A DNA stretch of 64,000 nucleotides from Halodesulfurarchaeum sp. GTDB taxonomy: Archaea > Halobacteriota > Halobacteria > Halobacteriales > Halobacteriaceae. Positions 1 through 64,000 of the stretch are shown piece by piece (within the stretch, counting starts at the first letter, position 1; the number at the start of each line of letters is the position of its first letter). The stretch spans positions 288,001 through 352,000 of the forward strand of contig JAXHNL010000002.1 in NCBI GenBank assembly GCA_034520565.1, read 5' to 3'. The notes under the pieces are model-generated. The model was given only the letters and a program-made list of their open reading frames with translations. It did not search any database and had not been told where the DNA came from. The translations under genes were made by a program, and so were the position numbers.

Positions 1-957
1 GACCGGGACGGCAACTGGGGGCGGACCCGACAGGTCTACGACGCCATCGTCAACCGCGAGGCGTCCCATCGCGCCGAATCGGCAGTCACCGCCGTCGAGG
101 AATCGTACGACCGGGGAGACACGGACGAGTTCGTCGAACCGACGGTCATCGACGGTGGCCCGGCACTTGAAGACGGGGATAGCGTCGTCTTCGCTAACTT
201 CCGTGCCGACCGGGCCCGACAACTCACCCGAATGCTCGCCGACATCGATCCCGTCTGGCCGGGATCGACGAACCCGCCGAACGTCGCCCTCGCGACGATG
301 ACCGAATACGACCGGACCTTCGACGTGCCGGTCCTCGTCGAACCGAACGAGCCGACGGTCACGCTCGGAGCGGTCCTGGAACGAGCGGGACGAACACAGC
401 TTCGAATCGCCGAATCCGAGAAGTACCCCCACGTGACCTACTTCCTCAACGGCGGGCGAGAGATCGAGTTCGAGGGCGAGATCCGGGAGATCGTGGCCAG
501 CCCGGACGTGCCGACCTACGACGAACAACCCGAGATGAGTGCCCCAGCGGTCACCGACGTCGCTATCGAGCTCGTCGCGGACCGGGACCCCGACGTGCTG
601 GTGCTCAATTACGCCAACCCGGATATGGTCGGGCACACGGGAGACTACGAGGGCGCGATCGAGGCGGTCGAAACTGTCGATGCCGAACTTGGTCGGCTGG
701 GAGCGGCCATTCAGGACGCCGGTGGCCACCTGCTCGTAACCGCCGATCACGGAAACGCAGAGGACATGGGCACTGCGAAGCACCCGCACACGGCCCACAC
801 GTTCAACCCAGTCCCGTTCGTCTCGCTTGCCCCGAACGGAGAACCCGGGCTGATTCGTGAGAATGGAACCCTCGCGGACATCACGCCGACGATGCTCTCG
901 CTTCTGGGAATCGAGAAACCCGAGGCGATGACGGGTCGGTCGCTTCTGGGGGACTAA
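1..957 (+). CDS. gpmI: 2,3-bisphosphoglycerate-independent phosphoglycerate mutase (5'-truncated by window edge)
   Basis: Frame open from base 1 (DRDGNWGRT...); motifs NFRADRARQL, AESEKYPHVTYF, NYANPDMVGHTG, TADHGN, HTAHT. Confidence 0.96.
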   Translation, partial: DRDGNWGRTRQVYDAIVNREASHRAESAVTAVEESYDRGDTDEFVEPTVIDGGPALEDGDSVVFANFRADRARQLTRMLADIDPVWPGSTNPPNVALATMTEYDRTFDVPVLVEPNEPTVTLGAVLERAGRTQLRIAESEKYPHVTYFLNGGREIEFEGEIREIVASPDVPTYDEQPEMSAPAVTDVAIELVADRDPDVLVLNYANPDMVGHTGDYEGAIEAVETVDAELGRLGAAIQDAGGHLLVTADHGNAEDMGTAKHPHTAHTFNPVPFVSLAPNGEPGLIRENGTLADITPTMLSLLGIEKPEAMTGRSLLGD

Positions 958-2111
958 CCCAGACGGTCGTATTCGATCGACCCGTCGACGACAGTCAACT
1001 CGACGGCCAGATCGGCAACCGGCGTCTCCCACGGCGAAGCAGAGAGGACGACGAAATCAGCCGGAGCACCCACGTCGAGGGTCCCGATACTGGATCCGGC
1101 TGGGGACCGCATCCCAGTGCCCCCGGTCGCAGCCCGCAGGGCCGCCGTTACTCCGAGTCGTGTGTCCGGGCTGGCTCCGAGTGAGCGTTCGACGTCCCGA
1201 AGCGGCGCCGGACGGCTGCCATCGCTCCCGAACGCGACGGGAACCCCAGCGGCCACGAGCGGGCCGAACTGCAGGTCACGGGTTGTGTCCCCGCCGTTTT
1301 CTGCTGTCTCTTGCTCATCCGACTCACCCATCGGACCGGGACGGCCAACGACCGTGGCCCCGAGGTCGGCGAGTGCCTGAACGTGTTCCTCGGACGGTCC
1401 GCCATCGAGCCAGAGCCGGGACTGATTGGCATCATCGCCGTCAAGCGCGGAGAGAAGGCGTTCCAGCGCCGGTGCATCCGCTGCCGTCGCACTGACGCGG
1501 AAACCCGTCTCGGTCGCCCGCTCGACGAAATCCTGCACGGCCGTCGTGGGCCGGTCGCTGGCGTCGATCCCCAGCGAGTCGATTGCCAGTCGGTCATTCC
1601 CGACGCCCGAGACGAGTCCGAGCGTTCGCACAGCCTCGAGGGGCGTCGGTCGTTCCGTCGACACCGCGTTCTCGCGGTAGCTCAGACGGCCCCGAATCGG
1701 CAGTTCGTCCGCCAGCGCGAGTTCGTAATAGGCCCTGGCGGTTTCGGGATGACGAACCTCGTCGAATACCGTTGTAATGCCCGCATCGAGCAACGCGTCG
1801 AAGGCGGCGGTCAGGTTCGATCGGGCGTGTTCGACGCCGGTCGGTTCGGTTCCCGACCCGTCCTCGGACCCCCGGAGACGCTGCCCGAGCCGGAAGAGGT
1901 CGGCGTGGCCGTCGACGAACCCGGGGAGGACGGTGCGACCGTCCAGGTCGACGCGTCGGGTCTCGATGCCCTCCAGAAACTCGACCTCGTAGGTGTCCGC
2001 GATGCGGCAGACGGTGCCATCCCGAACGGCGAGCGCTTCCTCGGTCCGATCCTCGCCGGGGTCGACGTGAACCTCGCCATCGACGAAAATCGTGTCGGCG
2101 GGTGCAGCCAT
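954..2111 (-). CDS. Amidohydrolase-3 (YtcJ-like) family protein, apparently degenerate
   Basis: N-terminal EALAVRDG...DLDGRTVLPGFVDGH and C-terminal GTLDVGAPADFVVL...TVVDG; short (385 aa) and missing several metal ligands. Confidence 0.8.
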   Translation of the reverse strand: MAAPADTIFVDGEVHVDPGEDRTEEALAVRDGTVCRIADTYEVEFLEGIETRRVDLDGRTVLPGFVDGHADLFRLGQRLRGSEDGSGTEPTGVEHARSNLTAAFDALLDAGITTVFDEVRHPETARAYYELALADELPIRGRLSYRENAVSTERPTPLEAVRTLGLVSGVGNDRLAIDSLGIDASDRPTTAVQDFVERATETGFRVSATAADAPALERLLSALDGDDANQSRLWLDGGPSEEHVQALADLGATVVGRPGPMGESDEQETAENGGDTTRDLQFGPLVAAGVPVAFGSDGSRPAPLRDVERSLGASPDTRLGVTAALRAATGGTGMRSPAGSSIGTLDVGAPADFVVLSASPWETPVADLAVELTVVDGSIEYDRLG

Positions 2112-2190
2112 ACCTCACCGGACGGCCCGGAGGCCAAAACGGTTGGCCCTCTCCGCCTCGAAGAGCCGCCAATTGACGGGTCGACCGAAC

Positions 2191-2706
2191 TCAGAGCCGG
2201 CGGTACCCCGAGGGACCTTGGACGATCGTACCCTCGCGAGCGAGCTTCTCGAGGACGGTTCGGACCGCCTCGGCCGGCACGCCCCACTCGCTCGCGTACT
2301 CGACGACCTGCCCCTCGGTCGGTTCCTCGAGGGCGTCGATCGCGTCGAGGATTCGATCGCGACGGCGGTTCGAGCCGCCGGAATTCCGTTCACCCGCCGC
2401 CGCGATCGCTTCCGGATCGATTCCGTGTTCGGCGAGGTACTCCTCGTCGTCGACGCCCGCAGAGTCGAGTTCCGCTTCCATCGCGGCGATCGAGTCCAGC
2501 TTTTCGTAGGCCGCTTCGCGGCCCTGGGCCGAGGCGAGCATCGCCGCCCGGACCTCCCGGGCCTCCTCCCGGTCCTCGGTCCTGACGAACTGCTTGAGGC
2601 GATCGAATTCGTGCCGGGTCCGACATCGGGGGCAACTGGTCGTCTCGGGGCGTCCGTCGACGATCCAGAGAGCCTGGCAGTTCGAACAGCCCACCACCGC
2701 GTACAT
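2191..2706 (-). CDS. Conserved haloarchaeal Zn-ribbon/wHTH protein (DUF5817-like)
   Basis: MYAVVGCSNC...CPRC double CxxC; C-terminal winged-helix-like segment; acidic composition. Confidence 0.8.
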   Translation of the reverse strand: MYAVVGCSNCQALWIVDGRPETTSCPRCRTRHEFDRLKQFVRTEDREEAREVRAAMLASAQGREAAYEKLDSIAAMEAELDSAGVDDEEYLAEHGIDPEAIAAAGERNSGGSNRRRDRILDAIDALEEPTEGQVVEYASEWGVPAEAVRTVLEKLAREGTIVQGPSGYRRL

Positions 2707-2773
2707 GCACGAAGGTGGTCCCTCCTCGTAGTTAAACCTCGAGGTGGGAGAAGTGGCGAGGCTGACGAGGTGC

Positions 2774-4081
2774 TCAGTGCTCCCCGAGTCGGTCGAGGAA
2801 AGTGTCGAAGGCCCCGCTTTCCGGGTGGACGTGTGCGTACGTTCCCACCGTATCGTATTCGGTCAATCCATCGCGGCCGTCAGCCAGTCCGTCGCCGCGC
2901 ACCATCGAAAAGGCCAGTTTCGCGTCGGTGTCGAGTGCCGCCGTCGAATAGTGGAACTCGTGGCCACGGAGCCGATCGCCCGGGTCGGCAGTGACCGTCC
3001 GCCGGTCGGCCGAAAGTTCGACGTGATCGAGTGCCTGGTACCGGTCGGCCATTTCGATGTCGGCCGGAAGCACGCCGGCCATCTCGTAGCGCTCGCCCGC
3101 GGTAGTTTCGAGGGATTCCGAGAGGGCCATGAGGCCGCCACACTCGCCGAAGACTGGAATGCCCGACTCGGCCCGGGAACGGATTTCGTCGAGGGAAGAC
3201 CTGGCCTCGAGTTCGGCCGCGAACCGTTCCGGATACCCGCCCGGAAGATAGATCCCGTCGCAGTCGGGAACGGGATCGCCGGCCACGGGCGAAAACGTCT
3301 CGACTGTCGCGCCAGCGCGCAACCGCTCCATCGTCGCCGGGTAGACGAAGGAAAACGCCGAGTCGCGGGCAACCGCGACACACGCGCCTGAATCAGGTGG
3401 CTCCGTGTCGGCGGGCGCTGCAACCGGCTCCCGGGCGACATCGAGCAGTCGGTCGGTCCGGACGTGTGTCGCTGCATCCTGCAATGTATCGCGTGGGAGC
3501 GGCGCCTCTTCGCCCATGTGCAACCCGAGATGGCGGTCGGGAACCTCGAGATCGGGGTCCGGTGGCACCCGACCGAAATAGGTGAAATGCCCCGGTAGCG
3601 CTTCCCGAATTCCCTGCTCGTGACGCCCGCCGTGGGCCCGCTGGGCGAGGATTCCGGCCACGTCGATGTCTCGACCCGCCTGCTCGGCGTAGCGCTCGAA
3701 CCCGAGTGCCGTCGCGGCTACGCTCTCCATACCCGCCTTGGCGTCGACGACGAGCACCACCGACAGATCGAGAGTCTCGGCGACCATGGCGGTGCTCGAC
3801 GCGTCGCCGTCATAGAGGCCCATCACCCCTTCGACGACGGCAATATCCCCACTACCGCGGGCGTAATTCCGCCGGAGGCCGTACGGCCCCTGCATCCAGA
3901 CGTCGAGGGTCCGGGATGGCCGCCCGGCGACCTCGCGGTGATGGCTGGGGTCGATGAAATCCGGGCCGGCTTTGGCCGGCTGGACCGACTGGCCCACCTC
4001 CTGGAGAGCCGTCATGACGACCAGCGAGGCAACCGTCTTCCCCACGCCTGAGGCAGTGCCGGCGAGGACAAACCCCTTCAT
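2774..4081 (-). CDS. cbiA: Cobyrinate a,c-diamide synthase
   Basis: GTASGVGKT P-loop, KAGPDFIDP, EGVMGLYDG, glutamine amidotransferase YLPGGYPE...ECGG...GHEFHY. Confidence 0.95.
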   Translation of the reverse strand: MKGFVLAGTASGVGKTVASLVVMTALQEVGQSVQPAKAGPDFIDPSHHREVAGRPSRTLDVWMQGPYGLRRNYARGSGDIAVVEGVMGLYDGDASSTAMVAETLDLSVVLVVDAKAGMESVAATALGFERYAEQAGRDIDVAGILAQRAHGGRHEQGIREALPGHFTYFGRVPPDPDLEVPDRHLGLHMGEEAPLPRDTLQDAATHVRTDRLLDVAREPVAAPADTEPPDSGACVAVARDSAFSFVYPATMERLRAGATVETFSPVAGDPVPDCDGIYLPGGYPERFAAELEARSSLDEIRSRAESGIPVFGECGGLMALSESLETTAGERYEMAGVLPADIEMADRYQALDHVELSADRRTVTADPGDRLRGHEFHYSTAALDTDAKLAFSMVRGDGLADGRDGLTEYDTVGTYAHVHPESGAFDTFLDRLGEH

Positions 4082-4683
4082 GGTCGATGCTCCTCCGCGA
4101 GACGCGTTGCCCGGTCCCAGTCGCCGTCCCCGAGTGCCGACCTGATTCGGTCGTCCTCGAGCACGTCCCAGAGGAACTCCCGGCGCTCGGCTTCCTCCAG
4201 GTCCGTCGCGTCGTCTCGCAGGTTGGCTTGCAATGGCACCATCGGATCGATGGCTTCGATTTCGGATGCGAGCCGGCGACGGAGGTACTTGCTCACCGCC
4301 GGACTGCTCCCCGCAGTCGAAACGCCGACGGTCACGTGCTCGCCGTCGATCACGCTCGGCGTGACCGTCTCCCCGGGTTCATCGACGGGATTGACCAGCG
4401 CACCAGCCGCTCGTGCTCGGTCGGCGATGGCCGCGTTCAGTTCGACATCGTCGGTCGCCGGGACGACGAGGAACGCGTCCGCGACGTGGGTCGCTGCTTC
4501 CTCGGGGTCGATTTCCGCCTCGATCGTCCGGCAGTCGATCTCGGCGAACCGGTCGTCGAACTCCCGCGAGACGACGACCACGTCCGCCTCGGACCCGAAG
4601 AGCGACGCCTTCCGGGCGGCGACTCTTCCACCGCCGAAAACGACGACCTCCTTCCCCTGAAAGTCGTGGAAGAGCGGAATCAT
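4078..4683 (-). CDS. sirC: Precorrin-2 dehydrogenase (SirC/CysG N-terminal type)
   Basis: MIPLFHDF..VVVFGGGRVAARK Rossmann motif, STAGSSPAVSKYLR; 4-bp overlap with cbiA. Confidence 0.92.
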   Translation of the reverse strand: MIPLFHDFQGKEVVVFGGGRVAARKASLFGSEADVVVVSREFDDRFAEIDCRTIEAEIDPEEAATHVADAFLVVPATDDVELNAAIADRARAAGALVNPVDEPGETVTPSVIDGEHVTVGVSTAGSSPAVSKYLRRRLASEIEAIDPMVPLQANLRDDATDLEEAERREFLWDVLEDDRIRSALGDGDWDRATRLAEEHRP

Positions 4684-5753
4684 GGTTCCCCGGACGGGCG
4701 GGCGCTGCCGTCGGCCCAGTTAATGTCCGGGACGCGATCGCGCATGGAGACCACCTCGCCGATGACCGTCGTCGCCGGGGGCTCGATCCCCGTCAAATTT
4801 GCCCGTTCGACGATCGTTCCGAGCGTGCCCGTGACCGTCTGTTGCTGGTCCCACGTGACCTTCTCGATCATCGCCGTCGGGACGTCCGCCGGGACCCCTC
4901 GGTCACGGAGTCGCGAGACGTAATCCGGGAGGCGCTTGACGCCCATGAGAACGATGAGGGTTTCGCCGCCCGCGACTCGCTCCGCGAGAGCGTCCCAATC
5001 GACGTGGCTCTCGGTCTTCCCGGCGGCCTCGTGGCCGGTGATGACGGTGAAGCTCGAGGAGATGTCCCGGTGGGTGACCGGAATCCCGGCCAGTTCCGGA
5101 GCCGCGACCACACTCGTGATTCCGGGGACCACTCGGAACGGCACGTCGTGGCCCGCGAGGTATTCGGCCTCCTCGCCGCCGCGACCGAAGACCACGGGAT
5201 CGCCCCCCTTCAGCCGAACCACCGATTCACCCTGCTCGGCGCGGGCGACCATCAGGTCGTGGATGTCCGCCTGGGTGGTCCGGGGTTCGGTCCGTTTGCC
5301 GACGTCGATACATTCGACCCCCGAAAGCGAGTGAATGATCGCCGCACTCGTCAGCGAGTCATAGAGCACCACGTCGGCAGTCCCCAGCAGCCGCCAGGCC
5401 CGGACCGTCAACAGCCCCGGATCACCCGGCCCGGCGCCCACGAGCGCGATCGACCCGGATCGTCCCGGCCACAGGTCCGCGGGGGTTTCTCCGGGCCCAG
5501 TCCGTGCGAGTCCCCCAACTGTCTTCGAGTGGCCCTCGCCCGCGGCGACTTGCCCGTTCAGGCGCGTCATCGCCCGGCCCACCGGGGGCTCGGGCGTGTC
5601 CCCGCTGATCGTGCCCGCCGGAACGGTCGCGGACTCCACCGGCGGTTTTTCCCCGGCGCTCGCCGCGTCGCCCGACACAGGGGTTCTCCCGCCCTTCGAA
5701 TCAGCCGACGGCGGGCCACGTTCGTGCCTGGTTCCGTCCCGTGACTGTTCCAT
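4680..5753 (-). CDS. cobA: Uroporphyrinogen-III C-methyltransferase with low-complexity N-terminal extension (start uncertain; alternative 5570)
   Basis: LVGAGPGDPGLLT, VVRLKGGDPVVFGRGGEE, VPGITS, GIPVTHR; ATG at 5753 lies ~28 nt downstream of an AT-rich box at 5781-5788. Confidence 0.9.
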   Translation of the reverse strand: MEQSRDGTRHERGPPSADSKGGRTPVSGDAASAGEKPPVESATVPAGTISGDTPEPPVGRAMTRLNGQVAAGEGHSKTVGGLARTGPGETPADLWPGRSGSIALVGAGPGDPGLLTVRAWRLLGTADVVLYDSLTSAAIIHSLSGVECIDVGKRTEPRTTQADIHDLMVARAEQGESVVRLKGGDPVVFGRGGEEAEYLAGHDVPFRVVPGITSVVAAPELAGIPVTHRDISSSFTVITGHEAAGKTESHVDWDALAERVAGGETLIVLMGVKRLPDYVSRLRDRGVPADVPTAMIEKVTWDQQQTVTGTLGTIVERANLTGIEPPATTVIGEVVSMRDRVPDINWADGSARPSGEP

Positions 5754-5780
5754 CCTTCCCTCATGCTCCACGGCCGTCCC

Positions 5781-5823
5781 TATTAAATCTAATTTTGTTT
5801 ATCGCAATCATAATTGTTTTCAT
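5781..5823. promoter_or_regulatory. Divergent cobA / cbiM promoter region with candidate operator
   Basis: AT-rich island in GC-rich DNA; TATA-like boxes ~28-34 nt from both start codons; shares AATTGTTTT and a TT(T/G)-N3-TA-N3-CAA motif with the cbiT promoter. Confidence 0.65.
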
Positions 5824-5850
5824 GGGGGGCCGAGAAGGCTCAGCCAACTC

Positions 5851-6513
5851 ATGCACATCGCGGAGGGGTTCTTGCCCCCGGTCTGGGCGGCGATCTGGAC
5901 CGTCGTCGCGCTCCCGTTCGTGGCGTACGGAACCTACCGGGTGGCCAAATTCGCCCGGGCCGAGCCGGAACGGATGGCGATGCTGGCACTGGCCGGGGCG
6001 TTCATGTTCGTGCTCTCGGCGCTGAAGCTCCCCTCGGTCACCGGCAGCACGTCACATCCGACCGGGACCGGGATCGCCATCGTGCTGTTCGGCCCGGCTG
6101 TCACGGCCGTCCTGTCGGTCATCGTCCTGCTGTACCAGGCGCTGTTGCTCGCCCACGGCGGTCTCACCACCATGGGGGCAAACGTCGTCTCGATGGGGAT
6201 CGTCGGGCCGCTGATCGGGTGGCTCGGGTACCGGGTCGTCCGGGACCACTCGGGTGTCGTTACCGGGACGTTCGTGGCCACGGTCCTGGCGAACTGGACG
6301 ACCTACCTCGTCACGTCGGCTCAACTCGGCGCGGCGTTTCCGGCAGGCGGCGGCATCGAGGGGGTGCTCGCGGCGACCGGGAACTTCGCCGCCATCTTCG
6401 CCGTCACCCAACTCCCGATCGGCGTCGTCGAGGGAGTGATCGCCGCGGCGATGGTCAAACAGCTCGTCGCCGTCAAGCCGGCCGTGGAGGCGAAACTGGG
6501 TGTCGCGACATGA
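5851..6513 (+). CDS. cbiM: Cobalt ECF transporter substrate-binding component CbiM
   Basis: Diagnostic N-terminus MHIAEGFLP; SVTGSTSHPTG; LLLAHGGLTT. Confidence 0.96.
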   Translation: MHIAEGFLPPVWAAIWTVVALPFVAYGTYRVAKFARAEPERMAMLALAGAFMFVLSALKLPSVTGSTSHPTGTGIAIVLFGPAVTAVLSVIVLLYQALLLAHGGLTTMGANVVSMGIVGPLIGWLGYRVVRDHSGVVTGTFVATVLANWTTYLVTSAQLGAAFPAGGGIEGVLAATGNFAAIFAVTQLPIGVVEGVIAAAMVKQLVAVKPAVEAKLGVAT

Positions 6514-6773
6514 ACCGGCTCGGGATTCTCGCAGGCGTACTCGTGCTGGGGCTCCTGCTCGTGCCGATACTCGCTCCAGAACTGGGAGCCTGGGGCGGGG
6601 CCGACGGGGCCGGGATGGAGGCGATTTCCGATCACGATCCCGACTACGAGAGCTGGGTCGATCCGATCTGGACGCCCCCGTCCGGTGAGATCGAGTCCGT
6701 CCTCTTCAGCATCCAGGCAGCCATCGGCGGAGGAATTATCGGCTACTACCTGAACGCCACCCCACAGGACTGA
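6510..6773 (+). CDS. cbiN: Cobalt transport protein CbiN
   Basis: Two TM segments around WGGADG...PDYESWVDPIWTPPSGEIESVLFSIQAAIGGGIIGYYL; ATGA overlap with cbiM. Confidence 0.93.
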   Translation: MNRLGILAGVLVLGLLLVPILAPELGAWGGADGAGMEAISDHDPDYESWVDPIWTPPSGEIESVLFSIQAAIGGGIIGYYLNATPQD

Positions 6774-6774
6774 C

Positions 6775-7500
6775 ATGCACAAGACACTCGAGGGCGTCCA
6801 ACAGTCGGCCACGCCGGCGATCCGGGGACCAGTCCAGGTCTACTTGGTGCTCGCTGCCCTCGGGTTGACGATCACGGCACCCTCCCGGCTGGCACAGGCG
6901 ACGACCGCGGCCGTGTTTCTGGGACTCGCGATCGACGCCGTGGGGGTTCGGCCACTCCGGTGGCTCTCGCTGCCGGTGCTTTTTCTCGCGCCGGGGCTCG
7001 CGGTCATCCTCGTCACCGGCCCTGGAGCGCCGCTTTTCGCACTCGGACCGTTCACGGTGACCACGGGCGGCCTCGAGACGGCCCTCGACACGCTATTCAG
7101 GTCGGTTTCCTCGCTCGTCGTCCTCAGTTTCCTGATCGCCTCGACGCCGGTCTCGACGGTGGTCGCCACGCTCCGGCGGGCGGGCCTGCCCACAGTACTC
7201 GTGGAGCTGTTGCTCTACGTCTATCGGGGGATCGCCACCGTCTTCGCGGAGGCCGAACGGATGCGAACCGCCGCGAGGGCCCGGATCGGGTACGCGAACC
7301 GACGGGCCACGATCCGCACGACGAAGCTTCTGGCGTCGACCCTGTTCGTGCGGACGTTCGACCGGATGGGGACCATGGGCGAGGCGCTTTCGGCCCGGGG
7401 GTATTCGGGAACGCCACCCGCCGCTGCGACGGTCGAAAGCAGCGGCTACGGCCTCTCCATCGGTATCCTGGCACTCTTGGTGGGGGTGCGAGTGCTGTGA
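6775..7500 (+). CDS. cbiQ: Cobalt ECF transporter T component CbiQ
   Basis: Hydrophobic protein with ARARIGY and ALSARGY ECF-T motifs; operon position. Confidence 0.9.
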   Translation: MHKTLEGVQQSATPAIRGPVQVYLVLAALGLTITAPSRLAQATTAAVFLGLAIDAVGVRPLRWLSLPVLFLAPGLAVILVTGPGAPLFALGPFTVTTGGLETALDTLFRSVSSLVVLSFLIASTPVSTVVATLRRAGLPTVLVELLLYVYRGIATVFAEAERMRTAARARIGYANRRATIRTTKLLASTLFVRTFDRMGTMGEALSARGYSGTPPAAATVESSGYGLSIGILALLVGVRVL

Positions 7501-8201
7501 CGCTCGCGGCGGAAGCGGTCCGGTTCGGCTACCACGAGACGCCGGTGCTCCGGGGGGTCGATTTCGCAGCCGAAACGGGCGAGGTGACCGCGCTCCTCGG
7601 TCCCAACGGTGCGGGGAAATCGACGCTTCTCAAGCATTTCAACGGCCTCCTCCGACCGGCATCCGGTCGGGTCCTCGTGGACGGCGAGCCGGTGACCGAC
7701 GAGGAAGCCCGGCTGGACGAGGTTCGCCAGCGAGTCGGATTCGTCTTCCAGAACCCCGCAGACCAGTTGCTCGCGCCGACGGTCCGACAGGACGTCTCCT
7801 TCGGCCCGCGAAACGTCGGAATCGCCGGCGACGTCGACGTGGATGCGATCCTCGCCCGGGTCGGCCTCCCGGACGCCGGCGATCGGCACCCACACACGAT
7901 GAGCAACGGCGAACAGAAGCGGGTCGCGCTGGCCGGCGTACTGGCCATGGACCCGGACTACGTCGTGATGGACGAACCGACGGCGGGCCTCGACGGTGCG
8001 GGTGCAAAGCGCTTCGTCGACCTGATCGAGTCCCTCCTCGCTGACGGCGTGACAGTCCTGCTCTCGACCCACCACGTCGGGTTTGCGACCTCGGTCGCCG
8101 ATCGACTCGCCGTCCTCTACGAGGGAACGATCGTCTACGGGGGAACGGACATCGATCGGGACACCGCCGACCAGTATGCGCTCCGGACGTGGGCGCTCTG
8201 A
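7497..8201 (+). CDS. cbiO: Cobalt ECF transporter ATPase CbiO
   Basis: GTG start overlapping cbiQ stop; GPNGAGKST, VFQNPADQL, MSNGEQKRVALAG, MDEPT. Confidence 0.92.
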   Translation: MTLAAEAVRFGYHETPVLRGVDFAAETGEVTALLGPNGAGKSTLLKHFNGLLRPASGRVLVDGEPVTDEEARLDEVRQRVGFVFQNPADQLLAPTVRQDVSFGPRNVGIAGDVDVDAILARVGLPDAGDRHPHTMSNGEQKRVALAGVLAMDPDYVVMDEPTAGLDGAGAKRFVDLIESLLADGVTVLLSTHHVGFATSVADRLAVLYEGTIVYGGTDIDRDTADQYALRTWAL

Positions 8202-8220
8202 CCGGGACCGAAAGAAGATG

Positions 8221-8253
8221 TATTTGTGCTATTCCAAACGCAATTGTTTTAAT
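8221..8253 (+). promoter_or_regulatory. cbiT operon promoter with candidate operator
   Basis: TTGTGCTATTCCAA at 8224-8237 followed by AATTGTTTTAAT (TATA-like) ~24 nt before ATG 8277. Confidence 0.6.
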
Positions 8254-8276
8254 CGATCGGGCGGATGACCCAGACG

Positions 8277-8831
8277 ATGGGAGGGATTTCGCTACCAGAA
8301 TCGACGGCGCCGGGCCCGACGAAACCCGAAATCAGGGCGATTCTCCTGCGAACGCTCGATCTCGGGCCGGCGGACCACTTCGTCGACGTCGGTGCCGGAA
8401 CCGGGGCCGTGACGATCGAAGCCGCACGGACCGGGGCCCGGGTGACGGCGATCGAGCGCGACCCCGGACGGGTCGACGCGATCGAAACGAACCTCGAGGC
8501 GTCGGACTGCGAGGGGTCGGTGACGGTCCGGAACGCCACCGCCCCGGACGGGCTTCCGGACGGAACCGATGCGGTCTTCGTCGGCGGAACACGACAGCTC
8601 GAGGCCGTCCTCGAGTGGGTCGAGGCGGTCACACCGCGGATCGTCGTGCTCAACGCGGCTCGCCTGGAAACGGCCACGCGAGCCATCGAGGCGTTCGAAA
8701 AACTGGCGTTCGATCCCGAAATTCGCCGGATTTCGATCGGGCGCGGGGAGGACCTCGCCGGCGAGACCGCGATCGTCCCCGACCGACCGGTGTTCGTGAT
8801 CAGTGGACAACCCGGCACGGGGGAGAAATGA
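8277..8831 (+). CDS. cbiT: Cobalt-precorrin-6B C15-methyltransferase (decarboxylating); alternative start 8265
   Basis: GPTKPEIRA, DVGAGTGAVTIEAA SAM-binding motif, DAVFVGG. Confidence 0.92.
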   Translation: MGGISLPESTAPGPTKPEIRAILLRTLDLGPADHFVDVGAGTGAVTIEAARTGARVTAIERDPGRVDAIETNLEASDCEGSVTVRNATAPDGLPDGTDAVFVGGTRQLEAVLEWVEAVTPRIVVLNAARLETATRAIEAFEKLAFDPEIRRISIGRGEDLAGETAIVPDRPVFVISGQPGTGEK

Positions 8832-9472
8832 CCCTCTACGGCGTCGGTCTCGGACCGGGCGACCCGAAACTGGTAACGGTAAAAGGAGCCCGAATCCTGG
8901 AGGAAGCGACCACCGTGTTTGCCCCCGGCGAACTGGCAGCGCGGCTTGGGTCCCCCTACACCGACTCGATCGAGCGACTGGAGTTTCCGATGACGGAAAA
9001 TCGGGAAGCACTCGAAGCTGCGTGGGCCGAGGCGGCAGAAACGGTCGCGCCGATCGCCCGTGATGGTGACGTCGCATTCGCCACCGTCGGCGACCCGAAC
9101 GTCTACTCCACCTTTAGCTACCTCGAAGACGCCCTGGAGACGTACCCGGAAGTCGACGTCCGGACGGTTCCAGGAGTGAGCGTCGTGACGGCCTTCGCCA
9201 CCGTCCTCGACGCTCGGATCGACGCGTCGTCGCTCGCGGTCCGGGAGGCCAAGGCGGGAGTGCCCGACCGGACCCCTGCGCAGTTGCTCCTCCTGAAAGT
9301 CACTGACGTACCCGGGATCCACGCGGACTTGACCGAGGCCGGCTACGAGGTGACCTATGGCCGCCGGCTCTTCATGGACGAGCCGACAGTCACGAGCGAC
9401 CCGGATGAACTGGCCGAATCGGATTACTTCACGATCGCCTACGCCGAGCAGGCAACGGGGGGCACAGCATGA
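8828..9472 (+). CDS. cbiL: Cobalt-factor II C20-methyltransferase
   Basis: MTLYGVGLGPGDPKLVTVKG, FPMT, VGDPNVYSTF, VPGVS. Confidence 0.92.
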   Translation: MTLYGVGLGPGDPKLVTVKGARILEEATTVFAPGELAARLGSPYTDSIERLEFPMTENREALEAAWAEAAETVAPIARDGDVAFATVGDPNVYSTFSYLEDALETYPEVDVRTVPGVSVVTAFATVLDARIDASSLAVREAKAGVPDRTPAQLLLLKVTDVPGIHADLTEAGYEVTYGRRLFMDEPTVTSDPDELAESDYFTIAYAEQATGGTA

Positions 9473-10266
9473 CAGAACTGCCCTGGGACCCAGGAGAGGG
9501 GATCCCCTTCGTCGGTGCTGGGCCCGGCAATCCAAAACTGGTGACCGTGGCCGGTCGCGAGGCACTCGAGAACGCCGACCTCGTCGTCCACGCCGGCTCG
9601 CTCGTCAACAGCGAGATTCTCGACACCTACGCGCCCGACGCCCGGCACGTCGACAGCGCCGGGAAGGAACTGGAAACGCTCGTGGAACTGATGGCGACGG
9701 CCTATCACGACGGCGAACGCGTCGTTCGGCTTCACAGCGGCGATCCGTCGATTTTCGGCGCCGCACTCGAACAGATAGACGCACTGGCCGAGGCAGACGT
9801 CCCGGCGTACGTCGTTCCAGGAGTCACCGCCGCCTTCGCCGCGAGTGCGACCCTCGGAACGCAACTCACCCTCTCCGGAATCGCCAATCACGTCGCCATC
9901 ACCCGGCCGAAGGGGCGGACCCTCGACGCCGAAAACGACCACGTGACCGAGTTCGTCGGCATGGGCGACGTGACGACGGCCGTGTATCTCGGCACCCACG
10001 CGATCGAGGAGACGATGGAGCGCTTGCTCGAGGCCGGCGAGGATCCCGACACGCCGGTCGCCGTGGTCTACCATGCCTCCTGGCCCGATCAGGACGTTCT
10101 GCCCGGGACGATCGCGGACATCGCCGAGACGGTCGCGGACGCCGGCTACGAGTCGAGCGCACTCGTCCTGATCGGCGAGGCAGTCACCGGAGGAGACTAC
10201 GAGCGTTCGCATCTCTACGGTGGATGGGCCACGGCGGAATCCGCGGAACCGGGTGACCGAGCGTGA
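9469..10266 (+). CDS. cbiF: Cobalt-precorrin-4 C11-methyltransferase
   Basis: FVGAGPGNP, HAGSLVN, VVRLHSGDPSIFGA, VVYHASWPD. Confidence 0.95.
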   Translation: MTELPWDPGEGIPFVGAGPGNPKLVTVAGREALENADLVVHAGSLVNSEILDTYAPDARHVDSAGKELETLVELMATAYHDGERVVRLHSGDPSIFGAALEQIDALAEADVPAYVVPGVTAAFAASATLGTQLTLSGIANHVAITRPKGRTLDAENDHVTEFVGMGDVTTAVYLGTHAIEETMERLLEAGEDPDTPVAVVYHASWPDQDVLPGTIADIAETVADAGYESSALVLIGEAVTGGDYERSHLYGGWATAESAEPGDRA

Positions 10267-11180
10267 GCGGCAAACACCGCGTCGAGTCGATCGCGATCGT
10301 GGCCTTCGAACGAGATCTGGACGTCGCACTCGACATCGAGGAGCGCCTCTCCACGGCAGGTCGAACCGTGGAGCTGCATGCCTACGAGGACGGGATCTTC
10401 GAGCACGTCTGGGACCGGGACGCGATCGTTTCCCTCATGGCGAGCGGAATCGTCGTCCGCAAGATCGCCCCGCTACTCGCCGACAAGTGGGCGGATCCGG
10501 CCGTCGTGGCAGTGGACAGCGAGTTCACGTGGGCGATTCCGCTCGTGGGCGGCCATCACGGTGGCAACCGACTGGCCGAGGAACTGGCCGATCTCGGGGC
10601 CCGTCCGGCGGTGACGACCGCAACCGAAGCCGCCGGAAAGCAGGCGGTGGAGACCCGGGCTGCCGCGCTCGAAGCGAGTGTCGAGACGCCGGATTCGACG
10701 GTGGCGACGAATATGGCGGTCCTCCGGAACGAGCTGGGGCCCGTCGAGCGGCTGGATGGACCCCGGGCGGTACTCGTCTCGGAGGACGTAACGGTGCTCC
10801 GGCGGTCGGGGTCGGGGGAGCTGGTCCTGGGAACGGGATGCCGCGAGGGGACCGACGCCGAGACCTGCCGATCGGCCTGGCTCGACGCGCTGAACGAGAT
10901 CGGACGGGAGATCGAGGACGTCGAGTTCGTCGCGACGGGAGTGCTGAAGGCAGAAGAGCCCGGTCTTCGAGAGGCGGCGGCGGAACTGGATCTCGGGCTC
11001 GTCACCTTCGAGAAGGAGACCCTGGAGCGCTTTGCGGGCCCCAGCGAGTCGAAAGCGCCGGAACTGACAGGGTGGCCGGGCATCGCCGAGGCAAGCGCCA
11101 CCGCGGGTGGGCGCGAGCACGAATTGCTCGCCCCGAAGCAACGATTCGACGGTTCTGTCACGGTGGCGATCGGCCGATGA
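10263..11180 (+). CDS. cbiG: Cobalt-precorrin-5A hydrolase
   Basis: MASGIVVRKIAPLL.DKWADPAVV, GGHHGGN, TTATE, GTGCR, GIAEASA. Confidence 0.95.
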   Translation: MSGKHRVESIAIVAFERDLDVALDIEERLSTAGRTVELHAYEDGIFEHVWDRDAIVSLMASGIVVRKIAPLLADKWADPAVVAVDSEFTWAIPLVGGHHGGNRLAEELADLGARPAVTTATEAAGKQAVETRAAALEASVETPDSTVATNMAVLRNELGPVERLDGPRAVLVSEDVTVLRRSGSGELVLGTGCREGTDAETCRSAWLDALNEIGREIEDVEFVATGVLKAEEPGLREAAAELDLGLVTFEKETLERFAGPSESKAPELTGWPGIAEASATAGGREHELLAPKQRFDGSVTVAIGR

Positions 11181-12055
11181 CCCAGTGGCCCCAGGCCGAA
11201 CGCCTCGCCCGACCTGGATCCGGGGGGTCGGAAACTGATGAGCAGGGGATCCTCAAAATCGTCGGGATCGGCCCGGGGCTCCCGGACCAGTTGACCACGC
11301 GGGCTCGCAAGGCGATCCGAACGGCCGATACGGTCTATGCAGCCCCGCTGTATCAGGAGTTTCTGGCACGGGATGGATTGCTGTCCGATGCTGGAGGGAG
11401 CGACGGCCCTGTCGTCCTCGACTCCTCGCGAAGGGATTTCGAAGCCCGGGCCAGACGGACGTTCGACCGTGTCGGGACCGGGGAGACTGTCGTCCACGTC
11501 TCCGGCGGCGATCCGACGGTCTACGGCAAGTCCGACCTCCTCTTCGCCCTCGCCGAAACCGAGGCTGAAGGCGAGATCCCGATCGAGGTGATTCCGGGCG
11601 TGACCGCGGCCCTCGCGGGAGCTGCCGTCCTCGGTGCCCCGCTCTCGAACGATTTCTGTACGATTTCCCTCTCGACGAGCCACCGGAAACAGGCCGAGAT
11701 CGACCGGAAGCTCGCGGCCGCAGCCGAAACCGGGTTCGTCATCGCCCTGTACAATTGCTGGCGATCCTTCGACGGGGCCATCGAGACGATCCGCGAGCAC
11801 CGCACAGATTCGGTGCCGGTCGCCCTCCTCGCTGACGTCGGTCGAGGCGGCCAGGGCCGAGCCGAACGTGGCGAGACGGTGGCGGTATCGACGCTCGGCA
11901 CCGCAGCCGAGGAACTCTCGCCGGAGACACCCGGCACGCTCGCCATCGTGGGGACGGCGGATTCGCAAGTGCTTCGTCCCACAGGCGGCGGGCGGCCGTT
12001 TCTGGTGACCCCGCGAGGCGACGAGACTGCACTGCAGGCAGGTGATCCACAATGA
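11177..12055 (+). CDS. cbiH1: Cobalt-factor III C17-methyltransferase paralogue 1 (divergent)
   Basis: VGIGPG, HVSGGDPTVYGKSDL, IPGVTAAL, LGAPLSNDFCTISLS, LYNCWR. Confidence 0.85.
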   Translation: MTQWPQAERLARPGSGGSETDEQGILKIVGIGPGLPDQLTTRARKAIRTADTVYAAPLYQEFLARDGLLSDAGGSDGPVVLDSSRRDFEARARRTFDRVGTGETVVHVSGGDPTVYGKSDLLFALAETEAEGEIPIEVIPGVTAALAGAAVLGAPLSNDFCTISLSTSHRKQAEIDRKLAAAAETGFVIALYNCWRSFDGAIETIREHRTDSVPVALLADVGRGGQGRAERGETVAVSTLGTAAEELSPETPGTLAIVGTADSQVLRPTGGGRPFLVTPRGDETALQAGDPQ

Positions 12056-12900
12056 CTGACACGAACGCTGCAACAACCGAATCCGAGACGACCGAGTCGC
12101 CCGAGGCGACGAATCGAACGACAGCAACCACCGGCAGACTGCTCGCGGTTGGACTCGGCCCGGGCCACCCGGACGGAATGACGATCCGGGCACGGGAGGC
12201 ACTCGAATCCGTCGACCAGATCGTCGGGTACGAGACCTACGTCGACCTGTTGCCGGAGGTCCTCATCGAAGGCGCCGAGGACGTCTACGCGACGGGGATG
12301 GGCACGGAGGTCTCTCGTACCGAGACCGCAGTGGAGCGAGCCCTCGACGGGGCCGACGTCGCGCTGATCGGCAGCGGCGACCCCAACGTCTACGCGCTCG
12401 GTGGGCTGGTGCTCGAAGTGCTCGAATCCAGGGGGGTTGCGCCCGATGCCGTCGAATACGAGGTCGTTCCGGGGGTCACGGCTGCACAGTCGAGTGCAGC
12501 CCGGCTGGGCGCCCCGCTGGTCAACGACGCGGTGACGATCAGCCTCTCGGATCACCTCACCACCCTCGAGGAGATCGAGTCGCGACTCCGGGCCGTCGCC
12601 CCCGAGGGATTTGCCCTCGCGATCTACAACCCGTGGAGCCCGAACCGAGCGGCAAACTTCCAGCTTGCCTGTGAGATCCTGCTGGAGCACCGCCCACCGG
12701 ACACGCCGGTCGGCATCGTCCGCGGTGCCGGACGGGAGAACGAGCGAACGCACATCACCGACCTCGGGACACTCCCCGAATTGGGGGGCTCGGACGTCCT
12801 CGACATGACCTCGACGATCGTCGTCGGGACCGAGGAAACCCGCGTCTGGGGCGATCAGCTGGTCACCCCTCGCGGCTACGAGCGCAAGTACGACTACTGA
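12052..12900 (+). CDS. cbiH2: Cobalt-factor III C17-methyltransferase paralogue 2
   Basis: VGLGPG, GSGDPNVY, ISLSDHLT, IYNPWS, VTPRGYERKY. Confidence 0.92.
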   Translation: MTDTNAATTESETTESPEATNRTTATTGRLLAVGLGPGHPDGMTIRAREALESVDQIVGYETYVDLLPEVLIEGAEDVYATGMGTEVSRTETAVERALDGADVALIGSGDPNVYALGGLVLEVLESRGVAPDAVEYEVVPGVTAAQSSAARLGAPLVNDAVTISLSDHLTTLEEIESRLRAVAPEGFALAIYNPWSPNRAANFQLACEILLEHRPPDTPVGIVRGAGRENERTHITDLGTLPELGGSDVLDMTSTIVVGTEETRVWGDQLVTPRGYERKYDY

Positions 12901-12902
12901 CC

Positions 12903-14036
12903 ATGTCACAGACGACGAACACGCCGGTGATACTCGCCGGACACGGCTCTCGACGCGAGGAATCGAACGAGCAAGTCAAGCAGGTCGCGGCCGCCCTGGA
13001 GGACCAACTGGGCGAACGGGTCATGCCCGCCTACATCGAGCTGACCGAACCGCTCGTGGACGAGGCGATCGAGACGCTGGCGCCCGAGTCTGACTCGGTC
13101 ACGGTCGTTCCGCTCTCCCTCTTCGCGGCAGGCCACGTCAAAAACGACATCCCCCTTTTCGTCCAGCACGCCCGCCAGGCCTATCCAGACGTCGAGTTTG
13201 CCTACGGATCCAACCTCGGGGCCCGCCCGGAGTTGATCGAAATCGTCGGCGACCGGATCGCCGCGGCGGCAGCCGAGATGGACGCCGACCCCGAGACCGA
13301 CGACGTCGCGGTCGTCTTCGTCGCCCGGGGATCGAGCGACCCGGACGCCAACGCCGAGGCCTACCGCCTCGCTCGACTGATCCAGGAGGGACGGCCCTAC
13401 ACCCGCGTCGAACCGACCTTCATCGGAATCACCGAGCCGCGCCTGGATCGCACACTCGAGGAAGTCGCCCGCCACGACCCGGACGGAACCATCGTCGTCC
13501 CGTACATGCTCGGTGACGGGGTTCTCACCCGCCGAATTCACGACGAAGCCGAGGCCTTCGACGACGAGCATCCGACCATCGAGACCGCCACGACGGGCGT
13601 CCTCGGACTCGACGACCGACTCATCCGGGCGCTCGAACACCGGGTCATGGAGGCCCGCCAGGGCGCGGTGTCGATGCCCTGCGATCGCTGCATCTACAAG
13701 GTGACACTCGCGGATTACGCGGACGAGGTGGGCGGCGAGAAGGCCTTCGTCCACGCCCTGGAGCACACGCTTGCCCACGTCAGCGACGACCACGGGCACG
13801 GGCACGATCACAGCCACGGCGAAGAAGGACACGATCACGGTCACGAAACGGACTCCAGTCACGAGCATGCTGTCGGCCAGGCTGACGGGCACGGGCATGG
13901 TGACAGGCATGGGCACGGCCAGGCTGACGGGCACGGCCATGCTGACGGGCACGAGCATGGTGACGGGCATGGGCACGGCCAGGCTGACGGGCACGAGCAC
14001 TCACAGGACCACTCCCACGAGGAGCGCGACAACTAG
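12903..14036 (+). CDS. cbiX: Sirohydrochlorin cobaltochelatase, long two-domain form with MxCxxC motif and His-rich tail
   Basis: GHGSR, PLSLFAAGHVKNDIP, RGSSDPDAN, MPCDRC; ~25 His in the last ~86 aa. Confidence 0.93.
   Translation: MSQTTNTPVILAGHGSRREESNEQVKQVAAALEDQLGERVMPAYIELTEPLVDEAIETLAPESDSVTVVPLSLFAAGHVKNDIPLFVQHARQAYPDVEFAYGSNLGARPELIEIVGDRIAAAAAEMDADPETDDVAVVFVARGSSDPDANAEAYRLARLIQEGRPYTRVEPTFIGITEPRLDRTLEEVARHDPDGTIVVPYMLGDGVLTRRIHDEAEAFDDEHPTIETATTGVLGLDDRLIRALEHRVMEARQGAVSMPCDRCIYKVTLADYADEVGGEKAFVHALEHTLAHVSDDHGHGHDHSHGEEGHDHGHETDSSHEHAVGQADGHGHGDRHGHGQADGHGHADGHEHGDGHGHGQADGHEHSQDHSHEERDN
13881..14000 (+). repeat. 60-bp tandem duplication encoding His/Gly/Asp repeats of the CbiX tail
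   Basis: 13881-13940 and 13941-14000 match at 55/60 positions; shorter GHGH/GHEH sub-repeats inside. Confidence 0.9.
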
Positions 14037-14050
14037 CTGCACCGCTCGTT

Positions 14051-16243
14051 CTATTCGCCGGCGGACTGAGAGACCGACCGCACCGACTCCGTGGAGAGAT
14101 CCTCCAGCGGGATCGCCGTCGCGTCCGCGGCGGCCACGACGTCCTCGACCAAATTCGCCCGGTCCCCGGGCTGACTCGCGTCGACGACCACCACCTCCTC
14201 GGCCCGGTCACCGAGAGCCCGTGCAGCCTCCCGGGTCGCCTCCGTGGGACTGCCCCCGGCCACGTTCGTCCGGCCGTCAGTCACGACGACGGCCACGCTC
14301 GCCGCCGGATCGGCCCGTTCGATGACCGCTCGCGCGGTGTCGAGCCCGGCGGGAAGGGGCGTCCGGTCGCCGGTCGGAAGGTCCTTCAAATGGCGGGCGG
14401 CGAGCGAGACGCTGTCCGTCGGCGGAAGCAGCACCTCCGCCTCCGCACCCGCGAACGCGACGAAGGCCACCTCGTCGCGCTCCTGATAGCTCTCCTTCAG
14501 CAGTTCGAGCACGGTTCCCTTCGCCGCGCGCATCGCCGGTCCCATCGAGGCGCTCGCGTCGACGGCAAAGACCACCAGCGTGGTTGCCGATCCGGCCCTG
14601 ACCGACTGCCGGAGATCCCGCCGCTCGAGGGGCGTCCTCCCCCGTTTCGCATTCTCTCGAACCGACGCCGCCACGTCGACCGTCTCGGCGGACTCGGCCG
14701 GCTCGGTCCGGATCCGGGGGCCGCTTTCGCCGACGGCCGGCTCGGACTCGACCCGCCCGGCCTCACTGCCCGAGGACCCCGTCGACGGCGCTTCCTCGAC
14801 GGCGAGCTCCGGTGCCGCACTCTCACCGACCGACGCGGACTGGGCGGCCGGCGTCGACGGCGGGCGCGCGGATCGCTCCTCGTTGGCGTCGCCCGCTCGG
14901 TCCTCGTCCCCCTGCGACGGGTCGTCCTCCCTCGGATCTTCGGCCCCGTCCCCACCACTGTCCGAAGGGGTTTCGGGGGCTTGCCGGACCGAACCGTCGG
15001 TCCCGGATTCGGGTTCCTGCGCCGGGGGCCGTGTCCCTTCCATTCCGGTTTCCGAATCCGGGTCCGGCGACTCGTCGGGTTCGGGTCCGTCCGATTCGCC
15101 AGCAGCGCGGTCGTCACGCTCCCCGTGTCCCGCTGTGCCGCCGTCCCCCGCTTCGTCGCCGCCGGATTCCGTCGACGGGTCAGTTCCGTCCGACTCACCC
15201 GGAGCCTCGTCATCCGGCGTCGAATTCGCCTCCCGGTCGTCCCCGAAGTGATCGTTCAGCACGTCCTCGAGGGGCTCGGTCTCCTCGAAGGGGCGACTCT
15301 GGAGCCGGTGGGGGAGGGCATATTCGAGGGCGTCCTCGACGTCGTGCTCGGTCACCCGGTCTCTGCCATCCAGCGCCGCGAAGGTCCGGGCCGCGCGGGC
15401 CGCCGCGATGTCGCCGCGGTGGCCGTCCACCCCGGCGTCGACACACACCTCCGCGATCGTTTCCGCCCGGTCCCGGGGGAGTGACACCTCCTGAAGGCGG
15501 GCGCGGGCCGGCTCGATCCGCTGCTGCAACTGGTCGAGTTCGGCCTCGGGCCCCGCTCCGGAATCGTCGCGCTCGCGGTCGAGTGCGGCCTCCACGATCG
15601 CGACCCGTTCGTCGAGATTCTCGCTCCCGGCGACGTCAACCTGCAGTGCAAAGCGGTCACGGAGTTGGGGGCGAAGGTCCCCCTCCTCGGGGTTCATCGT
15701 CCCGATCAACGTGAATTCGGCCGGATGGGTCTCGCTCATCCCGTCCCGCTCGACGCGGTTGACACCGCTCGCGGCCGCATCGAGGAGGACGTCGACCAGG
15801 TGGTCTTCGAGGAGGTTCACCTCGTCCACGTAGAGAAAGCCCCGGTTGGCCTGAGCGAGCAGGCCCGGCTCGAAGGTCGATTCGCCGTCGAGCGCATCCG
15901 AAAGCGAGAGCGAACCGACCACCCGCTCCCGCGTGGCCCCGAGTGGCACCGTCACGAGCGGAACCGGGCGCTCCTCGACGGGTGGATCGTCCCGGCCCCG
16001 ACACGACTCACATTGCTGGGCCGGTTCGTCCGGCGGACACCCGTAGGGACAGTCCGCGATCGCCCGCTGGGTCGGCAGCAAGTCGACCAGTCCCCGGACG
16101 GCCGTCGACTTTGCCGTCCCCTTCTCCCCGCGGACGAGCAGTCCGTCGATCGCGTCGTTCGCCGCCACCGCGAGCAACACCCGCTTGAGTCGCTCCTGCC
16201 CCACGATCTCGGGGAACGGGACGGCGGATCCAAACCCAACCAT
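14051..16243 (-). CDS. chlID: Fused AAA+/vWA chelatase subunit (ChlI/D-like; partner of CobN)
   Basis: FPEIVGQ, GEKGTAKST, FEPGLLAQANRG.LYVDEVNLL, long acidic linker, vWA MIDAS DASASM. Confidence 0.93.
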   Translation of the reverse strand: MVGFGSAVPFPEIVGQERLKRVLLAVAANDAIDGLLVRGEKGTAKSTAVRGLVDLLPTQRAIADCPYGCPPDEPAQQCESCRGRDDPPVEERPVPLVTVPLGATRERVVGSLSLSDALDGESTFEPGLLAQANRGFLYVDEVNLLEDHLVDVLLDAAASGVNRVERDGMSETHPAEFTLIGTMNPEEGDLRPQLRDRFALQVDVAGSENLDERVAIVEAALDRERDDSGAGPEAELDQLQQRIEPARARLQEVSLPRDRAETIAEVCVDAGVDGHRGDIAAARAARTFAALDGRDRVTEHDVEDALEYALPHRLQSRPFEETEPLEDVLNDHFGDDREANSTPDDEAPGESDGTDPSTESGGDEAGDGGTAGHGERDDRAAGESDGPEPDESPDPDSETGMEGTRPPAQEPESGTDGSVRQAPETPSDSGGDGAEDPREDDPSQGDEDRAGDANEERSARPPSTPAAQSASVGESAAPELAVEEAPSTGSSGSEAGRVESEPAVGESGPRIRTEPAESAETVDVAASVRENAKRGRTPLERRDLRQSVRAGSATTLVVFAVDASASMGPAMRAAKGTVLELLKESYQERDEVAFVAFAGAEAEVLLPPTDSVSLAARHLKDLPTGDRTPLPAGLDTARAVIERADPAASVAVVVTDGRTNVAGGSPTEATREAARALGDRAEEVVVVDASQPGDRANLVEDVVAAADATAIPLEDLSTESVRSVSQSAGE

Positions 16244-16275
16244 ACTTGTAGTAACCCAATCCAACTATAATAAGG

Positions 16276-19200
16276 ATGTGTTCCATCGGGCTGTACACGG
16301 CGACCGATCAGCCGGTGTCCGCGATCCGGGCCGCCGCGGAGCGCCTCTCCGGGATCGATCTGTTGGTTCGGTCGGGGGCGGATCTGGCTGATCAGGCAGC
16401 CGTCTCGCGGTTCACCGAGCGGTTGGCCGAACAGGACGTGGCCGTGTTCTTTCTCCACGGGTCGGAATCGCGGCTGCCGGACTTCGAATCGGTCCGCCGG
16501 AGGGTTCAGGAGGCGGGCGTGCCGGTCGTCGTGTCCCGATCCGGGACGGCAGACGGAACTGGCGATTCCACGGTCGAACCGCCCGTTCAGCGACGGGTTG
16601 CCGACTATCTCGAGCGCGGGGGCGTCCTCAACGTGGCGAACATGGCCCGATACCTCGCCGACGAGTTCGGCGAGGGCACCTGGGCGGCCGACGAACCGGT
16701 CGACCTGCCGGAGACCGGGGTGTACCACCCCGACCATCCGGGCGCCACGGTCGACGAATTTCGCGAAACCTTCGACCCGGATCGGCCGACCGTCGGCATC
16801 TGGTTCTACGAGACCCACTGGACGTTCGAGAACACCCGCTACGTCGATGCACTCGTCCGGTCCCTCGAATCGCGGGGCGTGAACGCGTTTCCGGTGTTTA
16901 CCGCACCCACCGCCGATGATCCGGACGACCGTGACGCGGCCTGGGTCGCCGAGAACTGGTTCGCCGAGGAGTCGGGCGCCCGCGTGGATGCGATCCTCAC
17001 GACCTTCATGTACTCGATGAGTATGGACGAGCGGGGTCGCGCCGCGGCCGAGCCGACCGATCCGACCGCGACCGGCTTTCTCGAAGCCCTCGACGTGCCG
17101 GTCGTGCAGGCGATGGTCTCGATGCGGCCCCGGGCGGCCTATCACGCGGACGACGCCGGGCTCCCGCCGTTCGAACTCGCGCTCTCCGTGGCGCTCCCGG
17201 AACTCGACGGCGTGGTCGTCACCCACCCGATCAGCGGGAAAGAACGGGCGGGTGCCCCCGACGATTCGACCGTAAACGGAACGGCCCCGCTCCGACATCT
17301 CCCCATCGAGGGGCGGGTGGATCACGCCGCCCGGCTCGTCGCCAACTGGGCCCGACTCGGCCGGACGCCGGCAAGCGAGAAACGGATCGCCGTCGTCCTC
17401 CACAACTACCCGCCATCCGACGACGGGATCGGAACCGCCTTCGGACTGGATTCGCCGGCGAGTCTCGACACCCTCCTCGAGGCACTCGAGCGGCAGGGAT
17501 ACGACGTGACAAACCGGTTCGAGGACGGCCAGGCGATCGTCGAACGCCTCGTTCGACAGCTCACCCGGGACGCCCGCTGGACGGACCCGGACAGAGGGCC
17601 GACCGGTGTGGCACAGGTCACACCGAATACCTACCGGGAGTGGTTCGAGACACTCGACTCGGACCTGCGAGCAACACTTCGCGAGGAGTGGGGCGGCCCG
17701 CCGACCGCGCCGATCGAAATCCCGGGCGTGGAGTGCGGGAACGTCCTCGTCACCGTCCAGCCGCCGCGGGGATTCGAGGCCGACCCCGAAAAGGTCTACC
17801 ACGATTCCGCGCTGCAACCACCCCACGAGTACGTCGCGACCTACGCGTGGCTCGAGCGGACCTTCGAGGCCGACGCGATCGTCCATCTCGGCACCCACGG
17901 CAGCCTCGAGTGGTTGCCGGGGAAGACCGTCGGACTCGACGGGACGAGTGCGCCCGACGCCCTCATCGACGACGTGCCCAACGTCTACCCCTACATCGTC
18001 AACAATCCGGGCGAGGGGACCCAGGCCACCCGGCGCTCGTATGCCACGATCGTCGATCACCTGACCCCGCCCATGCGGGCGGCCGGAATTCACGACGACC
18101 TCGCCGACCTCGAAGCGCTGGTCCGGGAGTACCGCGACCGGAACCGTGACGGAGCCGCGCCGACGGACCTCGCCGGGCTCGAGTCGCGGATTCGGTCGCT
18201 GGTTGCCGAGGCTGACCTGGGCCCCGACCTCGGGATCGAAAGCGGCGAGACAGTCGCGATGGCGGAGTTGGTGCGTGCCCTCCACGGGTACCTCACCGAC
18301 GTGAAACAGACCCAGATCCGGATGGGGCTCCACCTGCTCGGGGAGCCACCGACCGGCGATCGACTCGTGGAGTACCTCTACGCCCTCACGCGGTTCGAAA
18401 ACCCCGGTGCTCCGAGCCTTCGGGACGCCGTGGCCGGGGCCATGGGCGTCCCCGCCGATCGGATGATCGAGGAGCCGGAGCGCTACGACCCCGACCTCGG
18501 ACTGTACTATTCCGTGGCCGCCGAACGCGTCAGGGAGGAGAGTCTCGACCTCGTGGAAGCCCTGGCCGATCGCGGATTCGACGTTTCCGAGCGCGAAATC
18601 GACGCGCTGATCGAGGACCTCCCGGTGCTCGGGACCGAGCGGGACCCCGAGGCCGTCGCGGCTCTCGAATCGGCCCTTGCCTTCATCGCGACCGACCTCG
18701 TGGGACGGATCGAGGCCGCCCGGACCGAACTGTCGAACACGGTCGCCGCTCTCGAGGGATCTTACGTTCCGCCGGGAAAGAGCGGCGCCCCGACCCGCGG
18801 CGGCGCCGACATCCTGCCGACGGGGCGGAACTTCTTCACGCTCGACCCGCGGGGAGTTCCCTCGAAAGCCGCCTGGCGAGTTGGCCAGTCGATTGCAGAT
18901 GGCGTCCTCGAGCGCCACCTCGAGTCGGAGGGGTCCTACCCCGAGGAAGTCGGGGTCGTCGCCTGGGGAACCCCGACCGTCCGGACGCGGGGCGAGACGA
19001 TCGCACAGATCCTCGCCCTGCTCGGGGTCGAACCGCGCTGGACCGACGCGGGCCGAGTGGACGGGGTAGAACCGATCCCGCTCGCCGAACTCGGCCGCCC
19101 CCGGATCGACGTCACCACCCGCATCTCGGGCCTGTTCCGGGACGCCTTCCCCGGCGTCGCGGGACTCGTTCAGGAGGCCGTCGAGACGGTCGCCGCCCTC

Positions 19201-20034
19201 GAGGAGCCGCCGGAGCAAAACTTCGTGCGGAAACACCACCTTGAGGAGCGAGGCGGCGACGAGGCGGAAAACGGAGCGGGCGATCCGACGCTTCAGCGCG
19301 TGTTCACCACTCGACCCGGTGGCTACGGCTCCGGGACGAACAAGGCCATCACGACGGGCGAGTGGGACGAGGTGTCGGACCTGGCCGACGTCTTTGTGAC
19401 CTGGGGCGGCTACGCCGTCGACGAATCGGGCGAGGTGAAGGAGGCACACGAGGCACTCGAAACCCGTCTCGAGGGGATCGAGGCGACGGTCAAACTCGAG
19501 GACACCGAAGAACAGGACGAGTTCGACAGCTCGGATTGGTATGCCTTCCACGGCGGTTTCAAACGCGCCGTCGCCGACCGCAGCGGAAGCGAACCCGCCT
19601 CGTACGTCGGGGACGCGAGTGATCCCGACCGACCGCGGATCTACACGAACACCGAGAAACTCAGACAGACAATGCGCAGCAGAGTACTCAATCCCGACTG
19701 GATCGACAGCATGGAAGACCACGACTACAAGGGTGCCGGCGACCTCGCAAACACGGTCGAGATCACCCTCGGCTGGGCCGCGACGACCGATGCCATCAGC
19801 GACACGCTCTGGGAGCAGATTGCGGCCGAGTACGCCTTTGACGAGGACCGACAGGAGTGGTTCATGGCCGAAAACCCGTGGGCGCTCGAACACGTGACCG
19901 AAACGCTCCTCGAGGCCATCGACCGGGATCTCTGGAGGACCGATCAGGAGACGATCGATCGGCTCCGTGACCTGCAACTCGAGGTCGACGGGGCCCTGGA
20001 AGCCGGGCCCGACGGGCCGGAGGTGGCCCGATGA
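16276..20034 (+). CDS. cobN: Cobaltochelatase subunit CobN
   Basis: 1252 aa; ALPELDG, HLGTHGSLEWLPGK, GEGTQATRR, LPTGRNF, RPRIDV. Confidence 0.96.
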   Translation: MCSIGLYTATDQPVSAIRAAAERLSGIDLLVRSGADLADQAAVSRFTERLAEQDVAVFFLHGSESRLPDFESVRRRVQEAGVPVVVSRSGTADGTGDSTVEPPVQRRVADYLERGGVLNVANMARYLADEFGEGTWAADEPVDLPETGVYHPDHPGATVDEFRETFDPDRPTVGIWFYETHWTFENTRYVDALVRSLESRGVNAFPVFTAPTADDPDDRDAAWVAENWFAEESGARVDAILTTFMYSMSMDERGRAAAEPTDPTATGFLEALDVPVVQAMVSMRPRAAYHADDAGLPPFELALSVALPELDGVVVTHPISGKERAGAPDDSTVNGTAPLRHLPIEGRVDHAARLVANWARLGRTPASEKRIAVVLHNYPPSDDGIGTAFGLDSPASLDTLLEALERQGYDVTNRFEDGQAIVERLVRQLTRDARWTDPDRGPTGVAQVTPNTYREWFETLDSDLRATLREEWGGPPTAPIEIPGVECGNVLVTVQPPRGFEADPEKVYHDSALQPPHEYVATYAWLERTFEADAIVHLGTHGSLEWLPGKTVGLDGTSAPDALIDDVPNVYPYIVNNPGEGTQATRRSYATIVDHLTPPMRAAGIHDDLADLEALVREYRDRNRDGAAPTDLAGLESRIRSLVAEADLGPDLGIESGETVAMAELVRALHGYLTDVKQTQIRMGLHLLGEPPTGDRLVEYLYALTRFENPGAPSLRDAVAGAMGVPADRMIEEPERYDPDLGLYYSVAAERVREESLDLVEALADRGFDVSEREIDALIEDLPVLGTERDPEAVAALESALAFIATDLVGRIEAARTELSNTVAALEGSYVPPGKSGAPTRGGADILPTGRNFFTLDPRGVPSKAAWRVGQSIADGVLERHLESEGSYPEEVGVVAWGTPTVRTRGETIAQILALLGVEPRWTDAGRVDGVEPIPLAELGRPRIDVTTRISGLFRDAFPGVAGLVQEAVETVAALEEPPEQNFVRKHHLEERGGDEAENGAGDPTLQRVFTTRPGGYGSGTNKAITTGEWDEVSDLADVFVTWGGYAVDESGEVKEAHEALETRLEGIEATVKLEDTEEQDEFDSSDWYAFHGGFKRAVADRSGSEPASYVGDASDPDRPRIYTNTEKLRQTMRSRVLNPDWIDSMEDHDYKGAGDLANTVEITLGWAATTDAISDTLWEQIAAEYAFDEDRQEWFMAENPWALEHVTETLLEAIDRDLWRTDQETIDRLRDLQLEVDGALEAGPDGPEVAR

Positions 20035-20696
20035 CTGATGCAGACGAGACGGACCTCGGAGCGACGACACAGGACGGGACCGACATCGCCGAGGCCAGCC
20101 TCGACATCGTCGCCCATCTCGTGCCGGGGGACACCCTCGAGGACCGATTTCGGCGGAAGGCCGTCCACGCGACTGGCGATCCCGAGTTCCAGTACCTCAT
20201 GCGCTTTACCGACGATCCGATTCGCAGCGGGGCCGAAGCCGTCCTCGCGGGCAACCCGATCGTCACGGACGTCACGATGCCCCGCCACGGCATCACCGAC
20301 CGCAACCACGACTGCGAGAAGCACACCGCACTGGGAGCGGGTGATGACCTCGCCGAATCCGAGGGGCTCACGCGAACGGCCGCGGGGGTCATCTCGCTCG
20401 CGGAACGGGGGATCTACGACGACGCGATTGCCGTGATCGGAAACGCACCGACGGCGGCACTCACGCTCGCGGACCGGATCGAGAACGGGACCCGGCCCGC
20501 CGTCGTCGTGGCCACCCCGGTCGGGTTCATCAAGTCCGCGGAGAGCCGGGCCCGGCTCCGTGAGGCCGGCGAGGAGTACGGGGTTCCGACGATCACAAAC
20601 GTCGGGCGGCGGGGTGGCAGCGGGCTTGCGGCCGCGCTCGCGAACGAACTGATTCACGTGGCAAGTGACATGGACGCGGGGGAGATCGAGCGATGA
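20031..20696 (+). CDS. cbiC: Cobalt-precorrin-8 methylmutase
   Basis: VHATGD, TDVTM, IGNAPTA, PVGFIK, GRRGGSGLAAALAN. Confidence 0.95.
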   Translation: MTDADETDLGATTQDGTDIAEASLDIVAHLVPGDTLEDRFRRKAVHATGDPEFQYLMRFTDDPIRSGAEAVLAGNPIVTDVTMPRHGITDRNHDCEKHTALGAGDDLAESEGLTRTAAGVISLAERGIYDDAIAVIGNAPTAALTLADRIENGTRPAVVVATPVGFIKSAESRARLREAGEEYGVPTITNVGRRGGSGLAAALANELIHVASDMDAGEIER

Positions 20697-21451
20697 GCGA
20701 TTACGACCTCGATTCGGGCCCCGATCCGGCCGCCGCGGCCGCCGCCGAGCCGGAGGACCCCGCGGCCGAGGATCCCGTCATTGCAGTCGGAATCGGGCCG
20801 GGAAACACCGACTTCCTCACGAAGCGCGGCCGGGACGCGATCCGGGAGGCCGACGTCGTCGTGGGTTTCACCACGGTCGTCGAAATGATCGCGGACCACA
20901 CCGACGCCGAGTTGCTCACCTGTGGCTACGAGGACGAGGCCGAGGCCCTCGAAGCGTTCGGCGAGCGGGTGGCGGCGGGGGCGACTGGGGTTGCGGTCCT
21001 CATGGGCGATCCGAACCACTCCGGCTACCAGTTCCTCGGGAAGGTCGAGGGAGCGGTCGACCGACCGGTTCGGGTCGTCCCCGGCATCTCCGCGATCCAG
21101 ATGGCTGCGAGTCGGGCTCGAACCCCCCTCGAAGACACGCGCTTCGTCACATTGCACAAGTCCGGAGACATCGAACCGGACCTGGCACGCCTGCGAGAGG
21201 TCGTCGGCGAGCGCAACCTGCTGGTGCTCCCGCGGCCCTACGACGTGATGCCCGGGGACATCGCCGCCGACCTGCTGGATTCGGGGGCCGATCCCGAACT
21301 CGACACCCTCGTTCTCGAAAAACTCACCCACGCGGACGAATCGGTGACCCGACTAACGCTCGGCGAACTGGCCGAACACGCCGACGGCGACGGTCCCGAA
21401 GACACGCCCTTCTCGGATCTCACGGTGCTCGCGGTTCGAGCGCCGCGATAG
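20693..21451 (+). CDS. cbiE: Cobalt-precorrin-7 C5-methyltransferase
   Basis: VGIGPG, LMGDPNHSG, VPGISAIQMAASR, TLHKSG, LEKLTHADE. Confidence 0.9.
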   Translation: MSDYDLDSGPDPAAAAAAEPEDPAAEDPVIAVGIGPGNTDFLTKRGRDAIREADVVVGFTTVVEMIADHTDAELLTCGYEDEAEALEAFGERVAAGATGVAVLMGDPNHSGYQFLGKVEGAVDRPVRVVPGISAIQMAASRARTPLEDTRFVTLHKSGDIEPDLARLREVVGERNLLVLPRPYDVMPGDIAADLLDSGADPELDTLVLEKLTHADESVTRLTLGELAEHADGDGPEDTPFSDLTVLAVRAPR

Positions 21452-21532
21452 AATAAGCTTGGTGCGAAATTGCGCGGAAAGTAACAGTGAGACGGTGAGT
21501 ACGTTTTTCGATGCGGAGGCCAATAGCAACCT

Positions 21533-21871
21533 ATGGACCACGTTCCACAGTCGGCCGTCGAAACGGCCGAACCCATCGACGGCGTGCAGTTGCGGCTGCT
21601 CGCGAATGGGGAGAGCGCCAACGTCCAGCAGTACCGGATCGAACCGGGCGGAGTAGTTCCGGAACACAGCCACCCCCACGAGCAACTGGGGTACCTGGTT
21701 CGTGGCGAACTCACGTTCGTACTGGACGGCGAGGAAGTCATCGTCGAAGCGGGCGACAGCTATCGACTCGCCGGCGACGAGCCACACGCCGTGGAAAACA
21801 GGAGCGACACCCTCGCCGAGGGCATCGACGTGTTCAGTCCGCCCCGGACGGACCCGAACTGGGCAGAGTGA
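21533..21871 (+). CDS. Cupin domain protein
   Basis: PEHSHPHEQ...GDSY...EPH cupin metal-binding motifs. Confidence 0.9.
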   Translation: MDHVPQSAVETAEPIDGVQLRLLANGESANVQQYRIEPGGVVPEHSHPHEQLGYLVRGELTFVLDGEEVIVEAGDSYRLAGDEPHAVENRSDTLAEGIDVFSPPRTDPNWAE

Positions 21872-21979
21872 TCTCGAGAAGCAGGCAGTTGAAATCGGCC
21901 CCCCGCAACAGACACGGAACCCCATATCGTATTTTTCACCAGCGGTAGTGACAAACGGTCGAATCGCACTGGGACCCTG

Positions 21980-22332
21980 CTACTGAAGTTCTTCAACGAG
22001 TGAAGTGACCGCTCGATCAACGAGACCACCGTCGAGACGCCCCTGCCAGAAGTCGATATCAGCGTGATCGATCGATTGGACACCCCATGGGACGATCCGA
22101 CTCTCCTTCGGTGTCCCACCGCGAAGCCAACGCTCCTCGGGAATGACGATGAGTCCGTCCAGCCAGGACCTCGACGTGAGGGTCACGACGATGTACTGCT
22201 CACCGTGGAACGGGCGTCCCTCGTGGTTCGAGAGAACGAGCCAGGGTCGACCGGCCCCGTCCCCTTGAACGGATCGACACCGTAGACCACGTCTCCCCGC
22301 CTGAAAACAGGCGTCGGTTCTTCGTCGGTCAC
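21980..22332 (-). pseudogene. PemK/MazF-family toxin with a single frameshift at ~22261-22264
   Basis: GTG at 22332 gives TDEEPTPVFRRGDVVYGVDPFKG; continuation DGAGRPWLVLSN...VTLTS is in another frame; one extra G in the G4 run restores a ~117 aa ORF. Confidence 0.8.
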
Positions 22333-22700
22333 TGTTGGTTCTCGGCACCCGGGTGTGGTTCCTTCGGGGCGTGCTCGCGCCACGCCTCCCTGTCCTCGTC
22401 ACCGAGTTGATCGTTGAACAGCGCAGTCGCCCGTTCGTACCCACTGTATCCTTCGAGACGGTCGACGTCGTCGGTCACCGCCCAGTACGTCGCCTTGTGT
22501 TCGACGAGGTCCCGGTTCTTCAATCGGGAGAGAGCGGTGCTAACCGCACCCACCCCAGCCCCGATCCGGGAGGCGATTTCTCGGGCCTCGAACGCACGAT
22601 CCTGGTTGGCAGCGAGAAAGCCCAGGACCTGATCCGGGACCGAAAGGTCCGAGAGTTCGTTCTCACTCGTGTTTTCGAACGTGTCTCGGTCGATGGACAT
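22329..22700 (-). CDS. Winged-helix (MarR-like) putative antitoxin
   Basis: AFEAREIASRIG...VSTALSRLKNRDLVEHK HTH; stop overlaps toxin start (GTGA). Confidence 0.85.
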   Translation of the reverse strand: MSIDRDTFENTSENELSDLSVPDQVLGFLAANQDRAFEAREIASRIGAGVGAVSTALSRLKNRDLVEHKATYWAVTDDVDRLEGYSGYERATALFNDQLGDEDREAWREHAPKEPHPGAENQQ

Positions 22701-22772
22701 CGTTGAATGCGTATCGGTCGCCCGGTGTAAAGAGTGTTAGGGATGAAATCTATGAAACCGATGAAAGAGATT

Positions 22773-24029
<1,257 letters not shown>

Positions 24030-24113
24030 ACGCGAGCGGAGAGCGGGCCCACCCAAAAGGACTGCCTTTCGCCCGGACCGGGAGATTTTCGCCGAGCCGG
24101 TCCAAGAGCCGGT

Positions 24114-24971
24114 ATGCACGTCATCGCACACGGGGGCGCAGGGGGCACCTCGGGGGAGCCAGCGAAACGGCAGGCTGTCCTGGCCGATGCCGTCGACGAC
24201 GGTGCGGCAGCCGACACGCCCCTCGACGCGGTCGAAACCACCATCAGACGCCTCGAAACGGACGCCCGATTCAACGCCGGCGTCGGCGGGGCCGTGCAAA
24301 GCGACGGCGTGAGCCGGACCGACGCGGGCCTGATGACCGGCGACGGGAAGATCGGCGCCGCGGCGTCGATGCCCGGCGTGGAACACGCAATCAGCGCCGC
24401 CCGAGTCGTCCTCGAGGAAACGCCCCACGTCCTGCTTTCGGGCCGCCACGCAACCGAACTGGCGGCCGATTTCGGAATCGAAATCGATCGAAACCTGTCC
24501 TCGGAGCACTCTCGGGAGCGATGGAGCGAGGCCCCGGATCCCCCGTCAGGGGGTCCCCGAGCCCAGCTCGAATGGGTGTACGAGCGGTTCGGCGGCACGG
24601 ACACCGTCGGGGCTGTGGCCACCAACGGGGAGGAAATTGCGGTGGGCACGTCGACAGCGGGGCGGTGGTTCGCCCTCGCCGGGCGTATCGGGGACGTTCC
24701 ACAGGTCGGGAGCGGCTTTTTCGCCGGGGAGACCGCTGCCGCGAGCGCGACCGGTGCGGGTGAGGATATCGCCCGGAGCACCCTGGCTCGGCTAGCCGTC
24801 CAACGCGTCGAATCCGGAGCAACTCCTGCCGACGCAGCCAAAGGGGCCCTCACAGCGTTCGAGGAGCTGACGGACTCGACAGCCGGCCTGATCGTCCTCG
24901 ATCGGGAGGGGAACCGGGGCGAGGCCTTCAATTCCGAAGCCATGCAGACCGCGGCTGTCGGGTCCGATTGA
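24114..24971 (+). CDS. Isoaspartyl peptidase / L-asparaginase (Ntn hydrolase)
   Basis: IAHGGAG, FNAGVG, DTVGAVA (nucleophile Thr), TSTAG, GRIGDVP. Confidence 0.92.
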   Translation: MHVIAHGGAGGTSGEPAKRQAVLADAVDDGAAADTPLDAVETTIRRLETDARFNAGVGGAVQSDGVSRTDAGLMTGDGKIGAAASMPGVEHAISAARVVLEETPHVLLSGRHATELAADFGIEIDRNLSSEHSRERWSEAPDPPSGGPRAQLEWVYERFGGTDTVGAVATNGEEIAVGTSTAGRWFALAGRIGDVPQVGSGFFAGETAAASATGAGEDIARSTLARLAVQRVESGATPADAAKGALTAFEELTDSTAGLIVLDREGNRGEAFNSEAMQTAAVGSD

Positions 24972-25050
24972 GTGGTCCGCCCCGGGATCGGGTCCGCCGA
25001 CGAGGGGGCAACCCACAAGCACTTTTGCCCTCTCCGGCGAATCCCGTGTC

Positions 25051-25944
25051 ATGGCAGACGTGGATCTCGACGCCGAGCGATTCGAGAAGTACCGGGAAGC
25101 GGGGGACATCCTCCGGGAGACGATGGACGCGGCCGCCGAGCGCGTGGAGCCGGGAGTCACCCACCTCGAAGTCGCCGAGTTCGCCGAGGCACGGATCGAG
25201 GAGGCCGGCGGGAAACCGGCCTTCCCGGCGAACATCAGCATCGACGAGGAGGCCTCACACGCCACGCCGGGCCGGGACGAGGAGACCGAGTTCGCCGAGG
25301 GCGACCTGGTGTGTCTCGACCTCGGGGTCCACGTGGACGGCTGGATCGCCGACGCCGCGATAACCGTCGATCTGGGCGATCACGACGAACTGGTCGCGGC
25401 CGCCGAGGACGCCCTCGACGCCGCACTCGATGTGGCGGGGCCGGGCGTCCACACCGGCGAGATCGGCGCAGCGATCGAAGAGACGATCGACGATGCGGGG
25501 TTCAACCCGGTCGTCAACCTGAGCGGCCACGGCCTCGAGGAGTACGACGCCCACACGGGCCCGACGATCCCGAACCGGGGCGTCGACACCGGAATCGAAC
25601 TCGAGGTCGGCGACGTCGTGGCGATCGAGCCCTTCGCCACGGACGGTCGGGGCACGGTCTCGGAGGGCCAGAAGACCGAGATCTACTCCCTGCAGACCGA
25701 GCGGTCGGTCCGCAACCGGAAGGCCCGGGAATTGCTCGAGACGGTGGTCGAGGAGTACGACCGGCTCCCGTTCGCGGCGCGGTGGTTCGAGGGCGGCCGG
25801 ACCGACATGACGCTGAACCGACTGACCCAACAGAACGTCCTGGAGAGTTATCCGGTCCTGAAGGGAGAGGGTGGCTCCCTGATCAGCCAGGCCGAGCACA
25901 CGGTGATCGTCACCGAGGACGGCGTCGAGATCACGACCGAGTGA
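25051..25944 (+). CDS. map: Type II methionine aminopeptidase
   Basis: AFPANIS, SHATP, DLGVHVDGWIADAA, GHGL, AIEPFAT, QAEHTV. Confidence 0.96.
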   Translation: MADVDLDAERFEKYREAGDILRETMDAAAERVEPGVTHLEVAEFAEARIEEAGGKPAFPANISIDEEASHATPGRDEETEFAEGDLVCLDLGVHVDGWIADAAITVDLGDHDELVAAAEDALDAALDVAGPGVHTGEIGAAIEETIDDAGFNPVVNLSGHGLEEYDAHTGPTIPNRGVDTGIELEVGDVVAIEPFATDGRGTVSEGQKTEIYSLQTERSVRNRKARELLETVVEEYDRLPFAARWFEGGRTDMTLNRLTQQNVLESYPVLKGEGGSLISQAEHTVIVTEDGVEITTE

Positions 25945-26008
25945 CGGTTCGACTCGCCGGCCCGGCTCCGTTCCCAACAGTTACCTCCCGGCCGGGCCTG
26001 TGTCCGGT

Positions 26009-26554
26009 ATGGATTCGATCTTCGCCCCCTGGCGGATCGACTGGGTCGAACGCGACCCGTCGATGGACGACATCGAGGGGTGTGCCTTCTGCGAACTCCC
26101 GGAGCGGAACGCGGATCGCGAGTATCGCATCGTCGCTCGCAACGACGTGGCTTTTGTCCTGCTGAACAACTACCCGTACAACCCCGGGCACGCGATGGTG
26201 ATCCCCTTCGAACACGTCGCCGAGTACCGATCCTTCGACGAGGACACCCTCCTCGGTCACTCCCGGCTCACCCAGCAGACGATCGAAGCCCTCGACCGGA
26301 CGCTCTCGCCGGACGGGTTCAACACCGGCCTGAACCTCGGGGACGGGGCCGCAGGGGGTTCGATCAACGACCACGTCCACACTCACGTCATCCCCCGCTG
26401 GCGGGGCGATACGAACTTCATGCCGGTCATCTCGGAGACGAAAGTCATCGTCGAAGCCCTCGAGGACACCTACGAGCGGCTCCACGAGGCCTTCGAAACG
26501 CTCGAGGGCGCGGAACGGCGGGGCCTCGATCGAGCCGTCGAGGTTTCGCGCTGA
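26009..26554 (+). CDS. HIT family hydrolase
   Basis: IFAPWR, CAFC, NNYPYNPGH, HVHTHVIPRW triad. Confidence 0.93.
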   Translation: MDSIFAPWRIDWVERDPSMDDIEGCAFCELPERNADREYRIVARNDVAFVLLNNYPYNPGHAMVIPFEHVAEYRSFDEDTLLGHSRLTQQTIEALDRTLSPDGFNTGLNLGDGAAGGSINDHVHTHVIPRWRGDTNFMPVISETKVIVEALEDTYERLHEAFETLEGAERRGLDRAVEVSR

Positions 26555-26732
26555 CCGGCCAGAACTATCAAAGTCAATAAATAATGATCGACGGCCGTGG
26601 CCGAGGTGTCAGGAAGTCCGTGGCGACTGCCAGCAGTCATCCGGTTTGAAGACGGTAAACAGTTTAACGGTACATACCAATTGTAACAACAATCCGATAC
26701 ATCTTTGGGAGGGGGCAGCAAACTCCGGTGGT

Positions 26733-27860
26733 GTGACCGTTGGCTATCGAACGATCGCCCCGACCGACGCCGACTGGACGTCACACGTCGGCTACGGGGT
26801 GATGCTCGGGTTGGCGTGGGTACTCGTGGCGTTCAGTACGGCACGAGCCCTCCAGCCTGGCCCCTCGCTCCCCGCCAGGCTGGTCAGCGTCGCGATCCCG
26901 ACGATTTTCGCGATCACGCTGTTCGTCGGTGGGTTCGGCCTGTTCCTTTACGGCCTGCTCGATGAGGCCTTCCGCATCGCGAAGTGGACGGTGCTCGGGA
27001 CGGCGGCCGTCGTCACCGCCGTCGTGGCGAATTCCATCTGGTTTACGTACGTCGATTTCGCCTTCGACGCGGCCCTCTACACACTCGTGAACGCCGCCAT
27101 CAGCGGGGCGATTCTCGGTTTCCTCGTCGGCATCTACGACGCCCACCGGACCCAGCTGGAGCAGGATCTCACGGCGGAGAGCGAGCACGCCGCGGAACTG
27201 GCCCAGCGGCTAAGCGTCATCAACCGCGTGCTCCGACACGACATGCGCCACCAGACCCAGCTCATCCAGGGGCACGCGGACCGGTTGGTCCAGGGAGACC
27301 TCGATCGAGAGACGGCAGCCGGCCGCATTCAGCAGGCGAACGACCGGCTGCTCGACCTCGCAGAGCAGACTCGAAAGCTCCAGGAACTGCTCAGCGGCGA
27401 CCGCTTTGGCACCGATAGAATCGACCTCGTCGAGTACGCCGACCGCGCCTGCGAGACGGTGCAGGCTCGACATCCGGAGCTGGAAATCGACTGTGACCTC
27501 CCGGCCGAGCAGCCGGTTCGGGCCACGCCGCTGATCGAGGACGTGATCAAAGAGTTGCTCGACAACGCGGCGGTTCACAACGACGCGAACCAACCACGGG
27601 CCACCCTCTCCGTCTCCGTCGATGCGGACGCGGAGCGACCCGTCGAACTGACCGTTCTCGACAACGGTCCCGGACTCCCGAAGACCGAACCGAGTCGGGA
27701 AGCGAATTCGATGGAATCCCAACTCCACCACAGCAACGGGTTCGGACTCTGGTTCGTCACCTGGGTCCTCGAGGACACCGCCGGCGAAATCGGTTTTTCG
27801 ACCCCCGATCGGCCGGACGTCGGAACCGAAGTCACGCTCCGATTCCCGGCCCCCGCCTGA
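26733..27860 (+). CDS. Membrane-bound sensor histidine kinase (start uncertain)
   Basis: ~4 N-terminal TM helices; RVLRHDMR H-box, ELLDNA N-box, DNGPGLP G1, GFGLW G2. Confidence 0.88.
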   Translation: MTVGYRTIAPTDADWTSHVGYGVMLGLAWVLVAFSTARALQPGPSLPARLVSVAIPTIFAITLFVGGFGLFLYGLLDEAFRIAKWTVLGTAAVVTAVVANSIWFTYVDFAFDAALYTLVNAAISGAILGFLVGIYDAHRTQLEQDLTAESEHAAELAQRLSVINRVLRHDMRHQTQLIQGHADRLVQGDLDRETAAGRIQQANDRLLDLAEQTRKLQELLSGDRFGTDRIDLVEYADRACETVQARHPELEIDCDLPAEQPVRATPLIEDVIKELLDNAAVHNDANQPRATLSVSVDADAERPVELTVLDNGPGLPKTEPSREANSMESQLHHSNGFGLWFVTWVLEDTAGEIGFSTPDRPDVGTEVTLRFPAPA

Positions 27861-27937
27861 ACGGGTGTGGTTTTCTCACAACCCCTCGGGGATATCTTAA
27901 TTCATAATTAGGGGTACGTGTTTGTCCGAAGCGTCAG

Positions 27938-29404
27938 ATGTCAGTGGAGTTCACGCCGAAGACCTACGCCGAAATGCCCGAGGAGAAACGACTCTCCCTC
28001 GCCGAGGCCCTCGTCCCGGTGGTCGGGATGATCCTCTTTCTGGCCGTCGGGATGATCTATCTCGAACTCGACCCACAGATACCCCTGCTCTGGGGGATCG
28101 CCTTCGCCGGGTTGCTGGGGCGATACTACTTCGACTATCCGTGGACCGAGTTGCTCGACGGCATCGGCCGAAGCATCCTAATGGGACTGCAGGCGATCCT
28201 CATCCTCTTCGTCATTTACATGGTCATCGCGTCGTGGATCGACGCGGGGACGATCCCCGCGATCATGTACTACGGACTCGAGTTCCTCTCCCCGCAGGTG
28301 TTCCTCCCGTTCACGATCGCTCTCTCGGCGGTCGTCTCCTTCGCGATCGGTTCCTCCTGGACGACCGCGGGGACCCTCGGTGTCGCCATGATCGGGATCG
28401 GCACCGGGCTGGGGGTTCCCGCCCCGATGACCGCCGGGGCCGTCCTTTCGGGATCCTACACCGGCGACAAGAACTCACCCCTCTCGGATACCACCAACCT
28501 CGCTGCGGCCGTGACCAACACCGAACTGATGGACCACATCAGGGCGATGCGGCCCGGCACGCTGATCGCCTTCTCGATTTCCTTCGTCCTCTTCGTCGTC
28601 CTGGGGCTGAACGCGAGCGGGACGATCCCGGTCGACCGGGTCGCGGAGATCCAGGGGGCCATCGCCGGGAGCTACGTCGTCTCGCCGCTCGTGTTTCTGC
28701 CGATCCTCCTCACCTTCGCGCTCGCCGTGTACGGCTATCCCGCACTCCCATCTCTCGGCGCGGGGATCTTCGCCGGAGTGGGCATCAGCATGACGATCCA
28801 GGGGATCAGCTTCGCCGAGGCCTGGACGACGGTCCAGTCCGGCACCAGTCCCGAGACGGGCGTCGAGTTGACGAATGACCTGCTTGCAAGCGGCGGGCTG
28901 ACCGGTTCCGTGTGGGTCATCACGATCGTGGTGGCCGCACTGGCCCTCGGGGGGATCCTCCAGGAGACCGGTGTGCTCGCGGCGATCGCCTATTACATCG
29001 GGGAGGCAGTCGAAAGCGTCGCCGGCCTCACCGCCGGAACGGCTGTGGGCACCTTCTCGATGAACGTCCTCGCGGCCGAGCAGTACATGGCCATCGTCGT
29101 GCCCGGCATGACCCTCGGGAACCTCTATGACGAGTACGGCCTCGAGAGCCGGAACCTCTCCCGGGCCGTCGAAGCCTCCGGGACCACCACCTCCGCCTTC
29201 GTCCCGTGGAGTTCCGGCGGCGTCTACATGGCATCAGTTCTCGGGGTGCCGGTCATCCAGTATGCCCCGTACTACTTCTTCGGGTTCATCTCCCCGCTCG
29301 TGCTCGTGTTCATGGGTGTGACCGGCTGGAAGATGTTCTATAAGCCGGGCTCCGAGCGCGGCGACCCGCGAAAACGGTCCAGTCCCGAACCGGCAGCTGA
29401 CTGA
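27938..29404 (+). CDS. NhaC-family antiporter (haloarchaeal ArcD-like amino acid antiporter or Na+/H+ antiporter)
   Basis: GSSWTTAGTLG, GSYTGDKNSPLSDTTNLA, LSRAVEASGT, VPWSSGG. Confidence 0.9.
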   Translation: MSVEFTPKTYAEMPEEKRLSLAEALVPVVGMILFLAVGMIYLELDPQIPLLWGIAFAGLLGRYYFDYPWTELLDGIGRSILMGLQAILILFVIYMVIASWIDAGTIPAIMYYGLEFLSPQVFLPFTIALSAVVSFAIGSSWTTAGTLGVAMIGIGTGLGVPAPMTAGAVLSGSYTGDKNSPLSDTTNLAAAVTNTELMDHIRAMRPGTLIAFSISFVLFVVLGLNASGTIPVDRVAEIQGAIAGSYVVSPLVFLPILLTFALAVYGYPALPSLGAGIFAGVGISMTIQGISFAEAWTTVQSGTSPETGVELTNDLLASGGLTGSVWVITIVVAALALGGILQETGVLAAIAYYIGEAVESVAGLTAGTAVGTFSMNVLAAEQYMAIVVPGMTLGNLYDEYGLESRNLSRAVEASGTTTSAFVPWSSGGVYMASVLGVPVIQYAPYYFFGFISPLVLVFMGVTGWKMFYKPGSERGDPRKRSSPEPAAD

Positions 29405-29612
29405 CGCGGTCGGTTCCTCGCTTCATTTCACGTTGCTCACCCGACACCGGCGCGAGGATGCGAAGAAATGACACCCGCTCCCGAGATCCGGAGCGACGAA
29501 CGGTTAGGCCAGTCAAAAACTGTTAGAGACGTTTATAGACGGTCTCAAACGTTCTGATCGTTCAGTTTCGAACCACGCCGAGAAATACCCCTTCCCCGTA
29601 TGAGGAAGTGTG

Positions 29613-30311
29613 ATGAGACGAACACTGACGATCCTGGTCGTGGGCCTGCTGGTCGCGGGTCTCGCGATCGGCGGAATCGCGACGGCGGCAAGCGCTCACG
29701 GCGACGATACCGAACAAAGTCCGTACGCGGACGGGTACGAGACCGAAAACGCCACCGACGCCTACGCGGCCATGATGGCCGAGTGGATGACGGCCCGGAT
29801 GGGGCCTGACGGCGTCGAGGCATTCGAGCAGGAGACCGGCACCACGGTCGAGGTCGTCGCCCACGCGATGGCCGAACAGATGGGGCCGGCAGCCGGCACC
29901 TGGAACGACTCGGCTGGAACTGCCCAGTACGGACCGGGCTGGGGCGGCGGATACCAGGCCCCGGGGAGCGGCTATGGCCCGGGAATGTACGGACCGGGAA
30001 TGCACGGACCGGGAATGCACGGGCAGGGGATGCATCACGGCGGCCACATGGGTCCGGCCTGGGGCTATGGCCCAAGTGCCGGTGAGGGGTCCGGCTTGTT
30101 CGGCGGCCCCGGCATGTTCGGCGGTCAATCCGGCCAGTACGGTGGCCAGGGCTACAGTCCGAGCCAGGGGCCGGGCATGTTTGGCGGCCAGGGACAGGGC
30201 TTCTTCGGCGGCTTCGGCCCCGGTAACTGGTTCGGCTCCGGCGGCGGTCATGGCAGCTACGGCGGTCACGGAATGGGCGGCGGCATGGGCGGAATGGGCG
30301 GCGGCTGGTAG
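29613..30311 (+). CDS. Secreted Gly/Met/His/aromatic-rich low-complexity protein
   Basis: Sec signal MRRT-hydrophobic-AASA|HGDD; Met-rich helical core; GPGM(Y/H) and GGQ/GMFGG repeats. Confidence 0.8.
   Translation: MRRTLTILVVGLLVAGLAIGGIATAASAHGDDTEQSPYADGYETENATDAYAAMMAEWMTARMGPDGVEAFEQETGTTVEVVAHAMAEQMGPAAGTWNDSAGTAQYGPGWGGGYQAPGSGYGPGMYGPGMHGPGMHGQGMHHGGHMGPAWGYGPSAGEGSGLFGGPGMFGGQSGQYGGQGYSPSQGPGMFGGQGQGFFGGFGPGNWFGSGGGHGSYGGHGMGGGMGGMGGGW
29976..30035 (+). repeat. 4 x 15-bp coding tandem repeat (GPGMY GPGMH GPGMH GQGMH)
   Basis: ggcccgggaatgtac / ggaccgggaatgcac x2 / gggcaggggatgcat. Confidence 0.9.
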
Positions 30312-30390
30312 ACCAGCGACGACAAAACAGGCCGTCCGCCGAACTGGCCGAGCGACTTTTCGGACCGGAACAGTCAGCGCGAGCGGCCGC

Positions 30391-32781
30391 TCAGTCGGAC
30401 CGGTCCGGAGCGATCCGCGAGAGTCGCATGGCGTTCCCAGTGACACCCAGGCTCATGCCCATGTCGCCGACGACGACCGCCAGGGCCACGCTCACCAGGC
30501 CCAGGGGAACGCCGACGGCGAGCACGGCTTTGACCCCCAGACTCGCCCAGACGTTCTGTCGAATGACACCGTTTGCCGTCTGGGAGAGGGCATAGAGGTA
30601 CGGAATTCGACCGATCTCGTCGCCCATGAGGGCGATATCGGCGGTTTCGAGGGCGGTATCGGTCCCGGCGGCACCCATCGCGATCCCGACCTCGGCGGTG
30701 GCGAGTGCGGGGGCATCGTTGATCCCGTCGCCGACCATGGCCACCTTCGAACCCCCGGACTGCAGCGATTCGACGGCCTCGACCTTCTGCTCGGGCAGAA
30801 GTTCCGCCCGGAACGTATCGACGCCGACCTGGTCGGCGATGGCCCGTGCCGTGTTCTCGTTGTCGCCGGTCAGCATCACGACCCGGTCGATCCCCAGTTC
30901 GTGCAACCGGTCGACGGCGCGAGCGGCGGTGGGCCGAACTTCGTCCGCGACCGCGATCGCACCGAGGAGTTCGTCCCCGTGACCCACGAGAATCACCGTC
31001 TTGCCGTCCCGTTCGAGGGCATCGATCGCCTTCTCGAAGCCGCGGGAGCGGGACGCGTCCATCTCCGCTGGGCCCGTAAGCGCACCCCCGTCCGTCAGGG
31101 GTGACCCGGACAGGTCGAACCCCAGTTCCTCGAAGAGGGCGGGTTTGCCGACCACGGCCGTCTTGCCGTCGACCTCGCCCCTGATGCCCCGTCCCGACAG
31201 GTTCTCGAAGGCAGTGGGGTCGGGAAGCTCGAGGTCGGCCGACTCGGCCCGGTCGAGAATCGCCCTTCCGATGGGGTGGGTGCTCCGCCGTTCGAGCCCG
31301 CCGGCCAGCCTGAGGACCGTCGTCTCGTCGGTCTCGCCGATCGGCACGACGTCCGTCACGGCGAGGTCGCCCTTGGTCAGCGTCCCGGTCTTGTCGAAGG
31401 CGATGGTGTCGACCCGTCCCATCGCCTCGAGGTGTGAGCCGCCCTTGACGAGCACGCCGTTCTTGGCCGCACTCGTGATGCCGGAGACGACCGAGACCGG
31501 CGTCGAGATGACGAAGGCACAGGGACAGGCGATGACCAACAGCGTGAGCCCCCGGATGAACCACGTCCGCCAGTCGCCGGCGAAGGTGAGGGTGAAGCCT
31601 CCCACGTCGACGGGGATCGGGCTCGTGATCAACAGTGGCGGCACCGTCGCGGTCAACAGGGCCAAAACGACCACCGTGGGCGTGTAATAGCCCGCGAAGC
31701 GGTCGACGAACTGTTCGGTTTCGGTCCGTTTGGCCTGGGCGCCCTGGACCATCTCGATGATCCGGGCGAGGGTCGAGTCGCCCGAGAGCGAGGTAACCTC
31801 GAGTTCGAGGTAGCCGGCCTCGTTGATCGCCCCGGCGAAGACCTCGTCCCCGGGAGTTTTGTCCACCGGGACGCTCTCGCCAGTGATCGGCGACTGGTCG
31901 ACCGCACTCTCCCCCGCCGTCACGCGTCCGTCGAGCGGGATCTTCTCGCCGGGACGGACGGCAACTGTCTCTCCCACTGTGACGTCCTCGGCGGGGACCG
32001 TCTTCGGCTCCCCGTCGCGGATCACGGTCGCCTCCTCCGGGGAGAGCGCGAGTAACTCCCGGAGCGAGTCCCGAGCCCGGTCCATCGCGTAGTCCTCGAG
32101 CAGTTCGGCGATGCTGAAGAGGACCGCCAGCGTCGCCGCCTCGACGAAGAAGCCGATCGCCGTCGCGGCGATGATCGCCGTCCCCATCAGCAGGTCGATG
32201 TCGAGGCTGAAATTCCTGGCCGAGTAGTAGCCACCCCGAACGACCGGCGCCCCACTCGTCCCGATCGCCACGAGGAAGAGGACCGCAGCGACCGAAATCG
32301 GGACGCCGAGGACCTGGCCCACGGTCGCGTTCACGCCAGAGAGAACGAACTCCACGAGGAGCCCGGCCACGAGAAACACGGCCCCGAGCCAGGTCTTCTT
32401 CGCTCGCGAACTCGTCCAGACCGCGGTCGGCGGGGCGACCTCGACGGCGGAATGGGACCCTGATTCGCCCCCGGAGCCTTCCGCAGTCCCGACACCGCCG
32501 TCCGAGTCGTCGGCGGCCGAGACGGTGCTGACCTCGTAGCCGGCGCCCTCGATCGCCTCGATGACAGCCGATTCCGTCGTCTGGTCGGGGTCGAAGGTAA
32601 CACTCGCCGTGCCAGTCGTCGCCTGGAGGGTGCTGTCGATGACGCCCTCGACCCGGTCGAGGCTCGTCTCCACTTTCTTCACGCAGGTCGGACAGTCCAT
32701 CTCCGGGACGCCGAGGCTGGTCGAGGCCTCGACACCCCGGACTACACCCTCCGACTCGCCCGGTTCGCGATCGTCGGTCAC
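30391..32781 (-). CDS. cadA: Heavy-metal P1B-type ATPase, CadA/ZntA (Zn/Cd/Pb) subtype
   Basis: HMA motif MDCPTC, ITGES, transmembrane CPC, DKTGT, GDGINDAP; Lys (SLGVK) and DMG in last helices typical of P1B-2. Confidence 0.92.
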   Translation of the reverse strand: MTDDREPGESEGVVRGVEASTSLGVPEMDCPTCVKKVETSLDRVEGVIDSTLQATTGTASVTFDPDQTTESAVIEAIEGAGYEVSTVSAADDSDGGVGTAEGSGGESGSHSAVEVAPPTAVWTSSRAKKTWLGAVFLVAGLLVEFVLSGVNATVGQVLGVPISVAAVLFLVAIGTSGAPVVRGGYYSARNFSLDIDLLMGTAIIAATAIGFFVEAATLAVLFSIAELLEDYAMDRARDSLRELLALSPEEATVIRDGEPKTVPAEDVTVGETVAVRPGEKIPLDGRVTAGESAVDQSPITGESVPVDKTPGDEVFAGAINEAGYLELEVTSLSGDSTLARIIEMVQGAQAKRTETEQFVDRFAGYYTPTVVVLALLTATVPPLLITSPIPVDVGGFTLTFAGDWRTWFIRGLTLLVIACPCAFVISTPVSVVSGITSAAKNGVLVKGGSHLEAMGRVDTIAFDKTGTLTKGDLAVTDVVPIGETDETTVLRLAGGLERRSTHPIGRAILDRAESADLELPDPTAFENLSGRGIRGEVDGKTAVVGKPALFEELGFDLSGSPLTDGGALTGPAEMDASRSRGFEKAIDALERDGKTVILVGHGDELLGAIAVADEVRPTAARAVDRLHELGIDRVVMLTGDNENTARAIADQVGVDTFRAELLPEQKVEAVESLQSGGSKVAMVGDGINDAPALATAEVGIAMGAAGTDTALETADIALMGDEIGRIPYLYALSQTANGVIRQNVWASLGVKAVLAVGVPLGLVSVALAVVVGDMGMSLGVTGNAMRLSRIAPDRSD

Positions 32782-32876
32782 GTCGAATACTGGGCACGGC
32801 ACGGGAATAGGGAGTCGGTTGGAATATCCAATCCCTGGTGGGACCAGTCGGTCGCTCCCGAAGCCACTCCAGCCCG

Positions 32877-33623
32877 TTACAGCGCGGAGGTCGGTTCGTC
32901 CACGCCCAGTTCGTCGACGTGCTCGCCCATCACGTGGGCTTCGGCCCGTCGCAGTCGGTAGGCGAGTGTGGAGCGCGGGACGTCGAGTCGCTCGGCGAGT
33001 TCGGCGACGTCGATCTCGCGTGGCGTTTCGTAGTAGCCGTGAGTCACGGCCGCCCGTAACGCTTCCCGCTGTTTGGCCGGCAAACCGTCGATGAGATCCG
33101 GGCCCGCCTTCGCGGTTTCGCCGGCCTCGGTCATCCGGCGCATCTCGAGGTCGGCACAGTCCCCGAGGGTCGCCTCGAGGGTGTCGACGAACGTCCGGAC
33201 GTCGCCCTCGCCGGAGTGGATGACCCGCCAGGTGTACTCGCGACCCCGGTTCAGCGTTTCGAAGAGAAGCCCGTCGCCGAGGGAGTCGATGGCGATATGG
33301 GGGACGGACACGCAGGTCACGCTGCGCTCCCAGTAGGAGTAAAGTACGAGTTCGTCGTCGGTGTGTTCGAGCACTTCGGTGGTCTGCTGGGCCCCGCAGT
33401 CGTCGGTCGCCAGGCAATCGGCGTAGTAATCGGCGGTCCTGACGGTCTCCTCGATAGCGTCGAGGGCTTCCGGGGAGCCGGTCGCGTGATCGACCCGCCA
33501 GAGACTCTCCGACGTGGCGTGGAGGGACAGCGAGCGGATGCGGGCCTCGGGGTGGGCCGCGAGCGTGTCCGCGACGGCGTTGCATCCTCGCTCGTAGGAC
33601 AGAGCGAAGACGAGTTCGCGCAT
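32877..33623 (-). CDS. HTH_10 (Bat-like) transcriptional regulator, probable regulator of the ATPase
   Basis: C-terminal QREALRAAVTHGYYETPREIDVAELAERLDVPRSTLAYRLRRAE; several Cys/His in the N-terminal domain. Confidence 0.88.
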   Translation of the reverse strand: MRELVFALSYERGCNAVADTLAAHPEARIRSLSLHATSESLWRVDHATGSPEALDAIEETVRTADYYADCLATDDCGAQQTTEVLEHTDDELVLYSYWERSVTCVSVPHIAIDSLGDGLLFETLNRGREYTWRVIHSGEGDVRTFVDTLEATLGDCADLEMRRMTEAGETAKAGPDLIDGLPAKQREALRAAVTHGYYETPREIDVAELAERLDVPRSTLAYRLRRAEAHVMGEHVDELGVDEPTSAL

Positions 33624-33761
33624 ACTCGGTCTACGGTCCAGAACGGTTTAACGGGTCGTTTCCTGACCCCCTTCCGTGGGGTCTGGGCCCGGCAACCGTC
33701 TCCGTTCGGGAACACTCCGGGCCAACGTTTATACGCCATAGCCGGACCAGTCCGGCTCGAT

Positions 33762-33860
33762 GCAGTGACCGCTTCCCGCCACGCGTTCGCGGGTGTGCGA
33801 CGTGTCGCGTGGTGGAGCCGACACGGAGTCGCCACCGTCACGGTGGCCGAATAATACACG
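33762..33860 (+). ncRNA. Candidate structured non-coding RNA
   Basis: TTTATA at 33728-33733, no usable ORF downstream, three complementary stem pairs (see findings). Confidence 0.45.
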
Positions 33861-33882
33861 TCGCCTGTTCGCCCCCGTCTCC

Positions 33883-35130
33883 CTACACCGGCTCGCCGAA
33901 GGCGTAGAAGGTGTTGTGGTCGGTGAGCTCGACCGTCACGCGGTCGCCCAGCTCGATGCCCGCGCTGTACTCGTCGGGGATCACGATCCGGTGGTAGGCG
34001 TCGTCGTAGCCCTGCAGCGAGCTGCCGGTCCCCGGCTCGGCCACGAGCACCTCCCGTTGCGAGCCGAGGAGATCCTCGTGAACTTGCCCGACGATCGTCT
34101 CCTTGCGCTCGGAGAGGTCCCGCGAGCGTTCCTTCTTGATCGTGCCACCCAGCCCCTTCATCTCGGCGGCGTCGGTCCCCGGCCGCTTCGAGAAGCGAGT
34201 GACGTTGATCGTCTCCGGTTCGACGGTCTCGAGGAGGTCCACGCTCGCCCGATGATCGCTCTCGCTCTCGGTGGGAAAGCCCACGACGAAGTCGGTGGCG
34301 AGGGTCCACTCATCGAGGATCCGATCGAAGGTGTCGACGATCTCCCGGAACTCCGCCACACTGTGCTGGCGCCGCATGTCCGCAAGCACGTCGTCCGAGC
34401 CCGACTGGACCGGCAGGTGGATGAAGTTGTACAGCTCCGGACAGTCGGCCATCAGGTGTGCGATCTCCTCGCGGATCGGATGAATCCCCCACGGGTTGGC
34501 CATCCCGAGCCGAACCCGAAAGTCGCCCTCGAGAGCACAGATGCCACGGAGGAGATCCGGGAGCCAGTGCTCGCCGTGATCGAGGCCGTAGACGCCCGTG
34601 TCCTGGCCGGTGATCCGGATCTCGCTGGCCCCGGCCTCGAGCAGCTCGCGAGCCCGCTCGACGTTTTCCTCGACCGGCGGCGAGTCGATTCGGCCGGTCG
34701 CGGCCTTCGTGATGCAGTACGAGCAGTCGCTCATGCAGCCCCGTGCGAGGGGAAGGATACCGATCACGCCCTCGAGGACCGGCTCGGTATCCGGCGTGAC
34801 GGTCGGGCACTCCCCGTTGCTCACCTCGTCGGGAACGTCGTCCCACCCCACGACAGCGGCGTCCACGTCCACCTGGGCGAACGCGGAGCCTTGCGCGAGG
34901 GCCATACACCCGGTGACGATCAGGTCGGCCTCGTCCTGGAGTTCCCTGGCCCGGCGGAGCATGTTGTCCTCGGTCGTCTCGATGACCGTGCAGGTGTTGA
35001 GAATGACCGCATCCGCGGCCGCCGGCGACTCGACGGGGCGGTGGCCACCGTCGCGGAGCCGCCGCTCGATGGCGCGGCTCTCGCCCCGGTTTGCCGTACA
35101 GCCGTAGGTTTCGATGTAGTACCGGGCCAT
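33883..35130 (-). CDS. tRNA t6A(37) methylthiotransferase (MtaB/MiaB-like radical SAM)
   Basis: ETYGCTAN, NTCTV, CMSDCSYC radical-SAM motif, HLPVQSGSD, C-terminal TRAM domain. Confidence 0.93.
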   Translation of the reverse strand: MARYYIETYGCTANRGESRAIERRLRDGGHRPVESPAAADAVILNTCTVIETTEDNMLRRARELQDEADLIVTGCMALAQGSAFAQVDVDAAVVGWDDVPDEVSNGECPTVTPDTEPVLEGVIGILPLARGCMSDCSYCITKAATGRIDSPPVEENVERARELLEAGASEIRITGQDTGVYGLDHGEHWLPDLLRGICALEGDFRVRLGMANPWGIHPIREEIAHLMADCPELYNFIHLPVQSGSDDVLADMRRQHSVAEFREIVDTFDRILDEWTLATDFVVGFPTESESDHRASVDLLETVEPETINVTRFSKRPGTDAAEMKGLGGTIKKERSRDLSERKETIVGQVHEDLLGSQREVLVAEPGTGSSLQGYDDAYHRIVIPDEYSAGIELGDRVTVELTDHNTFYAFGEPV

Positions 35131-35283
35131 TCGGTCGGCGAGGATAGCGGCCACGAGGTCAAAAGGGGCCCGGTCGGCCCACCCGATCGTCGTCAGCGAA
35201 AACCCCCGACAAATGGTAAAATTTAGCGCGTTTTCTCGGAGCCTGATAATGGCCGTCCGCCTTTTAGATCCCGTTGTTCAATC

Positions 35284-35313
35284 TTTAGCCAGGACTAAAT
35301 TAGGTGACCCAAA
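35284..35313 (+). promoter_or_regulatory. DtxR/IdeR-family-like operator(s) upstream of feoA
   Basis: Palindrome TTTAG-CCAGGA-CTAAA (35284-35299) followed by imperfect TTAGGTGACCCAAA (35300-35313). Confidence 0.7.
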
Positions 35314-35315
35314 GA

Positions 35316-35546
35316 ATGAGCGCAACACTCGCGGACGTTTCGACCGACGCCGCCTTCGAAATCGAGCGGGTCGAGGACGACGAACTCCTGGCGAAGCTCC
35401 GCCGGCTCGGATTCCTGGACGGTCGCGTCAACTGTCAACGGCGGCTCTCGAAGGGACCGGTCGTGGTCTCCCGACACGGAACGGATCTGGCCCTCGGGGC
35501 GAGCGTCGCCGAGACGATCACGATAACGGAGGTCGAGGAGCCGTGA
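35316..35546 (+). CDS. feoA: Ferrous iron transport protein A
   Basis: LRRLGFL...KGPVVV...LALGASVAETI SH3-like FeoA pattern, directly upstream of feoB. Confidence 0.9.
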   Translation: MSATLADVSTDAAFEIERVEDDELLAKLRRLGFLDGRVNCQRRLSKGPVVVSRHGTDLALGASVAETITITEVEEP

Positions 35547-37423
35547 GCGAAATCGACAACCCGGGAAAAGGGATCGAAACGGTCGCACTCGTCGGCGCCC
35601 CGAACGTGGGCAAAAGCGTGGTGTTCAACTACCTCGCCGACGAGTACGTCGACGTCTCGAATTACCCCGGGACGACCGTCGAGACCACGCTCGCCCGGAT
35701 GGGCGAGTACGCGATTACCGATACCCCCGGGGCCTACGGAATCGCCTCCTTCGATGAGGAAGAGCGGATCACCCGCGAGATCGTTCTCGAGGCCGACCGG
35801 GTGATCAACGTCGTCGACGTGACCCACCTCGACCGGGACCTGTTCTTGACCCTCCAGCTGCTGGACATGGGCGTTCCGACGGTCGTCTGTCTCAACATGA
35901 TGGACGAGGCCGAGGCGGCGGGGATCGACGTCGACCCGGACGCCCTCGAAGCCGCACTCGGGGTGCCGGTGGTACCGACGGTGGCCGTCTCCGGGAAGGG
36001 ACTCGACGAGATCCCCGAGCGGCTGGCAGAGGCTGATGCGCCAGCTGAACCGGCGATCGCGGATTACTTCGACGAGATTCCCGAGGACCTCGAGGTCGAC
36101 AGGCGCGAGCGGACCCTCCTCGCGGAGGCCGACGAGACCACCGCACGCGAAGTCGCCGAGCGGGCACCCTCGATTGCCGACGGTGGGACACCCTCCTACG
36201 TCGATCCCGATCGGCGGGACGCCATTTACAGCGATCGGCGCGACCGCGTCGGCGGGATCGTCGACCGCGTTGTCTCGGAAATCGAACGCGGGCGGACCTG
36301 GGCCGATCGCGCGAGCGACCTCATGTTGAACCCGCTCACCGGAACCCCGATCGCGCTGGGGTTGCTCGGGGTGATCTTCTACGTGATCGGCGTCTTCGTC
36401 GCCCAGACCTTCGTCGGCTTCACCGAGGGAGTGCTCTTCGGCGAGTATTACAACCCGTTCATGAGCGAACTGGTTGCCGGGCTCATGCCCGCCGCCGGGT
36501 GGGCCGAACCGATCGAGTTCCTGCTGATCAACGACAACCTGGGCTTGCTAACGATCACACTCCAGTACATGGTCGGTGTGCTCCTGCCGCTGATCGTGGC
36601 GTTCTACATCGTCATCGGGGCGCTTGAGGACTCCGGCGTGCTCCCCCGCCTGGCCGTCCTGACGGATCGGGGCCTCTCCCGGATGGGGCTCAACGGCCGG
36701 GCCATCGTCCCGATGATCGTCGGGGTCGGCTGTGTCACCATGGCTGTCATCACGACCCGGATGGTCGGCTCGCGGCGCGAGCGGCTGATCGCCACCGGCT
36801 TGCTCGGCCTCGCAATTCCCTGTTCCGCCCAGCTGGGGGTCATCATGGGGCTGCTCGCCGGGTTGGGGCTTGCCTGGTGGTTCGGCTATCTCGCTGTCCT
36901 GCTGGTCGTGCTGGGGCTCGTCGGACTCTCCCTCGACCGCGTCCTCCCGGGGGAAAGCGAGGGACTCGTGACGGAACTCCCCCGGATGCGGGTGCCCCGA
37001 CCGACGAACATCGTCCGGAAAACGAGCAACCGGACGAAGATGTTCTTCCGCGAGGCGGGCCCACTCTTCGGGGCGACGGCGATCGTCGTCTCGCTCGCCG
37101 ATTACACCGGGCTGCTGACGAGTCTCAAACAGCTCCTCGTGCCGGTGACGGCCTTCATCGGCATGCCGGCCGATTTCGCGCAGGTGCTCATTTTGGGCCT
37201 CATCCGCCGTGACTTCGCTGCTGCCGGCATGACCGACATGGCCCTGTCGGCACCCCAGATCTTCGTCGGGCTGGTCGTGATTACCTTCTTCGTCCCCTGC
37301 ATCCTCGCGATGGTGATGATCGGGAAGGAGCGCGACCTCAAATCGGGGCTGGCGACCTGGTTCGGATCCTGGCTCGTCGCCTTTGCCGTCGGCGGCCTCC
37401 TCGCGGTGGTGTTCGGGCTATGA
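35543..37423 (+). CDS. feoB: Ferrous iron transport protein B
   Basis: G1 GAPNVGKS, NYPGTTV, DTPG, NMMDEA; LEDSGVLPR, GCVTMA, PCSAQL, FFVPC gate motifs. Confidence 0.96.
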   Translation: MSEIDNPGKGIETVALVGAPNVGKSVVFNYLADEYVDVSNYPGTTVETTLARMGEYAITDTPGAYGIASFDEEERITREIVLEADRVINVVDVTHLDRDLFLTLQLLDMGVPTVVCLNMMDEAEAAGIDVDPDALEAALGVPVVPTVAVSGKGLDEIPERLAEADAPAEPAIADYFDEIPEDLEVDRRERTLLAEADETTAREVAERAPSIADGGTPSYVDPDRRDAIYSDRRDRVGGIVDRVVSEIERGRTWADRASDLMLNPLTGTPIALGLLGVIFYVIGVFVAQTFVGFTEGVLFGEYYNPFMSELVAGLMPAAGWAEPIEFLLINDNLGLLTITLQYMVGVLLPLIVAFYIVIGALEDSGVLPRLAVLTDRGLSRMGLNGRAIVPMIVGVGCVTMAVITTRMVGSRRERLIATGLLGLAIPCSAQLGVIMGLLAGLGLAWWFGYLAVLLVVLGLVGLSLDRVLPGESEGLVTELPRMRVPRPTNIVRKTSNRTKMFFREAGPLFGATAIVVSLADYTGLLTSLKQLLVPVTAFIGMPADFAQVLILGLIRRDFAAAGMTDMALSAPQIFVGLVVITFFVPCILAMVMIGKERDLKSGLATWFGSWLVAFAVGGLLAVVFGL

Positions 37424-37605
37424 GCGGGTTTGGCACCGTCACCTGTGAGACGTGTGGGTACGGCTACGATCCCGGCGACGGCCTGGACTGTCCGCGGTGT
37501 GGCTCCAGTTTCGACTGTTCGTCGCTGAGCTGCGATGACTGTGGGGCCTGTCCCACCATCGGCGGCGGCCTCCGGAGCGCGATCCAGTCCCTCGGCAGAA
37601 TCTGA
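37420..37605 (+). CDS. 61-aa Cys-rich protein (8 Cys), putative FeoC analogue
   Basis: ATGA overlap with feoB stop; CxxC-x11-CPxC-x5-Cx4CxxCxxC. Confidence 0.75.
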   Translation: MSGFGTVTCETCGYGYDPGDGLDCPRCGSSFDCSSLSCDDCGACPTIGGGLRSAIQSLGRI

Positions 37606-37618
37606 GCCGGTCCGCCGA

Positions 37619-38257
37619 CTACACCGGAGCGCCCTCCAGGATCGCCACGCCGGAACTCGCGCCGATCCGCTCGGCCCCAGCCTCGACCATCGCCATCGCT
37701 TCCTCGTAGCTGCCGATGCCGCCGCTTGCCTTCACTGAGAGGTACTCGCTCAGGAGTTCGACGTCCGGAACCGTCGCCCCGCCGTCGGCGAACCCGGTCG
37801 ACGTCTTGAGGAAGTCCGCTCCGGCTGCCTGTACCACCTCGCCGGCAACGTGTTTTTCCGCGTCGGTCAGCAGGGCCGTCTCGACGATGACCTTGACCGG
37901 GATCGAAACCGCCTCGACGAGGTCGATCAGTTCGGCAGTCACGGCTTCGGTCTCGCCGGCTTTCAGTCGGCCGACGTTGAGGACCACGTCGAGTTCGTCG
38001 GCCCCAGCTTCCTGGGCCGTGACGGCCTCCGCCCGCTTGGCTTCCGGTGCGTTCTGGCCGTGTGGGAAACCGATCACGGTCGCGATAGTCGTCTCGCTCG
38101 CTGCGGACGCCCGAGCCTCAGAGACGTAGCAGGGCGGAATACAGACGTTCATGCCCCACGATTCGGCTTCGTCGATGACCCGGTGGACGTCTTCGAGGGT
38201 CGTCTCCGGGCCGAGCACCGTGTGATCGATCAGCGGGGCGAGTTCCTCGCGGTTCAT
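37619..38257 (-). CDS. deoC: Deoxyribose-phosphate aldolase
   Basis: [40 protein letters not shown]. Confidence 0.96.
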
Positions 38258-38340
38258 GACTCGACGAACGGCCCGGACGGGGAAAAGGTCCGGTGAAACC
38301 GTGACACCGCTTATGGCCCCGTGGCTCCAACCGAGGGGGT

Positions 38341-39294
38341 ATGCCCGTAGAGGAGGTCGAATCGACCGCCGAAGACATCGAGGAGATGGAGATCAGGGGC
38401 GCGGCGACCATCGCCGGCGCGGCAGCCGAGGCCCTCGGGGCCCAGGCCACGGCCAGCGAGGCGACCGATCCCGAGGCCTTCGAAGCCGAAATGCGACGGG
38501 CGGCCCGGGAGCTCTACGAAACGCGGCCCACGGCGGTCAGCCTGCCGAACGCCCTCCGGTTCGTGCTACAGGACATGGACGGGGAAACCGTCGACGCGAA
38601 GCGCGAATCGATCCTAGAAGCGAGCCGACAGTTCCAGGAGGATCTCGAGCACGCCCAGGAGCGGCTGGGCCGGATCGGGGCCAACCGGCTCCGCGACGGG
38701 GACCGGGTCATGACCCACTGCCACTCGACGGACGCCCTGGCGACGGTGCGACACGCCGTCGAATCGGGCAAACACATCGAGGCGATCGTGAAGGAGACCC
38801 GCCCGCGCAACCAGGGTCACATCACCGCGAGACGGCTCCGGGAGATGGGCGTCCCGGTGACCCTGATCGTCGACAGCGCCGCCCACCGCTACCTCAACGA
38901 CGTCGATCACGTGCTGGTCGGGGCCGACAGCATCGCCGCGGACGGCTCGGTGATCAACAAGATCGGTACCAGCGGCCTCGCGGTCAACGCCCGGGACCGC
39001 GGCACGCCCATCGTCGTCGCCGCCCAGACGTTAAAACTCCACCCGGGGACGCTCACCGGTCACACCGTCGAGATCGAGATGCGGGACGAAACGGAGGTGA
39101 TCGGCGCGGACAAACGGGAGGAGATCGGCGACATCGAGGTGAAGAACCCGGCCTTCGACGTGACCCCGCCACGGCACGTCGACGCGATCATCACCGAACG
39201 GGGGCAGTTCCCACCCGAGAGCATCGTCTCGCTCATGCGGGAGCTCTACGGCGACATGGACGAGGAGCCCTGGACCGAGCCGGCCGGGGAGTGA
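38341..39294 (+). CDS. Ribose-1,5-bisphosphate isomerase (eIF2B alpha-like)
   Basis: [48 protein letters not shown]. Confidence 0.93.
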
Positions 39295-39375
39295 CCGGAC
39301 GCCGCCCACCGGTCGCAGACGGCCGGCGGGCCGGTGAAGGACAACGCTTTCGGCCCTCGCCTGGCGAGTTGTCGT

Positions 39376-40194
39376 ATGGTACTGCCGGCCGGCTCCACCC
39401 TGCCTCCGCTGCCCTACCTGTTCGGGGTCATCGGCGGCGCCCTCGCCGTCGTCATCGCCCTCTACCGGCGACGGGTCGCGCTCCGGACGCGGACGGTACT
39501 GGCCTTTGCCCCGTGGATGGTGACGGGCTCGTCCCTGTACGTGCTCTATCAGATCGGCGCGGCACCCGCCCCGCTCGCGCCGCTTTTCAGTTCGCCGACG
39601 GTGTACCTGACGACGGCCGTCGTCGCGGGATCGGTCTGGCTCGTGGCGAGCCGCGTCGAGCGAACGGAGCGATGGGTGGCGATCATGGGGGGCGTCGCCG
39701 CCGCCCTCCCGATCGGGATCGCGACGGCCAACGCCCTCGCCGCTGGCACGTTCGCTCCGGGGTGGTCACTCTTCGGCGCAGTCGTGGCCGGGGTCCTAGC
39801 CGCCGGGGTCTGGTGGTGTTTCGGCCGGTATCGGCCGGCCGTGACGGAGATCGTGGGTACCGCCGGCGCTCTCGCGGTCTTCGCCCACGTTCTCGACGGC
39901 GTCTCGACCGTCATCGGGGTCGACGTGCTCCATTACGGGGAACAGACGCCGCTCTCGGCGGTCATTTTGGACGTCGGTGCGGCCCTTCCAACGGCTCCGA
40001 TCCTCGGCACCGGGTGGGTGTTCCTGGTCGTCAAGACGACCTTCGCCGTCGGCCTGGTCTGGCTCATGGCCGATCTGGTGCGGGACGATCCCCCGCTGGG
40101 GAACGGGCTGCTCCTGTTGATCACCGCCGTTGGCCTGGGGCCGGCGGCGCACAACCTCCTCCTCTTCGCCGTCGCGGGGCCCGCCGGGCTTTAA
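39376..40194 (+). CDS. DUF63-family membrane protein
   Basis: Multi-TM; FAHVLDGVST...YGEQTPLS...VGLGPAAHN. Confidence 0.82.
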   Translation: MVLPAGSTLPPLPYLFGVIGGALAVVIALYRRRVALRTRTVLAFAPWMVTGSSLYVLYQIGAAPAPLAPLFSSPTVYLTTAVVAGSVWLVASRVERTERWVAIMGGVAAALPIGIATANALAAGTFAPGWSLFGAVVAGVLAAGVWWCFGRYRPAVTEIVGTAGALAVFAHVLDGVSTVIGVDVLHYGEQTPLSAVILDVGAALPTAPILGTGWVFLVVKTTFAVGLVWLMADLVRDDPPLGNGLLLLITAVGLGPAAHNLLLFAVAGPAGL

Positions 40195-40218
40195 CTGCCG
40201 GGCGACCCACGTTCGGCC

Positions 40219-41187
40219 ATGGGTCAGATTTTCGCCGCCGGACACTGCAACTGGGACGTCACGCTCCTCGTCGCCTCGCTGCCGGCCCCCGACGGCGAGG
40301 CCCGGATCACCGGCCTGCACCGCTCGGGCGGCGGCAGTGCCGCGAACGTCGCCAGCGCGCTCGCCGGGTACGACCTCGACGCTGGTCTGATCGGCAGCGT
40401 CGGCGACGACGACCAGGGCCGCATGGTAAAACGCGAACTCGAGGAAACGGGCGTCGACGTCGCCGGCGTGCTCACGGTCCCGGGCGGCGAAACGACGGTC
40501 AAGTACCTCGTGGTCGACGCCGACGGGGAAGTCATGGTCCTGGCGAACGAGGGCGTAAACGAGGCGATCGGCCCGGACGACCTCGACCCGGACCACCTCG
40601 CCGGGGCCGATCACGTCCACCTCACCGGCCAGCGCCCCGAGACGGCCGACCGGCTGATCGACCTCGCTCGGGAGGGGGACCTGACGGTGAGCTTCGACCC
40701 GGGCCGCCGGATCGAGGAACGGGCCTTCGAGCCGCTGCTCGACCGGGTCGACGTCTTGTTATTGAACGAACTCGAGGCCGAAGCGGTGTTCGACGGCTCC
40801 CGCGGCGAGCGGATCGAGCGTGCGGCGGGCGAGGACCGGGTGATCGTCGTCAAGCGGGGGAGCGACGGGGCCTCGGCGTACACGGCAGCTGGGACCGTCC
40901 ACCATCCTGGGTTCGCCGTCGAGGCCGTCGACACGACCGGGGCCGGTGACGCCTTCGCGGCCGGGTTCCTCGCGGCCACCGTCGGCGGACGGGACTTCGG
41001 CCCCGAGACGGGGAGTGGGGCGGGGACAGGGACGGACCACGTGCTCGTCGGCGACCAGGTGGACGTCGAGCGGGTCCTGGCCGTCACGAACGCCAGTGGA
41101 GCCCTCACCGTCACCGAGCCGGGAGCCCGGACGACACCGACGGCAGCGGAACTTGCGGCGTTCCTCGCCGAACGAACTGGCGAGTGA
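40219..41187 (+). CDS. PfkB/ribokinase-family kinase (probable ribose-1-phosphate or nucleoside kinase)
   Basis: GGGSAANVA, GSVGDD, VDTTGAGDAFAAG. Confidence 0.9.
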   Translation: MGQIFAAGHCNWDVTLLVASLPAPDGEARITGLHRSGGGSAANVASALAGYDLDAGLIGSVGDDDQGRMVKRELEETGVDVAGVLTVPGGETTVKYLVVDADGEVMVLANEGVNEAIGPDDLDPDHLAGADHVHLTGQRPETADRLIDLAREGDLTVSFDPGRRIEERAFEPLLDRVDVLLLNELEAEAVFDGSRGERIERAAGEDRVIVVKRGSDGASAYTAAGTVHHPGFAVEAVDTTGAGDAFAAGFLAATVGGRDFGPETGSGAGTGTDHVLVGDQVDVERVLAVTNASGALTVTEPGARTTPTAAELAAFLAERTGE

Positions 41188-41226
41188 CACCAGACCCCTT
41201 TTTGTCGAGCCGCGGTATCCCCGGGT

Positions 41227-41994
41227 ATGGGCAAGCAGCCACACCTCCAGGTCGAAGCCGGGGACGTCAACGAGATCGCGTTACTGCCGGGTGATCCGGG
41301 TCGGGTCGATCGCATCGCGGGGCACTGCGAAAACGCCACCACCGTCGCCGAGAACCGCGAGTACAAGCTCGTCAACGCGACCTACGAGGGAGTCGATCTC
41401 AGCATCGTCTCGACCGGGATCGGGTCCCCATCGGCCGCCATCGCCGTCGAGGAGCTGGAGCGGGTTGGGGTCGAGACCGTGATCCGGGTCGGGACGATCG
41501 GGGCGCTCCAGGCGGACATCGAGATCGGCGACATGATCGTCGCCACCGGCGCGGCGAAGGACGAGGGAACCTCGAAGCGCTACGAGAAGAGCGAATTTCC
41601 CGCCGTCCCGGATTACGACGTGCTCACGGCGCTCGTCGACGCCGCCGAGGCGAACGAGGAGCGCGCGGCCGCGGACGGGGCAGGCGACGACGCCGCGAGC
41701 CGCGTTCACGTCGGACCGATCACGACCGACGACGCGTTCTACGCCGAGACGGACGCCTACGTCGAGGCGTGGGAGGACGCCGGCATCCTCGCCGTCGAGA
41801 TGGAGGCAGCCGCGATCTTCACGATCGCGAGGCGGAAGGGAATGGACGCGGGAGCGATCTGCACGGTCGACGGCAACCTCGTCGCCGGGACACAGAAGGG
41901 CGAGGGCGAAGACGAACTGCCCGAGAAGGCGAAAAACAACGTCGAGCGGGCGATCGACATCGCCCTCGGGGCCGCCGCGGACCTCGCAGAGTAG
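41227..41994 (+). CDS. Nucleoside phosphorylase (uridine phosphorylase family)
   Basis: LLPGDPGRV, NREY, STGIGSPS, RVGT.GALQ, VEMEAA. Confidence 0.93.
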   Translation: MGKQPHLQVEAGDVNEIALLPGDPGRVDRIAGHCENATTVAENREYKLVNATYEGVDLSIVSTGIGSPSAAIAVEELERVGVETVIRVGTIGALQADIEIGDMIVATGAAKDEGTSKRYEKSEFPAVPDYDVLTALVDAAEANEERAAADGAGDDAASRVHVGPITTDDAFYAETDAYVEAWEDAGILAVEMEAAAIFTIARRKGMDAGAICTVDGNLVAGTQKGEGEDELPEKAKNNVERAIDIALGAAADLAE

Positions 41995-42053
41995 ACGGTG
42001 AACGCACCTCGGGCGACTGAAAGTCTCTTTGCTCCCGACGCCGAAGGCCGGGT

Positions 42054-42326
42054 ATGGAATGGAAGCTCTTTGCCGACCTCGCCGAGACCGCCGGCGAGAA
42101 GCGGGTCACCGTGGACATGGCCGACGGAGCGACCGTGGCGGAGGCCCTGGAAGCCCTCTTCGGGACCCATCCCGAACTCCGCGACCGGGTCCTCGATGAC
42201 GGCGAGCTCGTCTCACACGTCAATCTCCTCGTCGACGGCGAGGACGTTTCCGGGCTCGAGGGGCTGGACACCGCGGTCGAATCGGCCGCCGAACTGGCAC
42301 TCTTTCCACCAGTCAGCGGCGGGTAA
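42054..42326 (+). CDS. Ubiquitin-like small archaeal modifier protein (SAMP1/MoaD family)
   Basis: MEWKLFADLAE...LALFPPVSGG C-terminal diglycine. Confidence 0.93.
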   Translation: MEWKLFADLAETAGEKRVTVDMADGATVAEALEALFGTHPELRDRVLDDGELVSHVNLLVDGEDVSGLEGLDTAVESAAELALFPPVSGG

Positions 42327-42353
42327 CCGACGTGGCGCCCGTCGGGTGGAGAA

Positions 42354-43259
42354 TCAGTCCCAGGCCGACCGGGTGAGATCCACGCGCAGGACGAAATCCG
42401 GTTCCTCACCGAGTTCGATGCGATGGGCGGCGACGTCCGTGACCGCCCGGGAGGTCTCAGGGACGAGGACGCGCGTTCTGTCCGCTCCGACCTCGGCAGC
42501 GTCGCGTGCGATCGCGTTCATGAGATCCCCGGCAGCCGCCAGGTCTTCCCAGGCGGCGACGCCGTATTCGGCCCACCTGGGTTCCCCCGCCTCCGACTCG
42601 CGATCGACGACCCGTACGCGGGGAGCCATGGCCACGATCCGGTCGCGTTCGATCGCCAACAGGGATTCGGTATCTGCCGCGGTTTCCAGGTCGACCCGGG
42701 TCAGTTCCGAGAGCGCCCATGGGACCTCGTCGTCGAGGGCGAGCCCGGCAAGCGTCTCCCGTTCCGTGGACTGCTGCCAGTAGCTCCAGGCAGCATTCGG
42801 GGAGGCGGAGGTGGTGTCCTCGATGGGCGCCTCGGCGTCGGGTTCGGGATGGGCCCAGCGGAACTCGACCCCGGGGTCGAAGCCCGCGGCTCGGGTGAGG
42901 CCCAGACCCATCACGTTCCAGGAGAAGACCATCGCGCGGCCGACGGTCGCCCCCGCGTCCTGGGCCCAGTCGAAGGCCGCGTGGATGAGATCCCGGCCGA
43001 CCCCCTCGTTGCGGTGGGCCGGATCCACCCGGAGTCCCTGGAACCAGGCCTCGTGCTCCGAGAGCAGGACGCTTCGGACGAGACCGATCGGGGTGCCCTC
43101 GCGTTCGGTGACGAAGGTCTGCTGGCCGGGCCCCTCCTCAGTGGCCCACTTCGGAAAAATCCGGGACATGTAGTCGCCGTTCTCGTATCGGTCCCAGGTG
43201 TCCCGGGTGAACGCGGCGACCGCCTCCGTGTCCTCCTCGCGGGCCGGGCGGATCCTCAT
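42354..43259 (-). CDS. GNAT family N-acetyltransferase
   Basis: MRIRPAREED; LRVDPAHRNEGVG acetyl-CoA motif; overlaps gatD stop. Confidence 0.88.
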   Translation of the reverse strand: MRIRPAREEDTEAVAAFTRDTWDRYENGDYMSRIFPKWATEEGPGQQTFVTEREGTPIGLVRSVLLSEHEAWFQGLRVDPAHRNEGVGRDLIHAAFDWAQDAGATVGRAMVFSWNVMGLGLTRAAGFDPGVEFRWAHPEPDAEAPIEDTTSASPNAAWSYWQQSTERETLAGLALDDEVPWALSELTRVDLETAADTESLLAIERDRIVAMAPRVRVVDRESEAGEPRWAEYGVAAWEDLAAAGDLMNAIARDAAEVGADRTRVLVPETSRAVTDVAAHRIELGEEPDFVLRVDLTRSAWD

Positions 43260-44497
43260 ATCCAGGGGACCGAGCGGTCCGTCAACTCCCCCGCGAGCGA
43301 GGTTTGCATCGCCTCCTCGACGTCGGCCCGGTTGGCCAGCACCCACATGAGCTTCACCAGTGCCGTCCCGGGAAGCATGTCCTCGCCCTCGATGACGCCC
43401 GCATCGAGGATGTCCCGGCCGGTGTCGTAGACGCGATCGCAGACGCGCCCTTCCAGACACTGGCTGGTCATGACCACCGTCGTGCCGCGGTCGGTCAGCG
43501 CGTCGAGTTCGTCGATCAGGTCCGTGTGCACGTGGCCGAGGCCGGTGCCCTCGACGATGACGCCCTCCTTCTCGCGAACCATGGCGAGACAGGTCGGGTC
43601 CATCCCGGGCGTGAATTTCAGCAGTTCGACTTCGGTTTCGAGTTCGGGCTTCGCGGACAGGTCGACGGTGCCCCGCTCGCGGTAGTCCCGCCGGAAGGTC
43701 ACCTCGCCGGTCTCGTAGTCAACCTCGCCGAGGGGTTTCGCGCCGACGGTCTCGAAGGCGTCCCGGCGAGAGGTGTGATTCTTCCGGACGCGCGTGCCGC
43801 GATGGAGCGCCACCGTGTCGTCGGAGGACGAGGCGTGCATCGCGATCATGACCTCGGCGGCGTCGGACAGGGCGGCCTGGACGGCCCCGACGGCGTTGAC
43901 GACGTTGTCGGAGGAGGGGCGATCCGCGGATCGCTGGCTGCCGGTGAAGACGATCGGAACCGGCGTGTCGAGCATGAAGGAGAGGGCGCTCGCGGAGTAC
44001 TGCATGGTGTCGGTTCCGTGCATCACGACGACGCCGTCAGCGCCGGCCTCGATCTCCTCGCACACCACGTCGGCGAGATCCTGCCAGACCGCCGGGGTCA
44101 TGTTCTCCGAGAGGATGTTCCGGACGACCCGCCCCCGATAGTTCGCCATGCCGGCCAGTTCGGGAACGGCCCGAAGGACATCCTCCGCGTCGAACTGGGC
44201 GGTCACGGCCCCGGTGCGGTAGTCCACGGTGGAGGCGATGGTCCCGCCGGTGGTCAAAAGCGAGATCGTCGGAAGGTCCTCGTCGAAGGTGACCGTCGAT
44301 TCCTCGGTGGGCTCGCCGTCCTCGACGTCGTAGACGTCCGCCTCGAGAAGCTCGACGTCGGCTCGCGTCCGGTCGACACCGACGTTGTACCCGCTCTCGA
44401 GCTTGAGTACCAAATGTGCCGCCGTCGAGGAGGGCATCACGATCCCCTCGTGGCGCTGTCCGGCCCGCTCGACGCGAACGCGGTCCCCAGGATTCAT
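43256..44497 (-). CDS. gatD: Glu-tRNA(Gln) amidotransferase subunit D
   Basis: KLESGYNVG, TGGTIASTVDYRTGAV, HGTDTM, GSQRSADRPSSD, RKNHTSRRDAF. Confidence 0.97.
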   Translation of the reverse strand: MNPGDRVRVERAGQRHEGIVMPSSTAAHLVLKLESGYNVGVDRTRADVELLEADVYDVEDGEPTEESTVTFDEDLPTISLLTTGGTIASTVDYRTGAVTAQFDAEDVLRAVPELAGMANYRGRVVRNILSENMTPAVWQDLADVVCEEIEAGADGVVVMHGTDTMQYSASALSFMLDTPVPIVFTGSQRSADRPSSDNVVNAVGAVQAALSDAAEVMIAMHASSSDDTVALHRGTRVRKNHTSRRDAFETVGAKPLGEVDYETGEVTFRRDYRERGTVDLSAKPELETEVELLKFTPGMDPTCLAMVREKEGVIVEGTGLGHVHTDLIDELDALTDRGTTVVMTSQCLEGRVCDRVYDTGRDILDAGVIEGEDMLPGTALVKLMWVLANRADVEEAMQTSLAGELTDRSVPWI

Positions 44498-44577
44498 GAA
44501 GACCGCTATTCGGGCTCGACCCTTGAAACCATCTACTCGGACGTGTCTCAACGGTCGGCCACACTCGCCCGATTCGG

Positions 44578-45237
44578 TCACACCCGCTCGCGAATGCGCC
44601 ACTTGTCCTCGACCCGTTCCACGACGTCCTGTCGTTCGAGCCGAAAGAGCACCGTCTCGACTAACTCGTCGGGCACTTCGACGGCGCGTGCGAGGCCGGT
44701 CGTCGTTCGGGTCCCGCCGGCGAGTGCTGAGAGGAGTTCGGCGGTGAGGTGCCCGCCGTTGTCGCCGTCGATCGTCTCGGAGAGGTCGGCCTGCACTTCG
44801 GTCAGCCGACCCTGCACCCACCGCTGGGCCATCGAGAGTTCCCGTTCGAGTTCGCGAAGCTGATCGAGCCGGCGTGCAAGCGAGCCGACGTCGCCTGCCC
44901 CGTCGAAGTCCGTGGTCACCTGCAGGTGGGAACACCGGCCGAGATCGAGGTCCGCACTCGCCGGGTAGGCGCTCTTGGCCCCAAAGTCGTACGGCGAGAC
45001 CTGCACCTCGAGGCGGAGGTTCTGGGCGATGTGGAAGTACTTCCGTCGGCGGTCGTCGACGTGGCTCTCGACCAGCCCGGCCTCGTCGAGCCGGCGGAGG
45101 TGGTCGATGACCGCCTTGGGGCTCACCTCGATGGACTCGCTGATCTCGGTGACGTAACTGGGCTTGTGCGCGAGCAACCGCAGGATCCGTCTGCGGTTCT
45201 CGTTGCCCAGGAGATCGAGGAGGGCCCCTGAATCCAT
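44578..45237 (-). CDS. ArsR-family transcriptional regulator
   Basis: LLDLLGNENRRRILRLL..KPSYVTEIS...SPKAVIDHL. Confidence 0.9.
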   Translation of the reverse strand: MDSGALLDLLGNENRRRILRLLAHKPSYVTEISESIEVSPKAVIDHLRRLDEAGLVESHVDDRRRKYFHIAQNLRLEVQVSPYDFGAKSAYPASADLDLGRCSHLQVTTDFDGAGDVGSLARRLDQLRELERELSMAQRWVQGRLTEVQADLSETIDGDNGGHLTAELLSALAGGTRTTTGLARAVEVPDELVETVLFRLERQDVVERVEDKWRIRERV

Positions 45238-45324
45238 TGACGGAAATCAGGGATCGTCGGGGAAAAGGATGTCTGTGCGACCGGGCGACGGACTTATGCC
45301 ACCCCATGACAAAGGTTAGCACAC

Positions 45325-45663
45325 ATGTTCGCGCCGTTCTCGAGCGGGTACTACCTCGGCCGGCTCTACGTCGCACCGAGCGAGGGCGAGGCGGCCGTCC
45401 TGCACGAGGCCCAGCACGAGAGCGTGAACCGGGAACTCTACACCACGGGCGAGGGGATCGAGCGGCTCGATCGGCCGCTCGTGATGAAGCTGGAGACCAG
45501 TCACTTCGCCGTGCATCCCGACACGTCGGTGCCGGAAGGGGCACTCGCGGTGCCCGAACCGATTCTCGAGTCGGCGAACGTCGAGAATCCGCCGGAACTC
45601 CGGGAAGTGCTGGTCGCGAAGGCCGAACACGCCGAGCGGCTGGTCGAGTTCGGGACGGTGTGA
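45325..45663 (+). CDS. Conserved haloarchaeal protein (DUF5802-like)
   Basis: MFAPFSSGYYLGRLYV...PLVMKL...HFAV; acidic composition. Confidence 0.78.
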   Translation: MFAPFSSGYYLGRLYVAPSEGEAAVLHEAQHESVNRELYTTGEGIERLDRPLVMKLETSHFAVHPDTSVPEGALAVPEPILESANVENPPELREVLVAKAEHAERLVEFGTV

Positions 45664-45693
45664 GTTCGGGGCGGTGTGAGTTCGAGGCCGTGA
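45646..45693 (+). repeat. 3 x 16-bp degenerate tandem repeat across the stop codon
   Basis: gagttcgggacggtgt / gagttcggggcggtgt / gagttcgaggccgtga. Confidence 0.75.
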
Positions 45694-45796
45694 TTTCTCG
45701 GCAACCGAACGGCCACGATGTGGAAAACAGGGCGAAAACCGGCGAAACAGGGTCCGAGCCCCAGCCACTTGCCCTCGGCAGCACGGACTGAAAGAT

Positions 45797-46222
45797 ATGG
45801 ATCCATCGAGCACGCCACCCGAAGAGCGATCCGATGCGGACTGGCGCGAACTGCTGAGCGAAGCGGAATACGAGATCCTCCGGGAGCGGGGGACCGAACC
45901 GAAGTTCAGCGGCGACCTCCTCGACATCGAGGAGCCGGGTGTGTTCCGGTGTGCCGGGTGTGGGACCGTGCTCTTCGAGAGCGAGGAGAAGTTCGGCTCG
46001 AACTCCGGCTGGCCGAGTTTTTACGACGTGGCCGACGCGGGGCAGATCGAGACGGAAATCGACACCAGACACGGCATGGAGCGACTGGAAGTCAGCTGTT
46101 CCACCTGTGGCGGCCACCTCGGCCACGTCTTCGAGGACGGGCCCGAGCCCACTGGAAAGCGGTACTGCATCAACTCCGTCGCCTTGGAGTTCGAACCCGG
46201 GGCGTCGGAGAACGACTCCTAA
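45797..46222 (+). CDS. msrB: Peptide-methionine (R)-S-oxide reductase
   Basis: GTEPKFSG, two CxxC, SGWPSF, HLGHVFEDGP..TGKRYCINS. Confidence 0.96.
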   Translation: MDPSSTPPEERSDADWRELLSEAEYEILRERGTEPKFSGDLLDIEEPGVFRCAGCGTVLFESEEKFGSNSGWPSFYDVADAGQIETEIDTRHGMERLEVSCSTCGGHLGHVFEDGPEPTGKRYCINSVALEFEPGASENDS

Positions 46223-46516
46223 GCGGCAGTTGGTGGCAACGTTAGAGGGGTCTCAAGACCTACTGCACCGCAAAAACTATCAGTAAAATTTGCTTGTTGT
46301 TTCAGCCGAATAGAGATCAGTATCCCATATAGAGACTCGACCGGTCTCACACTCTTTGTCCGAAATATCCCCCAATATTGGCACTTGATCTGAGAATCTC
46401 GAATCTACCTGGGTGACGGTTCACATACGAATTGGACCGGAGGGGTACCCCGTCATCAGTGCCGTACATATCAATATTATAAGACTTCATGTACTGAGGT
46501 CCCGGTGTTTCACGTG

Positions 46517-47565
46517 ATGGTTCAGGACCCAACCCGACCGTCGCGCATCGTGTCCCGTCGCAAGTTCCTCGTCGGTGCCGGCGCGGCCGGCATCGCCGGT
46601 CTCGCTGGGTGTGCCAGTGGCGGCGACAACGGAAGTGGCGACGGTTCCGACGACGAGAACGGCGGATCAGAAACACTCTCCGGCGAAATCCGGATTTCGG
46701 GGAGCAGTACCGTCTACCCGGTCGCCCAGGAGGTCAGCCGCCAGTTCCAGCAGGAACACTCCGAGGTCAGCTTCAACCTCACGCGGGACGGGAGCTCCGG
46801 TGGGTTCGAGAACGTCTTCATCCCGGGCGACAGCGACATCAACAACTCGAGCCGGCCGATCAGCGAGGAGGAGGTCCAGCGGTGCCGGGACACCGGCTTC
46901 GAGCCGGTCGAGTTCTTCATCGCACAGGACGCGCTCACCGTGGTCGTCAACAACGACAACGACTGGGTCGACTCGATCACGCTCGAGACAGCTCGAGAGA
47001 TCTGGTCGCCCGACACCGCGCCCGAGATGTGGAGCGACGTCAACTCCGACTGGCCGGACGAACCGTTCGACCTCTACGGTGCGGCGACGACCTCCGGGAC
47101 GTTCGATTACTTCACCGAGGCCGTCGTCGGCGAGGAGGACAAGATCCGCAGCGACTTCGAGGGGACCGAGGAGGACGACCTCATCGCGCAGGGCGTCGCC
47201 GGCAACGAGTACGCGATGGGCTACCTCCCCTTCGCCTACTACACGAACAACCCGGACAGCGTCAAGGCCCTCAGCCTCAGCGAGGACGGCAGCGACCCGG
47301 TCGAGCCGAGCCTCGAAGGCGCACAGAGCGGGAACTACCCGCTCGCCCGCCCGCTGTTCTTCTACGCGAACATGAACAAACTCCAGGAGAAGAACCCAGC
47401 TCCAGGAGTTCATCCGCTTCTACATCAACGAGTCCGACGCGGACTACATCGCCAACGAGATCGGCTACGTCCCGAGCCAGCCAGGACATGGTCGACGCCA
47501 ACCTCGAAAACCTCGAAGCGGCGATCGCCGGCGAGTACGAGTACGAGCCGATCCCGCTGTACTGA
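46517..47565 (+). pseudogene. pstS: Phosphate ABC transporter substrate-binding lipoprotein; two +1 frameshifts near the 3' end (possibly sequencing errors)
   Basis: Tat/lipobox SRRKFL...LAGC; SGSSTVYP, SGTFDYF, YPLARPLFFY; C-terminus split over three frames at ~47393 and ~47477. Confidence 0.88.
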
Positions 47566-47614
47566 CGCAGATCCAGTCGGTGAGATCGTCCACACGTATC
47601 ATCCATATCCGATC

Positions 47615-48619
47615 ATGAGCAACGAACCAGATGACGACACAGATCGCTCCAACGGAGCGGATTCGTCGTCCGGAAGGAGCGACTGTACGGGCGACTGATA
47701 GCCGCCACGGCGGTGCTGACGATCCTCGTGACCGTCGGAATCATCCTGTCGCTGGCGGGCAAGGCGCTCGCGTTCTGGTCGGTAGTCCCGCCGATCGAGT
47801 TTTTTACCGGAGCCAACTGGAGCCCCGATCATCGACGGCAGCTACGGCGTCCTTCCGCTGGTCAGCGGGACGCTGCTCGTCACGATCTTCTCGGCGCTGA
47901 TCGCGCTGCCGATCGGTCTCGGCGGCCGCGATCTACCTGAGCGAGTACGCGAGCGACCGCGCGCGGTCGATCCTGAAGCCGGCGCTCGAGATCCTCGCCG
48001 GCGTCCCGACCGTCATCTACGGCTACATGGCACTCGTGTACATCACGCCGCTGTTTCAGGGGTTTCTCCCGGTGTCGATCGGGCTGATTCCGGCTGGAGT
48101 GCCGGTCCTCCCCGAGTTCACGTTCGTGATACCGTCACTGCGGACGTTCAACGTGCTCTCGGCGAGCATCGTCGTCGGCATCATGATCATCCCGATGGTG
48201 TCCTCGATCAGCGAGGACGCCCTGAGTGCGGTCCCGGACAGCCTCCGCGAGGCGGCCTACGGGCTCGGCTCGACGAAGTTCGACGTCTCGACGAAGGTCG
48301 TCGTTCCGGCGGCCACGTCGGGCATCGTCGCCTCGTACGTGCTCGCGCTCTCGCGAGCGATCGGCGAGACGATGGCGGTCACGATGGCCATGGGAATGAG
48401 CCCGCAGATGCCGTACTTCCCGGACGTCTTCCGGAACCTCGCCGAATCGAGCCAGACGATCACGGCCGCGATGGTCCAGATCGCCAGCGCCGACTCGCTC
48501 GGCGGAATCACCTACGAGGCGATGTTCGCGCTCGGACTGACGCTGTTTGCCATCACGCTCTCGATGAACGTGGTGGCTGAACTCGTCCGACGGCAGCTTC
48601 AGGGAGGCATACCGAATGA
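47615..48619 (+). pseudogene. pstC: Phosphate ABC transporter permease PstC; multiple +1 frameshifts (possibly sequencing errors)
   Basis: FFTGANWSP, YGVLPLVSGT, IYLSEYA, EILAGVPTVIYG, LSRAIGETMAV lie in shifting frames. Confidence 0.85.
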
Positions 48620-50246
48620 CGACAGACAGAACACCGCCGACGGCGCCTCGCAGACGGAGCGCGGACGTCGGCTCGCAGGCAGCTCAAGGGCGCGGCTCTT
48701 CGAGGCGGTCGCTCGTCGGTGCGACGCTCGTCGGCATCGTCGCGTTGCTGGTGCTTTTCGGCTACATCGCCTTTGACGCGTTCAGACCACTGACCGCTTC
48801 GACGCGGTGGTATCTGCTCTACTTCGGCACGCTCGTGACGCCGACGGCTGCGTTCACGTGGTACGCTCGCCGCCATCCGGCGGTCCGAGCGGTGAACGCC
48901 AAATCCTTTGCCGTCGTGTTCGGGGTCCTGGCAGTGAGCCTCGTCGTGTACGTCGTGGCCGATGCCGTCAGCCCCTACGACGTGCTCATCTATCTCGTCT
49001 TCGGCACCGTGCCACCAATTCTCGTGTACGCGTACGCCCGTCTCACGGGCGAACGGACGTACTCGGGCCCGGCCATCCCGATATCGATCATCGTCGGACT
49101 CGCTGTTGCGGCCGGGCTCTACGGCGTCCTCAGACCGCTCGTGGGACTTCTCGCACAGTGGATCGCATACGTCGGAATCGTCACCCTCCCGGTGGCCGGA
49201 ATGCTCGGCGTGGCCGTCATGCGACGACTGTCCGCCCGGAGCGGGGTGTACGCCGCGGCGACCGTTCTCGGCACGACGCTCGTGCTCGTCGTGCGGTGTC
49301 GCTCGGATCGGGCTATGACCCCTCGGTTTGGGTCGTGCTGTTCTCGGCGTTCGTGGTTCCGGTCGGGTACGTCCTCGGGGAGACGGTTCGAACCGACACG
49401 GCCGGCCGGGTCGGCGTTCTTGGCCCGTTCGTCATCGTCGGCGGCGCAGTACTGGGTGCGAGCCTCGAGCGGTACCTCGGAATTCAGGGTCTGGAGGGGT
49501 ATCTGACGCCGACTCTTCTTTTGAACTCCTGGGACGGGTTGCACGCGAGTAACGCGGGCGTCTATCCCCAGATCGTCGGGTCGATCATCATCGTCGGAAC
49601 GATGGCCCTGCTGGCGTTCCCCGTCGGCATCGGCGCGGCCGTCTATCTCGAGGAGTACGCGCCCGTCTCGGGCTGGGGTGGACGGCTCGCGACGCTGCTC
49701 GAGGTCAACATCTCGAACCTCGCCGGCGTCCCCTCGGTCGTCTACGGGCTGCTCGGACTCGCGCTGTTCCGGAACACGCTGGGCTTCGGAACCGGGATCG
49801 TCGTCTCCGCGGCCGGGACGCTCGGCCTGCTCATCCTCCCGATCGTCGTCGTCTCCGCCCAGGAGGCGCTCCGGTCGGTTCCGGACTCGCTTCGAGCGGC
49901 CTCCTACGGGATGGGCGCGAGCCGCTGGCAGACGCTCCGAAACGTCGTCTTCCCGGAAGCCGTCCCGGGAATCCTCACCGGAACGATCCTCGCACTGGCC
50001 CGAGCGATCGGCGAGACGGCACCGCTCGTCATCATCGCGGTGGCGACGACGACGTACACGCCGCCCGCAGGACTGTTCTCGAGTGCGACGGCGCTTCCAC
50101 TCCAGATCTTCGCCGCCCGGAGCAACGTCGACACCGCGTTCAGACACGGCATCGTGCCGGCGACGGCCGTCGTCCTGCTGGCGCTGATGCTCCTGATGAA
50201 CGCGACCGCGATCGTCGTGCGAAACCGATACGACCGTGAACTATGA
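48616..50246 (+). pseudogene. pstA: Phosphate ABC transporter permease PstA (long form); frameshifted (possibly sequencing errors)
   Basis: AAVYLEEYA, NLAGVPSVVYGLLG, ARAIGETAPL; frame change at ~49290-49315. Confidence 0.85.
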
Positions 50247-51082
50247 GTGACCAAGCGAACACGATATCGATCGAAACGACCGCCGGAGACGCCGAGAGCA
50301 CCGCGACCGATCGGTCCGGTCCGGATTCCACGCGAACAGTCATCGAGTCCCGAAACCTGACTGTCTCCTACGGCAAGGAACAGGCGCTCAAGAGCGTCGA
50401 TCTCCGGATCCCGGCCAAGCAGGTCACGGCGATCATCGGCCCCTCCGGGTGTGGCAAGTCGACGTTCCTTCGGTGCGTCAATCGGATGAACGACCTCGTC
50501 GATGCCGCGACGATCGAGGGCGAACTCCGGTTCGACGGGATCGACATCTACGGCGACGACATCGACCCGGTCGCGCTCCGCCGACGGATCGGCATGGTGT
50601 TCCAGCATCCCAACCCCTTCCCCAAGAGCATCTACGACAACGTCGCCTACGGCCTGCGCGTCCAGGACGACACGGAAAAGCTGGACGAGCGGGTCGAACA
50701 AGCGCTCAAGCGGGCAGCCCTGTGGGAGGAAGTCAACGACCAGCTCGACAAGAGTGCCCTCGACCTCTCGGGCGGGCAACAACAGCGGCTGTGTATCGCC
50801 CGAGCGATCGCCGTCGACCCGGACGTCCTCCTGATGGACGAACCGGCCTCGGCGCTCGACCCGATCGCCACGGCGAAAATCGAGGACCTCATCGAGGAAC
50901 TCGCCGAGGACTACACGGTCATCATCGTCACGCACAACATGCAGCAGGCCGCCCGCATCTCCGAGAGGACAGCTGTTTTCCTCACTGGCGGTGAGCTTGC
51001 GGAGTACGACGACACGAAGACGATCTTCGAGGATCCACAGAACCAGCGCGTCGAGGACTACATCACCGGGAAATTCGGGTAA
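50243..51082 (+). CDS. pstB: Phosphate ABC transporter ATP-binding protein
   Basis: [47 protein letters not shown]. Confidence 0.97.
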
Positions 51083-51086
51083 CAAT

Positions 51087-51755
51087 ATGCCTCGAGAAAC
51101 CTTCCAGGAGGCCCTCGAAGAACTCCGCACGGACGTCCAGCAACTGGGTGAACTGGTGCTCGAGCGACTCGATCGGAGTCTTTCCGCCCTCGAAACCGCC
51201 GATCGAGCGACCGCAAAACGCGTCATCGAAGGCGACGAGGAGATCAATCGGCGGTATCTGGCACTGGAGTCCCGCTGCATCGATCTCTTTGCGCTCCAGC
51301 AACCGGTCGCGGGCGATCTCCGATTCGTCGCTGCCTCCTTCAAGATCCTGACCGACGTCGAGCGGATCGGCGATCTCGCGCGGAACTTGGCCCAGTACTC
51401 TCTGACCGCGGATCAAGAAACCATCTCGGACGTCGCCATCCCCGATATCGGGGCGGCGGCCCGGGACCTCGTCGCCGACGCACTCGATGCCTACGGGACG
51501 GAGGATACGGCGTTGTGCCACCAGGTTGCCGACCGCGACGACCAGATCGACGCGCTCTGTCACCGGGCGAGCGAACGCGTCGTTCGTGATCTCATCGAGC
51601 GCGAAGCGAGCCCGTGGAGCGTCGAACAGGTACTGGACGACGTCTCTATTGCCCTGCTGATTATCCGCGACCTCGAGCGGGTCGCCGACCACGGCGTCAA
51701 CATCGCCGCCAGGACCCTGTATCTCCTCGAAAACGACTCGGAGTTGCTCTACTGA
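51087..51755 (+). CDS. phoU: Phosphate signalling complex protein PhoU
   Basis: QQPVAGDLR, DVERIGD, DLERVADHGVNIA. Confidence 0.95.
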   Translation: MPRETFQEALEELRTDVQQLGELVLERLDRSLSALETADRATAKRVIEGDEEINRRYLALESRCIDLFALQQPVAGDLRFVAASFKILTDVERIGDLARNLAQYSLTADQETISDVAIPDIGAAARDLVADALDAYGTEDTALCHQVADRDDQIDALCHRASERVVRDLIEREASPWSVEQVLDDVSIALLIIRDLERVADHGVNIAARTLYLLENDSELLY

Positions 51756-51756
51756 C

Positions 51757-52848
51757 ATGGAAAAGAGAAAACTCCAGGAGGTCGGCGGCGGAACAATTAC
51801 CGTCTCGCTTCCCCACTCCTGGGCCGAGAAACACGACGTCTCGGCCGGAACTGAGGTCTTCGTCCGATCCCATCTCGATGGCTCGCTGGAACTTTGGGTA
51901 ACCGAGCCGACGGTCGGGGCCTTCGGGACACTCACGCTCGAGGGAAAGGATGCTGGGACGGCCACAGACGTGGTTCGTGCTGCCTTCGAGGCGGGCTATG
52001 AGCGGGTCGTGCTGAACGATCCCGATTCACGGGGTGAAATCGAACGCGGGGAACTTGACACCGTGATTCGAGAGCTGGCGGGAGTCGAGATCACCGAGGA
52101 ACCCGATGGGAAAATCGTCATCGAAGAGGTCCTCGACGCGACAAAAGTATCGATCCCGCAATCGCTCCGTCACATCCATTACGGCCTCTCCCGGTTGCAG
52201 AAACGAACCCACGAGATGTTCGAAAACCGTTCGAGGGGTATCGAACCGATGATCGACCGCAACGGTGAGATTCGCCGGGGGGTGAGACGAATCGAGCGGC
52301 ACTTCACGCGGGCCCTCCGCGACCCAGCAGAGATGGATGCCCTCGGAGAGCCCCGATACCGGTTGTACCACTATACCCGTATCGCACAGCTTTTTGAGCG
52401 GGCAGCACAGCAGCTCCTCGAGCTGGCGAGGATTCAGGCACACTCCGACGGACAGGGTACCGAAACGCGAGCCCTAACGGAACTCTTTATGCAGGCAAGC
52501 CGAACGCTCGAGAACGGTTCGAAAGCCGCCTTACGGGAAAATTCCGTCGACGAGGCGCGGTCGGCGCTGAGCCGACGGTCGGAGCTACACGAGCTGGCAT
52601 CGGGTCGTCGATCGGCCCTGATCGATGCGGGAAACACGGATCTCCGAACGTTTTCCACACTCGATCATATTGCGGCCATCGGGAACTGTGGTGGCCGAAT
52701 AGCCGAGATTTCGTTACAAATGGCCATCGGTACAACGAACGAGACGGACGGTTCCCCGGAACGGAAACCCAATCTGGATTTGCATGACCTCGAAACGGGC
52801 GTCCATTCGAAAGAATTGGCATCAGAAAGTGCTGGAGAAGACGAGTAA
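51757..52848 (+). CDS. AbrB-PhoU fusion phosphate uptake regulator
   Basis: MEKRKLQEVGGGTITVSLPHSWA AbrB N-terminus followed by degenerate PhoU repeats. Confidence 0.85.
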   Translation: MEKRKLQEVGGGTITVSLPHSWAEKHDVSAGTEVFVRSHLDGSLELWVTEPTVGAFGTLTLEGKDAGTATDVVRAAFEAGYERVVLNDPDSRGEIERGELDTVIRELAGVEITEEPDGKIVIEEVLDATKVSIPQSLRHIHYGLSRLQKRTHEMFENRSRGIEPMIDRNGEIRRGVRRIERHFTRALRDPAEMDALGEPRYRLYHYTRIAQLFERAAQQLLELARIQAHSDGQGTETRALTELFMQASRTLENGSKAALRENSVDEARSALSRRSELHELASGRRSALIDAGNTDLRTFSTLDHIAAIGNCGGRIAEISLQMAIGTTNETDGSPERKPNLDLHDLETGVHSKELASESAGEDE

Positions 52849-52851
52849 CCC

Positions 52852-53277
52852 ATGACAGAAACGACCGTCGCCTTCGTCTGCGTACGGAACGCCGGCCGTT
52901 CCCAGATGGCCTATCGCTTCGCAAAGCGGGAGATCGCTCGTCGTGACCTCGAGGACGAGATCGAACTCCTGACCGGCGGCACCCGCCCGGCCGAGCAGGT
53001 CCACCAGGAGGTCACCGAAGCGATGGCAGCCATCGGCTCCGAACTGGGAGACCGCACACCACGGGAGATCACCTTCGAGGAGACCCGGGACAGCGACTAC
53101 GTTATCACGATGGGTTGTTCGGCCGATGACGTCTGTCCGGCGGGTTGGGGCGGGGAGAACCGCGACTGGGCCCTCGAGGATCCGCACGGAAACGATGCTG
53201 AAACCGTCGCCGCAATCAGAGACGAGATCGAGTCGCTGGTGACGGCCTTCTTCGACGAGATCGAACCGAGGCGCTGA
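52852..53277 (+). CDS. arsC: Low-molecular-weight phosphatase family arsenate reductase-like protein
   Basis: P-loop FVCVRNAGRSQMA, ITMGC...VCP, WALEDP. Confidence 0.82.
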   Translation: MTETTVAFVCVRNAGRSQMAYRFAKREIARRDLEDEIELLTGGTRPAEQVHQEVTEAMAAIGSELGDRTPREITFEETRDSDYVITMGCSADDVCPAGWGGENRDWALEDPHGNDAETVAAIRDEIESLVTAFFDEIEPRR

Positions 53278-53295
53278 AAAACTCCTCGAGGGTAA

Positions 53296-54258
53296 CTACG
53301 AGTCCGGCGACCCGCCCCGGGAGCGAATCAAATCGCGGAATTCGTCGGAGTCCTCGACGTCGTCGGCTTCCTCGCGCTCGATGATGGCCGTCCCCTCGAT
53401 CGATTCGGACTGGGCCTCGTCCACGAAGTAGACCGAGCGGGTGTGAATGACCTCCCGGAGCGAGCCCATGATCCGGGCGCGCTTGATCGCCGCGTCGGTA
53501 AACGCGGAATGGCCGGTGATGAGCGGCTCGCCGCCGCTCGTCTCCTCGCTGACCGCCTTGAACGGGGCCCGCACCGTCGGATGGACCTCGAACCCGACTC
53601 GGGTGAGCATCGCGACGATCGGGCGGTCCGCCGGATCGGCGTCGGGATCCTCGGGGGTCGGTTCGGCTTCGTGGACGTCCTCGGCGCCGTCGAGGACCGA
53701 CACCGGACTGGTGAGGTCCTGATCGAAGAGTTCGTCGAGATGAGCGGCGACCTCGACGCTGGCGTTCATGCCGTCCTCGTACTTCGAGACCGTTCGCCGG
53801 GAAACACCCAGTTCCGAGGCGAGCCGCCCCAGGCTCCAGCCCCGCTCCTCGCGCTCGTCCGCGAGCACGTCGCCGTCGATGTTGACGTAGAGCCCGCCCG
53901 GGGCGGCGTAAATCAGGGGCGGCACGCCGTGGACGAACAGGTCCATCGCGGTGTCCGGGTTGAGCACCGGGACGCCGTGTCTGAAGTAGACGACGCCGGG
54001 GTCGAGGTCCTCGTCGCGGGTCCGGAGCCCGATGACCACCGGGGTTCCACGGAGGTAGGTGCCGAGCCGGCGCATCTCCCGCCCCGTCGGCCCGTCGAAG
54101 GCGTCGATGTTGCCCAGGATCTTCACGAGGAGGAGGTCCTGGTCCCGCCTGGCGGCCAGATCGAAGCTCTTCGGGCGGGTCGAACACCGGTCGCTCACCG
54201 CAAAGCCCGCGTCGGATAGCATCGCGGTGATGTTGTCGATGAGCGCCGATCGTGACAT
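53296..54258 (-). CDS. Conserved archaeal Xre/HTH transcriptional regulator
   Basis: [44 protein letters not shown]. Confidence 0.9.
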
Positions 54259-54390
54259 TACGGGACCGTAGGGTACTCCGGCCCTATATACGTTGTGGGC
54301 GGTAGCCGGCGTTTGCGGGCGGTTTGGCGGGTGGACCGCAAACAAGCAAGTCGCGGGCCGCTTAAGGGGACCGGCCACCAACCGCCTGCC

Positions 54391-55650
54391 GTGACCGTCC
54401 TCGCGCTCGACGACACGGACTCCCGCGAGAAGGGAATGTGCACGACTTACGTCACGACCCGGGTCGCCGAGGCGCTCCGCCGGGGAGGGGCCCACATCGA
54501 GCGGCTCCGGTTGCTGCGGCTCAACCCGGCGGTGGAGTACAAGACGCGGGGGAACGCCGCACTCGCGATCCACACCGACGCGGCTCCCGAGACCGCCGTC
54601 GAGGTGGCCAAGGGAGTCGTGACGTCCCTGGCAGTCCTCGAAGACGAGCGGACCAATCCGGGGATCGTCGCCGCCCCGGAACCGATCGAGCCGGCGGTGA
54701 AGACCTTCGGAAAACGGGCGATCCGGGAGATCCTCGACCGCGAGCGAGCCACGGCGCTGATCGACGCGGCAGGGTACCCGAGTGCCGGCTGGAAGGACGA
54801 GCGGGGGAAGATCGGCGCGCTGGCGGCTATCGGAGCCAGCGCGACCCTCACCGAGTGGACCTACGAGTACATCGCCTACCGGGAGCCGACCCGATGGGGG
54901 ACTCCCCGCGACGTCGATCACGAGTCGGTCTTTACCGCCGCCGAGGCGGGCTATCCGACAGTCTGGGATACCGTCGACCGGGGCGAAGACGAGGCGGTTT
55001 GTGTGCCGAACGCCCCCGGTCCGATCCTGTATGGAATCAGAGGGGATGACCCCCACGCGGTCGCCCGTGTCGCTGCCGGGATCGAGTCGGAGCCGGTCCA
55101 CGCGCAGGCGCTCTTCGAGACGAACCAGGGGACCGACGTGCACCTTCGTGACGCGGCGGTGGCAGACGTGCAGGACGGGCGAGCCTACCGGGTAACCGGT
55201 CGGGTGATCGAAGCCCCCGAAACCGGGACCGGTGGCCACGTCTTCGTGACGATCGCGGATGAAACGGGGCGGCTCCCGTGTGTCGCCTTCGAGCCGACCA
55301 AGCGGTTCCGCGACCGCGTCCGGGCACTCCGGGTCGGCGACCGGGTCACCGTCGCGGGAGAAGTCGGGGACGGGACGCTCAAACTCGAGAAGTTCGCCGT
55401 TCGGGATTTGATCGAGGCGGAAACCGTGACGCCGACGTGTCCGTCCTGCGGCCGCCGGATGAAGAGTGCCGGCGCCGGGCAGGGCTACCGGTGTCGGGAC
55501 TGTGGCACCGCGGCAGCGGGGAAGGCACTCGCCGATCTCGACCGCACCCTCGAACCGGGCTGGTACGAGGTCCCGCCGTGTGCCCGCCGCCACATCGCCA
55601 AGCCGCTCGTTCGAGGCGGGTTTGACGCGCCGGTGCATCCCGAGCGGTAA
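54391..55650 (+). CDS. tiaS: tRNA(Ile2) 2-agmatinylcytidine synthetase
   Basis: [34 protein letters not shown] fold, Zn ribbon, RRHIAKP. Confidence 0.96.
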
Positions 55651-55677
55651 GCCGGTGTCCCGAGCGGTAAGCCGGTG
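55638..55677 (+). repeat. Perfect 20-bp tandem duplication spanning the tiaS stop codon
   Basis: tcccgagcggtaagccggtg x2. Confidence 0.92.
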
Positions 55678-55891
55678 TTTCTCAAGCGATGATTTCTGGG
55701 CTCCGAAACGTCCGGAAACTGTCAATTTGACGGGTACTTGAATGGCGTCGGACGCGTGGCGGACGAACCCGCCAGCCCAGCGTCCGTCAGCGTTTCACAG
55801 GGGCTGAGAAACGCCGGCGTCCTTCCTCGAAACCCCTTTATGTGATGATAAACCGTGCACTTACAAACCGTTCCGCCTCGTAGGGTGTGGT

Positions 55892-56077
55892 ATGTCCCGT
55901 CATTCCGGTACGTATGAGGGGGACAGCGAGCGCGGGGACCTCGCCCACCGGATCGAGGATTACGCGGGCGGCGCGGAGTGTACACTCTACCCCATGAGCT
56001 GTGACGAGGACGCCCTCATGACCCGCTGGCTGACGGCCGAAGAGGGAGCGTTCGTCGACCTCGCCGACATGCGATAG
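55892..56077 (+). CDS. Small conserved haloarchaeal protein (DUF7511-like)
   Basis: ECTLYP...LMTRWLTAEEGAFVDLADMR pattern; acidic. Confidence 0.72.
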   Translation: MSRHSGTYEGDSERGDLAHRIEDYAGGAECTLYPMSCDEDALMTRWLTAEEGAFVDLADMR

Positions 56078-56091
56078 CCGCCGATCGGCAG

Positions 56092-57189
56092 CTAGTTTTC
56101 GTCGGCCCCGGTTTTCAGCCCGCTCCCGGTGAGCGGAACCACGACGTCGGCAGCGGGATCCAGGCCACGCTTTCGGTACGCCTCGAGTCCAGCGACCGCG
56201 ACGGCACTCGTCGGTTCGACGTGAAATCCGGCCCGGTGGAGCTCGTGCCACGCAGCGCGAGTGGCCGCCTCGTCGACCGCGATGACGGTCCCCCCGGTCT
56301 CCTGAACCGCCCGCCTGATCTCCCGTTCCCTGACCGGATCGGCGATCTGGATGCCGTCGGCGAGGTCGTTCCGGACGGCCTCGGGCCGCTCTTCGCCCAG
56401 GGACGACGCGATCGGTGCCACACCCGTGGCTTGCACGCCCAGGAGGCGTGGGATGGCATCCGTCCAGCCGGCCGCCTCCAGGGCCGAAAAGCCCCTGTAG
56501 AGGCCGAGGAAGAGCGTCCCGTGCCCGACCGGGACGACGAGTGCATCCGGCACCTCGAAGCTCCGCTGGACGACGATCTCGTAAGCGGCCGTCGCCGTAC
56601 CGGCGAAGAAGGCGGGATTCCAGGCGTGACTGGCGTACCAGCCCGACCCCGCTTCGACCGCCTCCCGGGCTGCCTCGCTCACGTCCGAGCGACTTCCCGG
56701 TACCTCGACGACGTCCGCCCCGGTGCCAGCGATGGCCGCCCGCTTTGCGAGTTTGACCCCCTCCGGGACGTAAATCTCGGCCGAGATCCCCGCACGGGCC
56801 GCGTACAGCGCGATGGCCGCACCGGCGTTGCCCGAGGAGTCCTCGATCACACAGTCGACGCCGAGGGTCGCTGCACGAGAGAGCGTGGTCGTCGCACCGC
56901 GGTCCTTGAAACTCCCGGAGGGAAAGACGTATTCGAGTTTGAACGAGGCGTTCCATGACGGTGCCTCCACGAGCGGCGTGAACCCCTCACCGAGTGTGAC
57001 CTGCCGCTCGACCGGAAGGAGCGAGTCGAAGGCCCAGAGTCCCCGGTCCCGGTCGAACCGGTCGGGCGGGTCACCGGGCTCGGGAGTGGCGTCGAGTTCC
57101 AGGGGAGCGCCGCAGACACACCGCCACGGTTCCCCGGAGTCGGCTGCGTAAGTTTGGCCGCAGTCGGGACAGACGAGTCCCGGCGGCAT
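56092..57189 (-). CDS. thrC: PLP-dependent threonine synthase-like protein
   Basis: N-terminal Zn ribbon; LGEGFTPL, PSGSFKDRG, DSSGNAG, VEPTSA, PLTGSGLK. Confidence 0.85.
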   Translation of the reverse strand: MPPGLVCPDCGQTYAADSGEPWRCVCGAPLELDATPEPGDPPDRFDRDRGLWAFDSLLPVERQVTLGEGFTPLVEAPSWNASFKLEYVFPSGSFKDRGATTTLSRAATLGVDCVIEDSSGNAGAAIALYAARAGISAEIYVPEGVKLAKRAAIAGTGADVVEVPGSRSDVSEAAREAVEAGSGWYASHAWNPAFFAGTATAAYEIVVQRSFEVPDALVVPVGHGTLFLGLYRGFSALEAAGWTDAIPRLLGVQATGVAPIASSLGEERPEAVRNDLADGIQIADPVREREIRRAVQETGGTVIAVDEAATRAAWHELHRAGFHVEPTSAVAVAGLEAYRKRGLDPAADVVVPLTGSGLKTGADEN

Positions 57190-58142
57190 CAGTCCTCGAT
57201 CCCCGTTCCAACCGAGCACACGTATTCCCCGGTCGCGGCCTGTGGAAGTCGCCGTGCCCGCCAGAAGATCCCCCCGGTATCGGCCTCCACCCGGGTCTTC
57301 TCGTTCCCGAAGGGGTCGAGCACGACGAACAGTGGCTCGCCGATCTCGACCCGGTCGCCCAGGGACTGTTCGAGCCGAACCAGGCCCCCGACCGGCGACC
57401 CGTATCGGTCGAAGCCGGTGGCCCGGATCTGATCGACCGGGGCCGCGTCGCCCTCGAGGAAGCCGTAGTACTTGAGCACCCGGTTCACGCCCCGAACCCC
57501 CACCTCGATACTTTCCCGGTCCCAGCCGACGGTCCCTCCGAGTTCCGGGTCGATCGTCGGGACGCCGGCGTCCGGGCCGACTCTGGCGAGTTGGCCGTCC
57601 GGGCCCTGCTGGTCGAGGACGTGCCCGGCGTCGAAGACCCGGGCGAGTTCGAGACACTCGTCGTGGAGTCGGTGATGCTGTCCGCACCGGACCCGTGTCT
57701 CGTTTATCATCCGACTCGTCGAGCCCTGGTGAAGGTCGATGACGAGGTCGGCCTCGCGTGCGGGCTGGAACGTCGCGGCGGCGATGCGATCGGAGGAACT
57801 TCCCTCCGGGTCGCCGGGGTAAGCCCGGTTCAGTTTCGTGTCGTCGATCGGATTGCGATGCTCGGCCACCCGGAACCCGTGGATGTTCGCGATGGCGACC
57901 ACCGTGATCGTCCCCGAGATCGCGTCCGGATCGAGCGAGGGAAGCAATCGGGTGAGCACGCCGAGCCCGTTGAGTTCGTCCCCGTCGCTCACGGCCTGAA
58001 GGTGTAGGGTCCGTCCCTCCTCGGCCCCATTGACGACGGCGACCGGAAGTCCCAACGTCGAGCCGTCGCGGGCCTCGCCCACGTCGAGTTCGCCGGTCGC
58101 GATCTCCCCCGGCGCCGCCTCCGCCGTACCCAGCGAATGCAT
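57189..58142 (-). CDS. Succinylglutamate desuccinylase/aspartoacylase family protein
   Basis: SDGDELNG, LNRAYPGD, IDLHQG, PELGG. Confidence 0.88.
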   Translation of the reverse strand: MHSLGTAEAAPGEIATGELDVGEARDGSTLGLPVAVVNGAEEGRTLHLQAVSDGDELNGLGVLTRLLPSLDPDAISGTITVVAIANIHGFRVAEHRNPIDDTKLNRAYPGDPEGSSSDRIAAATFQPAREADLVIDLHQGSTSRMINETRVRCGQHHRLHDECLELARVFDAGHVLDQQGPDGQLARVGPDAGVPTIDPELGGTVGWDRESIEVGVRGVNRVLKYYGFLEGDAAPVDQIRATGFDRYGSPVGGLVRLEQSLGDRVEIGEPLFVVLDPFGNEKTRVEADTGGIFWRARRLPQAATGEYVCSVGTGIED

Positions 58143-58238
58143 TGTCAAAAGTGGCGTCCGCGGGGCCCTTGTACGGTTCGGTCCGGGAAAAGCGGACTCG
58201 ATTGTCGGGTCAGTTCGACCCGAAAACGCCGGCCCCGG

Positions 58239-59441
58239 TTATCGATCCGGTTCAGTCGCGAGGGTCTCGAGGATGTCGGCGCCGCTCCGGGTTCCGTTTG
58301 CCAGTAACACGTCTCCCGCGCGAAGTTCGGTCTTCGGGCCCGGCTGGACTTCCCATTCGTCGCCACCCTCAACCGGTCGGCGGACGGCGATCACGCGCAT
58401 TCCCGTCTCGGTTTTGACCGCCCGCTCCCCGAGGGTGGTGCCATCGAGGGCGCTCCCCGCTTTCACGGTCACCCGCGAGATGACCTCGTCCGATTCCTCG
58501 ACGGCCTCCTGAACCACGACGTGGGAGGTCAGGCCCCGGAGGACGCCTTCGCTGATCTCCAGTGCAGCGTCGCTGATGACTTCCGTGCTCTGGGCGATGT
58601 GGACCAGTCCTCGCAGGGAGACCGGGTCGCTCGACCGGCCGGCGGCCCGGAGGATCCAGGCTTCAAAGCGGGACTTCAGAGCGTCGACCTCGGCCTCGAG
58701 TTCGACGACCTCCTCGGCCAGCTGGTCGCTGTCGTAGAGCACGCTCCCGTAGGCGAGGTCGACCGCCAGTTCGCTCATGTTCTTCATGAGCACGAGCGAG
58801 GAGACCGCCCTGTCGAGGTCCGCGTCCTCGACCTCCGGAATCGACGGGGGCGAGAACGCCTCGCCGCTGGCCCGTTCGTACACCGCGGAAATCCCCGACT
58901 CCGGCCCGCGCAACAGGAGCACGTCCCCCGATTCGAGGGTCGTCTCCGCCTGGGGGTTAAGCACCCAATCCCCGCCGCGGCGGATGGCGATCACCCGGAC
59001 CCCGGTCTCGGTCTCGAGGTTGATGTCGACGAGCGTCCGAGCGGCGTAGGGCGAGTCCGGCTCGACGGTGGCGCGGACGAGGGTCTCGATGGCCACCGGG
59101 AGGGAGGCCCGCATGTCCGCCGGGAGCCCGATGTCATCGAGGACCACTTTCGCAATGTCGCCCGCGGCGTCGCTCACCTTCTCGGCGGCGCCGATGATGC
59201 CCAGCACCGGCGCGAGCGACTCCGCGTCTTCAGGGTTCCGCGCGGCCATCAGGAGGCTCATTCGCGCCCGGATCTGGAGGACGTCCATGCGCTCTTCGAG
59301 TGCCAGCACCTCCTCCGCGATGGCGTCGCTCCCGTGCAGGACCGCCGAGTAGGAGAGGTCGATGAGGAGTTCGGCCGTGTCTTTCATCTCCGCGAGGAGG
59401 TCTTTCACGCTCGCGGGTTCGTAGGCAACACGCCCGGCCAT
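58239..59441 (-). CDS. PhoU/TrkA-C duplicated-domain protein (potassium channel family annotation)
   Basis: Two repeats of MKD/N.(A/S)EL.(I/V)DL.Y and ETG(V/M)RVIA.RR. Confidence 0.85.
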   Translation of the reverse strand: MAGRVAYEPASVKDLLAEMKDTAELLIDLSYSAVLHGSDAIAEEVLALEERMDVLQIRARMSLLMAARNPEDAESLAPVLGIIGAAEKVSDAAGDIAKVVLDDIGLPADMRASLPVAIETLVRATVEPDSPYAARTLVDINLETETGVRVIAIRRGGDWVLNPQAETTLESGDVLLLRGPESGISAVYERASGEAFSPPSIPEVEDADLDRAVSSLVLMKNMSELAVDLAYGSVLYDSDQLAEEVVELEAEVDALKSRFEAWILRAAGRSSDPVSLRGLVHIAQSTEVISDAALEISEGVLRGLTSHVVVQEAVEESDEVISRVTVKAGSALDGTTLGERAVKTETGMRVIAVRRPVEGGDEWEVQPGPKTELRAGDVLLANGTRSGADILETLATEPDR

Positions 59442-59654
59442 GCTCCGACGTTGGTGCCACCCCTCAAAAAGGGTAGGGGACGGGCAGCGTCGATCGACGG
59501 GGCAGTGACGGCGGCAATATTTATCAGCCGTATTGACAACTGTTCCAAAATCCCGTCTGAGAGCGCGTCTTTCGAACGTTTGTGTGCGGGGCGACGATCC
59601 CATCACGAAAGATATACCCCGACCTATCCCATATCGCGGAAGGTAACGCCATCC

Positions 59655-60806
59655 ATGACAGACGAGCTCAAAAAGGGCCTCGAGGATGTCCTGGTCGCGG
59701 AGTCCGCCCTCAGCGACATCGACGGGGCGCGGGGCGAACTCTCCTACCGCGGCTACCCGATCGACGTGTTGGCGTCGAAGACGACCTATGAGGAGGTCCT
59801 CTACCTCCTCTGGAACGAGGAACTGCCGACGGCGGCGGAACTCGACACCTTCGAATCCGAGATGCGAGAGGCCCGAGCGGTCGGTCCGGGGATTTACGAC
59901 CAGCTGGAGTTACTCGCCGAGTCCGGCGAGCGACCGATCTCGGCGCTTCGCTCCTCTGTCTCGATGCTCTCCGCGGAGGATCCCGTCACGGGTGCGGACC
60001 CGACCGACCTCGACGCGGCCCGGCGCATGGGCCGGCAGATCTCCGCGAAGTTCCCGACCGTGCTGGCCGCCTTCGACCGCCTCCGAAACGGCAAGCAACC
60101 GGTCGAGCCGCGGAGAGATCTCCCCCTGGCGGCGAACTTCCTCTACATGCTCACCGGGACCGAGCCCGATCCGCTTCACGCCGAGATCTTCGACAAGGCG
60201 CTCACCCTCCACGCGGATCACGGGCTCAACGCCTCGACGTTCACCGCCATGGTCGTCGGCTCCACGCTCGCGGACGTCTACAACTGCGTGACGGCCGCGG
60301 TCGCGGCGCTCTCGGGACCGCTCCATGGCGGCGCGAATCAGGAAGTCATGGAGGCCCTGCTCGAGATCGACGAGGGACCGCTTTCGGCCACCGAGTGGAC
60401 CGAGGAGCTGCTCGATTCCGGCAAACGGGTTCCCGGCTGGGGCCACCGGGTCTACGACGTGCTCGACCCACGGGCCGAGATTCTCCGGTCCGAACTCGCC
60501 CGGCTCTCCGAGGCGACCGAGGACTGTCACTGGCTCGAATACCTCGAGGACATCGAGGTCCACCTCACGGAGGTGGTCGGGCTTCCCGAACGGGGCGTCG
60601 CACCCAACGTGGACTTCTACTCGGGAGCGATCTACCACCAGCTCGGCATTCCACTTGACATGTTCACGGCCGTCTTCGCGATGAGCCGATCGACCGGCTG
60701 GATCGGCCACGTCCTCGAGTACCAGCAGGACAACAAACTCATCCGGCCGCGGGGCCGGTACATCGGCCCGAAGAACCGCGAGTTCGTTCCCCTCGAGGAG
60801 CGGTAG
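59655..60806 (+). CDS. citZ: Citrate synthase
   Basis: KGLEDV, LSYRGY, HADHGLNASTF, GPLHGGAN, GWGHRVY, PNVDFYSG, LIRPR. Confidence 0.96.
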   Translation: MTDELKKGLEDVLVAESALSDIDGARGELSYRGYPIDVLASKTTYEEVLYLLWNEELPTAAELDTFESEMREARAVGPGIYDQLELLAESGERPISALRSSVSMLSAEDPVTGADPTDLDAARRMGRQISAKFPTVLAAFDRLRNGKQPVEPRRDLPLAANFLYMLTGTEPDPLHAEIFDKALTLHADHGLNASTFTAMVVGSTLADVYNCVTAAVAALSGPLHGGANQEVMEALLEIDEGPLSATEWTEELLDSGKRVPGWGHRVYDVLDPRAEILRSELARLSEATEDCHWLEYLEDIEVHLTEVVGLPERGVAPNVDFYSGAIYHQLGIPLDMFTAVFAMSRSTGWIGHVLEYQQDNKLIRPRGRYIGPKNREFVPLEER

Positions 60807-60997
60807 GCCCGGCTCGGCGGTGCCGAACGGGTTCGTTTCACGCCCCATGGTAACTCGGGGCAAGATCTGCCGGCTTTCGGCCGAATGACAGCTGTCAGAC
60901 AATCGCGTTTCAGGGCCTGAGACCCCTGCGAACCGGGCCGTTTCACTTTCACCATGCATGCGAATGAATTATAACCCCTCCCTGTATATACCCAGTT

Positions 60998-61100
60998 GCG
61001 GGTCACACGTTCCCAACGTTCCCACCGTTCCCTTCTTCGGCGGATGGCCGACACGCGGGGCCATCCCCACTCTTCGAACACGAGCCGCGGCGATATCCGT
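60998..61100 (+). ncRNA. Candidate small RNA in the citZ-ilvA intergenic region (ends approximate)
   Basis: AATTATAA box at 60967-60974; 3 x CGTTCCC with 9-nt period; perfect 8-bp hairpin 61042-61066. Confidence 0.45.
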
Positions 61101-61185
61101 TCCCGAGGGGGCGGACGGCCCTATCGCTTGCCCCAAACTGTGGCACATTACAAACCGTTAACAACCCCTGTTACATAGCGGGGAT

Positions 61186-62397
61186 ATGCTCAGTCTCTCC
61201 GACATCGAGGCGGCCCGGGACCGCGTTTCCGACGTGGCCCTGCATACCGCCCTCGAGTCTCAACGGACGTTCTCGGCGATGACGGGGGCGGACGTGCAGT
61301 TGAAGTTCGAAAACACCCAGCGGACGGGTTCGTTCAAGATTCGTGGGGCGACAAACCGAATCAGGAAACTCTCCGAGAGCGAGCGCGAAGCGGGGGTCAT
61401 CACGGCGAGCGCGGGGAACCACGCCCAGGGAGTGGCCCTGGCGGCACAGCGCAGCGACGTGGACGCGCTCATCGTGATGCCCGAGTTCGCGCCGATCTCG
61501 AAGGTCAACGCGACCCGGAGTTACGGGGCCGAAATCGAACTCCACGGCGAGGACTACGCCGACGCCCAGAAGCGGGCCCACGAGCTTGCCGAGGACACCG
61601 GGCGAACCTACGTACACGCCTACGAAGATCCGGCGGTGCAGGCCGGCCAGGGGACGATCGGCCTGGAGATCTTCGAGGACTGCCCGGACGTGGACACCGT
61701 CGTCGTGCCGATCGGCGGCGGGGGGTTGATCGCCGGCATCGCAACCGCGGTCAAGGAACGAAAGCCGTCGACGCGGGTCGTCGGCGTCCAGGCCGAGGGC
61801 GCGGCCACGGTGGCGAACTCGCTCACGAAGGAGGCGACGAACGAACTGGATTCCGTGGACACGATCGCGGACGGCATCGCGACCGGCGCCGTGGGCGAGA
61901 ACACGCTGCCGATCATCGACGAGCGGGTCGACGAGATCGTGACCGTCGACGACAGCGAGATCGCCTCGGCGATGACCCTCCTGCTGGAGCGGGCCAAGAC
62001 CCTCGTCGAGGGGGCCGGAGCCGTCCCGCTCGCCGCGGTCCTCGAGGAGAAGTTCGCCTACGAACCCGAGGAGACGATCGTCACGGTGCTCAGCGGCGGC
62101 AACATCGACCTCAACCTCCTCACGACGGTTCTCAGCCGGGGCCTGGTCGATCGCGGCCGGTTCGTGAAGATCCGGTCGGTCATGAAAGACCGCCCGGGGG
62201 CCCTCCGGGACTTCCTCAACATCGTCGCGGACTCCGGGGCCAACGTCTACGAGATCAACCACGACCGGGCCCGCCAGTCCTTCGCCATCGACGCCACGGA
62301 GATCGAGTTCGACATCGAAACCCGGGGTCACGACCACGTCGACCAGATCCTCGCGGAACTCCGCGAGGCCGGGTTCCCGGTCGAGGTCCGGACCTAG
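61186..62397 (+). CDS. ilvA: Threonine ammonia-lyase with C-terminal ACT domain
   Basis: ENTQRTGSFKIRGA, SAGNHAQG, PIGGGGL, LSGGNID, DRPGAL. Confidence 0.95.
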   Translation: MLSLSDIEAARDRVSDVALHTALESQRTFSAMTGADVQLKFENTQRTGSFKIRGATNRIRKLSESEREAGVITASAGNHAQGVALAAQRSDVDALIVMPEFAPISKVNATRSYGAEIELHGEDYADAQKRAHELAEDTGRTYVHAYEDPAVQAGQGTIGLEIFEDCPDVDTVVVPIGGGGLIAGIATAVKERKPSTRVVGVQAEGAATVANSLTKEATNELDSVDTIADGIATGAVGENTLPIIDERVDEIVTVDDSEIASAMTLLLERAKTLVEGAGAVPLAAVLEEKFAYEPEETIVTVLSGGNIDLNLLTTVLSRGLVDRGRFVKIRSVMKDRPGALRDFLNIVADSGANVYEINHDRARQSFAIDATEIEFDIETRGHDHVDQILAELREAGFPVEVRT

Positions 62398-62463
62398 AGG
62401 AGCAGTGGGGTGGCAGAAACAGTTTTGCCTGCATTTATGATCCCCCGCCGAGACCACTCAAGC

Positions 62464-62841
62464 ATGAAGCGGATCATCGACACCCCCGAAGCGCCCGCCG
62501 CCGTCGGCGCGTACAGTCAGGCGACGACGGACGGAAACCTCCTGTTCACCGCCGGCCAGCTTCCGCTGACGGTCGACGGGGAGCTGCTCGACGACGAGCC
62601 GATCGAGATCCAGACCCGCCAGGCCCTCGAGAACGTCAAGGCCATCCTCGAGGAGGAGGGCCTGACGATGCAGGACGTGCTCAAGGTCACCGTCCTCATG
62701 GACGATATCTCCGAGTTCGACGAGATGAACGAGACCTACGCGGAGTACTTCCAGGACAACCCGCCGGCCCGGAGCGCCTTCGAAGTGAGCGAAGTCCCGA
62801 AGGGCGCCAAGATCGAGATCGAAGCGATCGCCGCCCAGTAG
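62464..62841 (+). CDS. ridA: RidA-family reactive intermediate deaminase
   Basis: APAAVGAYSQA, AGQLP, MNETYAEYF, PPARS, IEIEAIA; adjacent to ilvA. Confidence 0.92.
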   Translation: MKRIIDTPEAPAAVGAYSQATTDGNLLFTAGQLPLTVDGELLDDEPIEIQTRQALENVKAILEEEGLTMQDVLKVTVLMDDISEFDEMNETYAEYFQDNPPARSAFEVSEVPKGAKIEIEAIAAQ

Positions 62842-62847
62842 ACGGGC

Positions 62848-63051
62848 ATGGACGACCGGACGAAGGCGAGTCTTCTCTGGGGACTCGCTGGTGGCCTCGC
62901 GTTCCTGGTGCTCGTCCAGACCAGTCGGCTCTTCGCGGCGCTGGAACTCGGGCTTCCGCGGTTGGTTCCGGTGGCGGTCGCCGTCTTCGCGGCGACGGCG
63001 GGGCTGGGCTGGCTCGTCGAGGGACGACTGGCACGGAAAAGACAGGTTTAA
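62848..63051 (+). CDS. Small two-TM membrane protein
   Basis: 67 aa, two hydrophobic helices, co-oriented 6 nt after ridA. Confidence 0.7.
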   Translation: MDDRTKASLLWGLAGGLAFLVLVQTSRLFAALELGLPRLVPVAVAVFAATAGLGWLVEGRLARKRQV

Positions 63052-63079
63052 TTCGCGGCAGTCGGTTAGCAGGAACCGT

Positions 63080-63161
63080 GCCGGGGTGGCCGAATGGCAA
63101 AGCGCACGCCTGGAAAGCGTGTCCCCGTTAGGGGTTCTGGGTTCAAATCCCAGTCCCGGCG
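63080..63161 (+). tRNA. tRNA-Ser (anticodon GGA)
   Basis: Acceptor GCCGGGG/TCCCGGC, anticodon arm CACGC-CTGGAAA-GCGTG, long variable arm, T-loop TTCAAAT; CCA not encoded. Confidence 0.96.
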
Positions 63162-63170
63162 TCCACCGAC

Positions 63171-63325
63171 CTTTTGCTATGCGAGGAGCCTCTGGCTCCT
63201 CGCTTGCAAAAGCTCGGCCAAAAGGCGTCCTCACCCCCTCTGGGGGTTCGTCGCCCGGCGCTCCCACTGGTCGCGCCGTGAATTGCGGCCCTCGGGTCCT
63301 GACGGACCGCTCGGCTCGCGAATGC
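63171..63325. repeat. Multi-hairpin palindromic intergenic element (REP/MITE-like)
   Basis: CTTTTGC..GCGAGGAGCC-TCT-GGCTCCTCGC..GCAAAAG plus ACCCCC-TCT-GGGGGT, CGGCGC/GCGCCG and GGTCC-TGAC-GGACC. Confidence 0.6.
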
Positions 63326-63683
63326 ATCGTATATTTGCCACATTTGCAGGTGACTCGATTCGGTCCGTAGCTGCTGTGATGTCCACGAAAATGGGACTCC
63401 TCACGAGAACTTCCGGGGAAGGTAGGCTATCAGAGATTGCCGAGTCGGACAAATGACACCCGCTGATGATCAACACGAATGGACGCCCCGAGCACTACTT
63501 GCATACGGGTGGCAATTACGCCAGAACATCCACTGCCGAATCAAAAGCCGGCTCCCGCTTGACCCCTTTCGAATTGCCACCTGACACCGGCCACATTGCT
63601 ATGGGTTCCTTATCCGAGCAGTGCCGCTAAACGGCCAAGGCCTTTCATCCGGTATGCCCCAATCCTCAACCGAGTCGGCCGAG

Positions 63684-63733
63684 TGTTGCAGAATGCCGAA
63701 GTAATTTATATAATGCTTCGCTAGTATGCAACA
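63684..63733 (+). promoter_or_regulatory. Promoter embedded in a 50-bp imperfect palindrome (putative autoregulatory operator)
   Basis: TGTTGCA..CGAAG-TAATTTATATAATG-CTTCG..TGCAACA; both arm pairs centred at 63708/63709. Confidence 0.65.
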
Positions 63734-63735
63734 GC

Positions 63736-64000
63736 ATGCTCACAGAAGGCGAGATTCGCGCCCTTACTACCCTCCACGGTGAGCAGACGGTCTCCGAACT
63801 CGCAACGAATCTCGATCGGAGTCCCAGCTACACCTCGGAACTCGTCGAACGGCTCGAAACGGCTGGCCTCGTCGAGACACGCCGAGAGGGGAAAACAAAG
63901 CAGATTCGACTGTCGGACGCAAAGGCACTCGAGTTGCTCACGGATCTAACGCAGCAGTATTCACACATCGACTGGCCGGAGCTGGTATCTGGTGCGGCCC
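63736..64000 (+). CDS. Winged-helix DNA-binding protein (3'-truncated by window edge)
   Basis: Not in ORF track; translates MLTEGEIRALTTLHGEQTVSELATNLDRSPSYTSELVERLETAGLVETRREGKTKQIRL..., open to the window end. Confidence 0.85.
   Translation, partial: MLTEGEIRALTTLHGEQTVSELATNLDRSPSYTSELVERLETAGLVETRREGKTKQIRLSDAKALELLTDLTQQYSHIDWPELVSGAA

Follow-up and report, generated by a model that had tools for sequence, protein, structure and literature searches.

A candidate family of pseudoknotted small RNAs in haloarchaea with its own promoter and a two-codon mini-ORF

INTRODUCTION

Reviews state that archaeal small RNAs (sRNAs) show little conservation, in many cases not even among members of one genus (PMC4152357), and only 3 of 27 tested sRNAs of Haloferax volcanii were reported in more than 10 other haloarchaea (PMC3956466). 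The described systems closest to the locus presented here are the H. volcanii RNAs rancRNA_s194, IG1.7 and Hts4 (PMC6104027) and sRNA_61 (PMC12482152). According to these papers they are likewise intergenic, have their own promoter and measure 70–110 nt, and experiments place them on ribosomes without a protein product, whereas the family described here is known from sequence comparison alone. PMC6104027 puts the TATA box of s194 28 nt upstream of the start, a spacing called ‘optimal’ there, and reports this RNA in only eight other Haloferax species; it also locates the toeprint of the H. volcanii initiation complex at +15/16, and PMC12482152 describes untranslated H. volcanii sRNAs with ribosome occupancy. 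Our family is set apart from s194 and its companions by its class-wide occurrence, multiple copies, a covarying pseudoknot and a two-codon open reading frame (ORF), a distinction between descriptions and not between sequences. Some H. volcanii sRNAs are conserved in other haloarchaea, namely H225.2R (HVO_1727s2), hts10 and htsf_359 (PMC3956466) as well as HVO_2908s and H3.2 (PMC10927574), and the only family member of Haloferax-type genomes may be among these.

Leaderless haloarchaeal mRNAs have the same promoter-to-ATG spacing and architecture as the pseudoknot RNA, which differs from them in that a two-codon frame runs into a stop and the remainder is a conserved fold. Viral recoding signals consist of a stop codon or slippery site, a spacer of ~6–8 nt and an H-type pseudoknot (e.g. 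the gag-pol read-through of MuLV). A stop codon, a 7-nt spacer and an H-type pseudoknot are likewise present in the haloarchaeal family, but no reading frame is conserved after the stop. CreT of Haloarcula is an RNA toxin that has a mini-ORF with repeated rare codons, lies beside cas genes and has creA as its partner; the family resembles it in that a small haloarchaeal RNA encodes nothing but a mini-ORF of a few codons. The family shares with the SAM-II, SAM-V and preQ1 riboswitches a hairpin loop paired to the 3′ tail and a high conservation of the core nucleotides; unlike these, it has no Rfam match, is not located upstream of a regulated gene and carries its own promoter and mini-ORF. None of the papers returned by our literature searches describes an RNA family that combines the pseudoknot and mini-ORF with the copy number, the range and the convergent placement reported below. 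A literature search for strings of the tail motif gave nothing relevant among the matches listed, and the main texts of two Weinberg motif surveys contain no haloarchaeal terms.

RESULTS

A putative RNA gene between two minus-strand genes

We analyzed a stretch of 64 000 nt from a Halodesulfurarchaeum sp. genome (contig JAXHNL010000002.1, positions 288 001 to 352 000), hereafter called the window. Two minus-strand genes flank a gap of 259 bp (33624–33882), in which a sequence-only reading had proposed an unannotated, pseudoknotted plus-strand RNA with its own promoter. This core idea stood, several of its details did not, and all strings named in the reading were found in place in a sequence check. 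From the features listed below we infer that 33728–33875 on the plus strand is a stand-alone pseudoknotted small-RNA gene with its own promoter. The RNA is predicted to measure ~116 nt for the window copy and ~84 nt for a typical member of its family.

32877–33623, minus strand: regulator gene of the HVO_2928_N plus HTH_10 type (Pfam), divergent, upstream of the RNA gene
33720–33735, plus strand: promoter, BRE-like GGCCAACG followed by the TATA box TTTATA (33728–33733), conserved in syntenic copies
33740–33757, plus strand: palindrome with the recurrent box CCGGACCA (33742–33749), between TATA box and start
33760–33768, plus strand: mini-ORF ATG-CAG-TGA of two codons at the putative transcript start, supported by conservation
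33769–33775, plus strand: single-stranded spacer of 7 nt from the stop codon to P1, supported by the spacing in the family
33776–33785 and 33806–33815, plus strand: arms of hairpin P1 with a 20-nt loop (33786–33805), supported by covariation
33789–33804, plus strand: 5′ strand of the pseudoknot, GCGGGTGTGCGACGTG, within the P1 loop, pairing with 33857–33872
33816–33856, plus strand: variable spacer L3, enlarged here by the P3 hairpin (33831–33847), from the orthologue alignment
33857–33875, plus strand: 3′ tail CACGTCGCCTGTTCGCCCC, at which the conserved element ends, with the 3′ pseudoknot strand, supported by conservation
33883–35154, minus strand: MiaB-like radical-SAM methylthiotransferase gene (Pfam UPF0004, Radical_SAM, TRAM), convergent

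The regulator gene has a TTTAA box of its own (~33648–33652), and near its start the alignment of syntenic copies shows a conserved block, GGTTTAAC. On the other side, the stop codon of the MiaB-like gene lies 8 nt from the end of the RNA. The plus-strand promoter serves no downstream protein gene, as had been read. The predicted fold energy of 33755–33865 is −47.9 kcal/mol on the plus strand compared to −46.0 ± 3.8 in shuffled sequences (z −0.51), and z is −0.54 on the minus strand; 56 of 200 plus-strand and 47 of 200 minus-strand shuffles folded at least as well. As the fold energy is no better than that of shuffles, the case for a structure rests on the comparison of related sequences.

Syntenic copies and diverged paralogues

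In a DNA search of 41 related genomes, four from the same genus proved to have conserved blocks of the gap at the corresponding locus. In the alignment of the syntenic copies a conserved stretch of ~40 nt, CC.CCACGCG(C/T)TCGCGGGTGTGCGACGTGTCGCGTGGTG, corresponds to P1 and its loop, and CACGTCGCCTGTTCGC is invariant in five syntenic copies. One of the orthologous genomes (G009) has a second, diverged copy elsewhere, which keeps loop and tail and in which the stem is changed by compensatory pairs (CCCGGATCGG with CCGGTTCGGG in place of the P1 arms of the window). Profile searches found at least 10 diverged paralogues in the genome of the window itself (E < 0.05), and the only features that these have in common are the TATA box, the CCGGNCCA box, CCATG-NNN-TGA/TAA, a covarying stem, the loop GCGGGTGTGCGAC, a short spacer and the tail GCCTGTTCGCC. 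This tail motif is conserved across the 76 family members that we collected, and conservation ceases just past it. A TTTT within the 40 nt after the tail was seen in only 2 of 75 members, so that the tail is followed by no oligo-T run.

A covarying H-type pseudoknot

Covariation was counted on the 76 members in a covariance-model alignment, the pseudoknot pairs being absent from that model. For P1 and the pseudoknot together, 92.8% of 1742 cells hold standard pairs, compared to 78.6 ± 0.5% after shuffling, and none of 500 shuffles reached the observed value; when the partners were slid against each other by 1–3 columns, only 37–50% of the cells were paired. Changes on both sides were observed in 16 of 24 pairs overall, in agreement with a previous count that comprised 54 members. 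Hairpin P1, which had been read as 33777–33785 with 33806–33814, is real and extends to 10 bp (33776–33785 with 33806–33815): all 10 pairs show compensatory changes on both sides, with ~95% of the cells paired. Together with the syntenic orthologues, the paralogues and the members found throughout the class, this answers the question of homologues and covariation that the reading had raised.

In the window, 15 of the 16 pseudoknot pairs form, the partner positions summing to 67661, with a mismatch at 33796 × 33865. Within the family this helix shows changes on both sides in 6 of 14 pairs, and 91% of the cells are paired; the counts at covarying positions are AU 37, GC 30 and GU 5; CG 52, UA 12 and UG 7; and AU 24, GC 24 and CG 9. 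In the window, 33798 with 33863 and 33800 with 33861 are among the covarying pseudoknot pairs. A pairing between tail and loop had thus been rightly recognized, whereas its register with 33793–33796 was wrong, as the ACAC of the tail pairs with the second GUGU (33802–33805). Because the 3′ strand of the pseudoknot occupies 33857–33872, the conserved element reaches ~33875 and does not end at 33860, as previously assumed. A hairpin loop that pairs with sequence 3′ of its own stem places the predicted fold in the structural class of H-type pseudoknots.

In the half of the pseudoknot near the 3′ end, GCGGG.G with C.GUUCGC, there is hardly any variation and G-U pairs prevail. At one of its positions 39 of 73 members have U-G and the other 34 have no pair, a pyrimidine-C mismatch is kept in 73 of 76 members and one G-U pair in 72 of 73. 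This near-invariant half (GGGUG with CUGUU) may be a conserved internal loop or a binding site and not a plain helix. G-U combinations are far more frequent than A-C combinations (53 versus 15 in P1, 259 versus 19 in the pseudoknot), from which it follows that the folded strand is the plus strand, the same one that the promoter serves.

Other proposed pairings fared differently. The stem P2 (33801–33807 with 33819–33825) is not conserved, even in the four syntenic orthologues, and P3 (33831–33847) is present as a local hairpin but represents a lineage-specific insert whose sequence is not conserved among the orthologues. Both the P2 partner and the P3 segment differ in sequence and length in every syntenic genome. 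Spacer L3, in which they lie, usually measures 4–10 nt in the family; among the orthologues, G009 and G011 carry other hairpin-forming sequences at this position, G008 has none and G007 has an insert of ~100 nt. A terminal stem between the 5′ sequence CGAUGCAGUGAC and the tail, suggested by single-sequence folds, is impossible in paralogues whose 5′ end reads CCCAUG. We also discarded a K-turn or K-loop in the loop, as judged by eye the position at which this motif expects an A holds a U.

Promoter and mini-ORF

The promoter block GCCAACGTTTA(T/A)A is among the conserved parts of the gap, GCCAACGTTTA being near-invariant in the five syntenic copies. A TATA-like box is found 29–33 nt upstream of the start purine in 65 of the 76 members, and at exactly 31 nt in 41 of them, a fixed spacing that supports TTTATA (33728–33733) as the promoter element it had been taken for. 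The palindrome at 33740–33757 is present as read and overlaps the recurrent promoter-proximal box CCGGNCCA; the upstream consensus of the family is aCcGGgCCA, and a box of this type occurs in 39 of 76 members. The composite of TATA box, CCGGNCCA and ATG was found 16 times in this genome (0–3 times in shuffles), and about half of these 16 sites precede ordinary leaderless protein genes of 142–433 codons. The TATA spacing puts the predicted transcription start at or beside the purine of the RUG triplet, as in leaderless mRNAs, and for the window copy we infer that the transcript begins at or next to the A of the ATG at 33760.

The triplets ATG-CAG-TGA (33760–33768) are present as the reading had noted; it had dismissed them, yet they belong to the most conserved features of the family. 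In the five syntenic copies ATG-NNN-TGA is invariant (block CGATG-NNN-TGA) and the middle codon varies. Among the 76 members the start triplet is ATG in 31, GTG in 26 and ATC in 15, and a stop stands in third place as TGA in 50 members and as TAA in 5. Start and stop are found jointly in 51 members, 15 (the ATC-CCT-CGA type) have neither and 10 have a single one of the two. The 51 members with both signals have 22 different middle codons, a C directly follows the stop in 41 of the 55 members that have it, and the spacer from the stop to P1 measures 7 nt in 64 of 76 members and 6–8 nt in 74. GTG is a weak start on leaderless haloarchaeal transcripts; it accounts for 26 of the 57 starts in the family.

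The 15 members without start and stop indicate that the pseudoknot domain can exist without the mini-ORF. As the members comprise paralogues and orthologues and are not independent, the joint occurrence of start and stop may reflect few events. The alternation of A and G at the first base could merely mirror the purine at the transcription start.

Range and copy number

A covariance model built from six short copies and containing only P1 (R1) detected members in 9 of 12 genomes of the same genus, with 3–19 copies each, and none in G001 and G010 of this genus, which are both 99% complete. With the same model, 44 of 56 genomes of the family Halobacteriaceae, from 10 of 15 genera, contain 1–22 copies. 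In an even sample of the class we obtained matches (E up to 1e-5) in 83 of 151 genomes and 7 of 9 families, with only 2 of 35 genomes in one family (f13). A second model built from the 76 members (R2) matched none of 132 genomes from 21 other families of the phylum, compared to 8 of 18 haloarchaeal genomes of the same sample.

A pattern scan of named genomes was followed by a check with the model, in which, among the matches listed, 20 of 21 haloarchaeal loci matched, as did 1 of 59 bacterial loci, marginally; the pattern matches were dominated by chance in GC-rich bacteria. The matches listed include members in Halobacterium, Halorubrum, Haloferax, Haloquadratum, Halobaculum, Halobellus, Salinigranum, Halorientalis, Haloarchaeobius, Halorussus, Halegenticoccus and Natronomonas. 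Haloferax-type genomes (genus g32; L084 and L151) appear to be single-copy; their copy is flanked by a DUF6249 gene and by a convergent gene for a HAD hydrolase, close to rtcB. The 9-mer of the tail is by itself unspecific, with 354 matches in the genome of the window. Judged from these searches, the family is multi-copy and, among the genomes searched, confined to haloarchaea, and we hold it to be very probable that the RNA of 33728–33875 is a member of a genuine structured RNA family.

Comparison with known RNA classes

The family is absent from Rfam 15, the RNA family catalogue searched. At gathering score the whole window yielded only a tRNA (63080–63161) and nothing at 33728–33875; ARAGORN, applied for tRNA and tmRNA, likewise reports from the window only a tRNA-Ser (63079–63165), in agreement with the earlier view that the element does not resemble a tRNA. 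When 33550–33950 was searched at E up to 10, the only match was sR-tMet on the minus strand (15.1 bits versus a gathering score of 50, E 7.3), and five canonical members in 19 kb gave no match at E up to 1.

Archaeal H/ACA guide RNAs carry an ACA box near the 3′ end and a pocket-bearing hairpin with a K-turn or K-loop. An ACA-box guide had been considered for this locus, and the idea fails because the ACA is not conserved: AATAATACAC (33850–33859) is replaced by ACTCCAC, ACGCCAC and CTGTCAC in orthologues, the conserved 3′ motif is GCCTGTTCGCC and no H/ACA model matches. In C/D box sRNAs the C (RUGAUGA) and D (CUGA) boxes form a K-turn; this class was rejected as well, since the sR-tMet match is at chance level and on the opposite strand and the middle triplet of AUG-NNN-UGA is free. 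A toxin RNA like CreT does not fit a single sense codon with 22 values among 51 members, nor the housekeeping neighbours. A cis-acting riboswitch or 5′ leader is opposed by the orientation of the downstream gene, which runs towards the RNA in 41 of 49 members and in the same direction in 8. Translation past the stop into a protein is unlikely, because the spacer varies in length and the tail therefore lies in different frames in different copies. Mobile repeats of the MITE or REP type have near-identical copies, terminal inverted repeats and a variable presence at orthologous sites. The copies found here are too diverged for this, sharing only motifs within a genome, and the window copy is too stably placed, being syntenic in four congeners; no terminal inverted repeats were evident in the aligned copies.

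Neighbouring genes

Among the 49 members with a called downstream gene, this gene is convergent in 41 and co-directional in 8; the orientation of the upstream neighbour is evenly divided (24 versus 24). A convergent ORF of at least 90 aa that ends between −40 and +150 nt from the tail was found in 50 of 76 members, mostly at 0–40 nt. In the genome of the window the neighbours comprise genes for a MiaB-like protein, AdoHcyase, a HAD hydrolase, a PAS histidine kinase, Elp3 and a class-I (LeuRS-like) tRNA synthetase. The Pfam counts among the 50 neighbours, many of which are orthologous loci counted repeatedly, are Radical_SAM 10, AdoHcyase 6, SPP 4, UvrC 3, HAD 3, class-I aaRS 2 and RtcB 1. As a whole the neighbours are heterogeneous, with 66 Pfam families among the 50.

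Several of the convergent genes serve tRNA modification, tRNA charging or SAM recycling. A T-box-like match of the middle codon to the neighbour was considered and rejected: the copy beside the LeuRS-like gene has TCC and that beside the MiaB-like gene has CAG. The convergent placement could also stem from selection against read-through into co-directional genes, without a functional link.

DISCUSSION

We propose that a ribosome would load directly on the 5′ AUG of the leaderless-type transcript. The pseudoknot would start at +17 from the A of this AUG, just beyond the +15/16 edge of an initiating haloarchaeal ribosome, and the stop would be read in a UGA-C context. After docking and reading no more than one codon, the ribosome would terminate or pause against the knot, leaving the RNA untranslated. 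UGA-C is a weak terminator context. The predicted leaderless start, the knot at +17 and the UGA-C stop are our reasons for suggesting this step. The function would reside in the pseudoknot domain, and its target, proposed on account of the tail-to-tail position, would be the 3′ end of the convergent gene, which in the window is the MiaB-like one.

We lean by a small degree towards this description as a whole, in which a non-coding RNA engages ribosomes and has its effect at the 3′ end of the convergent gene. For its parts, we consider the chances evenly balanced that the mini-ORF is used by ribosomes, and it is rather doubtful that the convergent gene is the target. The 15 of 76 members without both signals imply that ribosome docking is not essential for every member. 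A more far-reaching version is improbable, although not fanciful: throughout the class, the two-codon ORF of ‘ribosome-docking’ pseudoknot RNAs would park a ribosome at the knot, and the availability of ribosomes, initiator tRNA or release factor would gate folding and hence antisense transcription or pairing at the convergent 3′ end.

The same observations can be read with the ribosome in a lesser role. Possibly, if with less weight than the reading we prefer, the pseudoknot works without ribosomes, the AUG is a by-product of a leaderless promoter and the stop ejects ribosomes before they unwind the fold. Such a defensive stop would agree with start and stop being kept or lost jointly (51 members with both, 15 with neither), with the intact pseudoknot in the members that lack them and with the ordinary leaderless protein genes that the same promoter architecture drives in this genome. 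It accounts less well for the retention of ATG or GTG in 57 of 76 members at class-level divergence beside a free middle codon (22 codons), which points to selection for the start itself, and neither the fixed 7-nt spacer nor the C after the stop (41 of 55) would be needed merely for stopping translation. Somewhat less probable still is a cis-antisense module, in which the fold serves as a 5′ handle for a longer transcript that extends into the convergent gene, or pairs with the 3′ UTR of that gene, and tunes the stability or 3′-end formation of its mRNA or blocks read-through, the ribosome features being secondary. The convergent downstream gene in 41 of 49 members, the usual distance of 0–40 nt from the tail to its stop and the scarcity of an oligo-T terminator past the tail (2 of 75 members have TTTT in the next 40 nt) are what such a module would lead one to expect, and the conserved asR3 at the 3′ end of tpi in Pyrobaculum offers a precedent (PMC4152357). 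However, conservation stops at the tail, the neighbours are heterogeneous (66 Pfam families among 50), the downstream gene is co-directional in 8 of 49 cases and a simple antisense role leaves the conserved pseudoknot unexplained.

Selection on the fold beyond its pairing needs, as seen in the G-U pair kept in 72 of 73 members and the pyrimidine-C mismatch kept in 73 of 76, would also suit an aptamer that, with its invariant G-U-rich segment, binds a small molecule, in the manner of H-type pseudoknot riboswitches, or a protein and might gate antisense read-through. Riboswitch-controlled antisense RNAs are known in bacteria, and several convergent neighbours in the genus use or recycle SAM (MiaB-like, Elp3-type, AdoHcyase). 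We nevertheless regard an aptamer as unlikely: no riboswitch model of Rfam matches at E up to 1 or 10, the RNA is outside any 5′ UTR position, up to 22 copies per genome stand beside unrelated genes, and the SAM link consists of three orthologous locus types in one genus. That the element acts at the DNA level or from the opposite strand, whether as a repeat, as an operator or as the 3′ UTR of the convergent gene or its terminator, is very improbable, even though it abuts gene 3′ ends, is multi-copy in a REP- or MITE-like manner and has in P1 a palindrome that could fold on the other strand too. On the other strand each G-U pair would become an A-C mismatch, and G-U exceeds A-C by 259 to 19 in the pseudoknot and 53 to 15 in P1, the promoter at fixed spacing is directed along the plus strand, and the copies are old and diverged, with the window copy syntenic between species, unlike recent mobile repeats. 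A small protein gene on the minus strand (33729–33824, 31 aa, GTG start) has even less to commend it. Its frame is open in the window and three orthologues with PRDTSHTRER in common, but this stretch corresponds to the loop, whose conservation at the nucleotide level is the reason that the frame stays open. The flanking codons vary freely, G009 and G011 have no evident start, the compensatory changes in the P1 arms of paralogues would rewrite the peptide and no promoter was seen for the minus strand.

With strong covariation, 1–22 copies per genome and members in most haloarchaeal families sampled, the pseudoknot family would rank among the few broadly conserved structured regulatory RNAs in Archaea beyond housekeeping and guide RNAs. 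Its layout of start, one codon, stop and pseudoknot is a testable link to the ribosome-associated ncRNAs of Haloferax and to ribosome-occupied untranslated sRNAs, and because Haloferax-type genomes appear to carry a single copy, a clean knockout is feasible. If the ribosome-docking reading is true, it would represent a translation-sensing regulatory device of a kind undescribed in archaea.

Coding potential and other RNA genes in the window

The only match that Rfam or ARAGORN returned in the window was a tRNA gene. On the plus strand, a long open frame runs antisense to the convergent MiaB-like gene:

63079-63165 (+), tRNA-Ser (GGA)
33793-35226 (+), open frame of 477 codons

This frame is the same as that of the mini-ORF (ATG-CAG-TGA), from which only the TGA separates it. 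We read it as a shadow ORF, because GC-rich DNA often contains long antisense frames and because the frame of the tail differs among the other copies of the RNA family.

Promoter-proximal box and convergent neighbours

A GC-rich box, CCGGNCCA, lies downstream of the TATA box and ahead of the start; it is found in the RNA family and upstream of several ordinary leaderless protein genes:

window 33742-33749, box
contig C2 of the same genome at 632966, 772538 and 1054814, box
contig C1 of the same genome at 74748, box

A composite pattern containing the box occurred 16 times, compared to 0-3 times in shuffles. Possible roles of the box are as operator for a shared regulator or as a promoter element specific to the lineage.

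In the window's own genome, 4 of 6 identified convergent neighbours are tRNA- or SAM-related, a count from a small sample that is phylogenetically redundant across genomes:

window 33883-35154, MiaB-like enzyme
C2:733501-734781, AdoHcyase
C2:1137834-1139606, Elp3
C2:764301-767135, LeuRS-like synthetase

Variation and distribution of copies

In the related genome G007, the orthologue of the window copy has a spacer between hairpin P1 and the tail that holds an insert of ~100 nt made of tandem units of roughly 27 nt, each with CCGTCGGTT(C/T)C, similar to the tail motif. Some copies carry a tandem pair of tail motifs, GCCTGTTCGCC ... GCCTG(G/T)TCG. The copy at C2:1273704-1273788 has its first tail motif as the 3' arm of P1.

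L004:1354-1565 (-), G007 orthologue
L021:2040-2170 (+), two tail motifs
L022:1880-2044 (-), two tail motifs
L019:1430-1546 (-), two tail motifs
C2:383438-383574 (-), possible further copy with family promoter, ATG-TAG and CCCCTGCTCGCC tail

In this last candidate, which the covariance model did not find at E up to 1, the stop immediately follows the start.

Neither covariance model (R1, six short copies, P1 only; R2, 76 members) matched G001 or G010, two 99% complete genomes of the same genus, whereas most of their congeners have 3-19 copies each. This within-genus contrast is usable for phylogenetic profiling.
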